The notes beneath the pieces were generated by a model, which was given only the letters and a program-made list of their open reading frames with translations, was not told the origin of the DNA and made no database searches. The position numbers were made by a program, and so were the translations under genes. Shown piece after piece: positions 1-64,000 of a stretch of DNA of 64,000 nucleotides. The DNA is from Escherichia phage Sa157lw. Every line of letters starts with the position of its first letter. Within the stretch, counting starts at the first letter, position 1. Where the stretch lies: sequence record OK322699.1; one strand, 5' to 3'.

Positions 1-842
1 TTAATAATGGTCACAATGGGGTTAAGTATGAAACCCCGTTGTTTTACCAAAACGATTTTCCTCTGTTCATCGAGTTCATGGACACGTTCTTTAATTGGCT
101 GTATCGGCAGCAGGGCTTCACTCAAGAAGAAATTTTGGCATATCTGGCAGACACTTCGAGTTGGATGAATCCTGAGAGTGAAGATTCACCTGTTAAACAA
201 CTCATAGATTTAAAGGCCGACAAAACGCCAGGTTCTGAAGCCAAAGATTATTTGTCAGATAAATTTTTGGTCAGAACATTTGAGAACATGATGGCTCTTG
301 ATGCCGAGATGCTGCTAGACGCTGATGGAAGGCCGTTGCTTTCTATTGAAGACAAGAACAAGCAGATAGACGACTGGTATAATGATTTTGGGTTTCAACG
401 AACTGTCGATAAATCATTTCAAGAATTTGGACATTTTATTCCAGTCGGTTCGGATTCTTTATTGACGGCCACGGGCGATACGTTCTCTGTTTATATTGAA
501 GGAACTAAACGAAGAACTCTGGATCATCCGCGTTGGCTGAAATTGTTGAAACACATCTATAAAATACGTGGAACAAAGAAAGCGATTGAATTGTTCTTTT
601 GGATATATTTCGGTTGTCCAGTCAGCGTCTATTTTACGAAAGAAGACATAGGCGGACTGGACGGAAATTTTGAATGTGACGGCACGACAGGGATGCGTGA
701 TGATTACTATTATGATGAATACACTTATGTTATAGGAGTCCCAGGCGACGTATCTGATTTTGAAGGTGTGTTTGAGCGCGTCTTCCGTCAGCATTTCCAT
801 CCTGCTGGATTTACTGTATTCCTAGAAAGCACAAGGAGCTAA
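1..842 (+). CDS. virion structural protein, 3' portion (gene begins upstream of window)
   Basis: Reading frame is open from the window edge; the listed start at 39 is an internal TTG. Sits immediately upstream of the fiber/tailspike cluster. No recognisable motif. Confidence 0.4.
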   Translation, partial: NNGHNGVKYETPLFYQNDFPLFIEFMDTFFNWLYRQQGFTQEEILAYLADTSSWMNPESEDSPVKQLIDLKADKTPGSEAKDYLSDKFLVRTFENMMALDAEMLLDADGRPLLSIEDKNKQIDDWYNDFGFQRTVDKSFQEFGHFIPVGSDSLLTATGDTFSVYIEGTKRRTLDHPRWLKLLKHIYKIRGTKKAIELFFWIYFGCPVSVYFTKEDIGGLDGNFECDGTTGMRDDYYYDEYTYVIGVPGDVSDFEGVFERVFRQHFHPAGFTVFLESTRS

Positions 843-844
843 AA

Positions 845-2035
845 ATGGCCGATTTCCTGAGTCAATATACAGGTCAGCAGATAGATCAGATATTGGGTTC
901 TGTTGACGACAAAGTAAGTAAAAACGACGTCATTGATGATTTTGAAGTCAGTGACCCATTGTTTCCGCCTTCTGCTCGCCTGACTTATGAGTTGAAAAGG
1001 TCTGTGGATACGATTAATGATACCCTGACCAACAAAGTTATAAGAACGGATAGTGGCGAACAGACAATCAACGGTAAGAAGACATTTAATGCGCTGTTGG
1101 TTACTAACGGGGGAATCCAAGTCCCCACTGGGAAATCTGTTTCAATCGCGGACGAACCAACCAACTCAACAGACGGTGTCAACCTGAGTATGTTGAGGAA
1201 ACATGGTGTCAGTGAAGACACCGCGCCAGATGGGTCTGGTTTGGCTGGGGAATTATTGACTTCCGGATATTACAAATTCAAACTGGATTTTAACAGATTG
1301 GCTGCGTATACGGAATTAACTCTCCCAACATCAGTTCCCGTGCAAACAGATTCTGGAGTTCGCACATGGTCAATGACTGCATTTTTTAATGCGTTATTTG
1401 CCGACAACCGTTTTAACGGTTATGTAACGACGACCACGTATGATGCCGACATGTTGAGTCTGGAGTCTCAGCTTAACAATATCAACACGACGTTGAACGG
1501 CAAAGTCAACACGTCAACTTACAACACAAAAATGGCTTCGTTGGATTTGAGTATATCCAACATTAACACATCTTTGAGCAACAAGGTTGAGGTCAGCACA
1601 TATAATACGAAGATGACTTCCTTGGACGGCAGTATCAGTTCTCTTACGACTGGTAAGGTCGATGTATCAACGTATAATGCCAAAATGGCCACAATTGATA
1701 ACAGTTTGGGGAACGCTGTTTATCGCACCAAAACAAACTTGTCATCACTGACGGTATCGGCTTCTGGAACAACAGCTCTGCCAGACTTTGATTTGGTGAA
1801 ACTTTGCCAGATATTGGTAACAGCACAATGGGGTACAGGAGATGTCGTAGACACATATCGAGTCACCATAACTCGAGATGGGACGATTAAGTCTGAGCTG
1901 CTGATCCAGAAAAGTACGAGCGGAACTGTGACGTTTACGGGTTCTGTAGTTGGTGGGAAACTGAGGATTTCTGTTGTCAATGCCAATACGACAACACCTT
2001 GCTCAGTCGATTATTCTATTACAGCATCTTTCTAA
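845..2035 (+). CDS. tail fiber-like protein with tandem repeats
   Basis: ATG at 845 with AAGGAG SD. Ser/Thr/Asn-rich with four ~25-aa repeats (VNTSTYNTKMASLDLSISNINTSLSNK and variants); position directly upstream of tailspikes. Confidence 0.55.
   Translation: MADFLSQYTGQQIDQILGSVDDKVSKNDVIDDFEVSDPLFPPSARLTYELKRSVDTINDTLTNKVIRTDSGEQTINGKKTFNALLVTNGGIQVPTGKSVSIADEPTNSTDGVNLSMLRKHGVSEDTAPDGSGLAGELLTSGYYKFKLDFNRLAAYTELTLPTSVPVQTDSGVRTWSMTAFFNALFADNRFNGYVTTTTYDADMLSLESQLNNINTTLNGKVNTSTYNTKMASLDLSISNINTSLSNKVEVSTYNTKMTSLDGSISSLTTGKVDVSTYNAKMATIDNSLGNAVYRTKTNLSSLTVSASGTTALPDFDLVKLCQILVTAQWGTGDVVDTYRVTITRDGTIKSELLIQKSTSGTVTFTGSVVGGKLRISVVNANTTTPCSVDYSITASF
1427..1745 (+). repeat. in-frame tandem repeats (about 4 x 24-27 codons) inside the fiber gene
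   Basis: Repeated protein motif xSTYNxKMxSLDxSIS visible in translation; boundaries approximate. Confidence 0.5.
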
Positions 2036-2037
2036 AA

Positions 2038-2077
2038 CTAAATACCCCTAGATGACATGAATACATTTAGGGGTATT
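2038..2077 (+). promoter_or_regulatory. late-promoter motif CTAAATACCCC (2038-2048) within a 10-bp perfect inverted repeat (2041-2050 / 2068-2077)
   Basis: AATACCCCTA and TAGGGGTATT are exact reverse complements; motif recurs upstream of other structural genes; ATG at 2082. Confidence 0.6.
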
Positions 2078-2081
2078 ACAA

Positions 2082-5000
2082 ATGGCCAACAAACCAACAC
2101 AGCCTCTTTTCCCTTTGGGTTTAGAAACTTCGGAGTCTTCGAACATAAAAGGCTTCAACAACTCCGGCACCATAGAGCATTCCCCTGGTGCAATATTGAC
2201 GTTCCCTGAAGATACTGATGTTGCGGGTCTCCCATCTTCTGTGCGTTACAATCCTGATAGTGATGAATTCGAAGGTTATTACGAAAATGGCGGGTGGTTG
2301 TCTTTGGGTGGTGGCGGAATACGCTGGGAAACGCTCCCATACGCTCCCTCCAGCAATCTGTTAGAAGGGCGCGGCTATCTCATTAATAACTCCACTGGGA
2401 CTTCTACGGTGGTTCTTCCTTCCCCTACGCGCGTTGGTGACTCGGTTACAATTTGTGATGCCTATGGTAAATTCGCGACGTATCCATTGACCGTATCTCC
2501 AGCGGGAAATAACCTGTACGGCTCCACCGAAGATATGACGATATCCACCGATAACGTGTCGGCGACTTTCACTTGGTCTGGTGCTGAGCAGGGTTGGGTT
2601 GTTACATCTGGTGTTGGCCTCGGTCAAGGTCGTGTGTACAGTCGAGAGATTTTCACTCAAATTTTAGCATCTGATACAAATGAAGTGACTCTCAACATCC
2701 CTCCGACAATTGTGGACGTGTACACTGATGGGAAACGCCTTACAGAATCCAAATATTCTTTAAATGGAAACGTAATCACTTTCGACCCTTCTTTACCTGC
2801 TGGCACTGAATTGCAGGTAATAGAATATACTCCGATTCAGTTAGGTACTGGCGGCGGGGGTTCGGGCGCTTCTGCAATCACCTGGATTTACAATGGCGGA
2901 TCCGCTATCGGCGGCGAAACCGAAATAACGCTAGACATCGTTGTAGATGATGTTCCGGCTATTGATATAAACGGGTCTCGTCAGTACAAAAATCTTGGAT
3001 TCACGTTCGACCCATTGACGAGTAAAATCACTCTGACGCAAGAACTGGAACCAGAAGATGAAGTTGTTGTGGTTATAAATGGGACACCAAACATTTATAA
3101 CCAGATCGATCGTTCTTTACAGGAAGTTGCTCGCGCCTACAATTTTACAAATGCTCAAGTTATTTTGAGCAACGATTATACTTCTGCACTGGATAATAAA
3201 GTCGTTATTTATGATACGACATCCCAACGTTCTTGGGGGATTCCATCTGGAATTCCAGCAGGTTCTACAGTGGTTTCCGTCAATGGGGATCAACTGAAAT
3301 ACAAAAATGGATCAACTGAAACCACTGTTACATTGGTGAGCGTACCAGGTAGTGCAGAGAAGTTGAAGAACGATCTGGCGTCGAACTCTGGCGCGGGCAT
3401 GTTGAAAACTTCTAGAGGTGATACCGTAGAAGAAGAATTGACTTTTATTAATCAGAATATGGTCGTTCAAATTTCAGATTTCGCGAGCCTTAGAACTTTA
3501 GTGCCAGCCACAGCGGGCATCCGAGTCAAATTGAAAGGTTATTATTCTGGTTCTGAAATCGGTGGCGGAGAATTCATTTCCGTCGCTGGTGATGCTGTTG
3601 ATGATGCTGGGATGATTGCTCGAGTGTCAAGCAGCTTTTATTGGAAGAGAATTATCGACAAACATATTACTCCTGGTATGTATGGCATCAAAGGGAATCT
3701 TCCAGAAGATCCGGCAGTGAAACTGAACGCTATGTTTACGGCTGCGGCTGCGGCTAACGCTTATGTCTTACTGAACGATGTTGATACTCTGGTCTGTAAA
3801 AGCCCTGTCGTGATCCCAGCACATTCATTAGTGTACGGCAACAAACGGACCATATTGAAACGTGATGCATCGTTGTCATATGCTAATGATTTCTTGACAA
3901 TTATGAATGATTCATATGTCAAGGGGATCTATGTTGATGGTAGCCGTTTAGATTCTCAGACTCCTCTAGAAGCAGTTTTGGTGCGCATCGCTGGGAATGT
4001 GACTATCCATAAGAGCGAGATCCGAAACAATGCTGGCTATGGCGTTGTTGGTAACGCAGTCCCTGGCATTCGTATCACCAAGAACATTTTTTCCAACTTC
4101 GCCAAAGGTTGTGTGGCTATGTTTGGCGACGGAACGGCGACGAGTGATGATCTGCAAATTAATGATAACAGATTCTTTAACCTGGGCGCGGGAACCATTT
4201 ATGTTGGCGGTTACTCAAACTTCCTTGTCGACAAAAACGTCGGAAGAGGCACTTACGTGGGTTCTCCAGGAAACCGTCTGTATGTTGTGACCAATACCAA
4301 CGGGACTATCACCCAAAGCGCTGGGCCAGATTTTGGGGCGCTGAAAACGGGTATGTTCTTTGTATTGCCTGGTGGTTCTGAACATATGATAACTGCTGTC
4401 AACAGCCTTACAAGTGTGACAGTAACCCCACCACCGCCGTCGAACGCCACAGTTCGTGCAATCGCAGGGACAGGGGATCTTCTGGGCATCCAATCATGCT
4501 CCTACGGCACCATCAGCCGTAACAACCTGACCGATTGTGTGACTTACGGAACTGGTGGAGGCACGATGGAGGGGAGCACTCTGGGTTGCAATTATGTCAC
4601 TTGGGAAGACAACTTCATCCGCAACACAGGTAAGAACGGAATCAACGTCGGGCAATCAGGTGCTGGGGTCGCCACGTGTTCTATCCTGAGGAACACTCTG
4701 ATACAGGTTGGTAACGGCGGTCAGGGTGTTGGCCCAGCGTATCTTCTGCCTTGGTTCGATACGGTAGGTATCGCTCTGTATCAGGGAAACCCAGGTTATA
4801 TGGCGAATATGGACGTCAGTGATAACAACGTCTCTACATGGTCTGGCGATCTGAATGACGGCGCTGCTTGGTTTGGTATGAGCGGTTGTACGGAAGCCAC
4901 TGTGACTTGTACAGGCAACAAATCTTCTGGTTATTCCGACGGCTATGTTCGTGGAGATATATTAGAAGTCACGTTGACAGGTTATGGTACAGGGGCGGCT

Positions 5001-5255
5001 GCGACTTCATTCGTTAGTGATGGTGAGTCTATACAGATAACCGTTCAAACAGGTACTTCACCAACAGCTTCTCCTTATTTTTCAGTGCGGAAGGCGATCC
5101 GCACCCGCCATCAACCGATGATAACGGCGCAGATCGTCACCACAACTGGGAACATGTCTCATTGTTGGGGTATGCAATCTAGTACAGCAGGAAACTGGAT
5201 GGTGGGTCAGAATACAACTCCTTCAGGGGTCACGACGTATTACGCAAAAGGGTAA
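2082..5255 (+). CDS. tailspike protein (1057 aa), T4 gp10-like N-terminal domains plus parallel beta-helix
   Basis: Shares an internal module with the 926-aa tailspike (DRSLQEVARAYNF...VVIYDTTSQ vs DRSIQEIARSANV...VVYDSAAQ); C-terminal NxGxG beta-helix-type repeats. Confidence 0.7.
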   Translation: MANKPTQPLFPLGLETSESSNIKGFNNSGTIEHSPGAILTFPEDTDVAGLPSSVRYNPDSDEFEGYYENGGWLSLGGGGIRWETLPYAPSSNLLEGRGYLINNSTGTSTVVLPSPTRVGDSVTICDAYGKFATYPLTVSPAGNNLYGSTEDMTISTDNVSATFTWSGAEQGWVVTSGVGLGQGRVYSREIFTQILASDTNEVTLNIPPTIVDVYTDGKRLTESKYSLNGNVITFDPSLPAGTELQVIEYTPIQLGTGGGGSGASAITWIYNGGSAIGGETEITLDIVVDDVPAIDINGSRQYKNLGFTFDPLTSKITLTQELEPEDEVVVVINGTPNIYNQIDRSLQEVARAYNFTNAQVILSNDYTSALDNKVVIYDTTSQRSWGIPSGIPAGSTVVSVNGDQLKYKNGSTETTVTLVSVPGSAEKLKNDLASNSGAGMLKTSRGDTVEEELTFINQNMVVQISDFASLRTLVPATAGIRVKLKGYYSGSEIGGGEFISVAGDAVDDAGMIARVSSSFYWKRIIDKHITPGMYGIKGNLPEDPAVKLNAMFTAAAAANAYVLLNDVDTLVCKSPVVIPAHSLVYGNKRTILKRDASLSYANDFLTIMNDSYVKGIYVDGSRLDSQTPLEAVLVRIAGNVTIHKSEIRNNAGYGVVGNAVPGIRITKNIFSNFAKGCVAMFGDGTATSDDLQINDNRFFNLGAGTIYVGGYSNFLVDKNVGRGTYVGSPGNRLYVVTNTNGTITQSAGPDFGALKTGMFFVLPGGSEHMITAVNSLTSVTVTPPPPSNATVRAIAGTGDLLGIQSCSYGTISRNNLTDCVTYGTGGGTMEGSTLGCNYVTWEDNFIRNTGKNGINVGQSGAGVATCSILRNTLIQVGNGGQGVGPAYLLPWFDTVGIALYQGNPGYMANMDVSDNNVSTWSGDLNDGAAWFGMSGCTEATVTCTGNKSSGYSDGYVRGDILEVTLTGYGTGAAATSFVSDGESIQITVQTGTSPTASPYFSVRKAIRTRHQPMITAQIVTTTGNMSHCWGMQSSTAGNWMVGQNTTPSGVTTYYAKG

Positions 5256-5265
5256 TATTGAATGC

Positions 5266-5302
5266 CTAAATACCCCATATTGGACATCCTTTATGGGGTA
5301 TT
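5266..5302 (+). promoter_or_regulatory. late-promoter motif CTAAATACCCC (5266-5276) within an 11-bp inverted repeat (5269-5279 / 5292-5302)
   Basis: AATACCCCATA / TATGGGGTATT exact reverse complements; right arm contains the GGGG SD of the ATG at 5306. Confidence 0.6.
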
Positions 5303-5305
5303 ATC

Positions 5306-7402
5306 ATGATTTCTCAATTCAATCAGCCACACGGCTCCACTTCAATATTTGTTAACAAACAATCTATCGCTCGAAATTTCGGTGTCAAAGAAGACGAAGT
5401 CGTTTATTTCACTGCTGGTATTGATCTCAGTGGATTTAAAGTAATTTATGATGAGTCTACCCAACGGGCTTATTCTCTTCCTTCGGGTATTGTTTCAGGA
5501 ACGACTGCGATAAGTCTGAACGAACAAGCCATCCTCACTCATTCCGCTGGCTCTGTTGACCTTGGGGAATTAGCAGTAAGCCGCGAAGAATATGTGACTT
5601 TACCTGGTTCTTTTAATTTCGGCCATACCATTAATGTGAAAAATGAACTTCTTGTTCACGATGATAAAAAATATCGATGGGATGGTTCACTTCCTAAAAC
5701 TGTCGATGCTGGCTCAACACCTGAAACATCTGGTGGCGTTGGTATTGGTACATGGCTGAGTGTTGGTGACGCAGCATTTAGACAGGAAGCCAACAAAAAA
5801 TTCAAATATTCAGTAAAGTTATCTGATTATTCTACATTACAGGATGCAGCGACAGCAGCCGTAGATGGATTGCTTATTGATGTTGACTACACTTTTACTG
5901 CAGATGAGAGTGTAGATTTTAGCGGTAAAGTTTTAATCATTGAATGCAAGGGAAAATTCATTGGCGATGGTATGTTGGTTTGGAATGGTTTGGGTGCGGG
6001 TTCAGTAATTAAGAAACCGCACATGCATACTAAAACTACGCCGTATACTGTTTACCGATTCGATGCAAACGGTAATTGGGTTACAGACCCAACACAAGTT
6101 CTGGCATCTGTTCAGCAGCGTTTGGATGTTGGATATAAGCCAAATATTAACGATTTAGATATTTGGGACGACCTTCCTGATAATGTAAAAAATCAGGTTG
6201 CTGGTGCTACTTTGCGAATAATGAGCGGCGATAATATCATCGTAGAGAACCCAGAAGCTACATTTGGTGGTTATCTATTTACTTTATGTAATAGGATTCT
6301 TGTTAAGAATCCACGCAATTTTATTGCTTTGGAATCGGGCATTACATTTGAGAACCATCATACAACTGCATGGGGTACTGGCAACTGGGTTGTTGGGGGT
6401 GAGATTAAATATGGCTCTGGTTCCGCTGTACTGTTCATTCGCAATGATGGTGGTACAGACCATGATGGTGGAGTAAGGGATTTAATATCCTATCGCGTTG
6501 GAGAATCTGGTGTTAAAACCTATCAAAATGAAATAGGTGGTCGTTCAGCCAGGAACTACCGTTTAGTGTTCGACAATATAACTACAATCCAGTGTTACTA
6601 TGATGGTATTGATGTTAATGCTGACACAGGGTCGCCAACTGAACGTGTGGATGACTACTCACTCGCAGAGTATCCATGGTTCCACCTACCTACTCAACAT
6701 ATCATCCGTAATATTATTACTCGTGATTGTATGGGGATTGGTGCTTGGTGGGATGGTCAGAAAAATATTATTGATAATGTTGTTACTTATGAGGCCCATA
6801 AGGAAGGCGTCTTCGATAGGGGTACTAACAATGATATTACTAACATTACTGTAGTAGGTGCGAATAAGGATTTAACTAACCTAAATCAGATTACCTGTGA
6901 GGGAGGTAGTAGACTTCGTGGTATTAACATCCATGCATATACTACACAAGGTTACGCTATATACGCTCCGTCTTCAGAAGTAAGTAATGTTTCCTGTGCT
7001 GGTTCCGGTACTAAGAAATTACTATGTACCTATATAAGCGATATTCAGGGAGGTAATATCAATGTTCAGCATAGTGCCAACCAAATGACACTTGCAATGC
7101 AACCTGCTATGGGTGGTACTACAAACCCATCTTTGCTTATGACGGCAGATTGCCAGGTTGCTACACCAGGGGGTGAGGCAAGTATTGTCAAGCTTTCGGC
7201 AATTCAGGAGGGTGTACGTGTAGGTGAGTTTCAGCTTAACCGCTTAGGCTTTAAGCATATGAGTATACCTGCTGCCCCTTTACAATTACCAGAGAGCGCT
7301 CTGGAACATAATTCATCTATAGGATTCTTCTTCGGAAGTGACGGAGCATTGAGGTTGCTTGCTAAAAAACCAGATGGAAGTTATGTAACATACACACTTT
7401 AA
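5306..7402 (+). CDS. tailspike protein (698 aa) with N-terminal anchor domain shared with the 596-aa tailspike
   Basis: First ~140 aa align with the 10338 gene (GSTS...IARNFGVKEDEVVYFTAG...QRAYSLPS vs GSTS...IARKFGCKKSEVVYAKAG...QRAYSLPS); divergent C-terminus. Confidence 0.65.
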   Translation: MISQFNQPHGSTSIFVNKQSIARNFGVKEDEVVYFTAGIDLSGFKVIYDESTQRAYSLPSGIVSGTTAISLNEQAILTHSAGSVDLGELAVSREEYVTLPGSFNFGHTINVKNELLVHDDKKYRWDGSLPKTVDAGSTPETSGGVGIGTWLSVGDAAFRQEANKKFKYSVKLSDYSTLQDAATAAVDGLLIDVDYTFTADESVDFSGKVLIIECKGKFIGDGMLVWNGLGAGSVIKKPHMHTKTTPYTVYRFDANGNWVTDPTQVLASVQQRLDVGYKPNINDLDIWDDLPDNVKNQVAGATLRIMSGDNIIVENPEATFGGYLFTLCNRILVKNPRNFIALESGITFENHHTTAWGTGNWVVGGEIKYGSGSAVLFIRNDGGTDHDGGVRDLISYRVGESGVKTYQNEIGGRSARNYRLVFDNITTIQCYYDGIDVNADTGSPTERVDDYSLAEYPWFHLPTQHIIRNIITRDCMGIGAWWDGQKNIIDNVVTYEAHKEGVFDRGTNNDITNITVVGANKDLTNLNQITCEGGSRLRGINIHAYTTQGYAIYAPSSEVSNVSCAGSGTKKLLCTYISDIQGGNINVQHSANQMTLAMQPAMGGTTNPSLLMTADCQVATPGGEASIVKLSAIQEGVRVGEFQLNRLGFKHMSIPAAPLQLPESALEHNSSIGFFFGSDGALRLLAKKPDGSYVTYTL

Positions 7403-7417
7403 TTTATCTTGAGCAAA

Positions 7418-7445
7418 AACCCCGCTTTGGCGGGGTTCTTATTAT
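7418..7445 (+). terminator. rho-independent terminator (AACCCCGC-TTTG-GCGGGGTT plus T-rich tail)
   Basis: Perfect 8-bp GC-rich stem directly after the stop at 7402. Confidence 0.6.
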
Positions 7446-7475
7446 ACCTTTGTTCATAAATTTTATTAGTTCAGA

Positions 7476-7513
7476 CTAAATACCCCATATTGGCAAATCC
7501 TTATGGGGTATTT
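7476..7513 (+). promoter_or_regulatory. late-promoter motif CTAAATACCCC (7476-7486) within a 12-bp inverted repeat (7478-7489 / 7502-7513)
   Basis: AAATACCCCATA / TATGGGGTATTT exact reverse complements; right arm contains the SD for the ATG at 7518. Confidence 0.6.
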
Positions 7514-7517
7514 TCAA

Positions 7518-10283
7518 ATGACCAGAAATGTAGAAGAATTATTCGGCGGCGTAATCACAGCTCCCCACCAGATTCCTTTCACGTATAAATCAAATGTCGG
7601 TGGAGAAACTTTCATTTCTCTACCTTTCTATCCTGTCGCTGGTGTTGTCACAATTAACGGCGGGGTGCAAGTTCCGTTAGACAACTTCGAAATAGACGGG
7701 AATACGTTAAACCTCGGGCGCGCATTGTCTAAAGATGACGTGGTTTATTGCCTGTTCGACAAAATCCTTTCACCAGAAGATACTTCTAAAGGTATTCGAA
7801 TATACAAATTTCAAGCCGTGGGTGGAGAAACTGAATTCACGCCTGACTTTACTTCTTATGGTGTCCAGTCTCTTTATATCGGTGGTGAGTACAAAACTCC
7901 TGATATAGAATATTCATACAACAGTACGACTGGGAAAGTTTCCTTACAAACTGCGCTGACTGCAGGGGTGTGGGTTGTTGCGGAGATGTCTGTTAAACAA
8001 CCGAATATCAGTCCGGCGTTCGATCGCAGTATCCAAGAAATTGCCCGTTCGGCTAACGTAAAAGACTCTGAAGTCATTGTCAGCACTGATACCATATCTT
8101 TACTCGACGACAAGAAAGTTGTTTATGATTCAGCGGCGCAGATTATTTATGGTTTACCAACTATCCCTGATGGTTCAGTGATTTCTTCTGTTAGTAATGG
8201 GCAACTTACTTATAATCCAGGTAATGTTGTAGTGGATTTGTTGCCTTTAGAAGATTCATTTATTAATGTGATAAACACTCTGGGGCGCAATGATGGTGCC
8301 AAGTATATCGGAGAATGCCATTCTGTTGCTGATCTCAGGAATACTGAACCCACTATGGATGGACAACGCATTATTCTTAAGCAACACACTGCGGGTACTC
8401 TTCTTGGTGGAGGGGTATTCCGTGCGTTAATTGATGGTACAGGAAAGACTGATGATAACGGCACTGTGATCAAAACTGTTGGAGGCGCAGCCTGGTTACG
8501 TGTTAATGCTGATAGAGTTAACCCATTCATGTTTGGTGCTTTGGGCGGTTCTAATGATGATACTATTCCAGTACAATCTTGTGTGGACAGTGGTAAGGCC
8601 ACACAATTAACTGGTGTACATTACGTTAGCAATATCCGGTTAAAATATAATACGTCGTCTATTTATGGGTCTGGATTACATTACTCCAGGTTGCATCAGT
8701 TGCCTTCTGCTACTGGGAATTGTATTACCATAAAAGATACATGCTCCCTTATTGTATTAGACTCCTTTGGGGTATATGGCACAGGTGCACAACAAGGCAC
8801 ATCATTTACTGCGGGTACAACAGGTATCTATATAGAAACTCCTTCAGGTCTCTCAGCTGATTATCCGTTCCACACTACCGCAGACCCAAGACGCGACTTG
8901 TGTATTTCTAAGGTCCATATAGCAGGTTTTGATGAATATGGGTTAAATATTGATAGTGGTAACTTTAGTGTTACTACAGATTCTCTTTTAGTCAACCACA
9001 TCAATCAGGTGGGCGTCCGTTGTGCTACTACTGATTGGACTTGGACAAATATCCAGGTTAATACCTGCGGTAAACAATGTCTGGTTCTTGATGGTTGTGG
9101 TAATGGTCGTATTATTGGTGGTAAATTCATTTGGGCTAACTGGCAACCTTATGGTACAGTAGGACAGTTCCCAGGCATTACTATTAATAATAGCCAGAAT
9201 ATGGTTATTAATGGTATTGAGGTACAAGATTGTGGCGGGAATGGCATTGAGATTAGCGATTCATATTCAATTTCCATGAACGGATTGAACACCAATCGTA
9301 ACGGCATCAACGCTAACAACACTTTCTACAACATCGTATTTAACAAAAGTGATGCAGTTATCAACGGATTCGTAGGACTCAATTATGCCGCGAATAGTGG
9401 TTCAGGTGCTAACTCTAGTGCGGGCAATTTTCAGTTCCTGTCTAATGATTGCAGCGTCACCATTAATGGTGTGGTTGAGACTGGTTATATGGGCATTAAC
9501 TTTATTGGTGATAACAATATTATCAACCCCACAAATTCCGACCTGAGCATTAACGGATTGGTTAATTATTCCAAGACTGGTTTGCAAACCATGAACGAGA
9601 CCCCTACATTTGATGGTGTTAGCACTACACCTGTTTATGTAAGTGTCCCATCTTCTGTAGGGCAAGTAAATGGTCTGAGACTATCACAAGCCAACAAAGA
9701 TAAATTACTGTACTCAAGAACAGCAGGTCCAGAAGGTATTACCATGGCTGCTGTTGTAGTACCTACCATATCTGGAGCTGAAGTATTTAACTTCATGGCC
9801 ATTGGTTCAGGGTTTAGTGATACATCCAACAGTCTTCATCTTCAATTAGTTATAGACGCTTCCGGAAAACAAACAATTGCTTTGCTATTGGGGGGCGATG
9901 GTACAACCCAAATTTTATCTGGGGATTTACCTAACGACCTTAAACTACAAAGTGGTGTGCCATATCATATAGCTATTGGTGCTAAACCTGGATATTTCTG
10001 GTGGAGTATTCTTAATATTCAGACGGGTAAGAGAATCAGACGGTCATTCCGAGGCGCTTATTTAGCTGTACCATTTAATTCTATATTCGGATTAACTTCT
10101 TCATTAACATTCTTCTCGGATAGCAATGCTGGTGGGGATGCCTGTTCTGGTGTAGGTGCTAAAGTGTATGTTGGTATGTTCTCTTCTGAGAATGATTATG
10201 TAGCTTCACGGTACTACAACCTGATTAATCCTGTAGACCCTAATAAGTTAATTAGTTACCGTATATTGGATTCTTCTATTTAA
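7518..10283 (+). CDS. tailspike protein (921 aa from ATG 7518), gp10-like domains plus parallel beta-helix
   Basis: ORF-track start 7503 lies inside the palindrome; ATG 7518 preferred. Beta-helix repeats (VINGIEVQDCGGNGIEISDS...). Shares module with the 1057-aa tailspike. Confidence 0.7.
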   Translation: MTRNVEELFGGVITAPHQIPFTYKSNVGGETFISLPFYPVAGVVTINGGVQVPLDNFEIDGNTLNLGRALSKDDVVYCLFDKILSPEDTSKGIRIYKFQAVGGETEFTPDFTSYGVQSLYIGGEYKTPDIEYSYNSTTGKVSLQTALTAGVWVVAEMSVKQPNISPAFDRSIQEIARSANVKDSEVIVSTDTISLLDDKKVVYDSAAQIIYGLPTIPDGSVISSVSNGQLTYNPGNVVVDLLPLEDSFINVINTLGRNDGAKYIGECHSVADLRNTEPTMDGQRIILKQHTAGTLLGGGVFRALIDGTGKTDDNGTVIKTVGGAAWLRVNADRVNPFMFGALGGSNDDTIPVQSCVDSGKATQLTGVHYVSNIRLKYNTSSIYGSGLHYSRLHQLPSATGNCITIKDTCSLIVLDSFGVYGTGAQQGTSFTAGTTGIYIETPSGLSADYPFHTTADPRRDLCISKVHIAGFDEYGLNIDSGNFSVTTDSLLVNHINQVGVRCATTDWTWTNIQVNTCGKQCLVLDGCGNGRIIGGKFIWANWQPYGTVGQFPGITINNSQNMVINGIEVQDCGGNGIEISDSYSISMNGLNTNRNGINANNTFYNIVFNKSDAVINGFVGLNYAANSGSGANSSAGNFQFLSNDCSVTINGVVETGYMGINFIGDNNIINPTNSDLSINGLVNYSKTGLQTMNETPTFDGVSTTPVYVSVPSSVGQVNGLRLSQANKDKLLYSRTAGPEGITMAAVVVPTISGAEVFNFMAIGSGFSDTSNSLHLQLVIDASGKQTIALLLGGDGTTQILSGDLPNDLKLQSGVPYHIAIGAKPGYFWWSILNIQTGKRIRRSFRGAYLAVPFNSIFGLTSSLTFFSDSNAGGDACSGVGAKVYVGMFSSENDYVASRYYNLINPVDPNKLISYRILDSSI

Positions 10284-10337
10284 AAATATACCCCTCTTCG
10301 GAGGGTATTTACTAGAGAAAAACAGGAGATTCTTATT

Positions 10338-12128
10338 ATGAATCCGCAATTTGCTCAACCGAAAGGTTCTACTTCAAAAGAAACGAACAAAGATAGCATT
10401 GCCCGTAAATTTGGGTGTAAAAAGTCGGAAGTCGTTTATGCCAAAGCAGGACAGTCCTTGTCTGGTTATAAAGTGATCTATGATAAGGTGTCTCAACGTG
10501 CCTATTCTCTTCCTTCTAACATTGATGCTGTAACGGTCACCAGTTTAGTTGACGGCATCCTTACGCACTCTGGAGGCACCGTAGATTTAAATGAATTGGC
10601 AATGACACGCCGCGAGTTTATTACTTTGCAAGGAGACTTTGTTTCCGGTGTTACCGTCAATGCTAAGCATGAAGTGATCGCATACGGAAATAGCCGATTC
10701 CGTTGGGACGGGGATCTGCCGAAAGTTGTTCCCCCTAATTCAGAACCTGTCATACCAGATTGGGTTAACGTTGATGCCAACCCAGCACTGTCTGAATTAG
10801 CGAAATCTGTTGGCTCGTCTCTGGTGGGATATAAACCAACGGGGACAACCACTACGACTGGTACGGTCAAAGGAAAATTGGATAGTTTTATTGATTTTGC
10901 AAATGACTATTGCGGTGGCCCAATTACAGGACAACCTGATCTCACTTCTCAATTACAACAAGCAATTATTGATGCTTTTAATTCTGGTATTGCCGACATT
11001 AAGATTGTTGGGGATTTTTATATATCTGGCATGATATTATGGTATCCAGGTGTTCGATTGATTGGTGGACGTTATGACTCTACATTGATACGCGTTTCCA
11101 ATACTTTCCCAGTGGGTGGGACAATGTTTCGTTCTTACCGTCCTCCACTGTGGGCGGCGGGTTGTCATGGTCTATCTCTTGAAAATGTGTATTTGGTAGG
11201 CCGCGCCGCCAAGGACGTTTATGGCATAGATATCAATGATGCATCTTATTTTAATCTTGAAGGTGTGCGTCTGGATCTGTTTGATAAAGCAATTTCTTTT
11301 AATAGATGGATTGATGAAACTCGTGTAGACACGAGCGGTACAATTACCTATCCCAACGCGCATAGTGCCGAAATGGGTGGCCAATCATATTTTGGTACAA
11401 TAACTCGTTGCTACGCAGGCAATTGCGTCACGTGCGTTGATTTTAATGGTGTGGTAAACCGTTGTACATTTATTAGCAACACATGGACAACTAGTGATCT
11501 GGCATATAATTTCAGCAACCCGCGTGGAGTTTATGAAACTAACACATTCATCACTTGTAATATTGAAGGTGTGAAGAGTGCATTTGAATGGTTCTTTTCT
11601 ATAAATTCACCATATCACAATGTGTGGATTAATACGAGCATCGATAACGGGAACCCAGATATCACGAGTTTAGCGAAAGATGGTGGTCGACAGACATTTA
11701 TTGGTTTAGCGATTTTCCCTTATGGAAACCCATCGTTGGTTAATTGGTATGGAATTAACCCCAATGGTCATCGGAGTACTGTCTTGGGTACTGATCTTGG
11801 GGAAAATTTACCAGAAGATCAGTTAAAAACTCAGGTTCGGGAAGAATTACACACTTTAACAGGTATTGCCAACAAGCAATGGGCTGGACAACAAGTAACT
11901 GAGACAATTCCCGCCAATGGTTACAAAGCATTGAATATTAGCGTGCCAGGATTAAAAGGTAACTCAGCAGTTATTGCTTCATTATCTGCCATATATCATG
12001 GTATTACAGTTGATGCCGCCAGCAACAACACTGGTACAGTTTCAGTAATAATAAGCAATTACACAGGTTCTCCAATTGATGTAAATGCTTACCTGAGTGT
12101 CACAGGCATAGCCAAAAGTTTCTTGTGA
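10338..12128 (+). CDS. tailspike protein (596 aa) with N-terminal anchor domain shared with the 698-aa tailspike
   Basis: ATG with CAGGAG SD; N-terminal homology to the 5306 gene; C-terminal region differs. Confidence 0.65.
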   Translation: MNPQFAQPKGSTSKETNKDSIARKFGCKKSEVVYAKAGQSLSGYKVIYDKVSQRAYSLPSNIDAVTVTSLVDGILTHSGGTVDLNELAMTRREFITLQGDFVSGVTVNAKHEVIAYGNSRFRWDGDLPKVVPPNSEPVIPDWVNVDANPALSELAKSVGSSLVGYKPTGTTTTTGTVKGKLDSFIDFANDYCGGPITGQPDLTSQLQQAIIDAFNSGIADIKIVGDFYISGMILWYPGVRLIGGRYDSTLIRVSNTFPVGGTMFRSYRPPLWAAGCHGLSLENVYLVGRAAKDVYGIDINDASYFNLEGVRLDLFDKAISFNRWIDETRVDTSGTITYPNAHSAEMGGQSYFGTITRCYAGNCVTCVDFNGVVNRCTFISNTWTTSDLAYNFSNPRGVYETNTFITCNIEGVKSAFEWFFSINSPYHNVWINTSIDNGNPDITSLAKDGGRQTFIGLAIFPYGNPSLVNWYGINPNGHRSTVLGTDLGENLPEDQLKTQVREELHTLTGIANKQWAGQQVTETIPANGYKALNISVPGLKGNSAVIASLSAIYHGITVDAASNNTGTVSVIISNYTGSPIDVNAYLSVTGIAKSFL

Positions 12129-12134
12129 TCAAAC

Positions 12135-12162
12135 AACCCCGCTTCGGCGGGGTTTTTATTTC
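12135..12162 (+). terminator. rho-independent terminator (AACCCCGC-TTCG-GCGGGGTT plus T-run)
   Basis: Perfect stem and T-tract after stop at 12128. Confidence 0.65.
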
Positions 12163-12183
12163 TATCTGTCTGTTGGCTGTATA

Positions 12184-12203
12184 CTAAATATCTCTATAAA
12201 TGG
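12184..12203 (+). promoter_or_regulatory. variant late-promoter-like element (CTAAATATCTC followed by TATAAATGG)
   Basis: Resembles both CTAAATA and T4 TATAAATA boxes; 20-40 nt upstream of ATG 12223. Confidence 0.35.
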
Positions 12204-12222
12204 CACTCGATGGAGCATCAAA

Positions 12223-15200
12223 ATGCAATCTACAAATCTAAACCGTCGCCCGTATTGGGACGACTGGAATCCTGGAAAACGGTTTTCACGGATTCTTTTT
12301 CGCCCGATGCCTATTAAGGTTCAGACACGTGAACTGAACCAGATGCAGACTATTCTACAAGACCAGATTGAAAAGCTGGGAAACCATCTGTTCAAAGATG
12401 GATCTATGGTTATTCCTGGCGGTCTGACGATTACTAACGCCGCTGTGTCTATGAAATTCACCCTGGCTGGTGGCACTGAGTTCACTGATCTGGAAGGGAT
12501 TACTGAACTTTATGTTCTGGGAAAAGACAATAACGCCAAAGCGCGTGTGCTATCTCTTGAACGTGATCTGTCTGCTCCGGATACGATGTTGGCCATCCTT
12601 GAAATGACAGAAGTGGGTAATGCAGATGGCTTCCACGTCAACGACAATCTGTATTTCCAAACTTATGACGTCAATGACAACTTCATTCGTATTGGTTATG
12701 GTATCGCAGCTGCGGTGACTGGTTCTATCGTCGCTCGTATGACGAAGGGCGTTTACTTCATTCGTGGGATGTTCCTTGATGTTGATGACGCGACTCTCAT
12801 CGTCGATAAAACTTCAAACACTTCTTCCCATCGCGTCGGGTTTAAAGTCACCGAAACCATCGTGACTGAATCTGAAGACGAATCCCTTTATTCAAACGCT
12901 CAGGGAACGATTAACTCCAAAGCCCCAGGCGCTCATCGTCTTCGAATAGATCTGGTCTTATCTCGATTTGATTATGATGCTGTGGTTGAAGACTTTGTTG
13001 AACTGGCCAAAGTTCGTGATGGTAAAATCCAGTCTATGGTGACTCAGTCCACCTATAATATTCTGGAAGACACGTTGGCTCAACGGACGTATGAAACCAA
13101 CGGCGATTACAACGTTTCAACGCATCAGATCGACATCCGCGAACACCTGAAAGTCAATAACAATGGTGGTGTATTCAATGCTGCTGATGGCGGCGACGAA
13201 AGTAAATTCGTGTCTGTAATGAAACCAGGTATTTCCTATGTTCGCGGTCGTCGTATCGAAAACGTCGGGGAAGAGTTGGTGATCGTTGACAAGGCACGGG
13301 ATACCGATGTCCTGAATAACACGCCTGTCGCAGTTGCTACAGGGAATTATCTGGTCACCAAGAACTCCAAAGGTGTTCCAGTAATATCTCGCACAGTGCG
13401 ATACAAGTTATTGAACGCATCTGGCGCTGCTCAAGCCACGGCGTTGTGTATATCCGCTGAACGCAATTCAACTGAATTCCGTCTGTACATGCGTGATTTG
13501 GTTGTGACTGGGGACGCGTCCACTATCACCAAAGTGTCTTATGAAGAAAGTGGGATCACCATGTTCTCTGCCGAACTGGAATCCAACCAGTTTAACCAGA
13601 GTTCTATGGTAGACCTGATCTTCTCTCTTCCGGTCTTCGGTGTTAAAACATTAGCGCCAACAGGTTCCGTGGATATCAACTACACAGTCCTCAGAACTTA
13701 TAAGGTGACGCTAGACAGCAGCGGTTCTGGTTCTATTTCAGCCCCGCTGGGATATAGTTTCTCTCCTGAATTTTCGTTGTATTCTTCTGCGAAATCCGAT
13801 GGTTCAGAAGCGCAATTTGATATCTCTGGCTCTTTGTCACTGACTGGTTCTCCGGTGGGTTCGGCTTTGCAGATTTCCCTGGGTAGCGGTAATGCTAACC
13901 AGTCAATCAATTTGCTGGCACTGATGATCCGCACTACGGCCACGATCAAAACGAAGACGATAACTGAAACCACAGAGTCTGTGACTTTTACTTCCCAAAC
14001 CAGTAGACCTCTGGCAAATCACGACGGCTGGAAATTGGTATCTGTCAAAAATGATACTGGCGCGGACGTGACTTCGAGCTTCACCCTCGACGGTGGTCAA
14101 CGCGATGCGGGATATTACAAGGCTAATCTGTTATCCACCGCCGGAGCCATTTCAGGGACGTATACGGTGGTGTATCAATACTTCGCGCATAGTTCGGGGG
14201 ATTTCTTCTCAGCGGATTCGTATACTTCAATGGATTACAAAGATATCCCGAATTATACATCCTCCACATCAGGGGCGGTGTATGGTTTGGCCGATAGCCT
14301 TGATTTCCGTCCGAAAATTACCAACGGGACATCCGACACTGATATGGTTCGCCCGAATACGGCTGTCATCCTGGACACAGAGTATTATTTGCCTCGTATC
14401 GACGCGATTTATCTGGCAGATAATGGCGTGTTTGGTGTAGCCCGTGGCATCAGTTCCAACAACCTGGCGTCCCCAGCAATACCTGCAAACTCCATGCGTT
14501 TGTATGAACTGTTGATTCCCCCATACACGCCGAATATCGATGATATACAAATTCGCACCATCGATAACCGTCGTTATACGATGCGTGATATCGGTAAACT
14601 GGAAACGCGTATTTCCAACGTTGAATACTACACCTCTCTGTCGCAGCTGGAATCTTCGGCGATGACACAACAGGTATTTGATCCAATCACGGGTAATCCG
14701 CGATTCAAAAACGGTATCGCCGCCGATCCATTCAAAGACTTCCGTCTTATTGATGATCTGTCTGAAGATTGGATGGGATCTATCGATACGGAAAATGGAC
14801 GTTTGCGTCCGTTTGTTCAACAGAACGCCGTTGACATGACTCCAGTAGGCTGGAACAAAGTGATGGATGGTATGGTGGTTTGTAACTACACGCCTGAAAT
14901 CTCCGTAAACCAAGAATACGCGACGACGACGATCAACGTTAACCCGTATGCTGTATTCAACTGGGAAGGTTTCTTGAAGATTAACCCGACCACGGATTAC
15001 TGGTTTGAAAACTACTATGTCGCCCCGCGTGTTATCAATGAAACGATCAACACTCGTGGTACTGTACAAGAAGGTTCGGTGTACGGGACGTGGCGTACTG
15101 TTTCTGTTTCTGATCGTGTTTGGGAGCCGCATGGCGCTGGTGGTGTGTGGTGGGGATACCGCTATCGCACGACTGTTTCTGCCCGTGATGTCACCACATA

Positions 15201-17061
15201 CACATACACGGACAAAACAACCACGACCATGACTGGCGAACAGATTGTGGAAACGCAGGTTATCCCATACATGCGCGAAATTGATATTTCTTTCGACGCT
15301 TCTGGGTTGCGACCTTTCACTCGCATGTATGCATTCTTCTCAGGTCGTGATGTGAATCTGTATTGCAAGCCGAATGGCGGTAATTTTGGTGACCCAATCA
15401 CCACTGATGCCAATGGCGCAGTCAAAGGCGTGTTCCGCGTTCCTCAGAACGATACGATCAAGTTCAACACAGGTGACAACGTGTTCCGCTTAACGGATAG
15501 CCCTGTTGACAGTAAATCTGCAGATGATACGCTGACCAATGCTGAAATTGTTCACAAGTCTTTCGGTAAGAAACAAGGGATTCAAAAGACCTTTGTCAAC
15601 ACTCGAGTTCTGGGTTATACCGCAAGCACCAGCACCGAAACCAGCACTTCTGAAGTTGTGGTCGATCAATGGCGTGATCCAATTGCCCAATCGTTTATGG
15701 TGGCAACTAAGATCGGTGGTGAATATATCGAAGGCGTGGAAGTATTCTTCTCCACCAAGTCACGTGATGTTCCGATCACCCTGGAAATTCGCGAGATGGA
15801 GAATGGATTACCGTCCCATACCGTCATAACTCGTAAAACTTTGAACCCGTCTGAAGTGACGATCTCTACAGACTCTTCCGGCGGAACGAAGTTCACCTTC
15901 GATTATCCGGTGTACTTGCAAGCATCGACTGAGTTTGCTATTGTTTTGTTGGCGAATACTCAGGATTACAACGCGTATATCGCGGAAATGGGCAAGAAAA
16001 ACCTTTTGTCCAACGAATATATCGCCAAGCAGCCGTATACAGGGGTGTTCTTCACTTCTTCAAACGGTTCAACATGGTCTCCCAACCAGATGGCAGATAT
16101 GAAGTTCCGTGTTTATCGTTGTAACTTTGCTGCTGGACAGAACGTTGTAACATTTGATCCGAAACTTGGACCGAAACAACGTCCGCTGGGATTGAACACT
16201 CTCAACTGTGTGAGCGGGTCTTCTGTCGTGACCGTGTTTGCGCCTGGTCATGGTTTGGTTGCTGGGAACAATGTTACTCTGTCTGAATTGACAGGTGGCT
16301 GTGGATTTACTCCTGAACAACTTAACAAAACATTTACCGTGACAGATGCGAGCTATACTTCATTCAAGATCGATGTCGGTTCAGCGGCAGACAGCAACGG
16401 GCAAATCGGCGGGGATAATGCTTCATTCTTGGGCAATTATCTGGTTGACATGTTCTATGCCAGTGTCACCAATTCAGCTCTGGAAGGTTCAATTCTGAAA
16501 TTGGAATATCGCTATCGCGATGCTACTTCCAATTCTATGTCTGATTGGGCTGAATTTGAAACTGACACTGACGTGGCGTTGCCGACTGAAGGGATCTATC
16601 GTCAGGTTGGGGATTTCCAGATCCGAGCCACCATGACGCGCAGTGAAAACAACGTGTACACCGCTCCAATGATTGATGGCGATGACCTGAGCGTAATCTT
16701 CAACTCATACGGCGTGGATCCATTTGAAGATGTCTTCAAATATGTGACAAAAGACATCGGATTTGATAACCCATGTTCGACTGTGAAGTTGTTCTTTGGT
16801 GCAATGCTCCCATCTCAGTCTTCTATGAAGGTGCAGGTGAAACTTCTTAGAGCAGGTCAGGAGATGGATAGTGTGGCTTGGGAAGATGTTACTCCAACGT
16901 CGCCTCTGGTCAACGACGGTTCTACATTCTTTGAATATGAATACGACAAGACTGTGGCGAGCAATAACCCGTTTGTTGGCCTGAAAGTCCGAGCGCTTGT
17001 ACGGGGGAACCGCGTTGCTCCTCCATCATTCAAAGACTTCCGTCTTATTGCTCTGGCATAA
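12223..17061 (+). CDS. large virion structural protein (1612 aa), function unassigned
   Basis: Long ORF between the tailspike genes and the neck genes; internal repeat of motif FKDFRLI (mid-protein and C-terminus). No firm homology recalled. Confidence 0.5.
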   Translation: MQSTNLNRRPYWDDWNPGKRFSRILFRPMPIKVQTRELNQMQTILQDQIEKLGNHLFKDGSMVIPGGLTITNAAVSMKFTLAGGTEFTDLEGITELYVLGKDNNAKARVLSLERDLSAPDTMLAILEMTEVGNADGFHVNDNLYFQTYDVNDNFIRIGYGIAAAVTGSIVARMTKGVYFIRGMFLDVDDATLIVDKTSNTSSHRVGFKVTETIVTESEDESLYSNAQGTINSKAPGAHRLRIDLVLSRFDYDAVVEDFVELAKVRDGKIQSMVTQSTYNILEDTLAQRTYETNGDYNVSTHQIDIREHLKVNNNGGVFNAADGGDESKFVSVMKPGISYVRGRRIENVGEELVIVDKARDTDVLNNTPVAVATGNYLVTKNSKGVPVISRTVRYKLLNASGAAQATALCISAERNSTEFRLYMRDLVVTGDASTITKVSYEESGITMFSAELESNQFNQSSMVDLIFSLPVFGVKTLAPTGSVDINYTVLRTYKVTLDSSGSGSISAPLGYSFSPEFSLYSSAKSDGSEAQFDISGSLSLTGSPVGSALQISLGSGNANQSINLLALMIRTTATIKTKTITETTESVTFTSQTSRPLANHDGWKLVSVKNDTGADVTSSFTLDGGQRDAGYYKANLLSTAGAISGTYTVVYQYFAHSSGDFFSADSYTSMDYKDIPNYTSSTSGAVYGLADSLDFRPKITNGTSDTDMVRPNTAVILDTEYYLPRIDAIYLADNGVFGVARGISSNNLASPAIPANSMRLYELLIPPYTPNIDDIQIRTIDNRRYTMRDIGKLETRISNVEYYTSLSQLESSAMTQQVFDPITGNPRFKNGIAADPFKDFRLIDDLSEDWMGSIDTENGRLRPFVQQNAVDMTPVGWNKVMDGMVVCNYTPEISVNQEYATTTINVNPYAVFNWEGFLKINPTTDYWFENYYVAPRVINETINTRGTVQEGSVYGTWRTVSVSDRVWEPHGAGGVWWGYRYRTTVSARDVTTYTYTDKTTTTMTGEQIVETQVIPYMREIDISFDASGLRPFTRMYAFFSGRDVNLYCKPNGGNFGDPITTDANGAVKGVFRVPQNDTIKFNTGDNVFRLTDSPVDSKSADDTLTNAEIVHKSFGKKQGIQKTFVNTRVLGYTASTSTETSTSEVVVDQWRDPIAQSFMVATKIGGEYIEGVEVFFSTKSRDVPITLEIREMENGLPSHTVITRKTLNPSEVTISTDSSGGTKFTFDYPVYLQASTEFAIVLLANTQDYNAYIAEMGKKNLLSNEYIAKQPYTGVFFTSSNGSTWSPNQMADMKFRVYRCNFAAGQNVVTFDPKLGPKQRPLGLNTLNCVSGSSVVTVFAPGHGLVAGNNVTLSELTGGCGFTPEQLNKTFTVTDASYTSFKIDVGSAADSNGQIGGDNASFLGNYLVDMFYASVTNSALEGSILKLEYRYRDATSNSMSDWAEFETDTDVALPTEGIYRQVGDFQIRATMTRSENNVYTAPMIDGDDLSVIFNSYGVDPFEDVFKYVTKDIGFDNPCSTVKLFFGAMLPSQSSMKVQVKLLRAGQEMDSVAWEDVTPTSPLVNDGSTFFEYEYDKTVASNNPFVGLKVRALVRGNRVAPPSFKDFRLIALA

Positions 17062-17113
17062 ATAATGTTGAAAGGTGGGCGTAAAGCCCACCAAACCAAT
17101 AGAGGATAAAGAT

Positions 17114-17362
17114 ATGCGTGGAATGAAAGTACAGGGGCACGCATCCATGTTGAGAAGCAGTTCTTGTCCAGGCGCGATCATTTGTACTGATCATGCTGCA
17201 GGTATGGCTGCATTGCAAGCCCGTCAACGCAACGAAACCCGTGAAGCCACCATTGTTGAACAATCAAACCAGATATCGAATCTGGAGGCGACGATCAAAA
17301 TGATGGCCGAAAAGTTGGGGATAGAAATCCCCGAAGGAGGTCAGAATGGCGACGCAAGCTGA
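17114..17362 (+). CDS. hypothetical small protein
   Basis: ATG with AGGA SD inside the ORF-track frame 17075-17362. Confidence 0.3.
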   Translation: MRGMKVQGHASMLRSSSCPGAIICTDHAAGMAALQARQRNETREATIVEQSNQISNLEATIKMMAEKLGIEIPEGGQNGDAS

Positions 17363-17687
17363 AAGATCTGGGCTTGATATCCGTGGTATCTTGACTGCTG
17401 TCGTGGCTTCTGCATTGGTCTCGGCGGCGTCGTTCCTTTGGTTTATGGGTGGGATGGAAACACGCGTGAATGTATTGGAGCGAGATTCTAATAAAATGGA
17501 TCAGGTCCTTCAAAAGGTGAATGACATGAGTGAGCGCATGGCGATCATGAATACAGACCTCGCATATGTCAAACAAAATATGGCTGAGTTAAAACTCAAT
17601 AGCAGCAGCCTATCAGACGATGTCCGCACATTGCGGATTACTGTATCTGATTTGCAGCAACGAGGGAATAACAATGGCCGTCAATAA
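17346..17687 (+). CDS. membrane-anchored coiled-coil protein (possible i-spanin-like)
   Basis: GAAGGAGG SD; N-terminal TM helix (ILTAVVASALVSAASFLWFMGG) followed by a coiled-coil-like region. Confidence 0.35.
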   Translation: MATQAERSGLDIRGILTAVVASALVSAASFLWFMGGMETRVNVLERDSNKMDQVLQKVNDMSERMAIMNTDLAYVKQNMAELKLNSSSLSDDVRTLRITVSDLQQRGNNNGRQ

Positions 17688-18426
17688 AATTCGCGACAAG
17701 AAATCTTTTATGAACTATGTCTTGCGTAAATTGGGCGCTCCGGTCATCCAAATTAACCTTGACAGTTCACAAGTAGAAGATGCTGTTGATGATGCTCTAC
17801 AGAAGTTTTGGGAATATCATCGCGACGGTAGCCAAGATGCGTTCTTCCTGTACCAAGTTAAGCAAGAAGATATCGACAAGGGTTATATTGAATTCCCAGA
17901 AGATATTGACGATGTGATTGAAGTTATCCCTGGACCTCCTATTGAGTCAATTGGAAACTGGGCAACTCCTCAATGGCAAATGGCCCAAGCCATGCTTGTA
18001 CCAAAAGCGGCGCTTGTGTCTATTCGTCTCATTGATTACGTTTCCATGCAACAGCGCCTGTCTGATATCACAAGCGTCTTGAATGTTCGTCGTAATTTTG
18101 TGTACAAGAAGTTCCAGCGACGCCTTTACCCGCAATTTGCTGCCACCATTGATGAAACTCTGGCTTTCCGTTGTTATCAGAATATCGACCCCGAATCGGA
18201 AGAAAACGCTGAAGCATGGAATGACATGTGGTTGAAAGCGTATGCGACTGCATTGGTTAAGCGCCGTTGGGCTGAGGTGCTTAAGAAGGCAAGAGGCATC
18301 CGTCTCCCAGGTGGTATCGAACTGGATGGTGATAGTATGTTCAGTGAGGCCGAGACCGAGATAGAGCGGTTGGAGGAAGAATTGCGTACTGGTCAGCAAT
18401 ACCCTATCGATTTTATGATGGGATAA
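17674..18426 (+). CDS. gp13: neck protein gp13
   Basis: Alignment to T4 gp13: VLRKLGAPVIQINLDSSQVEDAVDDALQKFWEYHRDG vs [37 protein letters not shown]; C-terminal LPGGIELDG vs LPGGVTIDG. Confidence 0.85.
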   Translation: MAVNKIRDKKSFMNYVLRKLGAPVIQINLDSSQVEDAVDDALQKFWEYHRDGSQDAFFLYQVKQEDIDKGYIEFPEDIDDVIEVIPGPPIESIGNWATPQWQMAQAMLVPKAALVSIRLIDYVSMQQRLSDITSVLNVRRNFVYKKFQRRLYPQFAATIDETLAFRCYQNIDPESEENAEAWNDMWLKAYATALVKRRWAEVLKKARGIRLPGGIELDGDSMFSEAETEIERLEEELRTGQQYPIDFMMG

Positions 18427-18429
18427 GAG

Positions 18430-18457
18430 AAGGCGGGATAACCCGCCTTTCTTTTTA
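18430..18457. terminator. terminator hairpin (AAGGCGGG-ATAA-CCCGCCTT) between convergent genes
   Basis: Perfect 8-bp stem with T-rich 3' flank; lies between gp13 stop and the stop of the minus-strand ORF. Confidence 0.55.
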
Positions 18458-18667
18458 TAACTTGATGTCGCGTTCGGAAGGATTTGAATTTGCTAGAATA
18501 TAACCATCAACCACGTTCTTTTCATCCCACCATTCAATAAAATCATTCCCATCTTTGCCTTTAATAAGACCCACAATGTTATAAGAATTATTTGCGACTT
18601 TAGCGTCCACACAGATAATTCTCACACGCCTTCCGTCACGAGTTTCTTTAATATCTTCAACCTTCAT
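18455..18667 (-). CDS. hypothetical protein (70 aa), opposite strand
   Basis: Minus-strand ORF with GAGGAA SD upstream of its ATG; no + strand ORF in this gap. Confidence 0.45.
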   Translation of the reverse strand: MKVEDIKETRDGRRVRIICVDAKVANNSYNIVGLIKGKDGNDFIEWWDEKNVVDGYILANSNPSERDIKL

Positions 18668-18698
18668 TTATCAATTCCTCAAAAGAATTAATGATTGA

Positions 18699-18709
18699 CT
18701 AAATACCTT
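18699..18709 (+). promoter_or_regulatory. late-promoter motif variant CTAAATACCTT
   Basis: 20 nt upstream of gp14 ATG; matches CTAAATAcC core. Confidence 0.45.
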
Positions 18710-18728
18710 CAAAATTGAGGGTAAAGTC

Positions 18729-19370
18729 ATGGCTACTTCAAAATATTTCAACTATACAGCACACCAAGGTACTCAGAAATTAATTGACGACTTGGTGGTC
18801 GAGATGATACAACTACGTGGGATTGACGTCAAGTATATCCCACGTTCCATCGTTGAAAAATACCCAATTTTAAACGAGGCTGAACATAAATTCGACCAGG
18901 CGTTCGATATCGAAGTATACATGCAAGATTACCAAGGCTTTAACACCCAAATGTGGGAGAAGTTTGGCGGTATTCAATTACAAGATGAAGTGACGTTCAC
19001 CATTGCTCGTCGCCGTTTTTCGGAAGTGATTGGTAATGGGCCAGGACTTGAGCAGATGCCTCAAGAAGGTGATTTGATATACCTCCCAATGGCGAACAAG
19101 ATATTCAAAGTGAATAACCCGAATAACGACGAAGAATTTATGCAATTCGGTAAATGGTACACATATTCCTTACCGTGCACGTTGTTCCAATATGGTAATG
19201 AAGATTTTGATACTGGTGTATCTGAAATTGACGACATCGATAAACGTTTACAAGATCTAGACGGCGATGGTGTCTATAAAGATGCCAGTCTACAGACAGA
19301 TAACCAATTTGCGGACGAAATAGAGAAAGATCTTTCGCCCAATAAAATGAAGATAGACTTCGGGGAATAA
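18729..19370 (+). CDS. gp14: neck protein gp14
   Basis: Synteny (13-14-15) and loose similarity to T4 gp14; strong SD. Confidence 0.65.
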   Translation: MATSKYFNYTAHQGTQKLIDDLVVEMIQLRGIDVKYIPRSIVEKYPILNEAEHKFDQAFDIEVYMQDYQGFNTQMWEKFGGIQLQDEVTFTIARRRFSEVIGNGPGLEQMPQEGDLIYLPMANKIFKVNNPNNDEEFMQFGKWYTYSLPCTLFQYGNEDFDTGVSEIDDIDKRLQDLDGDGVYKDASLQTDNQFADEIEKDLSPNKMKIDFGE

Positions 19371-19372
19371 TC

Positions 19373-20071
19373 ATGGCCAGACCATTTGAAAAATATTTCT
19401 ACCATGAATCGTTGTTGAAATACATTCATGTCTTCAACGCTATCATGTCAGATTTAAAAGTCAAAACCGAACGTGGCTTGATGGAAATCCCGCTGCATAT
19501 GGCTATTGGCCGTCGCAATGACCTCAACAGGAACGTGCCAGCCAATATGCTGCCATTTGCGACTATGTCCTTCGGTCAATTCGAAATTAATAAACAAGTG
19601 ACCAAGTCGTATCATAATCAGATATCGACTGCAACTGCGCGGTCCAAACAACGAATTCCGATCATTATAGATTTTGAATATAACATCAGAACGAAGAAAC
19701 TGGTCGAAATGCTACAGGTGTTGGAACAAATTTATTCTGTGTTCACTCCTTCTATTGATTGTCAGATAAAAGACAACGATACGTTATCTCAAGATCAAAA
19801 CGTGAAGATTATGTTGACATCCCATACCATTTCCGATAACTGGGAAGGGGATGCCGCTGAATCACCCCATATAGATTGCACCTTTAATTTTCAATTACAT
19901 GGGCACATTTATGGCGAAGATTATTGGGTCGATGACGGCTCTGGCGGTGGTGATCCGAACGTTATCAAAGAGATAATTATTGAAATGTCTAATGATTTGA
20001 ACACGCCATGGTCGGAACTGCCTGAGTGGTTCCGAGTTGACAAAGATGGCATACATCATCCGGAGGATTGA
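19373..20071 (+). CDS. gp15: tail sheath stabiliser / tail completion protein gp15
   Basis: Synteny and N-terminal pattern similar to T4 gp15. Confidence 0.7.
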   Translation: MARPFEKYFYHESLLKYIHVFNAIMSDLKVKTERGLMEIPLHMAIGRRNDLNRNVPANMLPFATMSFGQFEINKQVTKSYHNQISTATARSKQRIPIIIDFEYNIRTKKLVEMLQVLEQIYSVFTPSIDCQIKDNDTLSQDQNVKIMLTSHTISDNWEGDAAESPHIDCTFNFQLHGHIYGEDYWVDDGSGGGDPNVIKEIIIEMSNDLNTPWSELPEWFRVDKDGIHHPED

Positions 20072-20073
20072 TC

Positions 20074-20754
20074 ATGAGCAATATGTCAGAAAGGTTACTT
20101 GCGACGCTAGACGCGGTGACTGCCAGAGATGAAGTTGGTAAGGAGGCGATGGAAGCCGTCTCTCCACGTCCAGGTATTGACTTCGATGAAAAAACGGGCG
20201 AGTGGTTTGGTGAACGCCCAGAAGGTTATCAGCCGATTCCAGAACCTCCATCATTGGAAGATATCGCGTCCAAAGAATCCAAGGTTCCGGAGTTTGCGGA
20301 TACTGATGCCACAACAGATTACAAGCGGATACGCGATACAACATACGCCATGCAGGAAGCCACGATGTTCATGATGGGGCAAGCTGCTAAATTAGCTGCA
20401 TCTACCGAAGCCCCAAGAGCGTTTTCCGTGTTTCGTGAATTGGGCGAACTCATGCGCGGCCTGAACAAAGACCTGATGGAAAACCAAAAAACCATCAAAG
20501 CTGTGACAGGGGATAAAGAACCGCCGACTGATGACACAACCGTGGATGTTACCACTTCACCCGACGGGACCACAACAGTATCTGTTGGGAAGAAAGCGAG
20601 ATCTTCGCGCGATTTATTGAAAACGATCGAAGATGCACGCCGCCGCGCTGAAGAACGCGCCCAGGCAAAAGCCACCCAACAAACCGAAGATGAAATTATC
20701 GACGGTGAAACGGTTGACGTGAAGGAAGAAGACGATGGCGTATCAGAAGCGTGA
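20074..20754 (+). CDS. terS: terminase small subunit gp16
   Basis: ATG 20074 with GGAGG SD (ORF-track start 20068 is TTG). Central segment YAMQEATMFMMGQAAKLAASTEAPRAF resembles T4 gp16; acidic C-terminus. Confidence 0.7.
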   Translation: MSNMSERLLATLDAVTARDEVGKEAMEAVSPRPGIDFDEKTGEWFGERPEGYQPIPEPPSLEDIASKESKVPEFADTDATTDYKRIRDTTYAMQEATMFMMGQAAKLAASTEAPRAFSVFRELGELMRGLNKDLMENQKTIKAVTGDKEPPTDDTTVDVTTSPDGTTTVSVGKKARSSRDLLKTIEDARRRAEERAQAKATQQTEDEIIDGETVDVKEEDDGVSEA

Positions 20755-22945
20755 TATAGAATATGCTCCGATAAAAACGGGGTTTAAAATCGACGACGTG
20801 AAATTGCGTATGGACCAGACGTTCATGCGCAAGCCTTCTGTGCGCGCTCCACGAGTCGAGTTGATGCTAACAGATGAACAAGAAGACGAATTTGTTGAAT
20901 GTTCAATGGACGCGCATTACTTCGCTGCCAATTACTACAAGATAACGACAATCGATAAAGGCTTCATCCTTTTCGATATGCATGATTATCAGAAACAATT
21001 ATTTCACGATTTTCAAGATTATCGTTTCAATGCCGTTGTCCAGGCGCGTCAGTCCGGTAAATGCGTCCGTGGTGATACTCTTGTTTATGTCTATGATACA
21101 GTCAGTCAACAAGAGTTGCATCTCACCATAGAAGAGCTTCACAAGCGCTTCGAAGGACCGAACCATGCTGTGCCACTGAATACCATTGGCAACCACAATA
21201 AGTTTGTAGACAGCCGTTTCGGGAAACGATATTTTGTTGAGTCCGACACTGGCTGGGTTCCGGTTATTGCCGCTCATAAAACGAAAGAATACGCTGAATA
21301 CGTGGTCAGGACTGAAACCGGACGCACAATTCATGTCGCAGATGAGCACATGTTCTTCAATGAATATGGGCGCGAAGTATTTGCTAAAGACATGGAGGCC
21401 GGAGATGCCATAATGACCCAGGAGGGAATAGAATTCATCTCTGAGATCTGGGAGACTGGTGAGTACCACCACATGTATGACTTGCAAGTCAAGTCCAGCG
21501 ATCAACGTTATTACACGAATGGGTTCCTCAGCCATAATACCACGGTCGTGGCTGCGTTTCTTCTTTGGTATGCGATGTTCCACTCAGACAAAGAAATCGC
21601 GGTACTGGCAAACAAAGAGAAACAAGCGATTGAAATTCTTGACCGTATCAGGAAGGCGTATCAGGACCTCCCATTCTTCCTTCAGCAGGGTTGTGAGAAG
21701 TTTGGTTCTACACTGATAGAGTTTGAGAACGGCTCTAAGATATATGCTTATGCAACGTCTTCGGACTCTATTCGTGGTCGTTCTGTATCTCTCTTGTACG
21801 TGGACGAAGTCGCATTCATCGAAAATGACTTTGAATTTTGGGAATCAACATTCCCAGCGATCGCATCTGCTGATACTTCACGTTGTATTCTGACCAGTAC
21901 TCCGAAAGGCCAGCGAGGGTTGTTCTATGATATCGTCACCAAAGCAGACCCGCGCCATCCGCAATACAACGACTTCCATCTTACCGAAGTCCCTTGGTAC
22001 AAGGTTCCGGCGTACACCAAAGACCCTGATTGGGAAACCAAACAACGCGCTCGTCTGGGGGATGCCCGTTTTGACCAGGAATTTGGAATCAAGTTCCGTG
22101 GTTCTGTAGGTTCATTGATACCAGCCAAATGCTTGGATAAAATGACATCCAAGTTATATCGAGAGCCTAATGAGTTCACCAAAATTTACAAGGAATATGA
22201 CCCGCAACGCATCTACTTCGGGATCGCAGATACGGGGAAAGGTGTTGAAGGAGATTATTCGGTTCTGACAATTCTGGATATAACGGAATACCCGCATGTC
22301 ATAGCGGCCAAGTACAGGAACAATACAATACCTCCGATGATGTATGCATACACGATAGCTGATATGTGTACTGAATACGGGGAATGCCCTGTCCTTGTCG
22401 AGACGAATAACGACGTTGGTGGACAGGTTATCACGATCTTGTATCAAGAAATTGAGTATCCAGAGATCATATTCACGTCGACGGATAACAAAGGGACAGG
22501 GAAACGGATTGGTGGTCGTAAACCAGAGCCAGGCATTAACACCAACAGGAAAGTGCGATCTATTGGTTGTGCTAACCTGAAAGCGCTTATTGAGAAAGAA
22601 ATGTTGGTGATTGAAGATCAAGACACGATAGATGAACTCAGCACATTCGTGTTCCGTGGTGCGCGTTATGAAGCAGATGATGGATGTCACGACGACTGCG
22701 TTATGCCGTTGGTATTATATTCTTGGGCAGTTAAACAAGAATGGTTCAGTGATCTGACTTCTACCAGTATTTCTCAAGACATGAGAAATAGAATGTCTTC
22801 GACTGAGTCACAACAAGTATTCCCATTTGGTGGTTTAGTCGTGGGAGACACTCCATCTGGAACTGAGCATCTCCCTGGGTTCGGTGGTGTTCAAGTCTTC
22901 GACGAACGTTCAGGGATGACAATGGACGAGTGGTTTAAGAATTGA
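20735..22945 (+). CDS. terL: terminase large subunit gp17, interrupted by an intein
   Basis: Aligns with T4 gp17 on both sides of a 159-aa insertion: Walker A appears as QSGK...TTVVAAF; downstream YAYATSSDSIRGRSVSLLYVDE matches the T4 Walker B region. Confidence 0.9.
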   Translation: MAYQKRDIEYAPIKTGFKIDDVKLRMDQTFMRKPSVRAPRVELMLTDEQEDEFVECSMDAHYFAANYYKITTIDKGFILFDMHDYQKQLFHDFQDYRFNAVVQARQSGKCVRGDTLVYVYDTVSQQELHLTIEELHKRFEGPNHAVPLNTIGNHNKFVDSRFGKRYFVESDTGWVPVIAAHKTKEYAEYVVRTETGRTIHVADEHMFFNEYGREVFAKDMEAGDAIMTQEGIEFISEIWETGEYHHMYDLQVKSSDQRYYTNGFLSHNTTVVAAFLLWYAMFHSDKEIAVLANKEKQAIEILDRIRKAYQDLPFFLQQGCEKFGSTLIEFENGSKIYAYATSSDSIRGRSVSLLYVDEVAFIENDFEFWESTFPAIASADTSRCILTSTPKGQRGLFYDIVTKADPRHPQYNDFHLTEVPWYKVPAYTKDPDWETKQRARLGDARFDQEFGIKFRGSVGSLIPAKCLDKMTSKLYREPNEFTKIYKEYDPQRIYFGIADTGKGVEGDYSVLTILDITEYPHVIAAKYRNNTIPPMMYAYTIADMCTEYGECPVLVETNNDVGGQVITILYQEIEYPEIIFTSTDNKGTGKRIGGRKPEPGINTNRKVRSIGCANLKALIEKEMLVIEDQDTIDELSTFVFRGARYEADDGCHDDCVMPLVLYSWAVKQEWFSDLTSTSISQDMRNRMSSTESQQVFPFGGLVVGDTPSGTEHLPGFGGVQVFDERSGMTMDEWFKN
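21062..21538 (+). mobile_element. mini-intein (159 aa) inserted in the terminase P-loop
   Basis: Begins CVRGDTLV, ends GFLSHN followed by +1 Thr; block B-like TGRTIHVADEH; block G-like YDLQVKS...NGFLSHN; no endonuclease domain. Confidence 0.8.
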
Positions 22946-22948
22946 TCA

Positions 22949-22959
22949 CTAAATATCTT
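22949..22959 (+). promoter_or_regulatory. late-promoter motif variant CTAAATATCTT
   Basis: About 40 nt upstream of gp18 ATG. Confidence 0.4.
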
Positions 22960-22997
22960 TCAAATTGAGCGAAACTCTACCGAGAAGGAATAACATT

Positions 22998-24893
22998 ATG
23001 GCAACTCAAAGCTTCAGCGTTGCGCCGTCCGTACAGTGGACTGAGCGTGATGCCACGCTTCAGACTTCTCCGTCCGTGGTTGTTCAGGGCGCGACAGTCG
23101 GCAAATTTCAATGGGGTGAAGTCGAACTCCCAGTGCTGGTGACTGGTGGTGAGACGGGTTTGGTGAAGAAATTCTTCAAACCTAATGACAGCACTGCGAC
23201 AGATTTCCTTGTGATTGCAGACTTTTTGTCTTACAGCTCTATGGCATGGGTCACTCGTGTTGTTGGTCCTCTGGCCAAGAACTCTGTCACCAAAGGCCAG
23301 ACAGCCATCACGATCAAAAACAAGCTGGATTTTGAAACAGCAAGTCCGTCAGCGTCTATCACTTGGGCTGGTCGTTATCCAGGATCTCTGGGGAATGACA
23401 TCGCCATCAATGTTTGTGACTCCGCTGGATTCCCGACATGGGAATTCCGTAACAACTTTGCGTACGCACCTCAGTCTGGTGAATTCCATGTTGTGGTTGT
23501 AGACAAAGTTGGGCGCATTACTGACTCTGCTGGTGCGGTTGGTCAGGTTGACCGTATCTCTGTTTCTGGCACGGCAACCGCAGCTGGCACCATCAGTGTG
23601 GCGGGTGAAGATATCGCATATCTGGATACTGATACTCCGGCCACTTTGGCGACCAAAATTGGCGCGGCGCTGACGGCGCTAACAGATGTTTATTCTTCTG
23701 TCGTTGTTAAGTCTAACACTGTCATCGTGACCCATAAAGCCATTGGTCCCCAGACAGTTACTGCTATTGTTCCAGATGATAAGGGGCTGACTGCAACCGC
23801 CGTGATTACCACTGTTGGCGCATCTGGTTCTATTATCGAAAAATACGAACTCATGCAGAACACACAGGGTTCCAAAAAGTCCGATGGCGCGAATGCGTAC
23901 TTCAAAGATGTCATCAATGATACATCAAATTGGGTGTACACCTTCGCCACCGCTCTGGCCGCAGGTGTTGTTGAATTAGAAGGCGGCGTAGACGACTACA
24001 ATATCAACCGTGTCGCGGCTATCCAAGTTCTGAACAACGCCGAAGCATATGATGCGAAGCCAGTATTTGCATACTGTGAAGAGTTGATTGAACAACAGGC
24101 ATTAATCGACTTGTCTACCGAGCGAAAAGACACCGTTTCCTTCGTGTCGCCTTTGCGTGATACTGTGGTCGGCAACCGTGGCCGTGAGATGGACGATGTG
24201 GTCGCTTGGCGTGAAAGTCTGGTGCGCGACTCCTCCTATTTCTTCATGGACGACAACTGGGCATACGTGTACGATAAATACAACGATAAGATGCGCTGGA
24301 TCCCTGCTTGCGGCGGTACAGCGGGTGTTTGGGCACGTAGTATTGAAATCGCGGGTATCTACAAATCTCCTGCGTTCCACAACCGTGGCAAATACAACAA
24401 CTACAATCGAATGGCGTGGTCTGCGTCTTCCGATGAACGTGCCGTGTTGTACCGCAACCAGATTAACAGCATCGTGACCTTCTCCAATGAAGGTATCGTG
24501 TTGTATGGTGACAAAACTGGTCTGACTCGTCCGTCTGCTTTCGATCGTATCAATGTTCGCGGTCTGTTTATTATGGCAGAACAGAACATCGCTGCAATCG
24601 CCAAATATTACCTTGGTGAGAACAATGATGCGTTCACTCGCAGTCTGTTCAGCAACGCTGTTCGTCCTTATATTCGCCAGCTGGCAAATATGGGTGCGAT
24701 CTACGATGGTAAAGTCAAGTGTGACGAAGATAACAACACTGCTGACGTTATTGCGGCAAACCAGATGGTCGCTGGTATCTGGCTGAAACCGGAATACAGC
24801 ATCAATTGGGTGTATCTTGACTTTGCTGCAGTTCGTCCGGATATGGAGTTCTCGGAAATTGAATCCGGCGGCGGCATCGTTGCTGCTTCTTAA
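22998..24893 (+). CDS. gp18: tail sheath protein gp18
   Basis: ATG 22998 with GAAGGAA SD; GKFQWGEV and DKYNDKMRWIP motifs match T4 gp18 (GKFQWGP, DKYNDVNRWVP). Confidence 0.9.
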   Translation: MATQSFSVAPSVQWTERDATLQTSPSVVVQGATVGKFQWGEVELPVLVTGGETGLVKKFFKPNDSTATDFLVIADFLSYSSMAWVTRVVGPLAKNSVTKGQTAITIKNKLDFETASPSASITWAGRYPGSLGNDIAINVCDSAGFPTWEFRNNFAYAPQSGEFHVVVVDKVGRITDSAGAVGQVDRISVSGTATAAGTISVAGEDIAYLDTDTPATLATKIGAALTALTDVYSSVVVKSNTVIVTHKAIGPQTVTAIVPDDKGLTATAVITTVGASGSIIEKYELMQNTQGSKKSDGANAYFKDVINDTSNWVYTFATALAAGVVELEGGVDDYNINRVAAIQVLNNAEAYDAKPVFAYCEELIEQQALIDLSTERKDTVSFVSPLRDTVVGNRGREMDDVVAWRESLVRDSSYFFMDDNWAYVYDKYNDKMRWIPACGGTAGVWARSIEIAGIYKSPAFHNRGKYNNYNRMAWSASSDERAVLYRNQINSIVTFSNEGIVLYGDKTGLTRPSAFDRINVRGLFIMAEQNIAAIAKYYLGENNDAFTRSLFSNAVRPYIRQLANMGAIYDGKVKCDEDNNTADVIAANQMVAGIWLKPEYSINWVYLDFAAVRPDMEFSEIESGGGIVAAS

Positions 24894-24899
24894 AAGATC

Positions 24900-24927
24900 A
24901 ACCCCGCTTCGGCGGGGTTTTCCTTTA
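24900..24927 (+). terminator. rho-independent terminator (AACCCCGC-TTCG-GCGGGGTT plus T-run)
   Basis: Same stem as terminators at 7418, 12135, 31257, 47268. Confidence 0.65.
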
Positions 24928-24949
24928 TCCCACATATTTGAGTTATTGA

Positions 24950-25408
24950 ATGATATACGCATACAAAATTGAAATGGTTTGTAATGGAAAGGTCTACATC
25001 GGTGTGACCAATGACCCACAACGAAGATATGATCAGCATTTTGCGAATGCCTTTCATCATGGCGTCCAAAGTGAATTGTATGACGCCATGCGTAAGTATG
25101 GAACATCTGGATTTACTTTCGTTGTAATTGCTCAGACCGATGAAGTCCATAAATGGGAATTAGAGAAGCAACTCATCGCTCAATATAATTCTTATGAGAT
25201 GGGTTACAACATGAATAAAGGCGGTAATGATGGAAGTCATATGCTGGGTAAAACTGCAGCAAAATTGACATCCACAGGTGAACACATTGGTCTTGTTTCT
25301 CTCATAGATCCCCGTTGGGAATTGTGTGAAATCGAACCTGTTTCAAGTAATGTTCATCATAGTTTCGATCTTTCTTCTATGAAGATTAAAAGATTGACGA
25401 CTAATTAG
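24950..25408 (+). CDS. GIY-YIG endonuclease (putative homing endonuclease)
   Basis: N-terminal IYAYKIE...GKVYIGVT...R...H...E fits the GIY-YIG catalytic motif; inserted between the sheath and tube genes. Confidence 0.65.
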   Translation: MIYAYKIEMVCNGKVYIGVTNDPQRRYDQHFANAFHHGVQSELYDAMRKYGTSGFTFVVIAQTDEVHKWELEKQLIAQYNSYEMGYNMNKGGNDGSHMLGKTAAKLTSTGEHIGLVSLIDPRWELCEIEPVSSNVHHSFDLSSMKIKRLTTN

Positions 25409-25438
25409 AATTGTGTACTCTTATTTGGAGATATAAAA

Positions 25439-25972
25439 ATGGCGACAGTCAATGAGTTTCGCGCAGCCATGTCACGAGGGGGCGGCGTACAACGCCAACA
25501 CCGCTGGCGTGTGACTGTAAACTTTCCTTCTTTTGTTGCTGGTTCCGACACAATTCGCGACGTGTCCTTGCTGGCTGTAACTACCAACACCCCGACAGGT
25601 CAGCTGGGTGAAATTCTGGTGCCCTGGGGTGGTCGTGAACTTCCATTCCCAGGCGACCGTCGTTTCGAAGCACTGCCTGTAACATTCATTAACGTTGTGA
25701 ACAACGCGCCGTACAACGCATTTGAAGTGTGGCAGCAATTCATCAATGGTAGTGAAAACAACCGTGCCAGCGCGAATCCAGATGATTATTTCCGTGATAT
25801 CATCATGGAGCTTCTGGATGCGAATGACAATGTCACCAAGACATGGACTTTGCAGGGTGGCTGGCCTCAAAACCTCGGCCAATTGGAACTCGATATGTCT
25901 GCGATGGACTCTTATACACAGTTCACCGTCGATCTGCGTTATTTCCAAGCCGTGTCAGACAAATCTTTATAA
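25439..25972 (+). CDS. gp19: tail tube protein gp19
   Basis: C-terminus GGWPQNLGQLELDMSAMDSYTQFTVDLRYFQ vs T4 GLWPTNVGELQLDWDSNNEIQTFEVTLALDYW. Confidence 0.8.
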   Translation: MATVNEFRAAMSRGGGVQRQHRWRVTVNFPSFVAGSDTIRDVSLLAVTTNTPTGQLGEILVPWGGRELPFPGDRRFEALPVTFINVVNNAPYNAFEVWQQFINGSENNRASANPDDYFRDIIMELLDANDNVTKTWTLQGGWPQNLGQLELDMSAMDSYTQFTVDLRYFQAVSDKSL

Positions 25973-26039
25973 TGTCCTCGGTGCTGGGGGAATCATATTC
26001 CCCCTCACTAATTACAAGAAAATGTTGAGGACTTAGATC

Positions 26040-27722
26040 ATGGCTGGATACGGCAGAGGGTTCTTCGGTTTGTTTGGCGGCGGCGGTTTGGTGAACGCTA
26101 AAGTCGACACCGATAAGTTAGCCCAAAAACAAGATGAACGGTTGCTAACCAAAGCGACAGTTGTTGCTCTGGACGACGCTCAAGACGGTTCTATAATCCT
26201 TCAGGGTGGTGCGAACACCTACAACTATGTTGGCGTTGAAAGTGAACTTCTCAGCGTTAAAACAGTTGTGGAAGAATATCAGTCCATGGCTCAACAGCCT
26301 GAAATTCGCAAAGCGGTGGACATTATTGTCAATGATGTTGTCACCTGTGAGGAAGATGAAACTCCAGTGACAGTAAACCTTGACAAAGTTGAAGGGATAT
26401 CTGATACTGTTAAAGAATCTATCACTGAATGCTTCAAAGAAGTTATGCACTTGATGGACTTTGACAATACGGCATATCAGAAGATCCGGAAATGGTATGT
26501 TGACGGTCGACAAGCATATCATGTCATCGTTGATCCCACGAATAAAAAAGGCGGGATCAAGAAATTAGTTATGCTTGATTCTCGTTGCATTCGTCCTGTC
26601 TATATCGTTGAGAAGGCGATGCGTGAAGGCGGTATTGAAGCAATAGAATCCGTAACATTGAAGTATTATTACAACCCGAATTATAATCGAAACCAATTCA
26701 CTGGCCAATCTGGTACTTCCCAGAACTTCCAGCCTTCACAGCAAGAACTCGTATTCGATGACGAAAGCATTGTTTACATCGATAGTGGTGAAGAGCCATT
26801 GGCCAATGGTATTGTCCCAGGCCTTTTAAATCCTGCTATCCGTCCGTTGAACAACCTGGTTACGACTGAAGATGCGACTGTAATTTATGCCATCACTCGC
26901 GCCCCTGAGAAACGCGCATTCTATCTTGACGTCGGTACTCTCGGTAAGAAATCTGCTGAAGAATACATGACCATGATGATGGGTAAATTCAAAAACCGCA
27001 ACGCATATGACCGCACCACTGGTAAGATAACAGGTAATGCCCATCTTATGGGTATTGCAGAGGATTATTGGTTGCCGCGCCGCGAAGGTCAGAATGCTAC
27101 AGAGATCGCGACTGTTGGGGGTGGGAATCAATTGGGTGAAATGGATCACGTGAACTATTTCCGTGAAAAACTCTATGATGCTCTAATGATCCCTAAGAGC
27201 CGCCTCCAAGAGGAAGGATCTATTAACATTGGGGGTTCTAACCTTGCGGAGATTACACAGGAAGAGCTGCGTTTCAGCAAGTTCTGTGCTGGGTTACGTC
27301 GTCGTTACTCCCATTTCTTTATGGAGTTTTTACGTCGCCAATTAATTTTGAAAGGCGTGACTGACGAAAAAGATTGGAATGAAAAAATCAAGCCGTTTAT
27401 TAAGTTTGAATTCACTTCTGATAGCTATATTCGTGAGCAACAAGAAAACGCCATATTAAATGATCGCCTGGCTTCTCTGAACACTGTTGAGCCTTTTGTT
27501 GGTTCTATATTCTCCATCGATTATGTCATGCGGAATGTTCTGCGTATGTCAGACGAAGAAGTTAAAGAACAACAGGCTAAGATCGCGGAAGAGAAGAAGA
27601 AAGGTCTCTATCCGAAGGTTCAAGCAGATGAAACTGGCAATTATAGTGGTTCAGATGTTAGTCCGTTGAAGTTTAAACCTGAGACTCTCCCATTCTCCGG
27701 TTCAACAGACGATAGTATTTAA
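26040..27722 (+). CDS. gp20: portal vertex protein gp20
   Basis: ITRAPEKRAFYLDVG...GIAEDYWLPRREGQNATEIATVGG matches T4 gp20 ITRAPDRRVWYVDTG...[24 protein letters not shown]. Confidence 0.85.
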   Translation: MAGYGRGFFGLFGGGGLVNAKVDTDKLAQKQDERLLTKATVVALDDAQDGSIILQGGANTYNYVGVESELLSVKTVVEEYQSMAQQPEIRKAVDIIVNDVVTCEEDETPVTVNLDKVEGISDTVKESITECFKEVMHLMDFDNTAYQKIRKWYVDGRQAYHVIVDPTNKKGGIKKLVMLDSRCIRPVYIVEKAMREGGIEAIESVTLKYYYNPNYNRNQFTGQSGTSQNFQPSQQELVFDDESIVYIDSGEEPLANGIVPGLLNPAIRPLNNLVTTEDATVIYAITRAPEKRAFYLDVGTLGKKSAEEYMTMMMGKFKNRNAYDRTTGKITGNAHLMGIAEDYWLPRREGQNATEIATVGGGNQLGEMDHVNYFREKLYDALMIPKSRLQEEGSINIGGSNLAEITQEELRFSKFCAGLRRRYSHFFMEFLRRQLILKGVTDEKDWNEKIKPFIKFEFTSDSYIREQQENAILNDRLASLNTVEPFVGSIFSIDYVMRNVLRMSDEEVKEQQAKIAEEKKKGLYPKVQADETGNYSGSDVSPLKFKPETLPFSGSTDDSI

Positions 27723-27729
27723 AGTTCAA

Positions 27730-27740
27730 CTAAATATAGA
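27730..27740 (+). promoter_or_regulatory. late-promoter motif variant CTAAATATAGA
   Basis: About 25 nt upstream of the small ORF at 27764. Confidence 0.35.
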
Positions 27741-27763
27741 AAATTAATTCGGAGATCAAAATC

Positions 27764-27934
27764 ATGAGCGCAATTGATATCGTTCGTGCAGTAATTGACG
27801 GTGACACTGAAACTGCTGTTGCAGAATGCAACATGGAACTTGATGCACGTAGTCAAGAACTATTGAACCAAGGCACAGCATATGTTCTGGATTCTATCGC
27901 AGCCGATATGAATTCAAACAACAACGGCCAGTAA
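27764..27934 (+). CDS. gp67: prohead core protein gp67-like (56 aa)
   Basis: Short ORF not in the ORF track (<60 aa); position between gp20 and gp68 as in T4; GGAG SD. Confidence 0.45.
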   Translation: MSAIDIVRAVIDGDTETAVAECNMELDARSQELLNQGTAYVLDSIAADMNSNNNGQ

Positions 27935-27942
27935 GGAGATGC

Positions 27943-28260
27943 ATGATGGAAATCACAGAGATCGCCACGTTCGCTGATTTCCTGGCCTCTCGTATGGACG
28001 AGCAGCGAGTCATCGATAAAGTGAACGCTCGTGGTAAACGCCGCCGCCGCTTGAAATGTGCCCCTGGGTTCAAATTGTCGGCTGATGGTTCACGTTGTGA
28101 AGTTATGGACGCCAGCGAACGTCGTGTTCGCAAGATCGGCAACCGCAAAGCCCTCCGCTCTAAAAAGCGTATGGGAATGGGCTATCAACGTAAAATCGAG
28201 CGCCGCAAGAAAAAGGCTATGAAGTTCCGCAAAATGATGGGACTGAGTAAGAACAAGTAA
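27943..28260 (+). CDS. gp68: prohead core protein gp68-like (highly basic)
   Basis: AAGGAG SD; Lys/Arg-rich; synteny 20-67-68-21. Confidence 0.5.
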   Translation: MMEITEIATFADFLASRMDEQRVIDKVNARGKRRRRLKCAPGFKLSADGSRCEVMDASERRVRKIGNRKALRSKKRMGMGYQRKIERRKKKAMKFRKMMGLSKNK

Positions 28261-28267
28261 GGAGTTT

Positions 28268-28936
28268 ATGATGAAACTGTTGCGTGAGATCACAGCGATA
28301 GGGAAGGATCTTCAAATCGGTGAGGCCACAACCTCAACTGGTGGGAAGGCCATGTTCATCGAAGGTCCGTTTGTGATGTGTAACCAAGTCAACCGTAACG
28401 GGCGTAACTATGATCTACAGAAAGTGGGTATTCCTGCTGTCGAAGCATACGACAAAGAGTATATCCAAGATCGTCGCGCAATCGGTGAAGTCACACATCC
28501 TGACTATCCTTTCCCTAATTTAGTGGAAGCTGCGCTCAAAACCGAATCCCTTCGATGGGAAGGCACTAATGCCATCGGTCGGGCGAGAATTTTAAACACA
28601 CCAAAAGGCCAAATCATTCGTGCATTGGCCGAAGCAGACTTCAATCTGGCCGTATCTACTCGTGGCCTGGGTGAGACTAAGTCGGTAAGCGGTTATGATG
28701 ATGTTCAGCCTGGCTTTATGCTTACCGCCGTTGACGCAGTTGACCGTCCTTCTGGACAAGTTTGTTATGTTAAGGCTGTGAGTGAATCTGTTGAATGGCA
28801 GCTGGACGAGGCTTCGGGTATTTGGATGCCTCGTGATGTTAAAGGGAAAGTTGTAGACCAGTTGGTGAAAGCCAATATCCAGGTTGAAGACGATTTCCTG
28901 CGCCGCCTTGATGCAGCATTGAATCATCTGGGCTGA
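28268..28936 (+). CDS. gp21: prohead core protease gp21
   Basis: NRNGRNYDLQKV...GEVTHPDYP...GRARI...STRGLG pattern matches T4 gp21. Confidence 0.85.
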   Translation: MMKLLREITAIGKDLQIGEATTSTGGKAMFIEGPFVMCNQVNRNGRNYDLQKVGIPAVEAYDKEYIQDRRAIGEVTHPDYPFPNLVEAALKTESLRWEGTNAIGRARILNTPKGQIIRALAEADFNLAVSTRGLGETKSVSGYDDVQPGFMLTAVDAVDRPSGQVCYVKAVSESVEWQLDEASGIWMPRDVKGKVVDQLVKANIQVEDDFLRRLDAALNHLG

Positions 28937-28947
28937 ATTTCAGCTCA

Positions 28948-28958
28948 CTAAATACTGA
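28948..28958 (+). promoter_or_regulatory. late-promoter motif variant CTAAATACTGA
   Basis: 25 nt upstream of gp22 ATG. Confidence 0.4.
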
Positions 28959-28982
28959 AAAATCGTTCAGAAGGAAACTATC

Positions 28983-29822
28983 ATGAAACCTGAATTGCAA
29001 AATCTGTTTGAAGGCGTTAACGGCATCAGCCCAGATTTCCTGGATAAAGTATCCAATTTGCTGGAATCGAAAGTTGAAGCGGCTCGTCTGAAAGCTATCC
29101 AAGAAACCGAAGCAGCTGGCAACGTCGAGCGCCTGAATCTGGTAGAATCTCACCAGAAAGAAATCGCCGACCTGAAAGAAAATTTCATTCTGCAATTGGC
29201 TGGGAAAGTTGACTCATTCCTCAACGCGGTGGTTGAAGAATGGGCTAACAAAAATGCCCCAGCTATTGACGCTCAGATCAAAACTGAAGCTGCTGAACGC
29301 TTCCTCACTGGTTTCTCCAACGTGCTGAAAGAAGCAGGTGTGAGTTTCGCTACTGACCCAGACGGTCAGATTGCCGCCCTCACCAGTCGCCTTGCTGAAG
29401 CAGAACAACGCGCCAACATGGCTAATACAGAGTTGAGCCAACTCAAAGAAAGCGAGACTAAACGCCAGCGCACCGACGTAATTGATCGCATTTGTGAAGG
29501 TATGGTTGACACCAAGAAAGACACTGTTGTCAACCTGCTGGAAGGTATTGAATTCCAGACCGAGTCTGAATTCGAATCGCGTGTTCGCACCTTCCGTAAT
29601 CTGGTAGAAGGTAAAGATGACTTCTCTGACAAAGTCGGTAAAGACAATGAAAAGGGTAAGCCAGATGGCGACAAGGCTGAAAAAGACATCAAAGAAGGTA
29701 AGAAACAGAAAAAAGAAGGTGATGATGTTGACGACGATAAAGACGACGACGACAAAGACGAAGTTGGCAAAGAAGTCAACGAAGCCGTCCGTCGCCAGAT
29801 CAGCGCCATTCTGAACGGCTAA
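28983..29822 (+). CDS. gp22: prohead scaffold protein gp22
   Basis: Coiled-coil-rich, acidic Lys/Asp C-terminus (KKEGDDVDDDKDDDDKDE); synteny. Confidence 0.75.
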   Translation: MKPELQNLFEGVNGISPDFLDKVSNLLESKVEAARLKAIQETEAAGNVERLNLVESHQKEIADLKENFILQLAGKVDSFLNAVVEEWANKNAPAIDAQIKTEAAERFLTGFSNVLKEAGVSFATDPDGQIAALTSRLAEAEQRANMANTELSQLKESETKRQRTDVIDRICEGMVDTKKDTVVNLLEGIEFQTESEFESRVRTFRNLVEGKDDFSDKVGKDNEKGKPDGDKAEKDIKEGKKQKKEGDDVDDDKDDDDKDEVGKEVNEAVRRQISAILNG

Positions 29823-29913
29823 TTTTAGCAGCCACAGCCCTCGAAAGGGGGCTTGATTTTGAACTACTAAGTAATTTCAACTTAACTGAATATCAATGTA
29901 AGGAACGAGCATC

Positions 29914-31236
29914 ATGACTAAGAAACTTGTAACCGAAGAAATGCGCAAACAGTGGCTGCCAGTTCTCCAAAAAGAATCTGAAGCCATCCAACCTCTGTCT
30001 GCCGAAAACGTAACCATCCGTCTGATGCAAAACCAGGCCGAGTGGAACGCTAAAAACCTGGGCGAATCCGACGCTCCTGGTTCTGTAAACAGCACTGTCG
30101 GTAAATGGCAGCCAGTCCTGATCGACATGGCAAAACGTCTAGCGCCGATCAACATCGCAATGGACTTCTTCGGCGTTCAGCCGCTGTCTGGTCCTGATGG
30201 TCAGATCTTCGCACTGCGTGCTCGCCAAGGTGTTGGTGACGGTTCTACTACCGCTCAGGCGCGTAAAGAACTGTTCATGAACGAAGCCGATTCCGGCTAC
30301 TCTGGTGATGGCACTGTACAGGCTGGTGACCCGTCAGGCTTCAGTCAGGCTGAGATCGAAGGTTCCGGCTCTGTCGTGACCACTATCGGTAAAGGTATGC
30401 CGTCAACCGACGCGGAACTGCTGGGTACTACCACCAATCCGTGGGCGCGTGTTGGTATTACCGTTCAGAAAGCGACCGTTACTGCCAAGTCTCGCGGCCT
30501 GTATGCTGATTACAGCCATGAACTGCGTCAGGATATGATGGCAATTCACGGCGAAGACGTGGACAATATCCTGTCTGACGTGATGGTAACTGAAATTCAG
30601 GCGGAAATGAACCGTGAATTCATCCGCACCATGAACTTCAGTGCTGTTCGTTTCAAAAAATTCGGCACCAACGGTGTTGTTGATATCGCACAGGACATCT
30701 CCGGTCGTTGGGCGCTGGAAAAATGGAAATTCCTGACTTTCATGCTGGAAGTCGAAGCGAATGGTATCGGCGTTGACACCCGTCGTGGTAAAGGCAACCG
30801 TGTTCTGTGTTCTCCGAACGTGGCGTCTGCTCTGGCGATGTCCGGCATGCTGGACTATGCTCCGGTTCTGCAGGAAAACACCAAACTGGCTGTTGACCCG
30901 ACTGGTCAGACCTTCGCGGGTGTTCTGTCCAACGGCATGCGCGTCTATGTTGACCCATATGCTGTAGCAGAATATATCACCCTGGCGTATAAAGGCGCGA
31001 CCGCGCTGGATGCTGGTATCTTCTTCGCACCGTATGTGCCGCTGGAAATGTACCGTACTCAGGGTGAAACCACCTTCGCTCCGCGTATGGCGTTCAAAAC
31101 CCGTTACGGCATCTGTGCTAACCCGTTCGTTCAGATTCCGGCTAACCAAGACCCGCAGGTTTACGTGACTGCTGACGGTATTGCTCAAGACAGCAACCCA
31201 TACTTCCGTAAAGGTCTCATCAAATCTCTGTTCTAA
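29914..31236 (+). CDS. gp23: major capsid protein gp23
   Basis: IAMDFFGVQPLSGPDGQIFALRAR vs T4 IAFDICGVQPMNSPTGQVFALRAV; C-terminal MAFKTRYGICANPF vs MGFKTRYGIGINPF. Confidence 0.95.
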   Translation: MTKKLVTEEMRKQWLPVLQKESEAIQPLSAENVTIRLMQNQAEWNAKNLGESDAPGSVNSTVGKWQPVLIDMAKRLAPINIAMDFFGVQPLSGPDGQIFALRARQGVGDGSTTAQARKELFMNEADSGYSGDGTVQAGDPSGFSQAEIEGSGSVVTTIGKGMPSTDAELLGTTTNPWARVGITVQKATVTAKSRGLYADYSHELRQDMMAIHGEDVDNILSDVMVTEIQAEMNREFIRTMNFSAVRFKKFGTNGVVDIAQDISGRWALEKWKFLTFMLEVEANGIGVDTRRGKGNRVLCSPNVASALAMSGMLDYAPVLQENTKLAVDPTGQTFAGVLSNGMRVYVDPYAVAEYITLAYKGATALDAGIFFAPYVPLEMYRTQGETTFAPRMAFKTRYGICANPFVQIPANQDPQVYVTADGIAQDSNPYFRKGLIKSLF

Positions 31237-31256
31237 TCAACAGGTTTTGATAAACA

Positions 31257-31285
31257 AACCCCGCCATGTGCGGGGTTTTTCTTTA
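31257..31285 (+). terminator. rho-independent terminator (AACCCCGC-CATGT-GCGGGGTT plus T-run)
   Basis: Directly after the major capsid gene stop. Confidence 0.7.
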
Positions 31286-31330
31286 TAGGGATTCACTATA
31301 AGACCGCTAATAGTTTTCAATAAGTGGGCA

Positions 31331-31567
31331 ATGAACGATCATTACCTAACTTTCACAACTGGAACGCTACTCATGGCTAAAGAAACTCTGACTAAAGAAA
31401 ACTCTAACTTCGCAGAATGGCATGCAGAATTAGAGCGTGTCGCTCGTTCTCAACATGGCTCTGCCGCCGATGCTATGGCGTGGCATGAAGATTATGAGTC
31501 TGGCAAAACCCCGCGTCAGGCTTGGGAAGATGAATGGGGGTGGAATGATGCAGACTCTAATTCGTAA
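31331..31567 (+). CDS. hypothetical protein
   Basis: ORF with ATG; weak SD; no homology recognised. Confidence 0.35.
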   Translation: MNDHYLTFTTGTLLMAKETLTKENSNFAEWHAELERVARSQHGSAADAMAWHEDYESGKTPRQAWEDEWGWNDADSNS

Positions 31568-31778
31568 GATATATCTGGATAAGAACTATTTGGAATCCAA
31601 AATCGAAGTTTTCTCGGCTCAAAAAATAATTGAAGACGGTGAAACGAGATATTATCTGAAACCTGACCTTTATCTTCCAGGAAGTAGTTTGAATCGCGAT
31701 ATAATTCAGTCGGACGGTATTACTGTTCGTTGGGAAATGGCGTCACAGGAAGACAACTGTCATAGCATAACACTTTGA
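31545..31778 (+). CDS. hypothetical protein
   Basis: Internal ATG of ORF-track frame 31437-31778 with G-rich SD; overlaps previous gene end. Confidence 0.35.
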   Translation: MMQTLIRKIYLDKNYLESKIEVFSAQKIIEDGETRYYLKPDLYLPGSSLNRDIIQSDGITVRWEMASQEDNCHSITL

Positions 31779-31793
31779 AGAGAGATCTATATT

Positions 31794-32234
31794 ATGTCAA
31801 AAGAAAAATACATATTCATCAGCCCCGCTACGAAGGAGTTCTTCATCTCCGACGTGAAAGATCGTGTTGAGAAGTTCCGCTACATGCGCAGCTATGGTCT
31901 GGCATCCGGTGATATTGATTATCAGTCACTGGACAATGATCGCCAAGATCTGATCGACGACGGTTGGCGTTTAGTTCCGTCCCCTCAGTACATTCATATC
32001 ACGTTGTACTATATGAAGGACAGCGGGAAGTTCTATTCCGAAGGTGAACTCGTACTCAATCGAGGAGAAGCAGAAGCCGAACCTGCCAAAACCTGGATGT
32101 TGGCGATGGATCAGATCCGTGAATTGCTGGACTCCGGTAATCTGCCTGGCCTGATCAGGGGTTCAAAATTCGACGTGTTCGTTACTGGCCAGGGTCATCC
32201 TGGTGGATACCCACATCTGTTCCGTATTAACTGA
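31794..32234 (+). CDS. hypothetical protein
   Basis: ORF preceded by GAGAGATCTATATT element; no homology recognised. Confidence 0.5.
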   Translation: MSKEKYIFISPATKEFFISDVKDRVEKFRYMRSYGLASGDIDYQSLDNDRQDLIDDGWRLVPSPQYIHITLYYMKDSGKFYSEGELVLNRGEAEAEPAKTWMLAMDQIRELLDSGNLPGLIRGSKFDVFVTGQGHPGGYPHLFRIN

Positions 32235-32242
32235 GGTCAATT

Positions 32243-32617
32243 ATGAGCAATTTACCACTGCTTCAAGTCGGTGACGTATTCATTCTCACGGCAGAAATGA
32301 CCGTTGAAACTCAGGTGCCAAAGCATTTCTTGTATTCTAATTGCAAGGGTGATTGGCAAATGGACTCTGGTTATATCACCCCTGAGGGATTCTTCGGTTA
32401 CATGCAAGGACATTACGTCGTTACCAAAACAGCCCTACAAGGCGGTAGCACTGGTCATGATCCATACCCTGACGGCCATCATGTTTGGGCACAGCATACT
32501 GAAAATGAACGCATCAGAATCTGTTTCTATCAGACAGGTAGTTTCAGGAATATGCACCGGAATGTTCCAGTAGTCGGAAAGGCTAAGGCGCAAACATGGA
32601 CTTGGGAGAAATTATGA
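32243..32617 (+). CDS. hypothetical protein
   Basis: ORF with GAGG SD. Confidence 0.5.
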   Translation: MSNLPLLQVGDVFILTAEMTVETQVPKHFLYSNCKGDWQMDSGYITPEGFFGYMQGHYVVTKTALQGGSTGHDPYPDGHHVWAQHTENERIRICFYQTGSFRNMHRNVPVVGKAKAQTWTWEKL

Positions 32618-32850
32618 AAATCAAAAAGATAGGCGCAAGCCCATTGACGGGAACAATCTTCCAGGGTACTTTGAACACCAAGACCAGTATGTGGGTCGGT
32701 GAGAAGACTGATGTGACTAACGACTGTGTAGCGGCTACGGCTGAACACATGCGTCACATCAAGAAAGACTACTGCTTCCCTACTAAAGACGGCAAGTTCC
32801 TGGTGCTGAGCGCTGAGGTTCACGACACCCTTCCTGATCGCTTCAAATAA
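32614..32850 (+). CDS. hypothetical protein
   Basis: ATG 32614 with GGAGAA SD overlapping previous stop (ATGA). Confidence 0.4.
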   Translation: MKIKKIGASPLTGTIFQGTLNTKTSMWVGEKTDVTNDCVAATAEHMRHIKKDYCFPTKDGKFLVLSAEVHDTLPDRFK

Positions 32851-32953
32851 ATTTAAAATTTATTCAATAAACGGGGTTTACTTCTTCAATAAACCCCGTA
32901 TACTTCATTCCATAAGCAGCACAACACTGACTCTGAAATGAAGGAACTACACC

Positions 32954-33391
32954 ATGACCACAGCAAAAGTTACCATCTACGCTTTCGACGCTTTCTCTAA
33001 ATTTGACGCATTCGTCTCCTCCGCATTTGGTATCAAAGAAGTTGAAGCAGAGAAAACTTTCTGTGGTGGACTCGGCAAGTTTGCCAACCTGAGTTTATCC
33101 CTGACAGAGTTCATGAAATCTCTTGAAGGTCACTTTGACGCCGAAACCATTCGCACTTCCTTACTCAAGAAAGACGGCACCCCTCGCAAACTGTCTGGCA
33201 AGACTAGAATTTACGATGCTGACGGCTTTACTGTGTCTGTGCATTTTACTGAAGAACCTGTGTACGAACTTTTCAGCGGGTCTGAGGACCTCACTCACTA
33301 TGTGGTCAGGAAAGGCGATTCCCGCCCTGTGTTCGAATCTGGCGACATCCTCGCCGCTATCAAAGAACTTGCGCGTCTGAATAGCCTCTAA
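32954..33391 (+). CDS. hypothetical protein
   Basis: ORF with GAAGGAA SD. Confidence 0.5.
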   Translation: MTTAKVTIYAFDAFSKFDAFVSSAFGIKEVEAEKTFCGGLGKFANLSLSLTEFMKSLEGHFDAETIRTSLLKKDGTPRKLSGKTRIYDADGFTVSVHFTEEPVYELFSGSEDLTHYVVRKGDSRPVFESGDILAAIKELARLNSL

Positions 33392-33466
33392 CAGACGTTT
33401 GTTCTAAACCTTTGAACGGGGTATGGTTAATCCATACCCTATCCCATACAAATAGAGGACTTTATC

Positions 33467-33811
33467 ATGACTACAAGAATCCCACCGCAGTCGATTGAAA
33501 TCTCGAAGGTCGTCAATATCGAACCTCGTCGAGGAACCCGTAAACCCCGCGCGGGGCGTCATCTGACCACCAAGCTGGATCTTCTGAAACAGAAGTTCGG
33601 CGACCACAGTGTGTTTACCCGTATCCGCAACGCATTAAAGGAAGGGCGAACCGAGTTGGAGCTATATCGTCCGAACGGTTCGACTCGAGCGTATCAGACC
33701 ACCGACGGTTTGCTGGAACTGATCCGCCTATCAGGGATGAACATAGAACCCCGTTCATCAGGAACCCCGCTATGCAGCCTGTACGTCATCAGCAATCTTG
33801 GGGCGCTGTGA
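33467..33811 (+). CDS. hypothetical protein
   Basis: ORF with AGAGGA SD. Confidence 0.45.
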   Translation: MTTRIPPQSIEISKVVNIEPRRGTRKPRAGRHLTTKLDLLKQKFGDHSVFTRIRNALKEGRTELELYRPNGSTRAYQTTDGLLELIRLSGMNIEPRSSGTPLCSLYVISNLGAL

Positions 33812-33816
33812 GTTCT

Positions 33817-34239
33817 ATGAAGAAGTATATCGTTCTTATAACGGGTTCCCGTTCTATAACTGAGCGGGACAAAATATTTGCCAAATTAGATGAACTCTTA
33901 ATCCCTCACGAGATAGAGACGTTTATTGAAGGTGAAGCAGTGGGTGTGGATCTGATATCCCGTGATTGGTGTGAAATCAATTATGTGCATATCACACCAA
34001 TGCCGATTCCTCAAAATTACCATACGTTATATGGGAAAGGTGCGGGCAATCAACGTAACAAAGATATGCTGGACAAGGCTCTAACATTGGCGAAGCAAAA
34101 AGATCTTGAGGTCTTTGGAATTGCATTATGGGATGGTTCGTCTACTGGGACGCAAGACATGATCAAGCGCATGAAGAAAGCGGGAATAAATGTCAATATC
34201 ACTCTCATGGGCAAACCCAAAACCAAACGATTGTTATAA
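33817..34239 (+). CDS. SLOG/DUF2493-like Rossmann-fold protein
   Basis: VLITGSRS ... EGEAVGVD ... QRNKDML ... WDGSSTGTQDMI pattern resembles the DprA/LOG-like DUF2493 family (from memory). Confidence 0.45.
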   Translation: MKKYIVLITGSRSITERDKIFAKLDELLIPHEIETFIEGEAVGVDLISRDWCEINYVHITPMPIPQNYHTLYGKGAGNQRNKDMLDKALTLAKQKDLEVFGIALWDGSSTGTQDMIKRMKKAGINVNITLMGKPKTKRLL

Positions 34240-34269
34240 ATAAATTTGCCACCCATGAGGAGTTATACC

Positions 34270-34440
34270 ATGTTACAAATACTGTTGGTGCTTTGTGTCG
34301 CATTTACCATGTACTTCATGGCACGCATCGGTTTTATTACTTTAGATGACATGAAGGGTATCCCACGTGAACCCAAATTCATCTTTCTGAAGAAGTTTGC
34401 CAAAAAGTTCTCAGAAAACTTTATTTATCATCTACCATGA
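34270..34440 (+). CDS. small membrane protein
   Basis: ATG 34270 after GAGGAG SD; one hydrophobic helix (LQILLVLCVAFTMYFMARIGFI). Confidence 0.35.
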   Translation: MLQILLVLCVAFTMYFMARIGFITLDDMKGIPREPKFIFLKKFAKKFSENFIYHLP

Positions 34441-34468
34441 TTAAATACCCCCAAAATTGGGGGTATTT
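34441..34468 (+). promoter_or_regulatory. late-promoter motif TTAAATACCCCC within an 11-bp perfect palindrome (34443-34453 / 34458-34468, 4-nt loop)
   Basis: AAATACCCCCA / TGGGGGTATTT exact reverse complements; right arm contains the GGGGG SD of the ATG at 34471. Confidence 0.6.
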
Positions 34469-34470
34469 TT

Positions 34471-35199
34471 ATGAACGCACAAATCTATGATGTCCTTTCC
34501 TCTGGCAATGCATTTAGCAATCCGCTTCCATCCCTCTCCGGTCCTTCTCAGGATTTAATAACCAGTGGCATCACCAATATACCATTGATAACTGCCAACG
34601 CTACTCCGGAGATGCAGGCGGCTATGGCAGCTGGTGGACTAACACCAGAAAAACTCACAGCAGCCAGCACCATGTATAGCACCGCCAACACAGGGATAAC
34701 AACTCTGAACACATATGGCGACCAAAGTATCAATGACGCGTATTCTCGCATCGGTACTTCCGTGTCATACAAATCAGGTCTGAAGGGTATATCACGAGAG
34801 CCAAACAATTGTGATTTGATCAACAAGGCTTTTGGTGTTGTTCAGGATTTAGGACGCCAATGGCTGAATGCTATGGAAGGCGCTCTACAGACCGTAACAA
34901 ACAAGATATCGGAATTGTATGAGATGATCATGGAAGGTGCCTCAGAAGGAATGGCAAAGCTGCAGGAATTGGCTGCAGAAGTAACGGGACACATCAATAC
35001 TGCGATAACCGCAGTCAACGGGGTTATAAGTGATATTACAGATGGTATAGCCGCAGAACTTGCACACATTGAAAGCATGATCAAAGAGTGCTTGAATTTC
35101 TCTTTTGCTAACGTGCTCGGGGAATGGGCTAAAGATCTGTGCGCCGGAGGTGTTATTGACAAAATAGGGACTCCAGCATTAAAAGAATCCCTGAAATAA
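34471..35199 (+). CDS. hypothetical late protein (242 aa)
   Basis: Preceded by the late-promoter palindrome; Ala/Thr/Gly-rich; function unknown. Confidence 0.5.
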   Translation: MNAQIYDVLSSGNAFSNPLPSLSGPSQDLITSGITNIPLITANATPEMQAAMAAGGLTPEKLTAASTMYSTANTGITTLNTYGDQSINDAYSRIGTSVSYKSGLKGISREPNNCDLINKAFGVVQDLGRQWLNAMEGALQTVTNKISELYEMIMEGASEGMAKLQELAAEVTGHINTAITAVNGVISDITDGIAAELAHIESMIKECLNFSFANVLGEWAKDLCAGGVIDKIGTPALKESLK

Positions 35200-35200
35200 A

Positions 35201-35821
35201 TCAATGACGAGCAGGGAGGACTCCCACTGGTTCGATGCCTTCGATCATCAGGGAGTCCACTCCAACATCGCTCAGGCGAATCCAAACCTTACCCCCTGGC
35301 CTTATCTCATAGATGTTCATCTCGTTTCCAACAGCAGACCCATTCACAAAAACGCCTTGAGTAGCAATCCGAATAGGCGTTTTGGTGTTGTTGATTATCT
35401 GAAAAGATATCGTGATATCCCTTGTCAATTCCACATTTCTTGCTTTTGTATATCTCCTCAATTTTTCAAAGAAAGATGGATTGAATGTGGCTATGATGCT
35501 GTTGTTTTGTGAGTAGTAAATACTGGCAGACAGATAAGGGATTTTTCCCTCATCACCTTTCCTCAATAGAGGGATCGTGGTTTTCCAGTACGGTCTCAAC
35601 GCCTGGTTGTTATCATCAAAACAACCGACGGCTTGTATGGTTTGGAAATTCTGGAAGTCTGCCACAACTTGATCCAGTAACTTTTTATTACATTTGTCGA
35701 CATCAGCAGAAATATTGACTGGTATAGTTCTGATTTCAGGATCCCAAAGATCGGTGACAGAAATCACGGACGTGACAAAGATACGGCAGCTTGTAAGTAC
35801 AAGCACCATTATCATCGTCAT
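35201..35821 (-). CDS. hypothetical protein with lipoprotein-like N-terminus, opposite strand
   Basis: Longest ORF in the 35.2-35.9 kb gap is on the minus strand; ATG at 35821; N-terminus MTMIMVLVLTSC resembles a lipobox. Confidence 0.4.
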   Translation of the reverse strand: MTMIMVLVLTSCRIFVTSVISVTDLWDPEIRTIPVNISADVDKCNKKLLDQVVADFQNFQTIQAVGCFDDNNQALRPYWKTTIPLLRKGDEGKIPYLSASIYYSQNNSIIATFNPSFFEKLRRYTKARNVELTRDITISFQIINNTKTPIRIATQGVFVNGSAVGNEMNIYEIRPGGKVWIRLSDVGVDSLMIEGIEPVGVLPARH

Positions 35822-35884
35822 GATCCATTTTCTGAATCCGCGTATCAGGAACACTAAAAAATTCTCCACAGCAAAGGTGCTAAC

Positions 35885-36382
35885 ATGACAGGTGTACAAT
35901 TCAAAAACGAAAATCCTAATTTCGCGGCTTCCGATAAATGGCGCTTAACCATCGGAGACCTGGTGCTGCTAACCCGTTCGATACACGACTTCAGTATCCC
36001 TGGCGTGTATTCCGAAGGTATCGAAGGCCCATCCCCTGGCGATGTCCTAAACTCTATACCTTCAGAACGTCTCACGTATGACCCCATCGTATTTACGTTC
36101 GTTATCGATGAGAGTTGGTACAACTGGGAACAGATTTACAATTGGATCGCTTCGAACGCGGGTTCAGATTTAGCCGTCAGTAGAGATATTACGATTGAAC
36201 TTTTAGACAACATGAACCGTCCTGTTGGGCTTCAGTTGCTTCTAGAAGAAGGGCGACCAACAGCGCTAGACAACGTGTTGGTTGACGTGGATGCATCGGT
36301 TCCTCAGTTGGTCACAACGGTGACATTCAAATATCTGAAACTGACTCCGACCCGCGTAACCCGCGAAATTGATAAACAATAA
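35885..36382 (+). CDS. hypothetical protein
   Basis: ORF with SD; no homology recognised. Confidence 0.45.
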   Translation: MTGVQFKNENPNFAASDKWRLTIGDLVLLTRSIHDFSIPGVYSEGIEGPSPGDVLNSIPSERLTYDPIVFTFVIDESWYNWEQIYNWIASNAGSDLAVSRDITIELLDNMNRPVGLQLLLEEGRPTALDNVLVDVDASVPQLVTTVTFKYLKLTPTRVTREIDKQ

Positions 36383-36420
36383 GTTATAATACAGAGAGTT
36401 GAAACAGCAGGAAATAAATC

Positions 36421-36876
36421 ATGAGTGAAACAAAATTTGAAACAATGAAGACCGAAGATATAATCGCGGAATTAGATCCTCTTATTTCGGTGAATCCTGA
36501 AGACATGAATTTAGACCAAATATCATTGAAAATTGGTCGTTCATGGATGGCTGTCCAGCGCCATTACATTCGTGAAGGGCGTTATCTAGAATTTTTGACA
36601 GGAAAATTCCGTCAAATCGATCTTTATTTACGTCGGTATTATGCAGGGGAATTACCACCCAATATTTATGTCGAACGTCCCCTGAAAGTTCGCCCCCTGA
36701 AATCTGATATAGACGTTTGGGTAAAGGCTGATGACGATTACATTGAGTTATCGAGCATGTTGCAAGAACAAAAAGCCAAAGTAAAATTAATCGAAAGTAG
36801 TTTAGAACGTTTGAATAAACTCGGCTATGAAGTGAAAAATGCGATTGATTGGCGAAAATACTTGGACGGCATGTGA
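36421..36876 (+). CDS. uvsY: UvsY-like recombination mediator
   Basis: Loose similarity to T4 UvsY (YYAG vs YYSG region; C-terminal LNKLGYEVKNAIDWRKY vs IKSRGFAIKHIQDMRAF); sits just upstream of uvsW. Confidence 0.5.
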   Translation: MSETKFETMKTEDIIAELDPLISVNPEDMNLDQISLKIGRSWMAVQRHYIREGRYLEFLTGKFRQIDLYLRRYYAGELPPNIYVERPLKVRPLKSDIDVWVKADDDYIELSSMLQEQKAKVKLIESSLERLNKLGYEVKNAIDWRKYLDGM

Positions 36877-37622
36877 TGGTTTCCCTGCAGGCTTTGCGTA
36901 AACTCAATGATTTTGAGAACCGCCATTACACATTTCAGCAGTATGCCTTGCCCTTTAAGGAACTGACTTGTGTAACAACGGAAAACGGACGCCATTATGT
37001 GTCTCCAACAGGCGTCAAACTCACATCTGTAACAACGATGTTGGGGCGTACCGGAGATCATACATGGTTAGAAGCCTGGCGGGACAAGTTAGGACACGAA
37101 GCCGCCGATATCGAAACAGAGCGTTGCGCAGACCGTGGGGAAAAACTTCATTTGGCCTGTGAATTATATCTCAAAAACAGGCCGATGAAGGAAGTGTTAG
37201 AAGCCGCAGGGGAATACGTGTTTATGTTTAAACAGGTCTTCCCCTACCTGAACAAAATGAGCAAGATATACGCGCAGGAGATTCCGTTATATAGCGAAGT
37301 CCTTGGTCTTGCTGGTCGTGTTGATCTCATCAGCGTTTACGAGGGAATCCCTAGCATTATCGATTTCAAAACATCCAACACCCTGAAAACTCGGAGCATG
37401 ATAGAAGATTACAGCATTCAACTATGCCTGTACTCAGTCATGTTTCAACAGATGTTTAATGTTAAGATCGAACGTTTGGTCAATATTATATCTAACGAAA
37501 ATTCTCTTGTCCCGACTATAATCGAATTTAATCGAAAAGACGTTATTTCTAAAATGTTTGATCGTGTTCGCCTGTATCATAAAATGGATAAAGAACAGAA
37601 CGGGATCTGGGCGGATCGCTAA
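36876..37622 (+). CDS. PD-(D/E)xK family nuclease-like protein
   Basis: ATG overlapping previous stop (TGATG); motif GRVDLI ... IIDFKTS fits D...(D/E)xK. Confidence 0.4.
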   Translation: MVSLQALRKLNDFENRHYTFQQYALPFKELTCVTTENGRHYVSPTGVKLTSVTTMLGRTGDHTWLEAWRDKLGHEAADIETERCADRGEKLHLACELYLKNRPMKEVLEAAGEYVFMFKQVFPYLNKMSKIYAQEIPLYSEVLGLAGRVDLISVYEGIPSIIDFKTSNTLKTRSMIEDYSIQLCLYSVMFQQMFNVKIERLVNIISNENSLVPTIIEFNRKDVISKMFDRVRLYHKMDKEQNGIWADR

Positions 37623-37650
37623 ATACTCCATAATATTGGGGGAATTAGTG

Positions 37651-39156
37651 ATGTCAGAAATTCAAATAATCAAAGTTAACGAAGTGCGCATGCGAATCTT
37701 GGCGGAAGACTATATCCGCGAAGAACTCAATGATTACTTCAAATTTGAAGATCCTAATTTCCAACCGAATCCCTTCAGTAAATGGGATGGCGTGGTACGC
37801 TTGTTCACAAAGAGTTCTGGCCTTATAGACATCGGTCTGTTGTTTGAGGTGTTTAAGTTCTGTAAGATGAATGGTTACACCATCAAATTAGATCCCGCCT
37901 TAAAATATATCCAAGATATACCAGACGAAGAGATACATACATTTATCAATTCCCTGAACGCTGTTTACCGTGATGAAAACAAGCAATACCAAATCGCAAC
38001 AGTGCGCGACTATCAATTCGACTCAGTGGCCACAGCAATACGCCAATCCAGATGCGTGCTAGAAGCGGCTACGAGCGCGGGTAAATCGTTTATTTTGTAC
38101 ATCATGGCGCGTTACTACAGGCAACGCAGAGAGGCACTGGAAAGCAATCTCAAGACGTTGATCGTTGTACCTTCCATTCACTTGGTGACTCAGTTGTATG
38201 ACAACTTTGAGGAATACAGCCATGGCACAAATTGGAATACCATGATGAATGTCCAGATGATATGTGAAGGTGCAACAAAGGATATATTCAAGCCCATAGT
38301 CATTTCCACTTGGCAGGGTATTCAGAATCAGCCCAAAGAATGGTTCCATCAATTTGGGGATATTGTTGTCGACGAAGTACACACATCTAAATCTGAAAAG
38401 CTATCTTATATCCTGAACAACTGCATTAATGCTGACCAAAGATTGGGAGTAACCGGAACCCTCGCGAATACAAAGGTTGCAGGGTTGCAGGTCGTTGCCC
38501 ATTTTGGAGCATACCATAAAATTATTACAGCACGTGATTTAATAAATCTTGGTTATGCCGCAGATATCCATGTCAACATGATTGAAGTCATACATCCCAT
38601 GGCGGATTGTATAGAAATGCATGGTGCTGAGTACCAAAAGGAAATAGAATTCCTCATAGCGAATGAACGTCGAAACGAGTTAATAGCCAGAATGGCATTG
38701 TCTTTGAAAGGTAACGTGGCCGTTATGTTCGAACGCATTGACGCCCATATGATGATTGTTTATGAAATGCTTTCAGCCGTTAAGAAAAACGTATTTGTCA
38801 TTAACGGCGAAGTTAAGACAGAAGTTCGTAAACAAATTCAGGCAGCGATGGAAGAGGGCGAAGATATAACACTGCTGGCATCTTATGGGACCATGCAACA
38901 GGGAGTGTCGATCAAAAAACTTCATCATTTGATATTGGCACACCCGAGTAAATCCTATATTCGTGTCATACAGACTTTAGGGCGTCTCATGCGCCAGCAC
39001 TCTTCAAAGGATGTTGCCAAGATCTGGGATTTAGTAGACAACTTGCGTTACAAAGGATTTTCGTACAACCATGCCCTCAGACATTCGCATGAGAGATATA
39101 AATTTTATCTTATGGAGCGACACCCTGTACAAATGAAGAAAGTGTCGCTCCAGTAA
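37651..39156 (+). CDS. uvsW: UvsW helicase
   Basis: ATG 37651 with GGGGGA SD; ATSAGKS Walker A, VDEVH box, N-terminal region parallels T4 UvsW. Confidence 0.8.
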   Translation: MSEIQIIKVNEVRMRILAEDYIREELNDYFKFEDPNFQPNPFSKWDGVVRLFTKSSGLIDIGLLFEVFKFCKMNGYTIKLDPALKYIQDIPDEEIHTFINSLNAVYRDENKQYQIATVRDYQFDSVATAIRQSRCVLEAATSAGKSFILYIMARYYRQRREALESNLKTLIVVPSIHLVTQLYDNFEEYSHGTNWNTMMNVQMICEGATKDIFKPIVISTWQGIQNQPKEWFHQFGDIVVDEVHTSKSEKLSYILNNCINADQRLGVTGTLANTKVAGLQVVAHFGAYHKIITARDLINLGYAADIHVNMIEVIHPMADCIEMHGAEYQKEIEFLIANERRNELIARMALSLKGNVAVMFERIDAHMMIVYEMLSAVKKNVFVINGEVKTEVRKQIQAAMEEGEDITLLASYGTMQQGVSIKKLHHLILAHPSKSYIRVIQTLGRLMRQHSSKDVAKIWDLVDNLRYKGFSYNHALRHSHERYKFYLMERHPVQMKKVSLQ

Positions 39157-39157
39157 T

Positions 39158-39535
39158 TCATTTATCTTGATTCACATAGGCGGGGGTTGCCTCGCCGTCT
39201 TTGTTAGAACCGAACAAACAACCCATCGTGTTGATGCATTGTTGTAGAACTTCCGGCTCAAGAATCTGACTCATCAGTTCTTCATTAGATTCCATCAGCG
39301 GGATGACTTTCACTTCCCGCGCCTGTCCTTGTTGGATAATGCCGATATACAGACCTTTGGTGTCTGGCAGTAACGGGATCACCATCATTGGTGTCACAAC
39401 AAACTTAGAAGTGCGATAGAGGCTGTGTAAGTAAACACCTTTCAATGTCGGTTGTTCTTCTACCAACATTGAAGACATTGAAAGGTTGGATTCTTGAACT
39501 TCCCCCACTGCATATAAACCCACGAATTGTTTCAT
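39158..39535 (-). CDS. hypothetical protein (125 aa), opposite strand
   Basis: Only long ORF in this gap; convergent with uvsW; plausible SD. Confidence 0.45.
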   Translation of the reverse strand: MKQFVGLYAVGEVQESNLSMSSMLVEEQPTLKGVYLHSLYRTSKFVVTPMMVIPLLPDTKGLYIGIIQQGQAREVKVIPLMESNEELMSQILEPEVLQQCINTMGCLFGSNKDGEATPAYVNQDK

Positions 39536-39871
39536 ATATCACTCTCTTGTTAGTAAACATAACTACATAATAATCTCATGCTGTGTTTAGACCAAATAAA
39601 TTATTTTGCTAGTTGAATAAAAATCGCTTTCTTGTTGAACAATCCGTGCGTAATATACGAGTTGTGAGCTTTGCGAGCAACGAGTATTATCACGAGCGAA
39701 GCGAGTAGACTGATAAAGAAAGGTTTTATTAAAACAGAATATTATAAATGCCGTCAGGCATTTATTTATCGCGCGTAGGGCATTTTAACACTTGTTCTAT
39801 AACTGCAAACACGCGATACTAATTTGCGTCAAACATGACTTGAACCCCACTATATTTTGAGGATATAAACA

Positions 39872-40540
39872 ATGCAAGAGATCACTCTCTCTGAACGCAC
39901 TTTACAACTGCTGGCCAACTTTGAAACCATTTGCCCTTCTATCGTTCTGGCACCTGGTAAAAAGCTGCGCACTGTTAACGACTCCAGCACCGTCATCGCT
40001 ATCGCTGACATCGACGAAGACTTCCCGTTTGAATTCCCTATTTTGGACCTGACCAAACTTCTGGCCATTCAGCGTCTGCCTAGTTTCAAAGGCGGTAAAA
40101 TCGAAATGTCGGAAGATCATATTTTACTGAAAGGTGAAAACTCGCAGCTGCAATTCTGGCGCTCAGCAAAAGAATTGACTGTCGTTCCTGCCGACAGCAT
40201 TGATCTCCCGTCCGTTGAATTCGAAGCGACGGTCACTCCTGAAAAAATGAAAGAGCTGACCCGCGCCTGTTCTACTCTGGGACACAAAACTGTTCGTCTG
40301 GTTGCCAGCGGCGGTAAAACCCGTCTGGTCGGTACGACTACGACTATCGATAATTCCAACGATTACACCGTTGAATTGGGTGAAACTGCTCTGGCTGATT
40401 TCGCTATGCCTGTCGACGTTGTTAACCTGAAAATGATCGAGGGCAACTATGTGATCCGCGCCTGTGCTGAAATGCAGCTTGTTAACTTCCAGTCGGCAGA
40501 TGGTACCATCAACTACTACGTTGGCATGCAGCTGGATTAA
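39872..40540 (+). CDS. gp45: sliding clamp gp45
   Basis: LLANFETICPSIVL vs T4 LLKNFATINSGIML; size 222 aa vs T4 228 aa; followed by gp44 and gp62. Confidence 0.8.
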   Translation: MQEITLSERTLQLLANFETICPSIVLAPGKKLRTVNDSSTVIAIADIDEDFPFEFPILDLTKLLAIQRLPSFKGGKIEMSEDHILLKGENSQLQFWRSAKELTVVPADSIDLPSVEFEATVTPEKMKELTRACSTLGHKTVRLVASGGKTRLVGTTTTIDNSNDYTVELGETALADFAMPVDVVNLKMIEGNYVIRACAEMQLVNFQSADGTINYYVGMQLD

Positions 40541-40570
40541 TCAATATCGCTTCGGCGCTTTATTATCGGT

Positions 40571-40594
40571 GGCGGGGTTATTATCCCGCCCTTT
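40571..40594 (+). terminator. possible terminator hairpin (GGCGGG-8 nt loop-CCCGCC)
   Basis: Perfect 6-bp GC stem after gp45 stop; weak T-tract. Confidence 0.35.
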
Positions 40595-40620
40595 GAAATG
40601 TTTTATCTAAAGAGGCTGCA

Positions 40621-41610
40621 ATGTCCAACATTACTATCGTTACAGACCAATACGCGTGGGAAAACAAATATCGTCCTGATAATTTAGATGAGATCGTTCT
40701 CCCCTCAGACGTCCGTGCCAAGATCCATGGTTATGTTACCTCTGGCAACGGAAACATCCCCTCTATGCTGTTCTACTCCCCTCAGCCTGGTACGGGTAAA
40801 ACTACTTCTGCTCTGGCCGTGTGCAATGAAATCGGTTGTGTGAAACCTCTGATGATCAACGCATCGCTTGACAACAGCATTGATGTGATTCGCGATCGTG
40901 TCATTCAATATGCTACTGGCGTCAGCGTTTTCGGTGGTCGGAAAGTCGTCATCCTCGACGAAGTTGAGCGTCTTTCTATGGCGGCTCAGGAATCATTGAA
41001 AGGTATCGTGGAAAAGGTTTCCAAGAACTGCTCGTTTATCCTGACCACCAACGCCAAACAGCGTGTCAATGAGCCTCTGCGTTCTCGTTGCCGTGAAATT
41101 GATTTCATCTGGTCCGAAAAAGAAGCCGACGAAGTTAAACTTCAATTTATGCGTCGTTGTGCCACTATCCTGACAGAAGAAGGCATTCCATACGAAGCTG
41201 GTGTTATTGCGTCGATTGTCAAGTCGTATTTCCCCGACAACCGTAAGATTATGGGCACCCTTCAGGATAATGCCACCACGTTTGGTAAAATCGATGAACG
41301 TGCTTTGGCTCAGGTGAAAGCGGGTGAATTCCAGGCGTTGGTCGATTTCTTAAAGGCCAATGATTGGGCTGGTATGAAGCAATGGGTGACTGACAACCAA
41401 AACTACATCACAGAGGACTTCTACTCTCGTTTCTTCCATTTCTGTGTTCCGCAGAACAAAGAGAAGAATCCTTTGATCCAAAACGAATCTATCCCAGATT
41501 TGGTCTGTGTTTGTGGTCAGTCACAGATTGAACATCGTTCAGTTGGAGACGTCTGGTTACACGGCGTTTACTTCCTGACCAACGTCATGCTCAACATCAA
41601 GTGGAAGTGA
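40621..41610 (+). CDS. gp44: clamp loader large subunit gp44 (AAA+)
   Basis: KYRP...SPQPGTGKTTSALAV vs T4 KYRP...SPSPGTGKTTVAKAL; RKVVILDEVER Walker B. Confidence 0.85.
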   Translation: MSNITIVTDQYAWENKYRPDNLDEIVLPSDVRAKIHGYVTSGNGNIPSMLFYSPQPGTGKTTSALAVCNEIGCVKPLMINASLDNSIDVIRDRVIQYATGVSVFGGRKVVILDEVERLSMAAQESLKGIVEKVSKNCSFILTTNAKQRVNEPLRSRCREIDFIWSEKEADEVKLQFMRRCATILTEEGIPYEAGVIASIVKSYFPDNRKIMGTLQDNATTFGKIDERALAQVKAGEFQALVDFLKANDWAGMKQWVTDNQNYITEDFYSRFFHFCVPQNKEKNPLIQNESIPDLVCVCGQSQIEHRSVGDVWLHGVYFLTNVMLNIKWK

Positions 41611-41614
41611 TATT

Positions 41615-42037
41615 ATGGCCGCTCCGTCACTGTTCGATTACCTGGGTGCTCTGAACAGCACCAAAGAGAATCTGTTGTTGACCGAAGACCCCGAAATCAG
41701 AAAGGCTTTTGATCCTTTCATGACTCGGCGCGGCCTTGCTCAGAGTAAAGACACGTTGGTGGTTGCAGAACGAATGAACCGCTTCCATGCCATTACTCCT
41801 TGGATGCAATGGAACCTTGCGTTTCATAGTATTCCAGCAAAACGCCGTTATGACAAATGGTCTAAGAAAGGAGCCATGGACCCTGATGTAAAATTGATTT
41901 CTGAGTATTACTACATCAGTCCTGAAAAGGCTTCTGAGTATGTTCGATTCCTGCCGAAAGAAGTCCTGGCTGAAATCAAGGCGAAGGTCGAACGTTCCAA
42001 CAGCAACGAAAAAGCTAAACCGCGCAAGGCTAAGTAA
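41615..42037 (+). CDS. gp62: clamp loader small subunit gp62
   Basis: PAKRRYDKWSKK vs T4 PRGKRYGKWAKL; synteny. Confidence 0.65.
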   Translation: MAAPSLFDYLGALNSTKENLLLTEDPEIRKAFDPFMTRRGLAQSKDTLVVAERMNRFHAITPWMQWNLAFHSIPAKRRYDKWSKKGAMDPDVKLISEYYYISPEKASEYVRFLPKEVLAEIKAKVERSNSNEKAKPRKAK

Positions 42038-42066
42038 TTCAAATTATTGTTAAAGGGGTACGAGTC

Positions 42067-42531
42067 ATGGCGCGTAATACGCTGGACATCTTGAAACTTT
42101 CAGCTGTTAACGATGAGGCCAGCATCGTTGATTGTATGGTTGAAGTTCAATTGAACCAAGATAAACCAGGAATTTTTCTGGGTATCAAGGAAACGCTGAG
42201 CCGCATCGGGGTGAACACTCGTCAAGAGCCGAATACCCTGTACCAAACATGTCATATTCTGCATAAATTTGGCAGATATCACATCGTGCACTTCAAGCAT
42301 CTTTTCATGCTGGATGGGCATTACAACGGCTTTACGCGTGAAGATGTCCTGCGTATGAATCGGATTATTCGGCTTTTGGAGCAGTGGAATATGGTTAAAA
42401 TACTGCATCCGGAACAGATTACCGAAGTTGCTGATATGTCTCGAATCAAAGTTGTAAAACATGACCAAGTTTCTGATTGGAAACTGGTTCCAAAATATAC
42501 CATCCGCCCGACTCGGGCGAAAAGCGAATAA
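42067..42531 (+). CDS. regA: translational repressor RegA
   Basis: LYQTCHILHKFGRYHIVHFKHLFML and DWKLVPKYTIR match T4 RegA. Alignment suggests the true start may be the internal ATG at 42136 (MVEVQLNQDKPGIFLGIKETL vs T4 MIEITLKKPEDFLKVKETL). Confidence 0.8.
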   Translation: MARNTLDILKLSAVNDEASIVDCMVEVQLNQDKPGIFLGIKETLSRIGVNTRQEPNTLYQTCHILHKFGRYHIVHFKHLFMLDGHYNGFTREDVLRMNRIIRLLEQWNMVKILHPEQITEVADMSRIKVVKHDQVSDWKLVPKYTIRPTRAKSE

Positions 42532-42547
42532 CTGGAGTCGCTATATT

Positions 42548-43411
42548 ATGACAACTACATTTAATAAAAACGTGAGACTGAATCTGGCTTTTGGTAATGC
42601 TGCAGGGGACGTGACCGACCCCGACTTTAGCAAAATTCGCAATCAGGCAAAACTCGTGCTGGAAGAGACCCGCGAACTTCTGGAAGCGGCTTATTACGAT
42701 CATCAAGTGGTTCTAACATTAGAATTGAATCCTCGAGAAAGCGAGACGCCGACCACTACCGAAGATCTGATGAAAGCCATCATGGACGCGCAGGGTGATA
42801 TCACTACTGTTAACGACGGTGTGGCCCATATCGCGGGTTTCAATGGTGATGAGTGCTTACAGCGCGTGTTTGCTTCCAACATGAGCAAGTTTATCCGCTC
42901 TGAAGATGAAGTCGGTCCGGCTCTGGACTATTACTATTCTCGCGGTTTCCCTGATGGACAATTGCGTGTGGAAGGCGAATTCCCTCAGGCATGTATTAAA
43001 GTTAATGAAACTGTCGTTTGGAATGGTAAAGAATATCCTAAAGGGAAATTCCTTAAAAACATGGCTGTTTTCCAAGAGCCTGATTTTTCTGACATGCTGA
43101 CCAAAACTCCTTCCCGTCAGATCAACGATATCGTTGCCAGCATGGCGATTGAAGAAGGTCAGGTGTTTATCGATGATCTCAATGGCGTGGCGTTGGTATC
43201 CCCGAACACATTGGGTGTAATCCTTTCCATGGCTGTTGAAAAAACTTCTCAACCTGTAGAGATCGACGGGCAAATCGAAAGTTATGTGCCAGCGTTCATC
43301 GTGGATGACACCAATATGCCTAAGCTGTGTGGGGTGTGGGGTTCTAATGTTCGTGTTTATGCGAGCACTCCAGTGCAGAACACGGTAACACACCTCTCCC
43401 GTATCGATTAA
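42548..43411 (+). CDS. hypothetical protein (287 aa), possible MazG-like N-terminal domain
   Basis: ATG 42548 with GGAG SD; EETRELLEA segment loosely MazG-like; assignment weak. Confidence 0.35.
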   Translation: MTTTFNKNVRLNLAFGNAAGDVTDPDFSKIRNQAKLVLEETRELLEAAYYDHQVVLTLELNPRESETPTTTEDLMKAIMDAQGDITTVNDGVAHIAGFNGDECLQRVFASNMSKFIRSEDEVGPALDYYYSRGFPDGQLRVEGEFPQACIKVNETVVWNGKEYPKGKFLKNMAVFQEPDFSDMLTKTPSRQINDIVASMAIEEGQVFIDDLNGVALVSPNTLGVILSMAVEKTSQPVEIDGQIESYVPAFIVDDTNMPKLCGVWGSNVRVYASTPVQNTVTHLSRID

Positions 43412-43433
43412 TATAAACCGTTATTCATTAAAC

Positions 43434-43465
43434 AACAGAGGCTATAATGGCCTCTGTTTTTGTAT
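43434..43465 (+). terminator. terminator hairpin (ACAGAGGC-TATAATG-GCCTCTGT plus T-run)
   Basis: Perfect 8-bp stem followed by TTTTTGTATT. Confidence 0.55.
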
Positions 43466-43480
43466 TCTAGAGAGGATACC

Positions 43481-44704
43481 ATGAAAGATAAACCGTGTGA
43501 CATTCCTTATTGCGGTGTTCGGGAAACCAAAATTAAATCTGCACACCCCACGTTAAGTCCATTCCATAAACAACTCGCATACGAATGGATGAGCGAGCGC
43601 TATAAGATCCACGTGAGAAAGGACGTCCAACGTCTTCCTGCTCCTTGGACGGATAATCCCATACTACGGCAGGTCAAGTTCTGTAACGTCCGGAGAGAGC
43701 ACGACAGGCAGTCTCTTAACCTGATCAACAATATCGTCAAGAACGATGCTCTGGGCATTGCCGACAAGATGTTCAACTGTGTTCTGTTCCGCATGTTCAA
43801 CCTCTGGGACCCGATCAAGGCTATCGGTGACGCTCGTACTATCAAAGAGTTCGCAAACATCGATCTTGATGCAACCCGCAAAAGTCTTCAGGAATTTGAG
43901 GCCAACGGTGGTAAGATCTTCACCAATGCCTTCAACACAGGCGGTCTAAAGCAGTGTCTGGCGTTCCCCGAACTCGTTGTCAACCACAAGGAGCAGCGCT
44001 TTGGTGGTATGATGGTTAAGGTACACCGTGTTGGCCAGGGTATCGTTGATGAATTGGATTACAAGGTCGCCAAGAAGCTGGTTGAAGAAAATCCTGGGGA
44101 GTACACGATCGAGGGCTGGGAGCCGTACATGCCGATGCGTGTTATCCGTTCCCTGAAGGCATTTGTCAACAAGTATCCTGATTATTTCAATGATCTTTTA
44201 CGTCTTGACTCTCCGCTGAAAGTTTACCAGCGCATGTATGACGACATTGAAGGGCTTGGGCCATTCCTGGCATATCAGATATGGGTGGACTTCACATACA
44301 TCCCTGAGTATCCATTCAGTGAGAATCACTTCACCATCGCTGGCCCAGGTTGCCGTGCGGGTATTGACCTGATGTTCCTGGATAAGGACGGTATGACTCA
44401 TGAAGAGTGCATCTTCTGGGTTCGAGATCACCAGTATCAATTGTTTGCCCAGTATGGTTATGTCCAAGAGCAGTTCTGGTCAGCCGAAGCGCCGGAAGAT
44501 CAGTGCATGAATGTCATGCAGCTGGAGAACATGTTCTGTGAATTGAGCAAGTACACCCGCTGTGTTGAGGCCATTGAGAGAGGGGAAAAGCCACGCGGCA
44601 AGGTCGGTTACGATGGAGGCGGAGAATACAAAAAGCGGTGCGATGAAGTTGTCCTCAAACGCGGTTCCGTCAATTTGTTAGATCGTTTGAAGAAACCTGA
44701 ATAA
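43481..44704 (+). CDS. hypothetical protein (407 aa), Cys-containing N-terminus
   Basis: ATG 43481 with GAGAGGA SD; KPCDIPYCGV N-terminus; no family recognised. Confidence 0.45.
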   Translation: MKDKPCDIPYCGVRETKIKSAHPTLSPFHKQLAYEWMSERYKIHVRKDVQRLPAPWTDNPILRQVKFCNVRREHDRQSLNLINNIVKNDALGIADKMFNCVLFRMFNLWDPIKAIGDARTIKEFANIDLDATRKSLQEFEANGGKIFTNAFNTGGLKQCLAFPELVVNHKEQRFGGMMVKVHRVGQGIVDELDYKVAKKLVEENPGEYTIEGWEPYMPMRVIRSLKAFVNKYPDYFNDLLRLDSPLKVYQRMYDDIEGLGPFLAYQIWVDFTYIPEYPFSENHFTIAGPGCRAGIDLMFLDKDGMTHEECIFWVRDHQYQLFAQYGYVQEQFWSAEAPEDQCMNVMQLENMFCELSKYTRCVEAIERGEKPRGKVGYDGGGEYKKRCDEVVLKRGSVNLLDRLKKPE

Positions 44705-44816
44705 AGAATCGCTTTACTTCATTCTTCAATAACCCCCTTTCAACGTATATTGACCTCACTTTAACGACGCGCCCATTTAGGGCGCTCAATTTGAACTGAA
44801 ACAGGAAGACTATACC

Positions 44817-46838
44817 ATGGCAGAATTCAAACCTTTCGCAACGGCTGTTAATGATAACGTGCTGGCGATGTCCGCAACTGGTCTGTTTATGACCAACGTT
44901 GATAAAGATGCTCTGTGGGATTTGTATTTGGCATCCTTCCCAGCTGGTACCAACCCGATGTACCGCGAACGCACTGAACACGACTGCACCTGCTGTAAAC
45001 AATTCATCCGTAATATCGGCGGCGTCGTGACTATCGATGCTGACCTGAACGTTATCTCGATTTGGGACAACATTGAGCTGGGTAACGAATACGACGTGGT
45101 GGCTGCGGCGCTGTCGACCTTCGTTAAACAACACGCAATCGTCGACGTGTATTTCAACGATTCTGCTAAAGTCGGCCTGTCTCATAACCACGAATCTGGT
45201 GAAGACGGCAAAATCCGCACGTATAACCATTTCCACACCGAACTGCTCGGCAGCTATGTCCTGCGTTCTGATGCTATTGCATCTAAAAAAGGTGAAATCC
45301 GACAGGCTATCGAATTATTTGAACGCGGTCTGCGTGAAATTACTCTGGAATCAGCAGAAATCGTTCTGGAATTGATTGATCAGAATTCTTTGTATCGCGG
45401 CGCTGAACATAAAGCTGCGGTGATGGGCTTCGTAGTAGCCAAGACGGCATATGAAGAAATCCCAGAATCTAACCGTTCTCTGTGGGCATGGCGCACTGGT
45501 TATCGTTCAAACAATCATGTTCCACATGGCATTCGCAACACCGTTATCGGTACTCTGTTGACTGATATCAGTGAAGGCGTGGAACTGGAAAAGGCCGTTA
45601 AGTCGTTTGAAACCAAAGTTGCCCCAGCGAACTACAAACGCCCGACGGCTCTGGTCTCCAAGTCCATGATCGAAAACGCTCAGAAAGAAGTGATTGCTCT
45701 CGGTCTGGAAGATTCGCTGGCGCGTCGTTATGCAGTTTATGACGACCTGACGATCAATAACGTTCTGTTTGCAGACCTGGCTGCTCAAAAAGCGATGGAT
45801 CCATTCGCTCAACTGGCCGCCGAAGTGAAAACGCCGACCAAGTCGCTGGATAAAGTTGAAGAGATTGGCATTGACGACTTCCTGAGCAATATCCTGCCGA
45901 AAGCGCATTCAATGGAAGTGCTGGTTGAAAACTCGCATACTGGCAACCTTATGTCTCTGGTCGCTCCGGCTATTGCAGGTGCTCCTAACCTTTTCAAATG
46001 GGGCAACGGTTTCTCATGGTCATACAACGGCGAAGTGGCCGACTCCATCAAAGAGCGTGTGAAAGCGGCTGGCGGTAAAGTCGACGGGTTCCTCCGTGTA
46101 TCCCTGGCTTGGCACAACAACGATGACCTCGATCTGCATATGTTCTTTAACAATATGGAACATGTGTACTTCCGCGATCGTCGTTCAATGACTGGTGCTC
46201 ATCTCGATATCGACATGAACGGTATGGACGGCATCGACCCGAACCGCTCTCCGGTAGAAAACATCATCTTCACTGATGAAAGAAAGCTGCGTGACGGTGA
46301 ATATCGTTTTGAGATTCACAACTACAACCAACGTGAAAAGATCGACGAAGGGTTTGAAATTGAAGTTGAATACAAAGGCGCTACGCAACGTTTTAGCCAC
46401 AATGGGTTAAAAGACCAGGGGCGCATCACTGCCGTCGTTCTGACTGTTAAAGACAAACAAGTCGTTAGCATCAAGTCTGAGCTGGCGAATGTTGATAAAT
46501 CCAAAGAAATTTGGGGCATTAAGACAGCGACCTTCCAGAAGGTACAGCTGGTCCTGAACTCACCAAACCATTGGGATGGTGAACAAACTGGCAACAAGCA
46601 CGTCTTCTTCATCTTGGAAGGTTGTGCGAATCCTGAAGGTACTCGTGGTTTCTACAATGAATATCTGAAGCCGGAACTGGATAAACATCGTAAGGTTTTT
46701 GAAATGTTGGGTAGTAAAATGAAAGTACAACCCAACGAAAACCAACTGTCTGGTTTGGGGTTCTCGACAACGCAACGCAACCATGTGTTCGTCAAAGTGT
46801 CCGGCGCGTTTAACCGTACTGTAAAAGTCATTTTCTAA
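44817..46838 (+). CDS. hypothetical protein (673 aa)
   Basis: Long ORF with AGGAAG SD; no P-loop or other motif recognised. Confidence 0.5.
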   Translation: MAEFKPFATAVNDNVLAMSATGLFMTNVDKDALWDLYLASFPAGTNPMYRERTEHDCTCCKQFIRNIGGVVTIDADLNVISIWDNIELGNEYDVVAAALSTFVKQHAIVDVYFNDSAKVGLSHNHESGEDGKIRTYNHFHTELLGSYVLRSDAIASKKGEIRQAIELFERGLREITLESAEIVLELIDQNSLYRGAEHKAAVMGFVVAKTAYEEIPESNRSLWAWRTGYRSNNHVPHGIRNTVIGTLLTDISEGVELEKAVKSFETKVAPANYKRPTALVSKSMIENAQKEVIALGLEDSLARRYAVYDDLTINNVLFADLAAQKAMDPFAQLAAEVKTPTKSLDKVEEIGIDDFLSNILPKAHSMEVLVENSHTGNLMSLVAPAIAGAPNLFKWGNGFSWSYNGEVADSIKERVKAAGGKVDGFLRVSLAWHNNDDLDLHMFFNNMEHVYFRDRRSMTGAHLDIDMNGMDGIDPNRSPVENIIFTDERKLRDGEYRFEIHNYNQREKIDEGFEIEVEYKGATQRFSHNGLKDQGRITAVVLTVKDKQVVSIKSELANVDKSKEIWGIKTATFQKVQLVLNSPNHWDGEQTGNKHVFFILEGCANPEGTRGFYNEYLKPELDKHRKVFEMLGSKMKVQPNENQLSGLGFSTTQRNHVFVKVSGAFNRTVKVIF

Positions 46839-46875
46839 TTGATTTGACAACAACTTCGTAATAAGGAACAAAGAA

Positions 46876-47247
46876 ATGTTTGATCAAGCAACCCGTTTAA
46901 AACTGCGTTTTAACTCTAACAAAGGTCTGCTGTCTGTTGAGCAGGTTTGGGATCTGAATCTGAACGCACTGAACGAGCTGGCGAAAGATCTGAGCCGTCA
47001 GGTGAAAGAAGCAGCCAGCGATGAAGAAGACTTCATCGGTGTGAAAAGCGCGGTCGATTCTCAGTTACAACTGCGGTTCGATATCGTGAAAGCGATCATC
47101 GGTGTTAAACTGAAAGAACGCGATGAAAGCGCGACCGCAGCAGAGCGTAAAGCGAACAACCAGGCGATCATGGAACTGATCCAGCGTAAGAAACAACAGG
47201 AACTGGAAGGTCTGTCTGTTGAAGAACTGGAAAAACTCCTGAAATAA
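46876..47247 (+). CDS. hypothetical protein
   Basis: AAGGAA SD; charged, helical-looking. Confidence 0.5.
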   Translation: MFDQATRLKLRFNSNKGLLSVEQVWDLNLNALNELAKDLSRQVKEAASDEEDFIGVKSAVDSQLQLRFDIVKAIIGVKLKERDESATAAERKANNQAIMELIQRKKQQELEGLSVEELEKLLK

Positions 47248-47267
47248 TCTGACGGCTCCGGCCTGAG

Positions 47268-47296
47268 AAACCCCGCCGTGTGCGGGGTTTCTTTTG
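47268..47296 (+). terminator. rho-independent terminator (AAACCCCGC-loop-GCGGGGTTT plus T-run)
   Basis: Perfect stem after stop at 47247. Confidence 0.65.
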
Positions 47297-47306
47297 GACA
47301 AAAATC

Positions 47307-47717
47307 ATGAAATCTATTACGTGTGATTACTGCGGTCAACCTGCCCAATACGTCGGGTGTGATGTTGTATACCCCCACCGCCCCGACCTCCGCAATCTGA
47401 AGTTCTGGGTATGCTCGCCATGCGACGCTCGTGTGGGTTGCCATACCCATGGGGATGGTAGACAACCTCTGGGAAGGATGGCGAATGCCGCTCTCCGTGC
47501 TGCTAAGCAGGAAGCTCATAGATCGTTTGACCCTATCTGGAAAGGTGGGCAGAGGAGCAGGAGTGATGCTTACAGCTGGCTGGCTCATAATCTGGGGATC
47601 AAGAAGCGCGATTGCCATATCGGCTTGTTCGATATCGATATGTGCCGTAAAGTAGTCGCTGTGTGTAATCAACTAAAGGCACAAGATAATGTCAAAGGAA
47701 ATACAAGAAGCATTTGA
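47307..47717 (+). CDS. zinc-ribbon protein (CxxC...CxxC)
   Basis: ATG 47307; CDYCGQ ... CSPCDARVGCH cysteine pairs. Confidence 0.45.
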   Translation: MKSITCDYCGQPAQYVGCDVVYPHRPDLRNLKFWVCSPCDARVGCHTHGDGRQPLGRMANAALRAAKQEAHRSFDPIWKGGQRSRSDAYSWLAHNLGIKKRDCHIGLFDIDMCRKVVAVCNQLKAQDNVKGNTRSI

Positions 47718-47940
47718 AAAATTATCTCAGGTAATGACCGACTGCAACCGCCGGAATTATTGTGATGAAGCGTATACCAAATTGAAAACTGCTGTTGAAA
47801 CCGAGCTGGCAGGTCTTTCCGTTTTCAAAGATATTCAGACCGAAGTGCTATATCTGTCGGATGAAGATTTAAGGCGTTGCCCCCGCAAGATTTACCAATT
47901 ACTGGATCGTTTGGTGAAAGTGGGGGTGAATAATGGGTAA
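47689..47940 (+). CDS. hypothetical protein
   Basis: ORF overlapping neighbours at both ends. Confidence 0.4.
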   Translation: MSKEIQEAFEKLSQVMTDCNRRNYCDEAYTKLKTAVETELAGLSVFKDIQTEVLYLSDEDLRRCPRKIYQLLDRLVKVGVNNG

Positions 47941-48658
47941 TCGTGAAGGGATTAAACTCACACCAGAACTTCTGAAGTCACATATTGCTGAAGTGATTTA
48001 TGAAGACCGTGAAGTTGGTGGTCACCGCGTCATTACATGCCATTTCAAGATGGACAATGGGTTCGTTGTGTGGGGTAAGAATAGTTCCACATCGGTAGAC
48101 CCTGCCAACTTCGATGAAGAAATAGGCAAGCAGCTGGCCTATGAAAAGACCTTTTCTCAACTGTGGGAACTGGAAGCATATCGCGCGATGGTAGAAAAGC
48201 AGATCATCGATGTGTCTGCCGAAGATGCTAAGATCAACATTGATGAATATGTGTCAGAAAGGGAAGCGATACATGAGATGGGTGGTTCTGAATTTCTTAA
48301 GGGTAAAGGACAATCCATCGTGTTTCGTCATCCCAAAGATCCAAGTCGGGGATTTCGCGTTGAATTTGTTCGCACCGATAATGAACGTTATAACGAACGA
48401 CGCAATGGTGAGGCACGATCTTTGGTGGAAGCGTATCTTCGCTCGTTCATGACTTCTGAAGAACTAAATTCTGAACTTGTCTTGCGTTTGGCGAAAACGT
48501 GTAATGCTGCTTCAGGGGATTATCCGTGGTGTGACCTGTCAGAAGACAAACGCCAAGCAGCCTGTGATCGTGTTAAGAAATTCTTGTTAGATCCGAAAGC
48601 CCAACCTGGTGATTCCGTAGGGGCACTGTATAGAGCCATTGTGGTGTCCTACTTGTAA
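47933..48658 (+). CDS. hypothetical protein (241 aa)
   Basis: GGGGGTG SD; N-terminal domain pattern (ITCHFKMDNGFVVWGKNS...NFDEEIGKQLAYEK) recalled as similar to a small phage protein family; uncertain. Confidence 0.45.
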   Translation: MGNREGIKLTPELLKSHIAEVIYEDREVGGHRVITCHFKMDNGFVVWGKNSSTSVDPANFDEEIGKQLAYEKTFSQLWELEAYRAMVEKQIIDVSAEDAKINIDEYVSEREAIHEMGGSEFLKGKGQSIVFRHPKDPSRGFRVEFVRTDNERYNERRNGEARSLVEAYLRSFMTSEELNSELVLRLAKTCNAASGDYPWCDLSEDKRQAACDRVKKFLLDPKAQPGDSVGALYRAIVVSYL

Positions 48659-48925
48659 TTCTTCAAAAGTCTTTCAAAATCAATAACGTCCGGCAAAATG
48701 CTGGGCGTTTCAATTAATAAGCCAAGGTATAATGGCCCAACTGAAAACGCGGGGGAATTTCTTTGTCCAAGCCATTCATTCGTTCCGGAGTTGATTCTCT
48801 AGACTCCCAATTTAAGCCGAGCGAAGTTTTAATCCAACAAATTGAAACCAATCGTGAATTCATAGAACACATGTTGGCAAAGCCGGAAGGCGAAGCCGCT
48901 CAAACCACCAAAGAAGGTAATAACG

Positions 48926-51142
48926 ATGATTGAATCATTAACATTTAAAAATGCGGTAGCAACCGTCGCGCCGTCTAACCATGTAATCGTTGTGGATATC
49001 TCCGGTTCCATGTACCGTTCACTTCCTGAAGTTCGCAAGCATCTGAAGGAAAATCTCCCGTCTCTGGTTAAACCAGAAGATACCGTCAGCATTCTTTACT
49101 TTTCATCCCGTGGTGATTTCGGTACGGTATTCGCTGGCCGTCAGATCAATAGCGCGACCGATCTCAGTGAAATCAATAAACTGATTGACCGCTTCCTGCA
49201 ACCGTCCGGTTGTACGGGATTTGTAGAACCTCTGAAGTTGGCTGCTGAAACCGCGTTGAGCCTGAACAAACCTGGTTATGTCAATAACCTGGCGTTCATG
49301 ACCGACGGCTATGACAACTGCTGGCGCTCTAATGAAATTCTGGCAGCAGCTGAAGTACTGCCCAAGGCGTTCGATAATATTACATTCATCGAATATGGCT
49401 GGTATTGTAACCGCGAACTTCTGGCTCTGATGTCCGAGCGTTCTGGCGCGACTCACGTGTTTGCCGAAGGTCAGACTGAATATCAGACCGAACTGGAAAA
49501 CGTACTGAAATCATCTACGCCGAAAGTGGTTGTTGATGTTCCCCTGGTTTACACTCATGCCATCTACGTTGAAAACGGCGTGGCAACTGTGCTAGCCGTA
49601 CAACCCGATGAAGAACACCCGATTGGCCACGTCAGCATCCCTGAAAGCGTTTCTCAGCTGTGGGTTGTAAACCCTAACATGATCGACCAGCTGGATAATC
49701 TGGCAGACACCCAGGCGGCATACGTGCTGGCATTCTATGGCGTGTACACCATGGACGCCGATCTGGTCTGGGCCGCGCTGAAGAAGACGGGTGACGTCCG
49801 CTTCATCAAACAATACAGCAACTGTTTCACCAAGCAGGACTATTCCAACATCAAAGTCGATCTGACCCAGGCTATCGTGGATGAAACTCTACGCGGCGTA
49901 GATGGCATCGATTACAATATGGTTCCAGCTGAAGATGCAACGACCATTGTTGATGTCTTGACCTACCTGGCCGAAGCCGATGTCTCTGTTGTCACTAAGC
50001 ATCCATTGTTCTCTTACAACAGCATCGGTCGCGGCACTGTGCAGAAAGTTGATGACACTGAAGACAAGCTGGCTGAACAAATCGCCGAAGCCAAAACCAA
50101 AGCAGAGCGTAAAGCGCTGGCTCTCAAACTGGCTGAGCACGAAGATTGGACACCGGAATTTACTCCGGTTGATGACAAAGGGATTGTCCCAATTAGCAAT
50201 CTGGTCTACAATTCAGAGCGCCCTAACATCAGCATTCAGACCGTTCAGCATGGGACGGTTGTTGTGCCGGAGTTCGTACAGAAGAAATATGAACTCCCTG
50301 AAGAACTGGGAACCTGGCGTTATCGTAATTACACCATCGTCAAAGATGGAATCATCAACCTGAAGACGATGCCGATTACTGCCGAATCTCCGATTGTCCG
50401 AGCTAAGGTTGTCCAAGATTTGATCGCCATGGGCGTTAATGTATTTGGTGGACCGGAAATCTTCATCGTTAATTTAGAAAGCGTTCCGATGGTCAACCGC
50501 GCCATGACCAAGAACATCAGTGCTGCCGAATTCTTCGCTGACAACGTTCGTCGCGAAGCGCTGAAGGCAAAACAGAAAGTTCTGAAATTCTATCGTGATG
50601 AACTGGTTGGCAAAGGCAATGCAACTGGTCTGGCTTCTAAATATGGTAAAGAAGCCGCCGATTTCTTGTCGGCAAATGGCATTCGCGACTACGGGTTCTC
50701 GCCGAAAACTACTTCTGTGGAATCAACCGATGTCTACATGAGCCGTGAGCTGAATGTGAAAATCAAAGGTGCTTCGTCGCTGCCGAGCATTGCGTCAGTT
50801 ATCAAAAAGCAAGCAGATGGTAAAAAACTGAATGTCGCTGATCAGTTGATTGCCAATGCTTTGGCCGAATACGACGCTTTTGTTAAATCGCCAATGATCA
50901 CCAGCGTACCTGAAGAGACTCAGAAAAAGCTGATTGAAAGCTGGATCGGAGACGCAGCAAAAGCGGCCATTAACGAAGTCCGCGCCCTGAACAAAACTCT
51001 GTCTAAAGTAGTTTACGGCATCGTCGCTGGTCATGGTTGGTTCACTGATTTGGATCTGGAAGAGTCTACGATGGATGTAGAAGTTGATGGGGTGAAATAC
51101 ACCGTCACTGCCGAACTGGCCGAAAAAGAAATCAAAATCTAA
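48926..51142 (+). CDS. von Willebrand factor A (VWA) domain protein (738 aa)
   Basis: N-terminal VVVDISGSM (MIDAS DxSxS) followed by VWA-like topology; long C-terminal region of unknown function. Confidence 0.6.
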   Translation: MIESLTFKNAVATVAPSNHVIVVDISGSMYRSLPEVRKHLKENLPSLVKPEDTVSILYFSSRGDFGTVFAGRQINSATDLSEINKLIDRFLQPSGCTGFVEPLKLAAETALSLNKPGYVNNLAFMTDGYDNCWRSNEILAAAEVLPKAFDNITFIEYGWYCNRELLALMSERSGATHVFAEGQTEYQTELENVLKSSTPKVVVDVPLVYTHAIYVENGVATVLAVQPDEEHPIGHVSIPESVSQLWVVNPNMIDQLDNLADTQAAYVLAFYGVYTMDADLVWAALKKTGDVRFIKQYSNCFTKQDYSNIKVDLTQAIVDETLRGVDGIDYNMVPAEDATTIVDVLTYLAEADVSVVTKHPLFSYNSIGRGTVQKVDDTEDKLAEQIAEAKTKAERKALALKLAEHEDWTPEFTPVDDKGIVPISNLVYNSERPNISIQTVQHGTVVVPEFVQKKYELPEELGTWRYRNYTIVKDGIINLKTMPITAESPIVRAKVVQDLIAMGVNVFGGPEIFIVNLESVPMVNRAMTKNISAAEFFADNVRREALKAKQKVLKFYRDELVGKGNATGLASKYGKEAADFLSANGIRDYGFSPKTTSVESTDVYMSRELNVKIKGASSLPSIASVIKKQADGKKLNVADQLIANALAEYDAFVKSPMITSVPEETQKKLIESWIGDAAKAAINEVRALNKTLSKVVYGIVAGHGWFTDLDLEESTMDVEVDGVKYTVTAELAEKEIKI

Positions 51143-51150
51143 ATCTAATT

Positions 51151-51175
51151 GGCGGGGAAACCCGCCTTTACTTTC
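51151..51175 (+). terminator. terminator hairpin (GGCGGG-GAAA-CCCGCC plus T-rich tail)
   Basis: Perfect stem with GAAA tetraloop after VWA gene stop. Confidence 0.5.
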
Positions 51176-51186
51176 AGGAAATGAAT

Positions 51187-51498
51187 ATGAGCAACAAACC
51201 GACTTATGTTGATGTCATGCGCGATTTGGCCCAATACGCATGTGACAACCTGAACATGGAAACTTGGCGCGACGGCGATCATAAAGAAAAGTTCGATAAT
51301 ATCGACGACAACATCGATGCGTTGGCTCCTCTTCGGGCCAAGAGCGATCTCGGCGGTGATGATCTTGACATGATTGAACTCATCATGGAAGTTGAAGAAC
51401 AATATGATGTTGAAATCAGTGATGACTGGGTAGGCAAACATGGTGATGATCCCACGCTCGGCGAATTAGCTGAATTGGTAGTTGCCCTCAGCAAGTAA
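51187..51498 (+). CDS. acyl carrier protein-like protein with Ser-to-Asp at the phosphopantetheine site
   Basis: DLGGDDLDMIELIMEVEEQYDVEI aligns with E. coli ACP [24 protein letters not shown]; the conserved Ser is Asp (codon 51361-51363). Confidence 0.6.
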   Translation: MSNKPTYVDVMRDLAQYACDNLNMETWRDGDHKEKFDNIDDNIDALAPLRAKSDLGGDDLDMIELIMEVEEQYDVEISDDWVGKHGDDPTLGELAELVVALSK

Positions 51499-51506
51499 AC
51501 CAAAAG

Positions 51507-51538
51507 AATCCCCAATATTTATTGGGGATTTTTACTTT
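51507..51538 (+). terminator. rho-independent terminator (AATCCCCAAT-ATTT-ATTGGGGATT plus T-run)
   Basis: Perfect 10-bp stem after the ACP-like gene stop. Confidence 0.6.
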
Positions 51539-51618
51539 TAGGGGTTTACTTCTTCTAAAGAATATCCTATTATTCAATAACTGGCTAACGTGGGGTTGGC
51601 TAGAAAAGGAGATACAAA

Positions 51619-51858
51619 ATGAAACTACCAGGTCATATTGAAGTTTATATGCGGTTATACAAAGAAGGTAACGCCGCTGCTAAAGAACTACACGAACTGA
51701 TTTTGTCATACGGCGTTAAGTCTGTTACAGAAGTAAAGAACAACAAAATAGACGGCGAATATGTGTCAATCAATGGGCGTGGTCTGAAAACCAACCCAAC
51801 ATATTTTGTGGGTGTCCATTTAGACACAGGGAAAGAAGTCGTGGAGATCGTGGCATAA
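51619..51858 (+). CDS. hypothetical protein
   Basis: AAGGAG SD. Confidence 0.5.
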   Translation: MKLPGHIEVYMRLYKEGNAAAKELHELILSYGVKSVTEVKNNKIDGEYVSINGRGLKTNPTYFVGVHLDTGKEVVEIVA

Positions 51859-52097
51859 TGTCTAATAAGAAAGTTGAAACGACGGTAGAAATTGATCGTA
51901 ATTGGGGATTACTCCGCGCTAAAGGTTTTCGTCGTGTTTATATGACCAAGGAAGTTTATGTTCAGCGTCGCGACGTTATTATCAGCAAGAAAGGTAAAGA
52001 GTGGGTTGCTGAAGAAGTTGACATTGAAACAGGTGTCGTGGGCAAAGTAAAAGCGAAGGCGGCTATTTTGTTTTCTCTTCTGAAGCATATCAATTAA
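51858..52097 (+). CDS. hypothetical protein
   Basis: ATG overlapping previous stop (TAATG). Confidence 0.45.
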   Translation: MSNKKVETTVEIDRNWGLLRAKGFRRVYMTKEVYVQRRDVIISKKGKEWVAEEVDIETGVVGKVKAKAAILFSLLKHIN

Positions 52098-52181
52098 TTC
52101 TATAAACTCCGGCGGGGTATGATTACCCCGCCTATTTGAAATTGCAGGAACTTATATCATGATCTCTGTCGAGGGTATAAT

Positions 52182-52469
52182 ATGACAAAGGAACAAGAAC
52201 TCGCTTTGTTCTCTATGGTTCGCAGTAATGTTAAATTGAGTTTTAGACAAGTGGACTCCATTATTGATCTTATGAAAATTAAGAATTCCATAGATAACGA
52301 TCATTTGCGCACCGCTCTTTTGGGATTGTTGGAATTCGTTTTGCGCGGATCTGATCTTGGACCAGTGAATGATATTGACGACCTGACCAAATTGTTAAAC
52401 ACTGGCGGTGATGGTTTCGATACCGCTCGTATTCTGATTAACTGTGGTCCTAACAAAGAAGAGGTATGA
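52182..52469 (+). CDS. hypothetical protein
   Basis: GAGGG SD. Confidence 0.45.
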   Translation: MTKEQELALFSMVRSNVKLSFRQVDSIIDLMKIKNSIDNDHLRTALLGLLEFVLRGSDLGPVNDIDDLTKLLNTGGDGFDTARILINCGPNKEEV

Positions 52470-52661
52470 TGTGGACAAAGATTTGGTTTGGGAAATCGTG
52501 AAAGGTATCCTGGTAATAATTGCTGTGGTCTTTATCCTAGGAGGAAACTTCTTCTATTGGTTATTGCGGTATGAAGAGAAGCGTCGAGAGCGGAAAGAAC
52601 AGAAGAGAAAAGATCGATGGATGAACTAACTAAGGGATAACCCTATATCCCGAGGTGTGTC

Positions 52662-53111
52662 ATGTTCCTTACATCCTTTATTGACTGGATGAATATCATA
52701 AATGGCCTGAGGATCCCTGTTGGGAACCTCGGGCTTTCTCGTTCTTCTATGCCGCAAATCGATGCCGACAAACAAGAAGATTTTCACAAATATCTTGAAG
52801 ACAACGGCGTGTCTATAGATGCTGCGCAAGTGCCCATCAAAATGCTTCGTCTTACCCAGAACGAAATCAACAAGATGAAGGTCTGGAAGATTATGAAGCA
52901 AATCCGAAATAAGAAACCTATGGGTCGAGTTTGGGTGTCTTCTGACAATTACGTTGTTGACGGATCTCACCGATTTGTCGCTGCGTTGAACATGGACGGC
53001 AAACAGCGCATGAAGGTCTACAAAGTTGATTTGCCAGCGATGGAATTTGTTAAACTCGCTAAACAGTTTCAAGGGGTGCGATACAGAACGGTCAGCGATA
53101 CCCGTTTCTGA
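52662..53111 (+). CDS. hypothetical protein, possible ParB/Srx-like fold
   Basis: GAGGTG SD; segment VWVSSDNYVVDGSHRFVAA loosely ParB-like; weak. Confidence 0.4.
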   Translation: MFLTSFIDWMNIINGLRIPVGNLGLSRSSMPQIDADKQEDFHKYLEDNGVSIDAAQVPIKMLRLTQNEINKMKVWKIMKQIRNKKPMGRVWVSSDNYVVDGSHRFVAALNMDGKQRMKVYKVDLPAMEFVKLAKQFQGVRYRTVSDTRF

Positions 53112-53190
53112 ATACGATAGTTTATTGAAACCCTTTACTCAACATGGTGACAGCCCTATCATTTTATCCAATGAAATAAGGAGAATCACC

Positions 53191-53880
53191 ATGAAACGTT
53201 TAATCCTCGGGGTTGTGCTGGCAGGTCTGGCATTACCCGCCGCCGCCAAGCTGAACTCCACAGGTGACAAACTGTGGTCTGATCTTTCCTACTGTGCTGG
53301 GTTCTCCCAGGCCGTGGCTATAGACAAGTCCGGTTCCATAGAGAATTTCGCTGAACTTTGGAACACGGGTAACGTCTCCACTGCTGTTGTTAATGCTGGG
53401 ATTGAGTTCAACCGTTACAAACAGGGAGCCTACAACTTGAAAGGCTACCTGAATGACGATGAATTTAACCGAGGAGGCATGGAGGCTGGCGATCTCATCA
53501 TGACTGGCCGTATGGGCACACAAGGCCGTATGACTGTAAGGCAATGCCGTTCTCTCCCCTCTCCGGCATTACAGAAGGGTGTGCAAATCGGGCGTCGACA
53601 TTTGGATCTGATCAATGATGGCAACCAATGCATCAAGGTGTTTGAATATAGTGCCGACCAAGAATCAGATCGACGTTTGAAAAAGGAATGGCGGACACGT
53701 GCCCTTGGATTGAGAGCATGGCTCGTAGAAAACGATTATTACTACGAGGATCGTGTTCAGAACGGATTGAAAGATCTTTCCACTAATTTGTCTGTCAATC
53801 TAGACGACCCAAGGCTTTCGCGTGAACTCAAGCAAACACGGATTGACTGCGACAATATGATGAAGGAGAACGAAAGATGA
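53191..53880 (+). CDS. secreted/periplasmic protein (signal peptide)
   Basis: ATG 53191; N-terminus MKRLILGVVLAGLALPAAAK is a typical Sec signal peptide. Confidence 0.5.
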   Translation: MKRLILGVVLAGLALPAAAKLNSTGDKLWSDLSYCAGFSQAVAIDKSGSIENFAELWNTGNVSTAVVNAGIEFNRYKQGAYNLKGYLNDDEFNRGGMEAGDLIMTGRMGTQGRMTVRQCRSLPSPALQKGVQIGRRHLDLINDGNQCIKVFEYSADQESDRRLKKEWRTRALGLRAWLVENDYYYEDRVQNGLKDLSTNLSVNLDDPRLSRELKQTRIDCDNMMKENER

Positions 53881-54197
53881 GAAACATAATATTCTTGTTA
53901 TTCTTTTCTATGTTGGCATCATTCCAAGTTATGGCGACTCCGGCCAGCAAATTGAATATTTGCGCGGCCTGGTTGTCTACTTATCAACAATTTCACCCTG
54001 ATGATAAAGATACATCTATCCTTTTATCGGATTATGAAGGTGAGTTGAAACGCCTTGATCTCTACAGCGTGGATCAAATAGAGAATGCTTTAGATTTGCC
54101 AATGATGGAGTCCGCTGCCGACAATAGCAAACAGACGATCAAAGATCTGACTATGTGTCGGGAAATAGCCACTAATTTCGTTGGAAATCAAAGATAA
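53877..54197 (+). CDS. small secreted protein (signal peptide)
   Basis: AAGGAG SD; N-terminus MRNIIFLLFFSMLASFQVMA. Confidence 0.5.
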   Translation: MRNIIFLLFFSMLASFQVMATPASKLNICAAWLSTYQQFHPDDKDTSILLSDYEGELKRLDLYSVDQIENALDLPMMESAADNSKQTIKDLTMCREIATNFVGNQR

Positions 54198-54247
54198 TTT
54201 TCAGGTTAAAATTTAACTTCCATTGAACTGAAAGGAAATACTTCGTG

Positions 54248-55054
54248 ATGATTATTACTAAAAAGATCGCCGAATCGATCGTTGAAAAGAATAAGATGTT
54301 CGCGCCCAACAAAGCAAAGGTCATTCTGATTCACGAAGACGGGCGCGTCATCTTCGCTGAGAAGTTTGAGCAGGGTTGTGCTTTCTGGTTCGCAGATACT
54401 ATGCGCGAAAGCAAGCTGCAGGGCATCATCTATAAATTGACCCTGGTTGCCAAGCGCAATGATCAGGGTGATTGGGTTACGGTCTGCGATTTCAGCTCTA
54501 AGGTTGAAACGAAAGCCAAAACCCGCCAAGAAAGAATTTTAGAGGCTCAGGAAAAACTTCGGGTCGCTCGCACATCATCCGCGGAGAAGCCGGAAATAAA
54601 ACCAGCCGTTATGCCTGTCACCAATAATCCGCTCCCACCTGTGGGTCAAAAGGCTTTCGAACAATATGTTGAAAAGAGAAAAGAAGAATCTATGAAGACT
54701 CCGGTAGAAAATAATGATGAGTCTGAATTCATTTCAATACGACAGTTGTGCCCGCAAGAACAACGTTATTCTTCTCCAAATGATTTATTTGTGTCATTCA
54801 GATGCAACGGGAAGATCATCCTGTGTAAAACTCTGCGTGAACAACTACCATGGCCTAACATCAATATGATGGTGAGTCGCAATTTTAAACGATTTGCTAT
54901 TAGTGAAGGGAACGATTATCCCGTAAACAAGAGCGGAACGTATGCCAACAAACATATGTGTGGTAAGTTGTCTTTCCCTAACGATTCCGGAACCATCCGC
55001 GTTCGTTTAGAATGGGATGAAACCCTGAACATGTATGTTGGTGATATAAAATAA
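54248..55054 (+). CDS. hypothetical protein
   Basis: ATG 54248 after AAAGGAAA SD. Confidence 0.45.
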   Translation: MIITKKIAESIVEKNKMFAPNKAKVILIHEDGRVIFAEKFEQGCAFWFADTMRESKLQGIIYKLTLVAKRNDQGDWVTVCDFSSKVETKAKTRQERILEAQEKLRVARTSSAEKPEIKPAVMPVTNNPLPPVGQKAFEQYVEKRKEESMKTPVENNDESEFISIRQLCPQEQRYSSPNDLFVSFRCNGKIILCKTLREQLPWPNINMMVSRNFKRFAISEGNDYPVNKSGTYANKHMCGKLSFPNDSGTIRVRLEWDETLNMYVGDIK

Positions 55055-55111
55055 TTCAATAACATTAGGGCGGTTATTATTAAACCGCCTTTTATTTGAG
55101 AGATCTATATT

Positions 55112-55780
55112 ATGAATAAGAAGAGTCGTATCATCATCGGCGCGGATCAGGGAAATCTGTATTTTGATACAACTGGTGCTATTGCCCACGCCATCCTTCC
55201 AACAGGTATTTCTGTTTATTGTGTCGAACACCCAGATCCAGCGATCAAACGACTTTGTTACATCCATCGTGAAAAGGGATTGATTGTATTACCGGAAGGC
55301 GCAATTATGCGCGCTCGTTCTTGGCCGATCGATTTTAATTCCATGACCGCCAGAGAGATTGACGCCCGTTTCTTCGCATACAATATGAATCGAACTTTAA
55401 GGAACGAAACTCAAAGAGTTGCCCATTTCGATAATGAAACATATACCGTGACATTAGAATTTCGCGTTCTTGGTGAAGCTCTTCAGGTAAAGAAAACGAG
55501 TTGGGCAACCGAAGGGACGTTTACCAATGATTATGCTCTTATCGATAGATTGTGTAATCGGTTCCGAATTAGCCTGACTGCGAATGAAGATTTGGGAGAA
55601 TATGTATCATGGACAGCTCGTTCTCCACATATGAATGGGATCATGATGGAGAGCGGGACTCGTAATCGTGCTGTTCTTCAGCTGCTGTTGTTAGATGCGT
55701 ATTCTCGCAATCCTCTGGAATATTTGTCTCGAGAGCAAATCGACAACGCTCTTTCCCATTGCAATCATCTGGAGGTGTGA
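55112..55780 (+). CDS. hypothetical protein
   Basis: Preceded by the GAGAGATCTATATT element shared with the gene at 31794. Confidence 0.5.
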   Translation: MNKKSRIIIGADQGNLYFDTTGAIAHAILPTGISVYCVEHPDPAIKRLCYIHREKGLIVLPEGAIMRARSWPIDFNSMTAREIDARFFAYNMNRTLRNETQRVAHFDNETYTVTLEFRVLGEALQVKKTSWATEGTFTNDYALIDRLCNRFRISLTANEDLGEYVSWTARSPHMNGIMMESGTRNRAVLQLLLLDAYSRNPLEYLSREQIDNALSHCNHLEV

Positions 55781-55781
55781 T

Positions 55782-56069
55782 ATGTCCGGCGTATGGTGTG
55801 ATGTATTATTAGTGAGATTTTCAAACGGGATGGATAACCAGATTATTTCATTCTTTTATCCTGTTCCCTTTTCTTCTATGGGTCTGACTGTCAAGCGCGT
55901 TCTTGACATAGAAGAAAAACTCAACGCTATGCCGTATATGGCGCGACCACACGTGCTGGGTTGTGAACTGTTAAACGAAATGATGATCGATGAGAATCTT
56001 GTTGAAACAATTATCACGCGTGAACAGATGAAAACTATACTGGCTCAGGGAGAACCCCATGTCGAATAA
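55782..56069 (+). CDS. hypothetical protein
   Basis: ATG 55782 with GGAGG SD overlapping previous stop. Confidence 0.4.
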   Translation: MSGVWCDVLLVRFSNGMDNQIISFFYPVPFSSMGLTVKRVLDIEEKLNAMPYMARPHVLGCELLNEMMIDENLVETIITREQMKTILAQGEPHVE

Positions 56070-56379
56070 ACCGTTTGAACTTAAATTTCGCGTTTGGCAT
56101 ATTCCCCAGGTTCCTGGGATCGCTTTTCATGTTGAGGTTCCAACATTTGAAGAAGCGCAGCGCCTGAAGAATGCTCTGGGTGATTATGATTTGTTCCAGT
56201 TCAACAACAATATCAAGCCGGATTATTGCAATGCTTCGGGCATTCAGATTTATCAACATGATCTGACCGATGATGATCTTAATGATATGGGTCTGGATGA
56301 TCGTTGGGTTGATATGGAAGATGTTGACGAACTCAACGATTATTTCGAGCATCTGCGCAGTACAGGGTGGGAAATATGA
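56059..56379 (+). CDS. hypothetical acidic protein
   Basis: ORF with GGGAGAA SD. Confidence 0.45.
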   Translation: MSNKPFELKFRVWHIPQVPGIAFHVEVPTFEEAQRLKNALGDYDLFQFNNNIKPDYCNASGIQIYQHDLTDDDLNDMGLDDRWVDMEDVDELNDYFEHLRSTGWEI

Positions 56380-56684
56380 TTTCAAAATATATTGTAAAGC
56401 CTGGGGATACTCTGTCCAGCATCGCTCTAAAATTATATGGTGATGCCCAACAGTATATCAAATTAGCCAGATTCAACAATATCCAAAACCCAGGCCATAT
56501 CACGGTTGGTCAGGTTATTTGTTTACCCACACCTGTCGAAGACAAAGAACACATTATGATTCCGGTTCAACCGACTCAGAAGTGTTTGGATGCGATAGCT
56601 GGTTTATTTCGGCCAGGTTTTTGTGATGGAACTATTGAACGTCACATTTATCAAGCGATTGTGGAAAACGCAGGTGTAAAATGA
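56376..56684 (+). CDS. LysM domain protein
   Basis: YIVKPGDTLSSIALKLYGD...YIKLARFNNIQNPGHITVGQVICLP fits the LysM motif. Confidence 0.6.
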   Translation: MISKYIVKPGDTLSSIALKLYGDAQQYIKLARFNNIQNPGHITVGQVICLPTPVEDKEHIMIPVQPTQKCLDAIAGLFRPGFCDGTIERHIYQAIVENAGVK

Positions 56685-56890
56685 TCGGATTAATTCGTTA
56701 CCTGTTCATATTCGTAATTTCAACATTCATTTTATTTTTCTTTTTCAAATACTTGAAAGAGACTAAAATCTACCGAAGTAAACGTTGGCGCAAACGGGTG
56801 AGGGTAACTTTCCTGCTGCTGATTTCTTCGGTTACAATAACCGCACTCACATTGGGTGCATATATCTACATTTTTGAAGGGGTACATTGA
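56681..56890 (+). CDS. small membrane protein
   Basis: Two hydrophobic helices (FIFVISTFILFFFF; VTFLLLISSVTITALTLGAYIYIF); start overlaps LysM stop. Confidence 0.45.
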   Translation: MIGLIRYLFIFVISTFILFFFFKYLKETKIYRSKRWRKRVRVTFLLLISSVTITALTLGAYIYIFEGVH

Positions 56891-57681
56891 TGTTCAAGAA
56901 ATTGGTGTTCGGTGCAATTATGGTTCTGGCTGCAAGTCTACTTTCTGGTTGTGGTGGCGTTATCGATGAAGGTAATGTCGGCGTTCGCACCCAATGGGGT
57001 GAAGTAGACATGAACCCTGTAACAGCGGGGATCTACACCAGCTTTGTTTCAAGCGTGGATGTTTACACGACCAAAGAAGCCGTTGTGAGTCTGACTAAAA
57101 TGACGCCAAAGGCCAAAGACAACCTGACTCTGGAAGACTTGGATGTGGATGTTTATTACACACCCAATGTCGCAAAGGTTCCGTGGTTCCATACCAAATT
57201 TGCTGGCCAGAGCGCTGAACTCGATGATGGCACGATAGCGGTGGGTTTCAATCTAGTTAAAACTGCTGCAGCATCTTCTTCGATGGACGCCGTTTCTTCT
57301 CTTGATTCTATGACAATTCACACCCAACGTGCTGAATTAGAGAAGATGATTAAAGACCGCACTCAGCAACAATTAGAGACTGCTGCGCCTGGCATGTTCA
57401 CAATCACACGCGTGTTGGTCAAAAAGGCGCTGACGGATCCTTCTATTGAGCAGTCTATCCGTGATAATGTTATGGCGGACAAACGATTGGATACGGCAAG
57501 AAAGAACGTTGAAATTCGCGAGCAAGAAGCCCAAGCGAACCAGAAACTGACCACTTCGCTGACGCCTGAATATCTTCAACATGAATATAACATGGTATTA
57601 CAATCATGTGCCAATAGTGGAAAATGTACTCTGATCGTTGACGGATCCGGCTCAGGTAAAATGCTGAACGTCGGCAAATAA
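56890..57681 (+). CDS. lipoprotein with SPFH (band-7/prohibitin-like) domain
   Basis: Signal peptide with lipobox LLSGC; SPFH-like N-terminal segment (GNVGVRTQWGEV...TKEAVV...DVDVYY) and coiled-coil C-terminus. Confidence 0.5.
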   Translation: MFKKLVFGAIMVLAASLLSGCGGVIDEGNVGVRTQWGEVDMNPVTAGIYTSFVSSVDVYTTKEAVVSLTKMTPKAKDNLTLEDLDVDVYYTPNVAKVPWFHTKFAGQSAELDDGTIAVGFNLVKTAAASSSMDAVSSLDSMTIHTQRAELEKMIKDRTQQQLETAAPGMFTITRVLVKKALTDPSIEQSIRDNVMADKRLDTARKNVEIREQEAQANQKLTTSLTPEYLQHEYNMVLQSCANSGKCTLIVDGSGSGKMLNVGK

Positions 57682-57764
57682 ACGCTTTATTCAATAATAT
57701 TTGTTAGGTAAGCTGTAGTCCTCTTGTAGTGAAACATTGTAAACAACTAACTGGAGTAATCCGA

Positions 57765-58043
57765 ATGAACCGTACTGATTTTATCGCTCACATCGCCCAG
57801 ACTCAGGGTATGACCAAAGGCGAAGCAGAGAAGATCGTGGCATCCTTTATCAATGGCGTAAAAACTGCAGTCGCAGCTGGCCAATCTGTCCAATTCGTCG
57901 GCTTCGGCGCGTTTGAAGTTAAACATCAGGAAGCGCGCACTGGTCGCAACCCGCTGAACGGGCAAGCGATTCAGATCGAAGCGAAAAATGTTGTTAAATT
58001 CAAAGTCGGCGAAGGTCTGAAAGCTGCTGCCAACGGCCAGTAA
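57765..58043 (+). CDS. HU/IHF-family DNA-binding protein
   Basis: MNRTDFIAHIAQ...GFGAFEVKHQEARTGRNPLNGQAIQIEAKNVVKFKVG matches the bacterial HU consensus. Confidence 0.8.
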   Translation: MNRTDFIAHIAQTQGMTKGEAEKIVASFINGVKTAVAAGQSVQFVGFGAFEVKHQEARTGRNPLNGQAIQIEAKNVVKFKVGEGLKAAANGQ

Positions 58044-58091
58044 TCACATCCAGAGCGGTCGTGCCTAGCACAGCGTGTTAGGCTAAAAGAG

Positions 58092-58120
58092 AAAGCCGAG
58101 GTTAATGCCTCGGCTTTTTC
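58092..58120 (+). terminator. rho-independent terminator (AAAGCCGAGG-loop-CCTCGGCTTT plus T-run)
   Basis: Perfect 10-bp stem after HU gene stop. Confidence 0.65.
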
Positions 58121-58168
58121 GTTGTTGGAATTCGGGTAAACTATAACAGAACCCAAAGGAGGAACAAC

Positions 58169-59890
58169 GTGACAGCATTTAATCAATACCGAAAGGCGAT
58201 TGACGCCATAGGCCGTAAGGTTCCTATAGAAGAAATACAAAGCCTTGCCAAAAACGAATTTCCATATGACAAGGCGAACCAAGGCCAGATGGAATGTATC
58301 GTCGAAGCCGTTGATGCCTTGGTCAACAAAAAGGTCAAACACGTGATCATTGAAGCCCCAACTGGCGTGGGGAAATCTTTGATTGGGACAACAATTCATA
58401 AAGTGATTCGCCATTTGGTTTTACAGGCCGATCCTTATGGGCAATTCCGCACGTCTATCAGTACGCCCACCAAAGGTCTACAAGATCAGTATGCTGCTGA
58501 AAAGGCGGTGGCGATAGACATCCTGAAAGGCAAGAAGAACTATCGTTGCCACGTACACCCAGATGTGTATTACAACGCCGTGCAATGCCGTATAGCATGC
58601 CGCGACGGGCATTGTAGCAAACGCCGTTGTCCTTATGTACAGGCGCGCAATTTATGGACTGATATTTCGTCATTGCGTTGCACTAATGCAGCTATGATGA
58701 TTGAGATGTGCACCACCATCTGTATGAAGCCTGAAAACCGTTCCGATATGCTGATCTTAGACGAGTGCCATAAGATGCCCTCTACGCTCCTAGAGCACAC
58801 GATAATGGAATACAATACAAAGGCTGTGGATGGGCTGCGAACTATCCCCGAAGGGAAGGAGATAGTCTCTATCATTGCCGATATCGTAGAACGCACCAAG
58901 GACTATGTCTTGGGCAAGTTGTATTCCTTGTCCGGTGAAATGCATTCGATGTTTGAAGACCTCCATCTTAAAGTGGAGTCTTTGTTGGAAGTTCTTGAAG
59001 AATTGGTTGAAGATGACCGCCTGAGTGAAAGCCAGGTGATGAAACTCGCCGACATTATCGATGTACTACACAATCTGAGTGATTATTGTGGTATTATGTC
59101 TCAGACAAAGGCCAGCACCTTTATCGTACAGGAAAAGGGAGATGACTTTATTCGGTTTAAACCCGTCATGCCTTCTGATGTAAGTGAATTTGGATTGTTC
59201 AGGAAAGCCGATTACCATGTTCATATGTCGGCAACAATCTGCGGAATCGATTCATATGCCCGTTCCTTGGGTATCCGCCAGGGGGATTATCATTCAATAC
59301 AGATTGGAAATCCAATCCCAATTGAAAATCGGAAAGTCAACTATATGCCCATCGTTAAGATGACCAACAACATGGGCGATTATGAAATGAAAAGGCTGAC
59401 GGAATACATTGATGAAATAATCGCATTCCATCCAGGGCAATCTGGCATCATACATACGGTGAGCTATGATCGCGCATTAGCAATACAAAAATTCAGCAAA
59501 TACCAGAACTTTATCCATGTGCCACGCACTCGAAAGGCGTTGATGGATATTATGGAAAATGCCTTCAGGACAAAAACACCTTGTGTTATTGCCAGTCCGG
59601 CCATGGAAGAAGGATATGACTTCAAAGGTGATTACAGCCGATTCCAAATACTGATCAAAGTTCCTTACGATTATTTGGGTGATCCATTGATCGCACATAT
59701 TAATTCAGTGGATCCGTCTGCGTACTTCCGCAACGCAGTATTGCGCATTGTTCAGATGTGCGGACGTTCGGTCAGGGGTGTGGATGACTGGGCTGCAACA
59801 TACATAATCGATTCTTCCTTTGAATCTCTTATGATGCGCAACCCAGAGTTCTTCCCAACCTGGTTCACCGATGCAGTATTTGAAGTTTAA
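58169..59890 (+). CDS. DinG/XPD-like Fe-S helicase
   Basis: GTG start after AAGGAGG SD; Walker A EAPTGVGKS; four-Cys cluster (CHVHP...CRIACRDGHCSKRRCPY); DECH box. Confidence 0.7.
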   Translation: MTAFNQYRKAIDAIGRKVPIEEIQSLAKNEFPYDKANQGQMECIVEAVDALVNKKVKHVIIEAPTGVGKSLIGTTIHKVIRHLVLQADPYGQFRTSISTPTKGLQDQYAAEKAVAIDILKGKKNYRCHVHPDVYYNAVQCRIACRDGHCSKRRCPYVQARNLWTDISSLRCTNAAMMIEMCTTICMKPENRSDMLILDECHKMPSTLLEHTIMEYNTKAVDGLRTIPEGKEIVSIIADIVERTKDYVLGKLYSLSGEMHSMFEDLHLKVESLLEVLEELVEDDRLSESQVMKLADIIDVLHNLSDYCGIMSQTKASTFIVQEKGDDFIRFKPVMPSDVSEFGLFRKADYHVHMSATICGIDSYARSLGIRQGDYHSIQIGNPIPIENRKVNYMPIVKMTNNMGDYEMKRLTEYIDEIIAFHPGQSGIIHTVSYDRALAIQKFSKYQNFIHVPRTRKALMDIMENAFRTKTPCVIASPAMEEGYDFKGDYSRFQILIKVPYDYLGDPLIAHINSVDPSAYFRNAVLRIVQMCGRSVRGVDDWAATYIIDSSFESLMMRNPEFFPTWFTDAVFEV

Positions 59891-60654
59891 TAACCTGCAA
59901 TAAACGATAAATGGCACTTGATATTTGGTTCAAGTGTCGTTATCGTGATGATCATATTATCCACATCTTGACTAAAAGATATATTTGCTATTGGTTTAGT
60001 CTGAACGTGGTTGTACAGGCTGTATATCAAATCTTCACCACGGTATCCGACTTTACCATCAGTATCCTGCCAATGGCCTAACGTGGATTCATGAGCATGT
60101 ACTCGGAATTCTATCATATGGAACAATGCTTTTGGGATTGTTTTCAGTATGCTGGTTCCGACAACAGGGATATCAATAGCAGAGTCGTTGGAATTGCCCT
60201 CATATACTGAAGCCCAACCAAATGTTGGATCTCCTCCCGCCACGGGAGTTCTCTTCCAGTATTGGAATTCTGGATTACCCGAAGCGTTCTTTTGCAGAAG
60301 GATTACTTCACCGCCTTCAAAATTAGAAGTGTCTATATCATCACGTGCTAATAAATCAGCTGGAGAACCAATAAATTTCCAGGTTTCGCGATCTAAAATA
60401 GACTTATAATAATCGGTGAATACGTTGCTGTCGTTAGCTGCATTGATTGCGTCTTTAAGACCTTCACCTGTGACCATCTCATTGAGTTTTAGCCACATGT
60501 TTTTGACAGCTGACGCAGCTGCGACTTGACCTTCAGTCCCACCCGCCGTGTAGTCATAAACGATGTCCAGCTTTTGTATGGAATCATTTATAGACAAGAG
60601 CAAACGCTCAATTTCTGGGGCGGTCAGACTGAAACGATATGCGCGTTCTGACAT
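59887..60654 (-). CDS. hypothetical protein (255 aa), opposite strand
   Basis: Minus-strand ORF with GAGGAA SD; no homology recognised. Confidence 0.45.
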   Translation of the reverse strand: MSERAYRFSLTAPEIERLLLSINDSIQKLDIVYDYTAGGTEGQVAAASAVKNMWLKLNEMVTGEGLKDAINAANDSNVFTDYYKSILDRETWKFIGSPADLLARDDIDTSNFEGGEVILLQKNASGNPEFQYWKRTPVAGGDPTFGWASVYEGNSNDSAIDIPVVGTSILKTIPKALFHMIEFRVHAHESTLGHWQDTDGKVGYRGEDLIYSLYNHVQTKPIANISFSQDVDNMIITITTLEPNIKCHLSFIAGY

Positions 60655-60696
60655 GATTCGTTCCTCATCGATAAAACCAGTTTGGGATACTTATAC

Positions 60697-61224
60697 ATGA
60701 TTGAAATATACACTGACGGGGCATCTTCCCCGCAGAAGACACAAGCCGCAGGTTGGGCATTTGCTATCGGTCCAATCACTGGAGAGCAATGGAAAGTGTT
60801 TTATGGGTATTTACCCCCACCGTCAACGAATAATATCGCTGAGTTGCTTGGGGTTATAAACGCCTTGAAGATTCTATGGAAATTCTCTAATTGTGGGGAA
60901 CGCTGTATTCCCTCAGCCAGTATTATATCCGACAGCCAATATGTTATCAATAGTGTTTTGGAGTGGCGTAGAAAATGGGAATATGAAGGAATGCCGCCTA
61001 AGAACACAGAACTTCTGCTCGAGTTGTTCGATTATTATGACAAAGTTTGTTCAATTTGTGAACTTGAATTAAAATGGGTGAAAGGTCATGCGGGGAATAT
61101 CGGCAACGAAATCGCAGATCAGTGGAGCGTCAGAGCCAAAGAAAATAGCTCGATGGTTCTTGAAAATAATCGTTTCCTGGTCAGAAAGGTTGTTGGTTCT
61201 TTCAATGAATTCATTGGTATTTGA
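60697..61224 (+). CDS. ribonuclease H (RnhA-type)
   Basis: IEIYTDGAS...NNIAELLGVINALK...IISDSQYVINSVLEWRRKWEY...WVKGHAGNIGNEIADQ matches bacterial RNase HI active-site segments. Confidence 0.8.
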   Translation: MIEIYTDGASSPQKTQAAGWAFAIGPITGEQWKVFYGYLPPPSTNNIAELLGVINALKILWKFSNCGERCIPSASIISDSQYVINSVLEWRRKWEYEGMPPKNTELLLELFDYYDKVCSICELELKWVKGHAGNIGNEIADQWSVRAKENSSMVLENNRFLVRKVVGSFNEFIGI

Positions 61225-61235
61225 GGATTATCACG

Positions 61236-62006
61236 ATGGGTATGAATTTTGTAGACAGGGGTGATAACGTCACCAAATATTTCACTGACGAAGATAACGA
61301 TCGAGTTGTGGGGATATTGCGTGATTGGATCCCTGCTCGTAAAAAGGCATTAGCCGAAGGAACACCCCTACCAAGAATCCCCAATTATGTGGCCATGAAT
61401 GTTCAGATGATAATCAAGAATATGAGTATGCGTTACAACTACCGTGATTATCCATATCGTGAAGACATGGTGAGTGAAGCGGTTGTGAACATCCTTCGTT
61501 ACCTTCACACCTTTGATGTTAGCCATATCGGCAAGAAAGGAAAGATCAACTTCTTCTCTTGGGTGACTATGTGTGCCGATCGCTCATTCGCCAAGAAACT
61601 CACGAGTGAAGAAGAACACAACTACATTAAATTGCGTTCCTTTGAAGAAGCAGGTGGGTTCGCAGCTTTATCGGATGACCCAGACTTCCAACAACAAACC
61701 TTCGTTGATAGCACTGGGATAACGATGGACTTTCGTGAACGCATCGGTAATTTCGAAAATAAGAAAGAAGCCCAGCGTGAAAAGGAACGCCAAAAGCAAA
61801 CGGCTATCAAAGAAGAGGAAAAGAATAAGAAAATCCCTCGCGGTATACTTCGATGTCTTACGAAGAGTGTAAATACCATTACCGCTGACGCCGAAGACAA
61901 TTCAGATAATGACTTCGGCTCTACTCAATTTAGTCTTGAAGATATAATGGACAGCCCCACATTGTTAGCCGAATCAGTTGGAGAAAAGAATAATGGCGAT
62001 TGCTAA
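61236..62006 (+). CDS. gp55: late sigma factor gp55-like
   Basis: ATG 61236 with GAGGA SD; central region EDMVSEAVVNILRYLHTFD...FFSWVTMCADRSFAKK parallels T4 gp55 QEMIADGIEASIKGLHNFD...YITQACFNAFVQRIKK. Confidence 0.6.
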   Translation: MGMNFVDRGDNVTKYFTDEDNDRVVGILRDWIPARKKALAEGTPLPRIPNYVAMNVQMIIKNMSMRYNYRDYPYREDMVSEAVVNILRYLHTFDVSHIGKKGKINFFSWVTMCADRSFAKKLTSEEEHNYIKLRSFEEAGGFAALSDDPDFQQQTFVDSTGITMDFRERIGNFENKKEAQREKERQKQTAIKEEEKNKKIPRGILRCLTKSVNTITADAEDNSDNDFGSTQFSLEDIMDSPTLLAESVGEKNNGDC

Positions 62007-63108
62007 AATTGGCGATTTACACATCGGGAGCCGCAATGGTTCCCGTTACGTTCGTGAATTCATAAAGAATTATCTCATCAACTATTTTATTCCCGAATTG
62101 GTAGATGCAGACATTAAAGAAGTTTGGCAATTCGGCGACACATTTGATGTTCGTAAATTTATGTACGGGCGCGACAAAGATTGGTTGAAAGATGAACTGA
62201 CTCCAGCCCTGAGAAAGGCGGGTATCAAATGGAATGGCATCGTTGGAAACCATGATATCACCTTAGAAGAATCTAACCGTATCAACTGGCCATCCTATCT
62301 GAATGAATTAGCGCCAGACGTCTATCATTATTACAGTGAACCCACTGAAGTTTCGATTGAAGGCGAAAAGGTATTGCTTCTCCCATGGATCAATAAAGAG
62401 AATTATGATGCATCTGTTAAAGCGATACAAGATACAGACGCCAAGTACTGTTTTGCGCATCTGGAGTTGGCAGGGTTCAAAATGTACCAGTCCTCTGTAT
62501 GTGATAAAGGTCAGATCGACGTGGCGCTCCTTTCCAAGTTCGAACGCGTGGATACCGGACATTTCCATACCCGTTCGATGGAAGGTAACATTCAGTATAT
62601 TGGGACTCCTTATCACCTTACCTGGGAAGACCATAAAGACGGAACGAACCGAGGATTCTATGTAGACGACATGAAAGGCGGGGAATTGTTTATTCCCAAC
62701 AACGAGCAACAAACGTTGTTCCGATTCATCGAATACGACTACACCCAAATGTCTTCCGACACCGAAGGAAACTGGATTGACCCAGATTGGCTAAACAATG
62801 GTTTGGGTATTGAAGGGCAAATCGTTAAAGTGATTGTACAGAACCGCGATAATGCCAAGCATTATGAAAAGTTCTGCGACGCGCTGAAGCGCTGTAAATG
62901 CATCGATTACAACTTTATAGATCGGACTATCACAGTCTCGTCTGAGAAGGTAGAAGTCACTGAAGAGATGGTGGCGACTGATGCTGTGGAAGTCCTAAAG
63001 AAAGATATCCGCGCCGCCAATAATATCCAGCGCCCTGAAAATGTTTGCAAATTAGCAGAACAATTCTATAATGCTGCCCAACAACGCCTGAACACATTGG
63101 ATGCATAA
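61993..63108 (+). CDS. gp47: recombination nuclease gp47 (Mre11/SbcD-like)
   Basis: N-terminus MAIAKIGDLHIG vs T4 MKILNLGDWHLG; GNHD metallophosphatase motif. Confidence 0.75.
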   Translation: MAIAKIGDLHIGSRNGSRYVREFIKNYLINYFIPELVDADIKEVWQFGDTFDVRKFMYGRDKDWLKDELTPALRKAGIKWNGIVGNHDITLEESNRINWPSYLNELAPDVYHYYSEPTEVSIEGEKVLLLPWINKENYDASVKAIQDTDAKYCFAHLELAGFKMYQSSVCDKGQIDVALLSKFERVDTGHFHTRSMEGNIQYIGTPYHLTWEDHKDGTNRGFYVDDMKGGELFIPNNEQQTLFRFIEYDYTQMSSDTEGNWIDPDWLNNGLGIEGQIVKVIVQNRDNAKHYEKFCDALKRCKCIDYNFIDRTITVSSEKVEVTEEMVATDAVEVLKKDIRAANNIQRPENVCKLAEQFYNAAQQRLNTLDA

Positions 63109-63110
63109 TA

Positions 63111-64000
63111 ATGAGCAACGTAGATCTATTATCAAAATTTGGTTCGCTGTTGAAAGAAGCGGACGCTCCTGTTATTGTTGAAGCACCATTTGAAATCCGT
63201 GGGGAAATTACTCACAAACTGACTTTCCATCGTGGTCGCGCTAAGAACTTTCGTTCTATCGGTAATGAATTCATGGAAATTGATTACCAACGCAATTCGG
63301 CAACCTTGGTTACATCCGATGACAATGGCGCTGGTAAATCCACCATGCTTGTCTGGCTGCTGTTCTTCGTTCTGTACAACGACACGTACAGCAAGAAAGA
63401 GAAGAAAGCCGGATTGGTTAACTCTCAAAACAAAAAGGAATGCGTGGGTGAAGTTGAGTTCTCAACTCGCGGTAGTGAATGGAAAGTCCGTCGGGGTATC
63501 AAACCAGATTTTGTAGAAGTTTATCAGATGGTGGAAGGAGAGTGGAAGCAAGTCGTGAACGATGCGGCCAAAGCTGATATGAACAAGTACATCGTGAATC
63601 TCATCGGCGTGGACCAGAAGATGTTCGAGAACTCTTTGGTTCTGGGCAAGGAGAAGTTTATTCCTTTCACAGAGATGTATACCGCTGACCGCCGCGCCAT
63701 GGTTGAAACAATTTGGGACTTGGGTTTCTTCAGCCTGATGAATGAGGATGTTAAAGCATCTATCAAGGCGGTAACGAACGAACTCACGACGGTCACCAAT
63801 GATTACGCCTTTCATGATGTGAATCTAAAAGGCCAGCAAGCGCAGTTGGAACAGATCAATAATTCCAATGCGATGGTTCAGCAACAATCTGCGGATATCC
63901 TTGTCCAAGAGAAGGAACGTCTGAATAGCCTGAATTCAGATATCGGCGCAGTGCAGGAACAACTGACCGAGTCCCGTGCTCAAGACTCTAAATTGGAATC
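63111..64000 (+). CDS. gp46: recombination ATPase gp46 (Rad50/SbcC-like), 5' portion; continues beyond window
   Basis: ATG 63111 right after gp47 stop; Walker A DDNGAGKST; coiled-coil beginning; no stop in window. Confidence 0.7.
   Translation, partial: MSNVDLLSKFGSLLKEADAPVIVEAPFEIRGEITHKLTFHRGRAKNFRSIGNEFMEIDYQRNSATLVTSDDNGAGKSTMLVWLLFFVLYNDTYSKKEKKAGLVNSQNKKECVGEVEFSTRGSEWKVRRGIKPDFVEVYQMVEGEWKQVVNDAAKADMNKYIVNLIGVDQKMFENSLVLGKEKFIPFTEMYTADRRAMVETIWDLGFFSLMNEDVKASIKAVTNELTTVTNDYAFHDVNLKGQQAQLEQINNSNAMVQQQSADILVQEKERLNSLNSDIGAVQEQLTESRAQDSKLE

Follow-up and report, generated by a model that had tools for sequence, protein, structure and literature searches.

What is the element at 32871-32905 of the window, and why do parts of it recur in other intergenic gaps? 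By the window we mean the whole stretch of 64,000 nucleotides analysed here, a sequence from Escherichia phage Sa157lw (OK322699.1). It is Kuttervirus DNA (Ackermannviridae, ViI-like) that shares 99.8% identity with Salmonella phage sal1 and 99.1% with Vi01, and nearly all of its genes lie on the plus strand. The original prediction, made from the letters alone, described a recurring intergenic element that forms a hairpin at one site, and suggested that it may bind a regulator or serve as an early or middle promoter. This proposal agrees with a sigma70-type -35/-10 pair, with recurrence, with an invariant core and with the annotation of Dickeya phage LIMEstone1, a body of support that is comparative throughout.

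We read the element as probably being (at a probability of about 75%) one copy of a conserved, portable early-gene cassette of ViI-like phages, i.e. a composite promoter/stem-loop unit of the PeSL (promoter-early stem-loop) kind. The argument starts from observed sequence anatomy, copy statistics, orientation and distance to genes, and family-wide conservation; from these we infer function, polymerase usage, start site, timing and the role of the hairpin. Our literature search turned up neither mapped transcription starts nor RNA-seq nor in vitro work on Ackermannviridae phages, and no mention of TTCAATAA in them, and a 2024 review of Ackermannviridae does not mention promoters or transcription.

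The sequence at the site consists of ...TAA (a stop codon, 32848-32850) followed by atttaaaatttaTTCAATAAacggggTTTACTtcTTCAATAAaccccgTATACTtcattccataagcagcacaacactgactctgaaatGAAGGAActacaccATG. Reading the window sequence directly, GGGGTTTACTTCTTCAATAAACCCC is found at 32873-32897, so that the original prediction had both its letters and its coordinates right. Conservation was judged from an alignment of 10 copies, orthologs and paralogs, from four genera. The parts of the cassette are as follows.

32842-32870, plus strand: AT-rich upstream tract, ~93% A+T, in the position of an UP element (~-40 to -70).
32871-32899, plus strand: hairpin with a 10-bp perfect stem, ACGGGGTTTA (32871-32880) / TAAACCCCGT (32890-32899), and a 9-nt loop.
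32876-32882, plus strand: putative T4-early-type -35, (G)TTTACT, the same in 10/10 aligned copies.
32882-32892, plus strand: TTCTTCAATAA box (TTCAATAA = 32885-32892) in the spacer, with 6 bp from its end to the -10.
32899-32904, plus strand: putative -10 hexamer TATACT, whose T, A, T and final T stay unchanged in the 10-copy alignment.
32905-32953, plus strand: leader of ~42 nt, with the Shine-Dalgarno (SD) sequence GAAGGAA at 32940-32946 and the ATG at 32954.
32954-33391, plus strand: downstream ORF of 145 aa, hypothetical, fast-evolving or swapped among relatives.

A promoter scan returned the sigma70-type pair TTTACT-N16-TATACT at 32877-32904. The end of the -10 lies 49 nt before the ATG at 32954 of the downstream gene, which is on the plus strand (SD and ATG together fall 36-50 nt past the -10), and we infer a transcription start near 32911-32912, 7 nt past the -10. 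Upstream, the neighbour is a 78-aa hypothetical gene ending at 32850, and the major capsid gene lies 1.6 kb upstream of the site. The A/T tract contains a first TTCAATAA at 32863-32870, which a palindrome scan placed within the near-palindrome TTATTCAATAA; an A/T-rich TTATT(C/G)AATAA tract is also found 5' of the paralogous copies. In the leader, 32903-32919 pairs with 32927-32943 in an imperfect hairpin (CUUCAUU/AAUGAAG beside the SD).

Taken on its own, the site scores only 9/12 against the sigma70 consensus, an extended -10 (TGn) is absent, CCCCG being what precedes TATACT, and a generic sigma70 consensus scan of the region gave 33 sites compared with 33.0 in shuffles, i.e. no excess. Because of the 9/12 match and the scan counts equal to shuffles, the promoter case rests on recurrence and conservation. 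Rfam covariance models run over 31000-58500 gave no match at the site at E ≤ 1, and we know of no convincing match to host regulator sites (sigma32, sigma28, sigmaE, FNR, IHF, OmpR).

In the proposed mechanism, host sigma70 RNA polymerase would bind as soon as infection has occurred, contacting TTTACT, TATACT and the UP-like tract, and transcription would begin near 32912. The conserved ~42-nt leader with its strong SD would then drive translation of a small, fast-evolving accessory ORF. DNA of ViI-type phages has hypermodified thymidines, and genes of the thymidine-hypermodification pathway are present in the window; hypermodified T could alter recognition of the T-rich boxes.

The 10-bp perfect inverted repeat named in the original prediction is present at 32871-32899, and it folds as RNA at -14 kcal/mol (z = -4.55; 0/200 shuffles as stable). 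It covers the -35 hexamer and the spacer, and the stem ends on the first T of the -10. Perfect 10-bp stems occur at 8 distinct loci in the window (11 overlapping hits), compared with 0.79 hits expected from shuffles.

The hairpin might itself be the functional unit, a terminator, attenuator or RNase site closing the upstream five-gene unit, with the hexamers incidental. It is stable and GC-rich and starts 21 nt past the stop codon ending at 32850, many neighbouring intergenic regions have genuine terminators of hairpin plus T-run, and elsewhere a terminator hairpin adjoins TTTACT, the T-rich -35 region being its T-tract. However, the stem here lacks a U-tract: the tail AUACUUCAUU is a poor one, the loop has 9 nt and the terminator scan made no call of an intrinsic terminator. 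The arms are the least conserved part of the cassette, whereas TTTACTTCTTCAATA and the -10 are invariant, and the hexamers recur at fixed spacing where no hairpin exists. We consider this explanation improbable.

The alignment gives the hairpin a narrower place. Neither the paralogs nor the Serratia-phage (Miltonvirus) copies keep its arms, a hairpin being located 5' of the -35 instead in one paralog, and in all orthologs that retain the arms they are identical. As the arms are invariant where present and absent elsewhere, covariation lends no support to the hairpin, which is a trait of this copy and not of the motif. Under the cassette reading, the GC-rich hairpin would act on read-through RNA from the upstream unit, not on the promoter, and would insulate neighbouring units by attenuation or by forming a 3' end. 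The upstream unit feeding it would start at TTCAATAA-N13-GATCAT at 31316, just past the capsid terminator. We hold it slightly less probable than its opposite that the hairpin attenuates read-through transcripts or sets their 3' ends; the lack of covariation and of a U-tract, and its absence from the paralogs and Serratia-phage copies, make its role the weakest part of the explanation.

Recurrence was counted in the window and in complete genomes. The window holds 14 copies of TTCAATAA compared with 4.0 expected, and no shuffle attains 14. TTTACTTC occurs 9 times (2.4 expected) and TTTACTTC-N0-6-TTCAATAA twice (0.00 expected). Both related copies in the original prediction, 44711-44737 and 51541-51580, have the position and sequence described. 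The two lone recurrences of TTCAATAA that it listed exist as well, at 55055-55062 rather than 55066 and at 57690-57697 rather than 57689. Copies beyond that list are found at 31316, at 32863 and, on the reverse strand, at 53122. The placement in intergenic gaps upstream of non-structural genes is seen for 7/8 plus-strand TTCAATAA in the window (sal1 annotation).

The motif was furthermore surveyed in the complete genomes of sal1 and LIMEstone1, with the upstream regions of sal1 oriented by gene. Such a genome-wide motif search had been named in the original prediction as a check, and it gave intergenic enrichment: 25/42 copies of TTCAATAA in sal1 are intergenic, where intergenic DNA is 8.5% of the genome (binomial P ~1e-16). 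An intergenic Markov model expects 1.2 such copies, which makes the 25 observed a ~20-fold enrichment.

We defined a composite as TTCAATAA-N11-13-(TATAAT, 5 of 6 or better). There are 9 composites in sal1 compared with 0.08 in shuffles, and 6 in LIMEstone1 compared with 0.05. All sites in sal1 with exact TTCAATAA, N11-13 and a -10 are intergenic and in sense orientation (10/10), and from the end of the -10 to the start codon they measure 18-75 nt, with one of 210 nt. A chance likeness of A/T-rich intergenic DNA could draw on base composition, as intergenic GC in sal1 is 42.6% compared with 45.1% for coding DNA. It is ruled out by the Markov, shuffle and composite counts, the composite patterns being >100-fold above shuffles, and furthermore the exact composites and the cassette copies are all sense-oriented.

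An unbiased dyad count over 104 upstream regions of sal1 separates two arrangements. TTCAAT at 14, TCAATA at 13 and CAATAA at 12 bp from the -10 were found in 8, 6 and 6 regions, and the other dominant pattern was TTTACT at 17/16 bp from the -10 (5 + 3 regions). No TTGACA-like hexamer is listed in this ranking of the 104 regions. We name the two arrangements the -30-box class, TTCAATAA-N12(±1)-TATAAT, which is the main setting of TTCAATAA, and the TTTACT class, TTTACT 16/17 bp from the -10. This means that TTCAATAA, or more fully TTCTTCAATAA, is a box separate from the TTTACT -35, and at 32885-32892 it is situated in the spacer. With TTCAATAA 12±1 bp from a -10 and no usable -35, the -30-box sites would form a second promoter class.

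For the TTTACT class we also used looser criteria (TTTAC, N16-18, -10 at 4 of 6 or better), by which 12/33 matches in sal1 are intergenic, and 9 of them are the clear cassette set before genes. In sal1 the TTTACT-type layout is found before no fewer than 9 genes, most of them small hypothetical ORFs, and these cassette copies are intergenic and sense. The -30-box sites precede other ORFans and the sliding clamp (gp45) and clamp loader (gp44) genes, and are also found before the nucleotide kinase/thymidylate synthase/dUTPase cluster and both thymine-hypermodification pyrophosphorylase genes. At 8/16 -30-box sites the -10 is within a hairpin of -13 kcal/mol or stronger, and a T-run follows most of these. 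Late genes have a motif of their own, CTAAATAcCcc, which stands in front of structural genes. The division suggests, by analogy with T4, that the TTTACT class may be immediate-early and the -30-box class delayed-early or middle.

The other copies and variants in the window can be assigned as follows.

31316-31342, plus strand: weaker -30-box site TTCAATAA-N13-GATCAT, just past the major-capsid-gene terminator at 31256-31278.
43424-43458, plus strand: variant TTCATTAA-N11-TATAAT, whose -10 falls within the loop of a terminator hairpin (43434-43458), 5' of a thymine-hypermodification gene.
44713-44751, plus strand: related copy in -30-box arrangement, with TTTACTTC at 44713-44720, TTCTTCAATAA (TTCAATAA at 44725-44732), N13 and the -10 TATATT at 44746-44751; 5' of a 673-aa gene starting at 44817.
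48709-48733, plus strand: variant TTCAATTA-N11-TATAAT.
51507-51580, plus strand: related copy, a terminator hairpin (51507-51530) and T-run, then GGGGTTTACTTCTTC, with the -35 at 51545-51550, N17, the -10 TATTAT at 51568-51573 and TTCAATAA at 51573-51580; gene start at 51619.
52098-52123, plus strand: variant TTCTATAA-N12-TATGAT, with the -10 within a GC hairpin.
53134-53162, plus strand: promoter-like TTTACT-N17-TATCAT with TTATTGAAA just before it (reverse-strand TTCAATAA at 53122-53129).
55055-55091, plus strand: -30-box promoter candidate TTCAATAA-N12-TATTAT (55055-55080), with the -10 in the loop of a terminator-like hairpin (55067-55091); gene start at 55112.
57690-57697, plus strand: intergenic TTCAATAA that lacks a convincing -10 at a distance of 11-13 bp.

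The closest known kind of element is the PeSL, in which a sigma70-like early promoter is combined with an AT-rich tract, an SD with ATG and a GC-rich stem-loop, the stem-loop being most often between the boxes or overlapping the -10 (Arbiol et al. 2010, PMC2839356; Comeau et al. 2014, PMC4122927). PeSLs are dispersed near variable ORFans and implicated in modular shuffling in the T4-type phages RB49/phi1, PST/T4 and nt-1/KVP40 (PMC2839356, PMC4122927). The PST/T4 consensus is TTTACW-N17-TAYWAT (PMC4122927), which TTTACT-N16/17-TATACT/TATTAT fits, the spacer at the present site being 1 bp shorter. The AT-rich tract at 32842-32870, with paralogs alike, and the SD and ATG at the 3' end are shared features. 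So are the stem-loop, which spans the -35 and spacer here and lies 5' of the -35 or around the -10 in other copies, and the dispersed intergenic copies before small variable hypothetical ORFs.

There are also differences. The family here is Ackermannviridae, which lies outside the scope of the PeSL papers ('ViI' is mentioned 0 times in PMC4122927). The present cassette has an extra invariant TCTTCAATAA box, its ~42-nt leader is itself conserved and the stem-loop at 32871-32899 has no T-run. Promoter and terminator activity and recombination have been demonstrated for RB49/phi1, whereas the cassette is known from sequence.

The orthologous site in LIMEstone1 (HE600015, 94269-94297) already carries the label of a putative early promoter, given solely for its likeness to T4 consensus sequences (Adriaenssens et al. 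2012, PMC3296691). It is 97% identical over 106-108 nt and has a minus_35_signal GTTTAC and a minus_10_signal TATACT; the annotation omits the TTCAATAA box, the hairpin and the family-wide conservation. Other LIMEstone1 copies are labelled early, middle or 'promoter'. The ortholog of the copy at 51507-51580 is annotated as a putative early promoter, and that of the copy at 44713-44751 has TTCTTCAATAA-N11-TATTAT and is annotated 'putative promoter'. For the 'middle' labels, CTT within TTTACTCTT or TTTACTTTC (the TTTACT region) was taken as the MotA-box core.

The site resembles T4 early promoters in its A/T-rich tract, a -35 closer to TTTAC than to TTGACA, a -10 near the consensus and small early ORFs, and differs from most of them in missing the TGn extended -10 (Hinton 2010, PMC2988021). 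The -30-box class, on the other hand, is similar to T4 middle promoters and the nt-1 PmSL: an 8-11-bp box 12±1 bp from a good -10 without a -35, often in or beside a stem-loop, before replication and nucleotide-metabolism genes. This layout is found e.g. at 55055, at 44725 and in 9 strict sal1 copies; the copy at 32885-32892 differs, with the box only 6 bp from the -10 and a -35 present. Furthermore, TTCAATAA is unrelated to the MotA box, (a/t)(a/t)(a/t)TGCTTtA. For the conserved spacer box we know of no T4 counterpart.

MotA and AsiA homologs were searched for by tblastn of the T4 proteins against sal1 and LIMEstone1, and none was found (best E 0.19-1.1). In a search of a phage collection, all genomes among the matches listed were of the T4 type. 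The CBA120 genome paper states that ViI-like phages lack MotA and AsiA (PMC3184105). We rejected MotA and AsiA homology for sal1 and LIMEstone1 on these search results.

Conservation was assessed with the 106-nt cassette as query. It gave 281 phage records and 774 places, i.e. ~2.75 detectable copies per genome. Identity of the cassette is ≥90% in 260/281 records, and the surrounding 4 kb is mostly at 80-90%. Almost all ViI-like phages carry the cassette with hardly any change; CBA120, Maynard, Klebsiella Taipeivirus and, from a different subfamily, Dickeya PP35/LIMEstone1 have it in identical or near-identical form. An IMG/VR scan for TTTACTTCTTCAATAA gave, among the matches listed, mostly single chance matches in unrelated contigs and a few ~157 kb contigs.

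The blocks invariant in the 10-copy alignment are TTTACTTCTTCAATA, TAT..T of the -10 and, in the leader, TGAA..G.AGGAA.TA.A..ATG; the TTCTTCAATAA box is unchanged through TTCAATA in 10/10 copies. The ORF behind the cassette has 38% amino acid identity to the window ORF in CBA120 and 52% in a Klebsiella phage, and in Dickeya PP35 and Serratia 2050H1 unrelated ORFs are found downstream of the same cassette. The spacer-proximal TCTTCAATA does not vary in any of the 10 copies. Such invariance exceeds what sigma70 recognition accounts for, and a further constraint must act on this sequence, be it a bound factor or recombination.

Two further explanations bear on this additional constraint. By the first, the (TTC)TTCAATAA box would be the site of a dedicated, probably phage-encoded factor, which adds a layer to the cassette reading and is compatible with it. 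Such a factor would replace -35 recognition at -30-box promoters, in a MotA/AsiA-like manner, and would modulate or shut off TTTACT promoters via the spacer box. The invariance of TCTTCAATA speaks for it, since sigma70 contacts do not explain it, and so does the box being conserved 8/8 at many sites and placed 12±1 bp from the -10, which is the spacing of the MotA box (PMC2988021). Read as a -35, TTCAAT would give a 14-bp spacer, and there is no TTGACA-like hexamer at 16-18 bp.

The genes behind -30-box sites (gp45/gp44 clamp, nucleotide kinase/thymidylate synthase, thymine hypermodification) have functions that are middle-type in T4. However, neither sal1 nor LIMEstone1 has a MotA/AsiA homolog detectable by tblastn, sigma70 might need no help where a consensus -10 is combined with the partial -35 match nnTTCA at a 16-bp spacer, and the distance from box to -10 varies (6, 8, 10, 12-14 bp), whereas one activator working by position would be expected to keep it constant. 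We regard both the dedicated site and the proposed switching role as rather unlikely. A factor bound additionally at TCTTCAATA, suggested by the spacer invariance and the use of the -30 box elsewhere, is at most as probable. The full scheme, two prereplicative classes with a putative non-MotA/AsiA factor that aids sigma70 at (TTC)TTCAATAA-N12-TATAAT and switches off early promoters via the spacer box, we offer as a speculation somewhat less probable again.

By the second explanation, the extreme conservation would go beyond selection on transcription signals, the cassette being a recombination substrate for PeSL-type shuffling of ORFans between copies. Such behaviour has been described for PeSLs (PMC2839356, PMC4122927). 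Unrelated ORFs stand behind the same cassette across genera, flanking genes are replaced among relatives, and several copies per genome are detectable. Moreover, LIMEstone1 has a second copy in which the portion with the -10 and the leader is 90% identical, whereas the sal1 paralog has diverged, and sal1 contains a tandem duplicate of the -35 and box unit at ~960-990. However, in many Kuttervirus genomes blastn similarity breaks off not at the cassette but ~60 nt into the downstream ORF, and recombination alone leaves the fixed distance and orientation to start codons unexplained. We give it a minority probability, comparable to that of the dedicated factor.

The portable early-gene cassette is of a kind already known (a phage early promoter of the PeSL type), and the ortholog of this site is already annotated in silico in LIMEstone1. 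The authors of the CBA120 paper wrote that informatics had not let them identify early promoters of ViI-like phages (PMC3184105). The literature searched describes neither the genome-wide two-class picture, nor a -30 box TTCAATAA in phages that lack MotA/AsiA, nor how invariant the cassette is across the family. TTTACT-N16/17-TATAnT before ORFans provides testable candidates for early signals, and (TTC)TTCAATAA-N12-TATAAT before replication, nucleotide-metabolism and DNA-modification genes, with the -10 often in a terminator loop, provides candidates for middle signals. If the factor scheme were true, sigma appropriation coupled to early shut-off would have been invented independently in these phages.

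Ackermannviridae phages are widely used for biocontrol and as reporter phages. The near-invariant ~105-nt cassette would be a ready portable expression signal for phage engineering, and it is a candidate site of gene shuffling.

An imperfect hairpin at 32903-32943, in which CUUCAUU is paired with AAUGAAG, lies mostly in the leader of the putative early expression cassette (the unit of ~105 nt that serves the ORF at 32954). The CUUCAUU arm overlaps the -10 hexamer and lies 5' of the predicted start of transcription, and the AAUGAAG arm adjoins the Shine-Dalgarno sequence. The hairpin is possible only in read-through RNA and not in RNA begun at the cassette promoter, and therefore the 32954 ORF might be translated differently according to the promoter from which its RNA was transcribed. 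Pairing of the same type was also found in the copy at 45574 of the closest complete genome, Salmonella phage sal1, where the sequence is partly different; the sal1 copy at 126258 is without it.

The ORF itself (32954-33391) has a protein identity of only 38% to its counterpart in the related phage CBA120, despite an identity of 92% in the upstream DNA. Unrelated ORFs are found at this position in Dickeya and Serratia phages.

Additionally, a late-promoter-like motif was found joined to a hairpin, as listed here together with a similar hairpin.

Late-promoter-like motif with hairpin, and similar hairpin, in the window
5266-5305: CTAAATACCCC with perfect 10-bp inverted repeat, between tailspike genes
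7476-7515: CTAAATACCCC with perfect 10-bp inverted repeat, between tailspike genes
34443-34468: similar hairpin with arms AAATACCCCC/GGGGGTATTT

At both tailspike-gene sites CTAAATACCCC is the 5' arm of the repeat ATACCCCAT...ATGGGGTAT, the 3' arm of which ends a few bases 5' of the start codon. These sites appear to represent a second type of conserved cassette, consisting of a putative late promoter and a leader hairpin. The tailspike region at ~7900-12200 has zero exact 25-mers in common with sal1, and its receptor-binding modules thus differ from those of sal1. Around 24700-25100 the window is without ~700 bp that in sal1 bears a GIY-YIG endonuclease gene.

Duplicated and partial units were also seen. 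In sal1 (MT499896.1), outside the window at ~960-990, the -35 and box unit is present as a tandem duplicate, TTTACCTCAATAAAAC TTTACTTCAATAAAAC, preceded by a terminator hairpin. The duplicate seems to have arisen by slippage or by recombination of one cassette copy with another. At 51151-51180, TTTACTTTCAGGAAATG comes immediately after the terminator hairpin GGCGGGGAAACCCGCC. The sequence TTTACTTTCAGGAAATG carries a -35-like TTTACT, but the start codon at 51181 is too close for a -10 to fit in between, and we therefore liken it to those PeSLs (promoter-early stem-loop cassettes of T4-type phages) that have been described as 'half' or degraded.

At 47170-47291, in a gap of ~230 nt that is unannotated in sal1, the sequence matches the Rfam family RsmY below threshold (27 bits, gathering score 57; E = 0.005). 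A perfect hairpin (47266-47292) closes the match, which is most likely just a terminator.

The TTCAATAA-N12 promoters are the class with a -30 box, and half of them have their -10 hexamer within a strong GC hairpin, either in its loop or in its stem.

TTCAATAA-N12 promoters with the -10 in a hairpin
Window, 43424-43458
Window, 52098-52140
Window, 55055-55091
sal1, 34442, minus strand
sal1, 37240, minus strand
sal1, 41652, minus strand
sal1, 50357, minus strand
sal1, 151297, plus strand

Most of these hairpins are followed by a T-run, an arrangement by which a single short stretch is predicted to end transcription of one unit and to provide the promoter for the unit downstream.

Follow-up and report, generated by a model that had tools for sequence, protein, structure and literature searches.

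A minus-strand DUF7424 gene probably encodes a core Ackermannviridae lipoprotein of the infected-cell envelope

A 64,000-nucleotide stretch of the Escherichia phage Sa157lw genome (OK322699.1; hereafter the window) carries, amid a block of plus-strand genes, a long open reading frame on the minus strand at 35201-35821, which raises the questions of whether this frame is a gene, whether it is an optional addition to the phage and what its product might do. Salmonella phage vB_SenM-AKM_ssTn matches region 34400-36500 at 100% identity, and 24 records in all, among them Vi01, ECML-4, Sajous1 and Guerrero, match it at 99% or above; 223 phage records match it in total, and the window is a Kuttervirus genome (Vi01-like, Ackermannviridae). 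The gene is not new, because GenBank already annotates it, as 'putative lipoprotein' in records including Guerrero, bering and pertopsoe and as 'hypothetical protein' elsewhere, and because its product belongs to a curated DUF. We regard it as probably an Ackermannviridae core gene for a DUF7424 lipoprotein, for which we propose an export route and a site in the cell envelope.

The minus frame is open from 35899 to 35201, or 232 codons from a TTG, with an ATG at 35821 in frame, and the frame at 35201-35821 encodes the peptide MTMIMVLVLTSC. Its product matches Pfam DUF7424 (PF24199) with an E value of 2.5e-60 and 204.1 bits against a cut-off of 27, the match spanning residues 26-216 and profile positions 2-195 of 196, and it matches phrog_3832 with an E value of 2.7e-111. 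Differences from phage bering fall on minus-frame codon positions 1, 2 and 3 in the proportion 20:1:93, and those from three other genera range from 50:29:114 to 64:39:128. The sign of the AT skew also reverses across the gene. These profile matches, the third-position substitution bias and the skew bear out the proposal, made from the sequence-only reading, that the minus strand is the coding strand. There is practically no chance that the real genes are instead two plus-strand frames (35204-35512 and 35509-35718) of which the minus-strand frame is a chance shadow. Both are open in the window, at 102 and 69 codons, but they are interrupted or shifted in relatives, where the longest antisense open frames run from 34 to 110 codons, and the 102-codon frame is already broken in bering, a phage of the same genus. 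Conservation of these two frames, which had been named as the sign that would count against the minus-strand gene, was looked for and not found; substitutions track the minus-frame codon pattern, and it is the minus-frame product that matches a curated Pfam family and has hundreds of homologues. Comparative data had thus already refuted the plus-strand frames as genes.

Public records place the start of the gene at three positions, so that it measures 699 nt in Guerrero and 609 nt in AKM_ssTn, with Mooltan and Sajous1 agreeing on 654 nt. The best supported of these, and probably the true start as judged from alignments, is the GTG at 35854 (654 nt, 217 aa). A GTG stands at the same aligned position in five relatives, including bering, a Klebsiella phage, AV101 and LIMEstone1, and the n-region that it opens, M-x-L-(M/I)-R-G-(I/F)-x-R, is conserved in homologues. 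A Shine-Dalgarno GGAG (35864-35867, minus strand) lies 9 nt upstream, where Mooltan annotates a ribosome-binding site, within a segment, ctgtGGAGa, that is conserved in five relatives. The ATG at 35821, previously taken as the start, is in frame, but it is probably not the true start: the GTG lies 33 nt upstream of it, and a start set 11 codons too far downstream loses the positively charged n-region, leaving no charge there. We also rejected the TTG at 35899 (232 aa, as annotated in Guerrero). The extension overlaps the start of the neighbouring gp3-like gene, four genus-level relatives with a conserved MxLMRG n-region have a GTG at the 35854 position, and the PHROG profile match begins at residue 4 of the 217-aa form.

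The resulting coding sequence (35201-35854, minus strand) sits in a local gene order that agrees with public annotations of relatives. Its convergent neighbour is the plus-strand gene for a DUF7217 virion protein (34471-35199; Pfam PF23854), itself preceded by a small plus-strand gene, and its divergent neighbour is a plus-strand gp3-like tail completion or sheath stabiliser gene (35885-36382; phrog_45, a tail family, and annotations in relatives), followed by genes for UvsY, a PD-(D/E)XK exonuclease and the UvsW helicase. The coordinates confirm both orientations as originally described. The lipoprotein stop codon, TGA at 35201-35203, lies one base after the TAA at 35197-35199 that ends the DUF7217 gene. 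On the other side, a 30-bp intergenic spacer (35855-35884) holds two ribosome-binding sites back to back, a tight layout shared by relatives, and it leaves no space for promoters. The DUF7217 product is a 'confirmed structural protein' in the LIMEstone1 record, and its Sajous1 counterpart, gp166, was found in virions (PMC10892097). It also shows weak matches to tape-measure and apolipophorin-like helical families, and a match to phrog_289 ('GTP-binding domain') that covers the C-terminal half of that profile only. Three further minus-strand frames pointed out elsewhere in the window have as counterparts annotated opposite-strand genes in Guerrero (GUERRERO_165, GUERRERO_135, a clamp loader subunit, and GUERRERO_104, a putative structural protein).

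The sequence-only reading had suggested a moron-type accessory gene, a suggestion that the distribution of the gene contradicts. By tblastn it is present in about 347 phage records, whose hosts include Salmonella, Vibrio, Klebsiella, Escherichia, Dickeya, Serratia, Shigella, Erwinia, Enterobacter and Aeromonas. Its presence in related genomes, which had been proposed as a check, is not patchy but nearly equal to that of the gp3-like core gene, with 164 against 167 records in Salmonella phages, 44 against 44 in Klebsiella, 19 against 19 in Dickeya and 10 against 10 in Serratia. Place and orientation are fixed as well: the gene is divergent from the gp3-like gene in phiMAM1, LIMEstone1, AV101, a Klebsiella phage and the Vibrio phages K469 and GR28A, and this pairing holds even where the other flank differs. 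Its G+C content (0.41-0.43, against 0.39-0.50 locally) does not deviate from its surroundings. Because these comparisons find it in essentially all Ackermannviridae phages, we class it as a core gene and not as an optional add-on. The Vibrio relatives keep the gp3 pairing but lack the DUF7217 gene on the flank of the lipoprotein gene, and in K469 a homing endonuclease gene (locus 3592-4917) lies between the DUF7424 and major head protein genes. Contigs of 157-161 kb bearing the gene have also been deposited under Salmonella enterica assemblies, which suggests that Ackermannviridae occur in bacterial genome projects as contaminants or as carrier-state phage.

The N terminus of the precursor, MFLIRGFRKW followed by a hydrophobic stretch and LTSC (beginning MFLIRGFRKWIMTMIMVLVLTSC/RIFVTS), has the form of a lipoprotein signal when read from the GTG at 35854. 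The predicted signal peptide comprises residues 1-22 (35789-35854, minus strand), with R5, R8 and K9 in the n-region and an h-region from W10 to L20, the charged residues being followed directly by WIMTMIMVLVL; across 29 homologues the n-region is conserved and the hydrophobic h-region varies. We defined a lipobox as [LVI][ASTVI][GAS]C with the cysteine about 15-35 residues from the start. L20-T21-S22-C23 (35786-35797, minus strand) fits this PROSITE PS51257-type pattern, and Cys23 (35786-35788) is predicted to be lipidated and to begin the mature protein, with Arg24 at +2. The pattern also matches 157 of the 178 full-length family proteins, the other 21 being mostly truncated gene calls or near-misses such as LNSC; at +2 the 157 carry K, R or D, with Asp in 31. 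The cysteine is kept down to about 20-22% identity, bacterial chromosomal homologues included, and the lipoboxes of distant Ackermannviridae (22-36% identity) read LIGGC in phiMAM1, ISSC in Vibrio phage K469 and LMSC in Vibrio phage GR28A. The early description of a lipoprotein signal with a lipobox therefore stands.

An exhaustive profile search of 1.84 billion representatives extended the family, which has 52 close cluster representatives, by 79 distant clusters. All ten of the distant clusters scanned against Pfam returned PF24199, and 32 distant-cluster sequences (185-372 aa) all carry an N-terminal cysteine in a lipobox-like context. In an alignment of phage and bacterial members Cys23, Cys55, Cys78, Ser195 and Val197 are invariant. 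Cys55 (35690-35692, minus strand) and Cys78 (35621-35623, minus strand) are the first and second invariant cysteines of the mature domain in alignments that include bacterial homologues, and the conservation of this additional pair suggests a Cys55-Cys78 disulfide in the periplasm.

AlphaFold2, run on a 35-sequence alignment that included bacterial members, returned five models in agreement (mean pLDDT 81.7, pTM 0.79), in which a disordered signal peptide is followed by a beta-rich domain with four helices; an earlier AlphaFold model of the protein has the same topology. Residues 1-22 have pLDDT below 50, and the folded domain begins at residue 25. This modelled arrangement makes it unlikely that the N terminus is an uncleaved signal anchor, as in a type II inner-membrane protein with W10-V32 as its transmembrane helix and an unlipidated cysteine, a reading to which we assign a very small probability. 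Residues 10-32 are mostly hydrophobic with a single Arg, and the LIMEstone1 annotation gives only a 'putative signal peptide', as an anchor would allow. Against a membrane helix stand residues 25-32, whose conservation is strong and which the model confidently places in a beta strand of the folded domain. The hydrophobic core that precedes them is short and varies freely, yet Cys23 and the following CRIFVTPIISVSDL, the segment modelled as that strand, are invariant and near-invariant, respectively, among homologues, and the bacterial homologues carry classic MKK...L(A/S)GC signals.

Beyond its own family the modelled domain has no evident kin. Foldseek against the PDB gave nothing below an E value of 0.06, a profile search against PDB sequences gave nothing below 0.9, and a structure search of BFVD returned matches limited to DUF7424 proteins of other Ackermannviridae, so the predicted fold appears to be one without a relative outside the DUF7424 family in either collection. 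NCBIfam gave no match, the best PADLOC match had an E value of 0.022, and no significant profile match linked the protein to the exclusion and defence families annotated in PHROG or PADLOC; its PHROG matches comprise only two families, both of unknown function.

Where the product resides was approached through the virion. The Sajous1 homologue is gp167, and a mass-spectrometry table of CsCl-purified Sajous1 virions lists gp166 and gp168, the products of the two flanking genes, and lacks gp167 (PMC10892097). The LIMEstone1 record similarly marks ORF127 and ORF129 as confirmed structural proteins and gives ORF128, the homologue, a signal peptide only. Neither source thus identifies the homologue as a virion protein, an absence that, coming from literature and annotation, weighs weakly. 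Taken with the signal peptide, this absence from virion lists points to the infected-cell envelope, rather than the particle, as the predicted site of the product. In enterobacteria an Arg at +2 predicts Lol-dependent transfer of a lipoprotein to the outer membrane. From Arg24 we accordingly predict an outer-membrane site, although the protein may instead be retained in the inner membrane. In the AlphaFold model the folded domain begins two residues after Cys23, with no linker between them; a disordered N-terminal linker is present in no more than about half of the outer-membrane lipoproteins of E. coli (bioRxiv 10.1101/2021.01.05.425367), and its absence here is therefore not decisive.

Regulatory sequences were sought around the gene. 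A late-type motif, aCTAAATAcc, recurs 25-40 nt upstream of many plus-strand genes in the window, with plus-strand sites at 2039, 5267, 7477, 12185, 18700, 22950, 27731, 28949, 34441 and 37620 and a minus-strand site at 10311; TAAATAC is found 16 times where 7.5 occurrences are expected. At several sites the 3' half of the motif (AATACCCC) is the 5' arm of a GC hairpin whose 3' arm (GGGGTATT and a T-run) ends just before the start codon, so that the promoter is nested inside a terminator. One such element stands upstream of the DUF7217 gene (34441-34470, plus strand), where a late-promoter-like TTAAATACC lies in a terminator hairpin (AATACCCCC / GGGGGTATT, then TTT). The LIMEstone1 record annotates an equivalent promoter and terminator, and its late promoters share the TAAATA core. 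Read-through from 34441-34470 would run antisense to the lipoprotein gene.

For the lipoprotein gene itself, scans for sigma-70 promoters, the late-type motif and terminators revealed no convincing promoter or terminator. Across 34300-36500 there are four sigma-70 promoter-like sites against 4.3 expected, which is chance level, and no terminator for the gene; CTAAATA is absent from the minus strand near it, and the single match to the T4-type TATAAATA, at 34235, is not relevant to it. The sole minus-strand sigma-70-like site (35836-35808) was discarded, lying downstream of the start codon, as was a TTGAAT at 35898-35903 considered as a -35 element, which by eye has no -10 at a proper distance and is explained by the gp3 codons for Q-F-K. 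A weak candidate promoter is the minus-strand TAAATAC at 36089-36095, about 235 nt upstream of the GTG at 35854 and within the gp3 codons for V-F-T. It does not have the usual C or T before TAAATA, and the conservation of a TAAATAC at about -240 in six relatives is confounded by the coding of gp3.

On the opposite strand, a TAAATAC directed towards gp3 (35517-35523, plus strand) underlies the codons AGT-ATT-TAC of an invariant SASIYYS motif. Across four genus-level lineages the AGT and ATT codons do not vary, the background codon invariance being 19%, and phiMAM1 and K469 have a TAAATA that points the same way from elsewhere in the gene. These codon patterns make 35517-35523 a possible late promoter for gp3, embedded in the lipoprotein gene. 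Late plus-strand transcription towards gp3 must cross part or all of that gene in antisense. In K469 the homologue is preceded, at a distance of 44 nt, by a perfect cCTAAATAcc, a hint of late expression in that phage.

Homologues encoded on bacterial chromosomes provide a further context. By cluster names, from which the taxonomic range was read, family members occur in Gilliamella (at least three paralogues), Morganella morganii, Haemophilus haemolyticus and Halomonas. Those examined are single genes in accessory regions and not in prophages. The Morganella homologue lies between flagellar operons and adjoins MliC and DUF333 genes, another adjoins an alpha-2-macroglobulin gene, a Gilliamella homologue is a few kilobases from T6SS islands encoding VgrG, effectors and Tli4, one is near autotransporters, and one is cargo of a P4-like element with a D5_N primase, AlpA and a tyrosine integrase. 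That cargo homologue (8001-9119 of its locus) is 372 aa long with a C-terminal extension, and small integrative elements of this type often carry anti-phage genes. The neighbourhoods are few and heterogeneous, and the common theme of accessory regions rich in periplasmic protective functions is suggestive.

Combining these observations with the established lipoprotein pathway, we propose the following route. The precursor would be exported by Sec, Cys23 would be diacylglyceryl-modified by Lgt, and cleavage by LspA would be followed by N-acylation by Lnt. Because the +2 residue is Arg and not Asp, Lol would then move the lipoprotein to the inner leaflet of the outer membrane, and oxidation would join Cys55 to Cys78 in a periplasmic disulfide. 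A protein exported and anchored in this way would do its work in the infected-cell envelope, not as part of the virion. There it might serve as a guard that binds or inhibits an agent attacking or crossing the envelope, keeping the cell intact until the phage's own lysis; candidate targets would be the machinery of superinfecting phages, lysis from without and other envelope-damaging enzymes. Such a role as a periplasmic guard, a protective or exclusion factor, is the guess that we prefer, though we hold it to be less likely than not; it draws on an analogy with T4 Spackle or T5 Llp, from which the fold differs, and on weak guilt by association with the MliC, alpha-2-macroglobulin and T6SS neighbours and the P4-like cargo. 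The sequence-only reading had suggested exclusion or host interaction, and the protein may have such a role. More doubtful is a wider reading that combines several of these elements, in which DUF7424 would be an unrecognised class of periplasmic protective lipoprotein with its own fold, common to Gammaproteobacteria, a P4-like satellite and all Ackermannviridae, and in phages of the whole family would exclude superinfection or guard against 'lysis from without', its expression being shut off late by antisense transcription from the embedded promoter TAAATAC at 35517-35523. A literature search returned no paper mentioning DUF7424, no experiment on the lipoprotein and no Ackermannviridae transcriptome.

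Two other functions for an envelope lipoprotein of a virulent phage were weighed against a guard. It could be a lysis accessory that disrupts the outer membrane or times lysis, as a spanin-like protein or lysis regulator; the Mooltan annotators weighed a spanin role in a record note, and the late-type motif in front of the K469 homologue is in keeping with one. We find this improbable, given that the mature domain is globular, about 195 aa long and has no C-terminal transmembrane segment (its C terminus, EGIEPVGVLPARH, is not hydrophobic), that its neighbours are the DUF7217 and gp3-like genes, with no adjacent or overlapping i-spanin gene, that the same annotators noted no coiled coil, that annotation places an i-spanin gene and its partner at a separate site some 18 kb off and that chromosomal, non-prophage homologues exist in free-living bacteria. 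A 106-aa frame (53877-54197, plus strand) corresponds, under an approximate coordinate offset, to the position of GUERRERO_113, which adjoins the i-spanin gene and is labelled a 'putative lipoprotein'. The frame encodes a Sec-type signal (MRNIIFLLFFSMLASFQVMA) and no lipobox cysteine, and if it is GUERRERO_113, the lipoprotein or o-spanin label appears doubtful.

Receptor-masking superinfection exclusion of the T5 Llp/Cor type, in which the protein would bind and inactivate a specific outer-membrane protein used by the phage, strikes us as distinctly improbable. The general design is the same, since Llp too is a lipoprotein that a phage encodes and that sits on the periplasmic side (Braun et al. 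1994, as cited in PMC9409062), and the Arg at +2 predicts outer-membrane targeting. The gene is nevertheless conserved across phages of Salmonella, Klebsiella, Dickeya, Serratia, Aeromonas and Vibrio, and the variable tailspikes of Ackermannviridae phages recognise surface polysaccharides that differ greatly from one another (PMC11721090); a host-specific blocker would be expected to vary or be lost across such hosts. Asp at +2 in 31 of 157 family members moreover predicts inner-membrane retention, and the PHROG search gave no match to an annotated exclusion family.

The advance over existing annotation is small, namely a better start codon and core rather than accessory status. Ackermannviridae phages (Vi01/CBA120-like) are widely used and engineered for biocontrol and diagnostics, and a 2024 review of them centres on tailspikes, host range, engineering and applications, and mentions neither lysis and superinfection nor promoters and transcription (PMC11721090). 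A lipoprotein found family-wide in these phages and in some bacteria probably has an important job in the envelope of the infected cell. Were it to block superinfection or stabilise the envelope, it would alter phage behaviour in cocktails and at high multiplicity.

Set beside known systems, the window protein is a typical member of DUF7424 (PF24199)/phrog_3832, a family with members in phages and Gammaproteobacteria, and shares its length, lipobox and three invariant cysteines. With o-spanins (Rz1-like) and u-spanins (T1 gp11-like) it has in common an N-terminal lipobox in a phage protein, but it has no short proline-rich mature region, i-spanin neighbour or C-terminal transmembrane domain. 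T5 Llp has about 60 residues when mature and blocks one receptor, FhuA; the DUF7424 protein is three times larger than Llp, is unrelated in sequence to it and to Cor of phi80 and N15, has cellular homologues and, unlike Llp, is conserved across hosts with different receptors. T4 Spackle (gp61.3), which is small, soluble and periplasmic, and Imm, which resides in the inner membrane, are non-virion envelope or periplasmic proteins with which a virulent myovirus shields the cell it has infected from incoming phage. The resemblance to them is a proposed analogy only, with no sequence or fold similarity detected, and the window protein is by contrast a predicted lipid-anchored beta domain of about 195 aa. 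The lysozyme inhibitors MliC, PliC and PliG and the T6SS immunity proteins Tli and Tai offer a further likeness, as small, disulfide-bonded, beta-rich periplasmic lipoproteins encoded by single genes in accessory regions, and in some genomes bacterial DUF7424 genes are found near MliC or T6SS immunity islands.

Follow-up and report, generated by a model that had tools for sequence, protein, structure and literature searches.

The 64,000-nucleotide stretch of DNA analysed here (the window) derives from Escherichia phage Sa157lw, a Kuttervirus of the family Ackermannviridae, and is 99.5% identical to Escherichia phage ECML-4. Within it, the gene for the sliding clamp gp45 and a divergently transcribed minus-strand gene are separated by an intergenic region that we refer to as IGR1 (Table 1). 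An earlier note on this DNA had described the region as AT-rich and as the longest non-coding stretch of the window, and both descriptions hold: its GC content is 0.35 compared with about 0.45 for the window, it contains the 100-nt and 200-nt segments of lowest GC (0.24 and 0.315) in the whole 64 kb, and no longer gap is found in our own map of open reading frames. Its divergent position upstream of gp45 likewise stands, although the length counted is 336 bp and not 335 bp. Two seemingly larger gaps were set aside, one of 395 nt in our map being an artefact that falls within an annotated gene (36876-37622), and one of 441 nt in the ECML-4 annotation (47248-47688) containing an unannotated ORF (47280-47717). 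Our own map was used because the coordinates of the ECML-4 gene table are valid only for about 34-48.7 kb of the window, there being indels elsewhere.

Table 1. Features of IGR1 and of the genes on either side, in positions of the window.
Feature	Position	Strand	Remarks
Divergently transcribed gene, 125 aa, phrog_4255	39158..39535	-	ATG at 39535; left boundary; ORF and ECML-4 annotation
IGR1, AT-rich divergent intergenic region	39536..39871	.	336 bp, between minus-strand ORF start and gp45 ORF start
Candidate promoter P1, sigma-70-type, leftward	39567..39595	-	TTGGTC (39595..39590), 17 nt, TATTAT (39572..39567)
Invariant block TGTTTAGACCAA, then A/T-rich run	39584..39606	.	Overlaps P1 -35
Candidate promoter P(+)	39619..39656	+	A5 39619-39623 (UP-element-like), TTTCTT 39628-39633, 17 nt, TAATAT 39651-39656
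Hairpin A	39655..39687	+	ATA, CGAG, TTG, TGAG, C-TTT-G, CGAG, CAA, CGAG, TAT
Hairpin B	39692..39706	+	A, CGAG, C-GAA-G, CGAG, T; one CGAG block closes mini-hairpin GCGAAGC
AT-rich stretch, possible DNA-unwinding element	39707..39750	.	GC 0.20; sequence and length vary among genera
Hairpin C	39744..39765	.	ATAAATGCC-GTCA-GGCATTTAT; 9 bp; G..A-type loop
Conserved block CGCGCGTAGGGC	39770..39781	.	CGCGCG(A/T)AG type; IGR1 of all genera and IGR2 (CGCGCGAGAGC)
Candidate gp45 promoter P3	39793..39825	+	TTGTTC 39793-39798, 16 nt, GATACT 39815-39820; overlaps CTAATTT 39819-39825
gp45 5′ leader and translation initiation region	39826..39871	+	Shine-Dalgarno GAGGA 39859-39863; nearly invariant (80-85% of columns)
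gp45 sliding clamp gene	39872..40540	+	Right boundary; phrog_223, E 4.8e-65; annotated in ECML-4 and relatives

The product of the minus-strand gene matches phrog_4255 (E 1.6e-57), for which no function is assigned, and has no match in Pfam; 26% of the columns of this gene are invariant across three genera. IGR1 itself can be aligned with its counterparts in Limestonevirus, Agtrevirus and Taipeivirus at 73-81% identity, and among three genera the share of columns without any change is 56% in IGR1 versus 4-20% at the third codon positions of the flanking genes, rising to 75-90% in the hairpin block described below. By this measure IGR1 is not a neutral spacer, and we take it to be a composite control region on which purifying selection acts strongly. 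In 173 phage records a 65-nt core is preserved with an identity of 99% or more, occurring once in each match region. Two small ORFs (39613-39708 and 39671-39778) were considered and discarded, as all of their frames are broken by inter-genus indels of 1, 3, 4 and 5 nt. The gp45 leader may, purely by analogy with T4 biology, serve as an operator for RegA; a regA gene (PF01818) is present at 42067-42531.

Candidate promoters

The earlier note had suggested that early and middle promoters might be found here. Promoter-like arrangements that are conserved in both directions can be predicted from the sequence, but T4-style middle promoters are not supported; the ViI-like phages encode neither MotA nor AsiA (PMC3184105). 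The early promoters, late promoter motif and origins of these phages have been described as unidentified (PMC3184105), and we found no later map of promoters or origins of the Ackermannviridae in the literature. No convincing MotA box lies at the correct spacing in IGR1, the LIMEstone1 sequence TGCTTTC being 19 nt from the -10; the "putative middle promoter" of MotA type in the LIMEstone1 record falls on the complement of hairpins A and B, in a family without MotA, and we have not retained it.

The leftward candidate P1 would serve the minus-strand gene. Its hexamers and 17-nt spacing are kept in Kuttervirus, Aglimvirinae (with TAATAT) and Taipeivirus as the spacer sequence varies, and since its -35 agrees with the consensus in no more than 3 of 6 bases, it is missing from the output of a promoter scanner. 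The block that overlaps this -35 is invariant in 13 sequences of three genera, and Miltonvirus keeps part of it (GTTTAGAGC). P1 has no equivalent in IGR2, the paralogous region elsewhere in the genome.

The rightward candidate P(+) has a predicted start at about 39663-39664, within the 5′ arm of hairpin A. Its geometry (A tract, 4-5 nt, hexamer, 17 nt, TAnnnT) recurs in IGR1 of five genera and IGR2 of three, such that it is kept in 8/8 paralogue/genus combinations with divergent spacers; its weak -35 accounts for its absence from the scanner list. The distance from the -10 to hairpin A is 0-1 nt in IGR1 (five genera) versus 14-18 nt in IGR2. The third candidate, P3, has hexamers that are invariant in three genera and a variable spacer, and at the same position Miltonvirus has a near-consensus TTGTCA-16-TATAAT, with its -10 located 2 nt upstream of the aligned window position. 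All three candidates have a good -10 and a weak -35 relative to the sigma-70 consensus. The scanner reported 4 sites in 39000-40200, compared with 2.6 ± 1.8 in shuffled sequences, and two of its matches, TTGTGA-17-TATTAT (+) and TTTGCA-16-TAAAAT (-), were rejected since their -10 or -35 is unconserved in other genera. On the minus strand TTGCTC-17-TATATT (39680..39652) lies within hairpin A and looks good in three genera (with TATAAT and TATAGT); as a promoter it was rejected, for its spacer is 23 nt in Miltonvirus, it fails in Ea2809 and it has no IGR2 counterpart. Look-alikes of CRP, DnaA, sigma-32 and sigma-54 sites, inspected by eye, each have the wrong spacing.

Late promoters were defined as TATAAATA (T4), or the apparent equivalent in this phage, CTAAATA(C/T), situated 16-44 nt before a start codon, and IGR1 contains none; the T4 form occurs once in the window, outside IGR1. 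The CTAATTT that overlaps P3 aligns with a late-type CTAAATA of IGR2 in the paralogue alignment, but it is 53 nt from the gp45 ATG and has two mismatches to CTAAATA, Taipeivirus reading CTAAATT. The TATAAATG at 39743, considered as a candidate T4 late promoter, simply forms part of hairpin C as its stem, and its counterpart in Aglimvirinae is CATAAATG.

A hairpin module on the plus strand

The earlier note also recorded a series of short GCGAG/ACGAG direct repeats around 39660-39710. The repeats are real, but they are not plain direct repeats: they are the arms of hairpins A and B of the + strand, an arrangement that the earlier note overlooked, together with its conservation throughout the family and its second copy. 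Five CGAG and one TGAG are present in 39658-39705, compared with an average of 0.10 CGAG per 60 nt over the window. Nowhere else on either strand of the window are four or more CGAG clustered, and the Poisson expectation of finding at least five anywhere in it is ∼1.6e-4. The structure of the CGAG block in DNA has been defined by NMR (PMC10085684), and mini-hairpins of the GCGNAGC type have been described, with reports of their presence at the complementary-strand origins of G4, St-1 and alpha3, at RSF1010 ssiA and at N4 early promoters, and of a Tm of 76.5 C as DNA versus 39 C as RNA (PMC13037366).

Three pairs of Y-GA-R tetranucleotides are predicted to face one another in antiparallel orientation between Watson-Crick pairs in 39658-39705, the CGAG blocks pairing as C:G, sheared G:A, A:G and G:C, and the mini-hairpins having G(N)NA loops as in GCGAAGC. 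In hairpin A there are two such blocks (tandem sheared G:A) with a 3-bp helix between them and a short apical hairpin on top, a shape given both by the minimum-free-energy fold and by RNAalifold. Hairpin B presents an exact GCGAAGC at 39697-39703, one of the strand-specific ssi-type mini-hairpins (GCGNAGC, GCGNNAGC, CCGAAGG); it is closed by a C-G pair in Kuttervirus, Taipeivirus and Miltonvirus and by a T-A pair in Aglimvirinae, the N of the loop being A or T. Loops of GAA, GTA, GGA, GTTA and GTCA occur among the lineages, several of which contain exact mini-hairpins (GCGAAGC, GCGTAGC, GCGGAGC, GCGTTAGC, GCGTCAGC or CCGAAGG).

The fold is supported by compensatory substitutions and matched changes in arm length across six genera. 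In a covariance-model alignment of the module 99.1% of cells are paired and six pairs are changed on both sides; cells with changes on both sides number 27 versus 9.0 in shuffles, and the covariation score is 0.333 versus 0.141 (0/500 shuffles reaching the observed value in either case), counts to be read in light of the alignment having been fitted to our own structure and of the relatedness of the sequences. When the 3′ partners are shifted by 1-3 columns, pairing falls to 19-52%. The outer bases of the CGAG blocks covary (C-G, T-A, T:G, G-C), and the helix arms change length jointly (3/3, 4/4, 5/5 and 6/6 nt) with helix sequences that differ by lineage; in phiMAM1 copy 2, for example, the helix is TAGTT/AACTG in place of TTG/CAA. 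G:T wobbles are confined to the fold of the + strand. A pattern scan of viral contigs gave 120 matches that were set aside as mostly chance matches in unrelated contigs; hairpin B lies beside hairpin A only at Ackermannviridae loci.

These symmetries bear on whether the repeats could instead be sites on duplex DNA, operators or iterons, to which a protein of the phage or host binds in an ordinary divergent promoter region, with the hairpins incidental, which we consider very unlikely. The repeats do lie between candidate promoters, the LIMEstone1 record annotates promoters in the region, and T4 oriE uses iterons. However, 39658-39705 contains no regularly spaced direct repeats of the iteron or operator kind: the spacing is irregular (7, 9, 7, 12 and 9 nt) and genus-dependent, yet symmetric on both arms (3/3 to 6/6), the helices between repeats are replaced by complementary pairs (TTG/CAA vs TAGTT/AACTG), and the bases closing the blocks covary (C-G, T-A, G-C). 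A protein that reads direct repeats in duplex DNA would need neither the symmetry nor the complementarity of the arms, and this disfavours such an explanation.

Farther to the right, the hairpin noted earlier near 39745 (hairpin C) is real (-10.8 kcal/mol, z = -4.2, 0/200 shuffles being as stable). It is conserved in Kuttervirus, with a GTCA loop, and in Aglimvirinae, where the loop is GAA and forms CCGAAGG, a mini-hairpin of the ssiA type; in Taipeivirus, Miltonvirus and Nezavisimistyvirus (Ea2809) it is replaced or absent. Hairpin C is weakly terminator-like in both directions, with 3 G-C pairs and a + strand tail of TTATCGCG, and a terminator scanner accepts the minus strand only. The AT-rich stretch to its left is poorly conserved and contains indels, one of them a 19-nt duplication in phage ZQ1, and the conserved block to its right is GCGTAGC in Aglimvirinae. 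The GC content of the flanks of the module is 0.19-0.20.

We infer that hairpins A and B fold as DNA rather than RNA: the predicted IGR1 start lies inside the 5′ arm of hairpin A, and an RNA beginning there cannot hold both of the covarying arms of the outer helix. ViennaRNA with DNA parameters does not predict the copy 1 fold; these parameters may, we assume, have no terms for GNA loops and tandem G:A pairs. An RNA role for the hairpins seems to us, on balance, rather doubtful. The gp45 (and gp6) operons would in that case have a structured 5′ leader containing the hairpins, or the hairpins would be part of a small RNA of ∼105-150 nt whose end is hairpin C or the CGCGCG hairpin; the RNA would derive from P(+) or from read-through of the uvsW operon, with a role in RNA stability control, attenuation, processive antitermination (cf. 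the put RNAs of HK022) or regulation in trans. Consistent with such an RNA, both copies are directly preceded by the conserved promoter-like arrangement; the fold tolerates G:U and belongs to the + strand alone; a 126-nt + strand RNA fold that includes hairpins A and C has z = -2.2; GC-rich inserts of copy 2 vary while staying paired, like RNA expansion segments; T-rich runs follow hairpin C and an IGR2 hairpin AACGC..GCGTT; and between hairpins B and C there is a run rich in A/U that includes ARN-like triplets. Antitermination has also been suggested by Kutter et al. as a possible timer of delayed-early genes in ViI-like phages (PMC3184105). Nonetheless, because the IGR1 -10 abuts hairpin A (0-1 nt, five genera), an RNA from P(+) would begin too late to include the initial CGAG block or all of the 5′ arm, yet the missing parts covary and change length with their partners. 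The GUUA, GUCA and GNA loops are outside the stable RNA classes, whereas exact DNA mini-hairpin heptamers and octamers recur; hairpin B is not folded as RNA by RNAalifold; three genera are without hairpin C; both terminator-like hairpins fail the scanner on the + strand; and the Rfam 15 covariance models give no relevant match to IGR1 at E up to 10 or to IGR2 at E up to 1.

A second copy of the module

There are exactly two copies of the hairpin module per genome, one in each long divergent gap, and the genome has no other gap of this kind; in ECML-4 they lie at ∼80.1 kb and ∼123.4 kb. Copy 2 (IGR2) is outside the window and upstream of the baseplate gene gp6, where the main strand switch and the minimum of cumulative GC skew (79-80 kb of ECML-4) also fall. 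Taipeivirus, contig L074 and Miltonvirus share this two-copy layout. The left-hand genes of IGR1 and IGR2 are not detectably paralogous (E 0.096). Both copies sit directly downstream of a promoter-like A5 tract, weak -35, 17-nt spacer and TAnnnT; copy 1 heads the replication gene cluster (gp45-44-62), and copy 2 heads the structural gene block, ∼100 nt upstream of the late-type CTAAATA promoter at its head. Copy 2 has extra GC-rich hairpins between A and B that vary and are still paired, and in Kuttervirus its hairpin B has a longer helix with the apex GCGTCAGC.

Possible functions of the module

The earlier note had raised a replication origin as a further possibility. The GC skew has no inflection at IGR1 within the window and so lends the proposal no weight there, but origin-type function is plausible, if unproven, because the conserved hairpins resemble phage and plasmid initiation sites and because the only paralogue of the module lies at the GC-skew minimum and strand switch. 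Our preferred reading, held tentatively and with somewhat less than even confidence, is a promoter-coupled, hairpin-forming initiation module, that is, an R-loop origin like T4 oriF and oriG but with hairpins of the ssi/G4 type, at which replication would start. The core would be a cis-acting + strand hairpin module (CGAG blocks and G(N)NA mini-hairpins) just downstream of P(+) with very AT-rich flanks, the candidate promoters of both flanking genes lying outside it. P(+) transcription and negative supercoiling between the divergent promoters would free the non-template + strand, which would snap into unusually stable hairpins instead of re-annealing and would stabilise an R-loop or open region over the first ∼50 nt of the transcript. 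The R-loop RNA could prime rightward DNA synthesis, and the structured displaced strand could be a loading or priming site for the phage helicase-primase; two such modules in the phage would compare with the several origins of T4. In favour of this reading we count the strength of selection, the covarying + strand fold, the motifs of DNA type, the two copies, the promoter geometry and the AT-rich flanks. A further point in its favour comes from distant Vibrio phages, in which AT-rich DNA preceding gp45 and gp6 contains hairpins with GCGAAGC/GCGGAGC; in Vibrio phage K483 the hairpin B 13-mer is accompanied by an additional GGGG/CCCC stem.

Some observations fit this initiation module less well. 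The -35 of P(+) is poor, the register of -10 and hairpin A is unlike between the copies, and the skew minimum at copy 2 coincides with a switch in gene orientation and may reflect transcription and not replication. The purine fraction of the would-be primer RNA is 0.65 in IGR1 (moderate) and 0.54 in IGR2 (no enrichment), and an argument from a purine-rich primer was dropped as weak. The G:U-type wobbles, the expansion-segment-like inserts of copy 2 and the hairpins followed by T-runs suit RNA equally well. T4-like phages initiate replication mostly in a recombination-dependent manner, and an origin in such phages may be dispensable. The literature yielded neither a map of transcripts or origins nor any probing of structure in this phage family.

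Comparison with known systems places the module between several of them. T4 oriF (uvsY) and oriG (gene 34) consist of a promoter and a DNA-unwinding element with an R-loop RNA primer, and the likeness lies in AT-rich, probably easily opened DNA right after the candidate promoter, in several similar copies per genome and in replication proteins of T4 type, with gp45, gp44/62 and UvsW encoded next door; the T4 promoters are MotA-dependent middle promoters, however, whereas this family is without MotA and AsiA and has a sigma-70/UP-like arrangement instead. We know of no description of T4 origins as carrying CGAG-block or mini-hairpin modules. ColE1 combines promoter-driven R-loop priming (RNA II) with a primosome assembly site, a hairpin for loading on the displaced strand, and HK022 putL and putR are two paralogous two-hairpin elements just downstream of promoters. 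The module recalls the promoter and hairpin logic of the former and the paired paralogous elements beside promoters of the latter, but has no sequence or Rfam similarity to either; put RNAs are wholly within transcripts, which fits IGR1 poorly, and ColE1 uses the host Pol I, RNase H and PriA.

The origins of G4, St-1 and alpha3 and RSF1010 ssiA have one-strand hairpin clusters with GCGAAAGC, GCGTTAGC or CCGAAGG (PMC13037366), the second of which is carried by AV101 and the third by hairpin C of Aglimvirinae. Those signals work on genomes or plasmid strands that are single-stranded beforehand, where DnaG or RepB′ primase reads them, unlike the duplex here in a 157-kb phage with a T4-type primase-helicase, and they have no CGAG blocks. 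The CGAG block of a human AUTS2 promoter region has the same C:G, sheared G:A, A:G and G:C self-pairing with GNNA-type loops (PMC10085684), but as a tandem repeat with register shifting; in the phage there are single blocks at fixed positions with Watson-Crick helices between them.

The N4 early promoters, read by the phage virion RNA polymerase, are a third likeness, having a hairpin with a 5-7 bp stem and a 3-nt G-N-A loop that is extruded from supercoiled DNA. The GGA/GAA type of triloop, on a short stem (GCGGAGC), occurs here too, the apex of hairpin A in Miltonvirus copy 1 being exactly GCGGAGC, but here the stems are 2-bp mini-hairpins on CGAG blocks in a larger architecture with two copies only. 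A further reading of the module, in our view quite improbable, is a structure-dependent transcription element and not an origin. Either supercoil-driven hairpin extrusion would pre-open or gate the divergent promoters, as at N4 hairpin promoters or the single-strand promoters Frpo and M13 ori(-), or a junction of single- and double-stranded DNA would let the clamp loader place gp45 as a built-in enhancer of downstream late promoters. By the twin-domain model negative supercoiling builds up between divergent promoters, and both copies lie in such a position, the base of hairpin A being at about -8 relative to the predicted IGR1 start. Copy 2 precedes a late-type CTAAATA and copy 1 precedes gp45, a co-activator of late transcription; GCGGAGC and GAA-loop mini-hairpins are the recognition element of N4 early promoters, and the early promoters of ViI-like phages are among those described as unidentified (PMC13037366, PMC3184105). 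Against this are the two copies per genome, though dozens of early and late promoters must exist, and the unlike registers of hairpin and promoter in the two copies. To our knowledge the Ackermannviridae have no N4-type virion RNA polymerase, and no gene for one is annotated in ECML-4. Clamp loading in T4 requires a nick or primer end, which a hairpin does not provide.

Kuttervirus and other Ackermannviridae are widely used or proposed for biocontrol and therapy, and the module is a concrete candidate: it is short (∼50-120 nt), it occurs exactly twice per genome, its conservation exceeds that of the adjacent genes, and it combines the CGAG block with the GCGNAGC mini-hairpin, two motifs hitherto familiar chiefly from biophysical work. 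Should it prove to be an origin or a promoter gated by structure, it would show sheared G:A DNA performing a defined function in nature, would bring phages that lack MotA within the T4 origin paradigm, and would offer a handle for engineering, for example in origin-dependent plasmid amplification or minimal genomes; if it acts as RNA, it would be a new family-wide phage RNA.

A broader and unlikely proposition is that the module represents a previously undescribed class of self-folding duplex DNA, of CGAG-block and mini-hairpin type, in the Ackermannviridae and perhaps in related Vibrio phages. It would be extruded from the non-template strand beside a promoter to form a replication start or a platform for loading clamp and helicase at two fixed sites, and would couple early transcription, origin firing and, via gp45, late transcription.

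The divergent gap upstream of the clamp gene

Upstream of the gp45 sliding clamp gene lies a divergent gap of 336 bp (IGR1), in the gene order uvsW helicase (+), a 125-aa gene (-), gap, gp45 (+), gp44, gp62 and regA. The surrounding segment (39100-40600) shares 99.5% identity with Escherichia phage ECML-4 (Kuttervirus, Ackermannviridae) and matches 260 phage records; around this locus window positions equal ECML-4 positions minus 83757, an offset that indels shift elsewhere. The earlier note had described a divergent, AT-rich gap, the longest non-coding stretch of the window, with a hairpin near 39745, and this description holds: its GC content is 0.35, the GC minima over 100 nt and over 200 nt for the entire 64 kb both fall in it, it is the longest non-coding stretch on the ORF map made in this analysis, and hairpin C forms 9 bp (-10.8 kcal/mol, z = -4.2). 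One larger gap in the ORF map is an artefact falling within an annotated gene, and a 441-nt gap in the ECML-4 annotation contains an unannotated ORF (47280-47717, +; 145 aa from a GTG, with a cysteine-rich N-terminus and GC of 0.53). Small ORFs in IGR1 were rejected because indels between relatives break their frames, and an Rfam search of IGR1 gave no relevant match. The proposal that the gap holds promoters or a replication origin is partly supported; IGR1 contains a conserved, duplicated hairpin module, apparently new to description, together with candidate promoters, whose functions we infer from sequence.

A 401-nt query over the gap recovered 271 records, 270 of them covering at least 80% of it, with identities of about 80% in Limestonevirus and Agtrevirus and about 73-75% in Taipeivirus. 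When 13 phages (Kuttervirus, Limestonevirus/Agtrevirus and Taipeivirus groups) are aligned, 56% of gap columns are invariant, compared with 20%, 8% and 4% of third codon positions in gp45, the left-hand gene and uvsW, respectively, and 26% of all positions in the left-hand gene; blocks inside the gap reach 75-90%, the level of gp45 first and second codon positions. Judged by this alignment, IGR1 is under selection.

The gap of Salmonella phage Se-H (L011, 733-1071; MN871496, flagged UNVERIFIED_ORG) is a mosaic, Aglimvirinae-like on the left and Kuttervirus-like on the right with the changeover at hairpin A, and Escherichia phage ZQ1 (L006, about 940-980) has a 19-nt tandem duplication, TTATTATCTTTAATAAAGG, in the AT-rich stretch past hairpin B. 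A GC-rich terminator-like hairpin (39179-39196, +) follows directly on the uvsW stop codon and falls within the 3'-terminal part of the minus-strand gene; the annotations of phages Maynard and AKM_ssTn call it a terminator. In LIMEstone1 (L004, 1-364) the uvsW gene beside the left-hand gene is interrupted, and the interrupting element carries the annotation "putative intron I-LimI".

Features of IGR1 and related sites (window positions unless ECML-4 is named)
Feature	Position	Strand	Remarks
125-aa gene	39158-39535	-	Left neighbour of IGR1; function not assigned
IGR1	39536-39871
Candidate P1	39595..39567	leftward	TTGGTC-17-TATTAT, kept in 3 genera
Conserved block	39584-39595		TGTTTAGACCAA
Candidate P(+)	39619-39656	+	A5 tract, 4 nt, TTTCTT, 17 nt, TAATAT
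Conserved block	39619-39640		AAAAA..GCTTTCTTGTTGAAC
Conserved block	39651-39708		CGAG region
Hairpin A	39655-39687	+	ATA / CGAG / TTG / TGAG / C-TTT-G / CGAG / CAA / CGAG / TAT
Hairpin B	39692-39706	+	A / CGAG / C-GAA-G / CGAG / T
Hairpin C	39744-39765
Conserved block	39770-39781		CGCGCG..AG
Conserved block	39789-39801		CACTTGTTCTATA
Candidate P3	39793-39820	+	TTGTTC-16-GATACT, before gp45, kept in 3 genera
Conserved block	39813-39866		GCGATACTA, up to and including gp45 Shine-Dalgarno
gp45 clamp gene	39872-40540	+	Right neighbour of IGR1
Module copy 1 (IGR1)	ECML-4 123.4 kb	+	Pattern and model match
Module copy 2 (IGR2)	ECML-4 80057-80125	+	Pattern and model match
CTAAATA(C/T)	2038, 5266, 7476, 12184, 18699, 22949, 27730, 28948, 37619, 50637	+
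Gaps with TTCAATAA(A/C)C / GGGGTTTACTTCTTC	32851-32953, 44705-44816, 51499-51618, 55055-55111, 57682-57728

Hairpins A and B and their second copy

The short CGAG-type repeats noticed earlier are indeed clustered, with five CGAG and one TGAG within 48 nt (window mean 0.10 per 60 nt) and no other 60-nt stretch with at least four CGAG on either strand of the window, but they are arms of hairpins rather than plain repeats. Antiparallel CGAG/CGAG pairing gives C:G, G:A, A:G and G:C, a "CGAG block" that stabilises DNA hairpins by NMR (PMC10085684), and hairpin B has at its core GCGAAGC, which Hirao and colleagues describe as an "extraordinarily stable mini-hairpin" (PMC13037366). The ViennaRNA fold of hairpin A has exactly the shape of the CGAG-block reading; RNAalifold recovers hairpin A and not hairpin B, and G:T wobbles are confined to the + strand fold.

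A covariance model built from seven sequences with the CGAG-block structure was searched against 286 kb of loci. In the resulting alignment pairing is kept in 99.1% of cells (87.7% in shuffles), 27 cells are changed on both sides (9.0 in shuffles) and the covariation score is 0.333 (0.141 in shuffles), with none of 500 shuffles reaching either of the latter two values; shifting the 3' partners by 1-3 columns reduces pairing to 19-52%. Because this alignment is fitted to the proposed structure, 13 representatives were parsed separately, and all 13 keep the four N-GA-N blocks of hairpin A. Between blocks the helix varies as TTG/CAA, TTGT/ATAA, TAGTT/AACTG or TTGTTG/CTACAA, the apical pair is C-G, T-A or A-T, the block-closing pair T:G, T-A or G-C, and the outer stem ATA/TAT, ATT/AAT, CTT/AAG or TGA/TCA; hairpin B is closed by C-G or T-A, and its GNA loop varies only at N. 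That the CGAG repeats are instead protein-binding repeats of the duplex seems to us very improbable.

A pattern scan of viral contigs followed by a context filter finds two matches in Ackermannviridae genomes, and in the complete ECML-4 genome pattern and covariance model each match exactly two places. The second copy lies in IGR2, a 351-bp divergent gap (ECML-4 79903-80253; L145 29903-30253) between a minus-strand gene (phrog_3788) and the baseplate wedge gene gp6, about 3.6 kb beyond the left end of the window. IGR1 and IGR2 are the sole long divergent gaps in ECML-4, and IGR2 coincides with the main leftward-to-rightward gene switch and the cumulative GC skew minimum; it also adjoins a tRNA cluster and a stretch of about 2.4 kb (76.9-79.3 kb) in which no gene is annotated. 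The two gaps are alignable over most of their length, in the common order A-tract block, hairpin A, hairpin B, AT-rich stretch, CGCGCGAG, promoter region (CTAAATAT in IGR2, CTAATTT in IGR1) and leader; comparison of their left-hand genes showed no paralogy. In Kuttervirus IGR2, hairpin B has an extended, GC-rich stem with apex GCGTCAGC, and two additional hairpins are inserted between A and B.

The two-copy layout also occurs in Taipeivirus, a metagenomic relative (L074) and Miltonvirus phiMAM1. In Taipeivirus as in Miltonvirus, the two copies of a genome hardly differ in hairpin B and its 3' flank (L048, Menlow; L008, KN2-1; L147 and L026, phiMAM1, for example CCGAGCGNAGCGAGTGATTAATATTA), suggesting concerted evolution or gene conversion between them; from genus to genus the same segment differs. 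Copy 1 is also present in Nezavisimistyvirus Ea2809 (its gp45 shares 57% identity with the Serratia phage KNP4 protein) and one metagenomic contig. Distant Vibrio phages (gp45 36%, gp6 40% identical) have GGGG-TGAGCGAAGCGAA-CCCC plus further GAA-loop hairpins upstream of gp6, and GATTGC-GAA-GCAATC with GCGGAGC amid very AT-rich DNA upstream of gp45. The long AT-rich gaps upstream of gp6/gp45 in Vibrio phages K483 (L148, 371-1152) and D495 (L018, 1270-1494) hold several GAA- or GGA-loop hairpins, some minus-strand, and tiny annotated ORFs (34-46 aa) of doubtful appearance; in K483 a segment of ~90 nt is directly repeated (about 800-880 and 975-1050). The records of phages selz and SenALZ1 (122-139 kb) retain both gaps and by size are presumably the described genome-reduced derivatives of a 154.8-kb Kuttervirus (PMC9825161); because that reduction aimed at genes, retention of the gaps tells little and is weak side evidence.

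Candidate promoters and readings of the module

The rightward candidate promoter P(+) keeps its geometry in five genera for IGR1 and in three for IGR2 even though the spacer sequences diverge, and its A tract is placed as a proximal UP element would be. At the position of P3, Miltonvirus has a near-consensus TTGTCA-16-TATAAT, whose -10 hexamer sits 2 nt farther upstream than in the aligned window sequence. The literature that could be searched gave no transcript map of this family; Kutter et al. (PMC3184105) give early promoters and the late motif as unidentified and state that divergent points must hold unknown promoters. P(+), P1 and P3 stand as conserved, predicted promoters in the gap; a T4-type middle promoter is not supported, since ViI-like phages are without MotA or AsiA (PMC3184105). 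The LIMEstone1 promoters are predictions by similarity to T4 (PMC3296691), and what the LIMEstone1 record labels a "middle promoter" lies opposite hairpins A and B, on the complementary strand.

In all five genera the -10 of P(+) in IGR1 abuts hairpin A, so the predicted start falls inside the 5' arm, which nonetheless covaries with its partner, arm lengths changing together. The module's loops are all G(N)NA-type except TTT, AAA and TTTA, and exact mini-hairpins recur (GCGAAGC, GCGTAGC, GCGGAGC, GCGTTAGC, GCGTCAGC, CCGAAGG); such mini-hairpins are far stabler as DNA than as RNA and are reported at G4/St-1/alpha3 complementary-strand origins, ssiA and N4 promoters (PMC13037366). These features favour a fold at the DNA level, and our preferred, still tentative, reading is that the module is a non-template-strand DNA structure coupled to transcription, by analogy an initiation module of origin type. 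A structured leader or small RNA would fit the promoter directly upstream, the tolerance of G:U, the variable hairpins inserted in copy 2 and the downstream hairpins with T-rich tails; we consider it somewhat less likely. An element in which the structure gates transcription seems improbable.

CTAAATA(C/T) occurs ten times on the + strand of the window and once on the - strand, and eight of the ten precede a + ORF start by 16-44 nt (chance expectation 7.8%); the copy at 37619 stands before the annotated uvsW start. This is probably the late-promoter motif of the family. IGR1 has only CTAATTT, two mismatches from CTAAATA, and T4's TATAAATA occurs once in the window, at 34235.

The regA leader (42038-42066) contains AAATTATTGTTAAAG, which resembles the A/U-rich target consensus of RegA in T4 and would hint at RegA autoregulation; a further RegA target may lie in the gp45 leader (39826-39871), which is almost without variation. 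Intergenic gaps in the early/replication region repeatedly carry TTCAATAA(A/C)C and GGGGTTTACTTCTTC, motifs that may belong to early promoters or terminator-promoter units.
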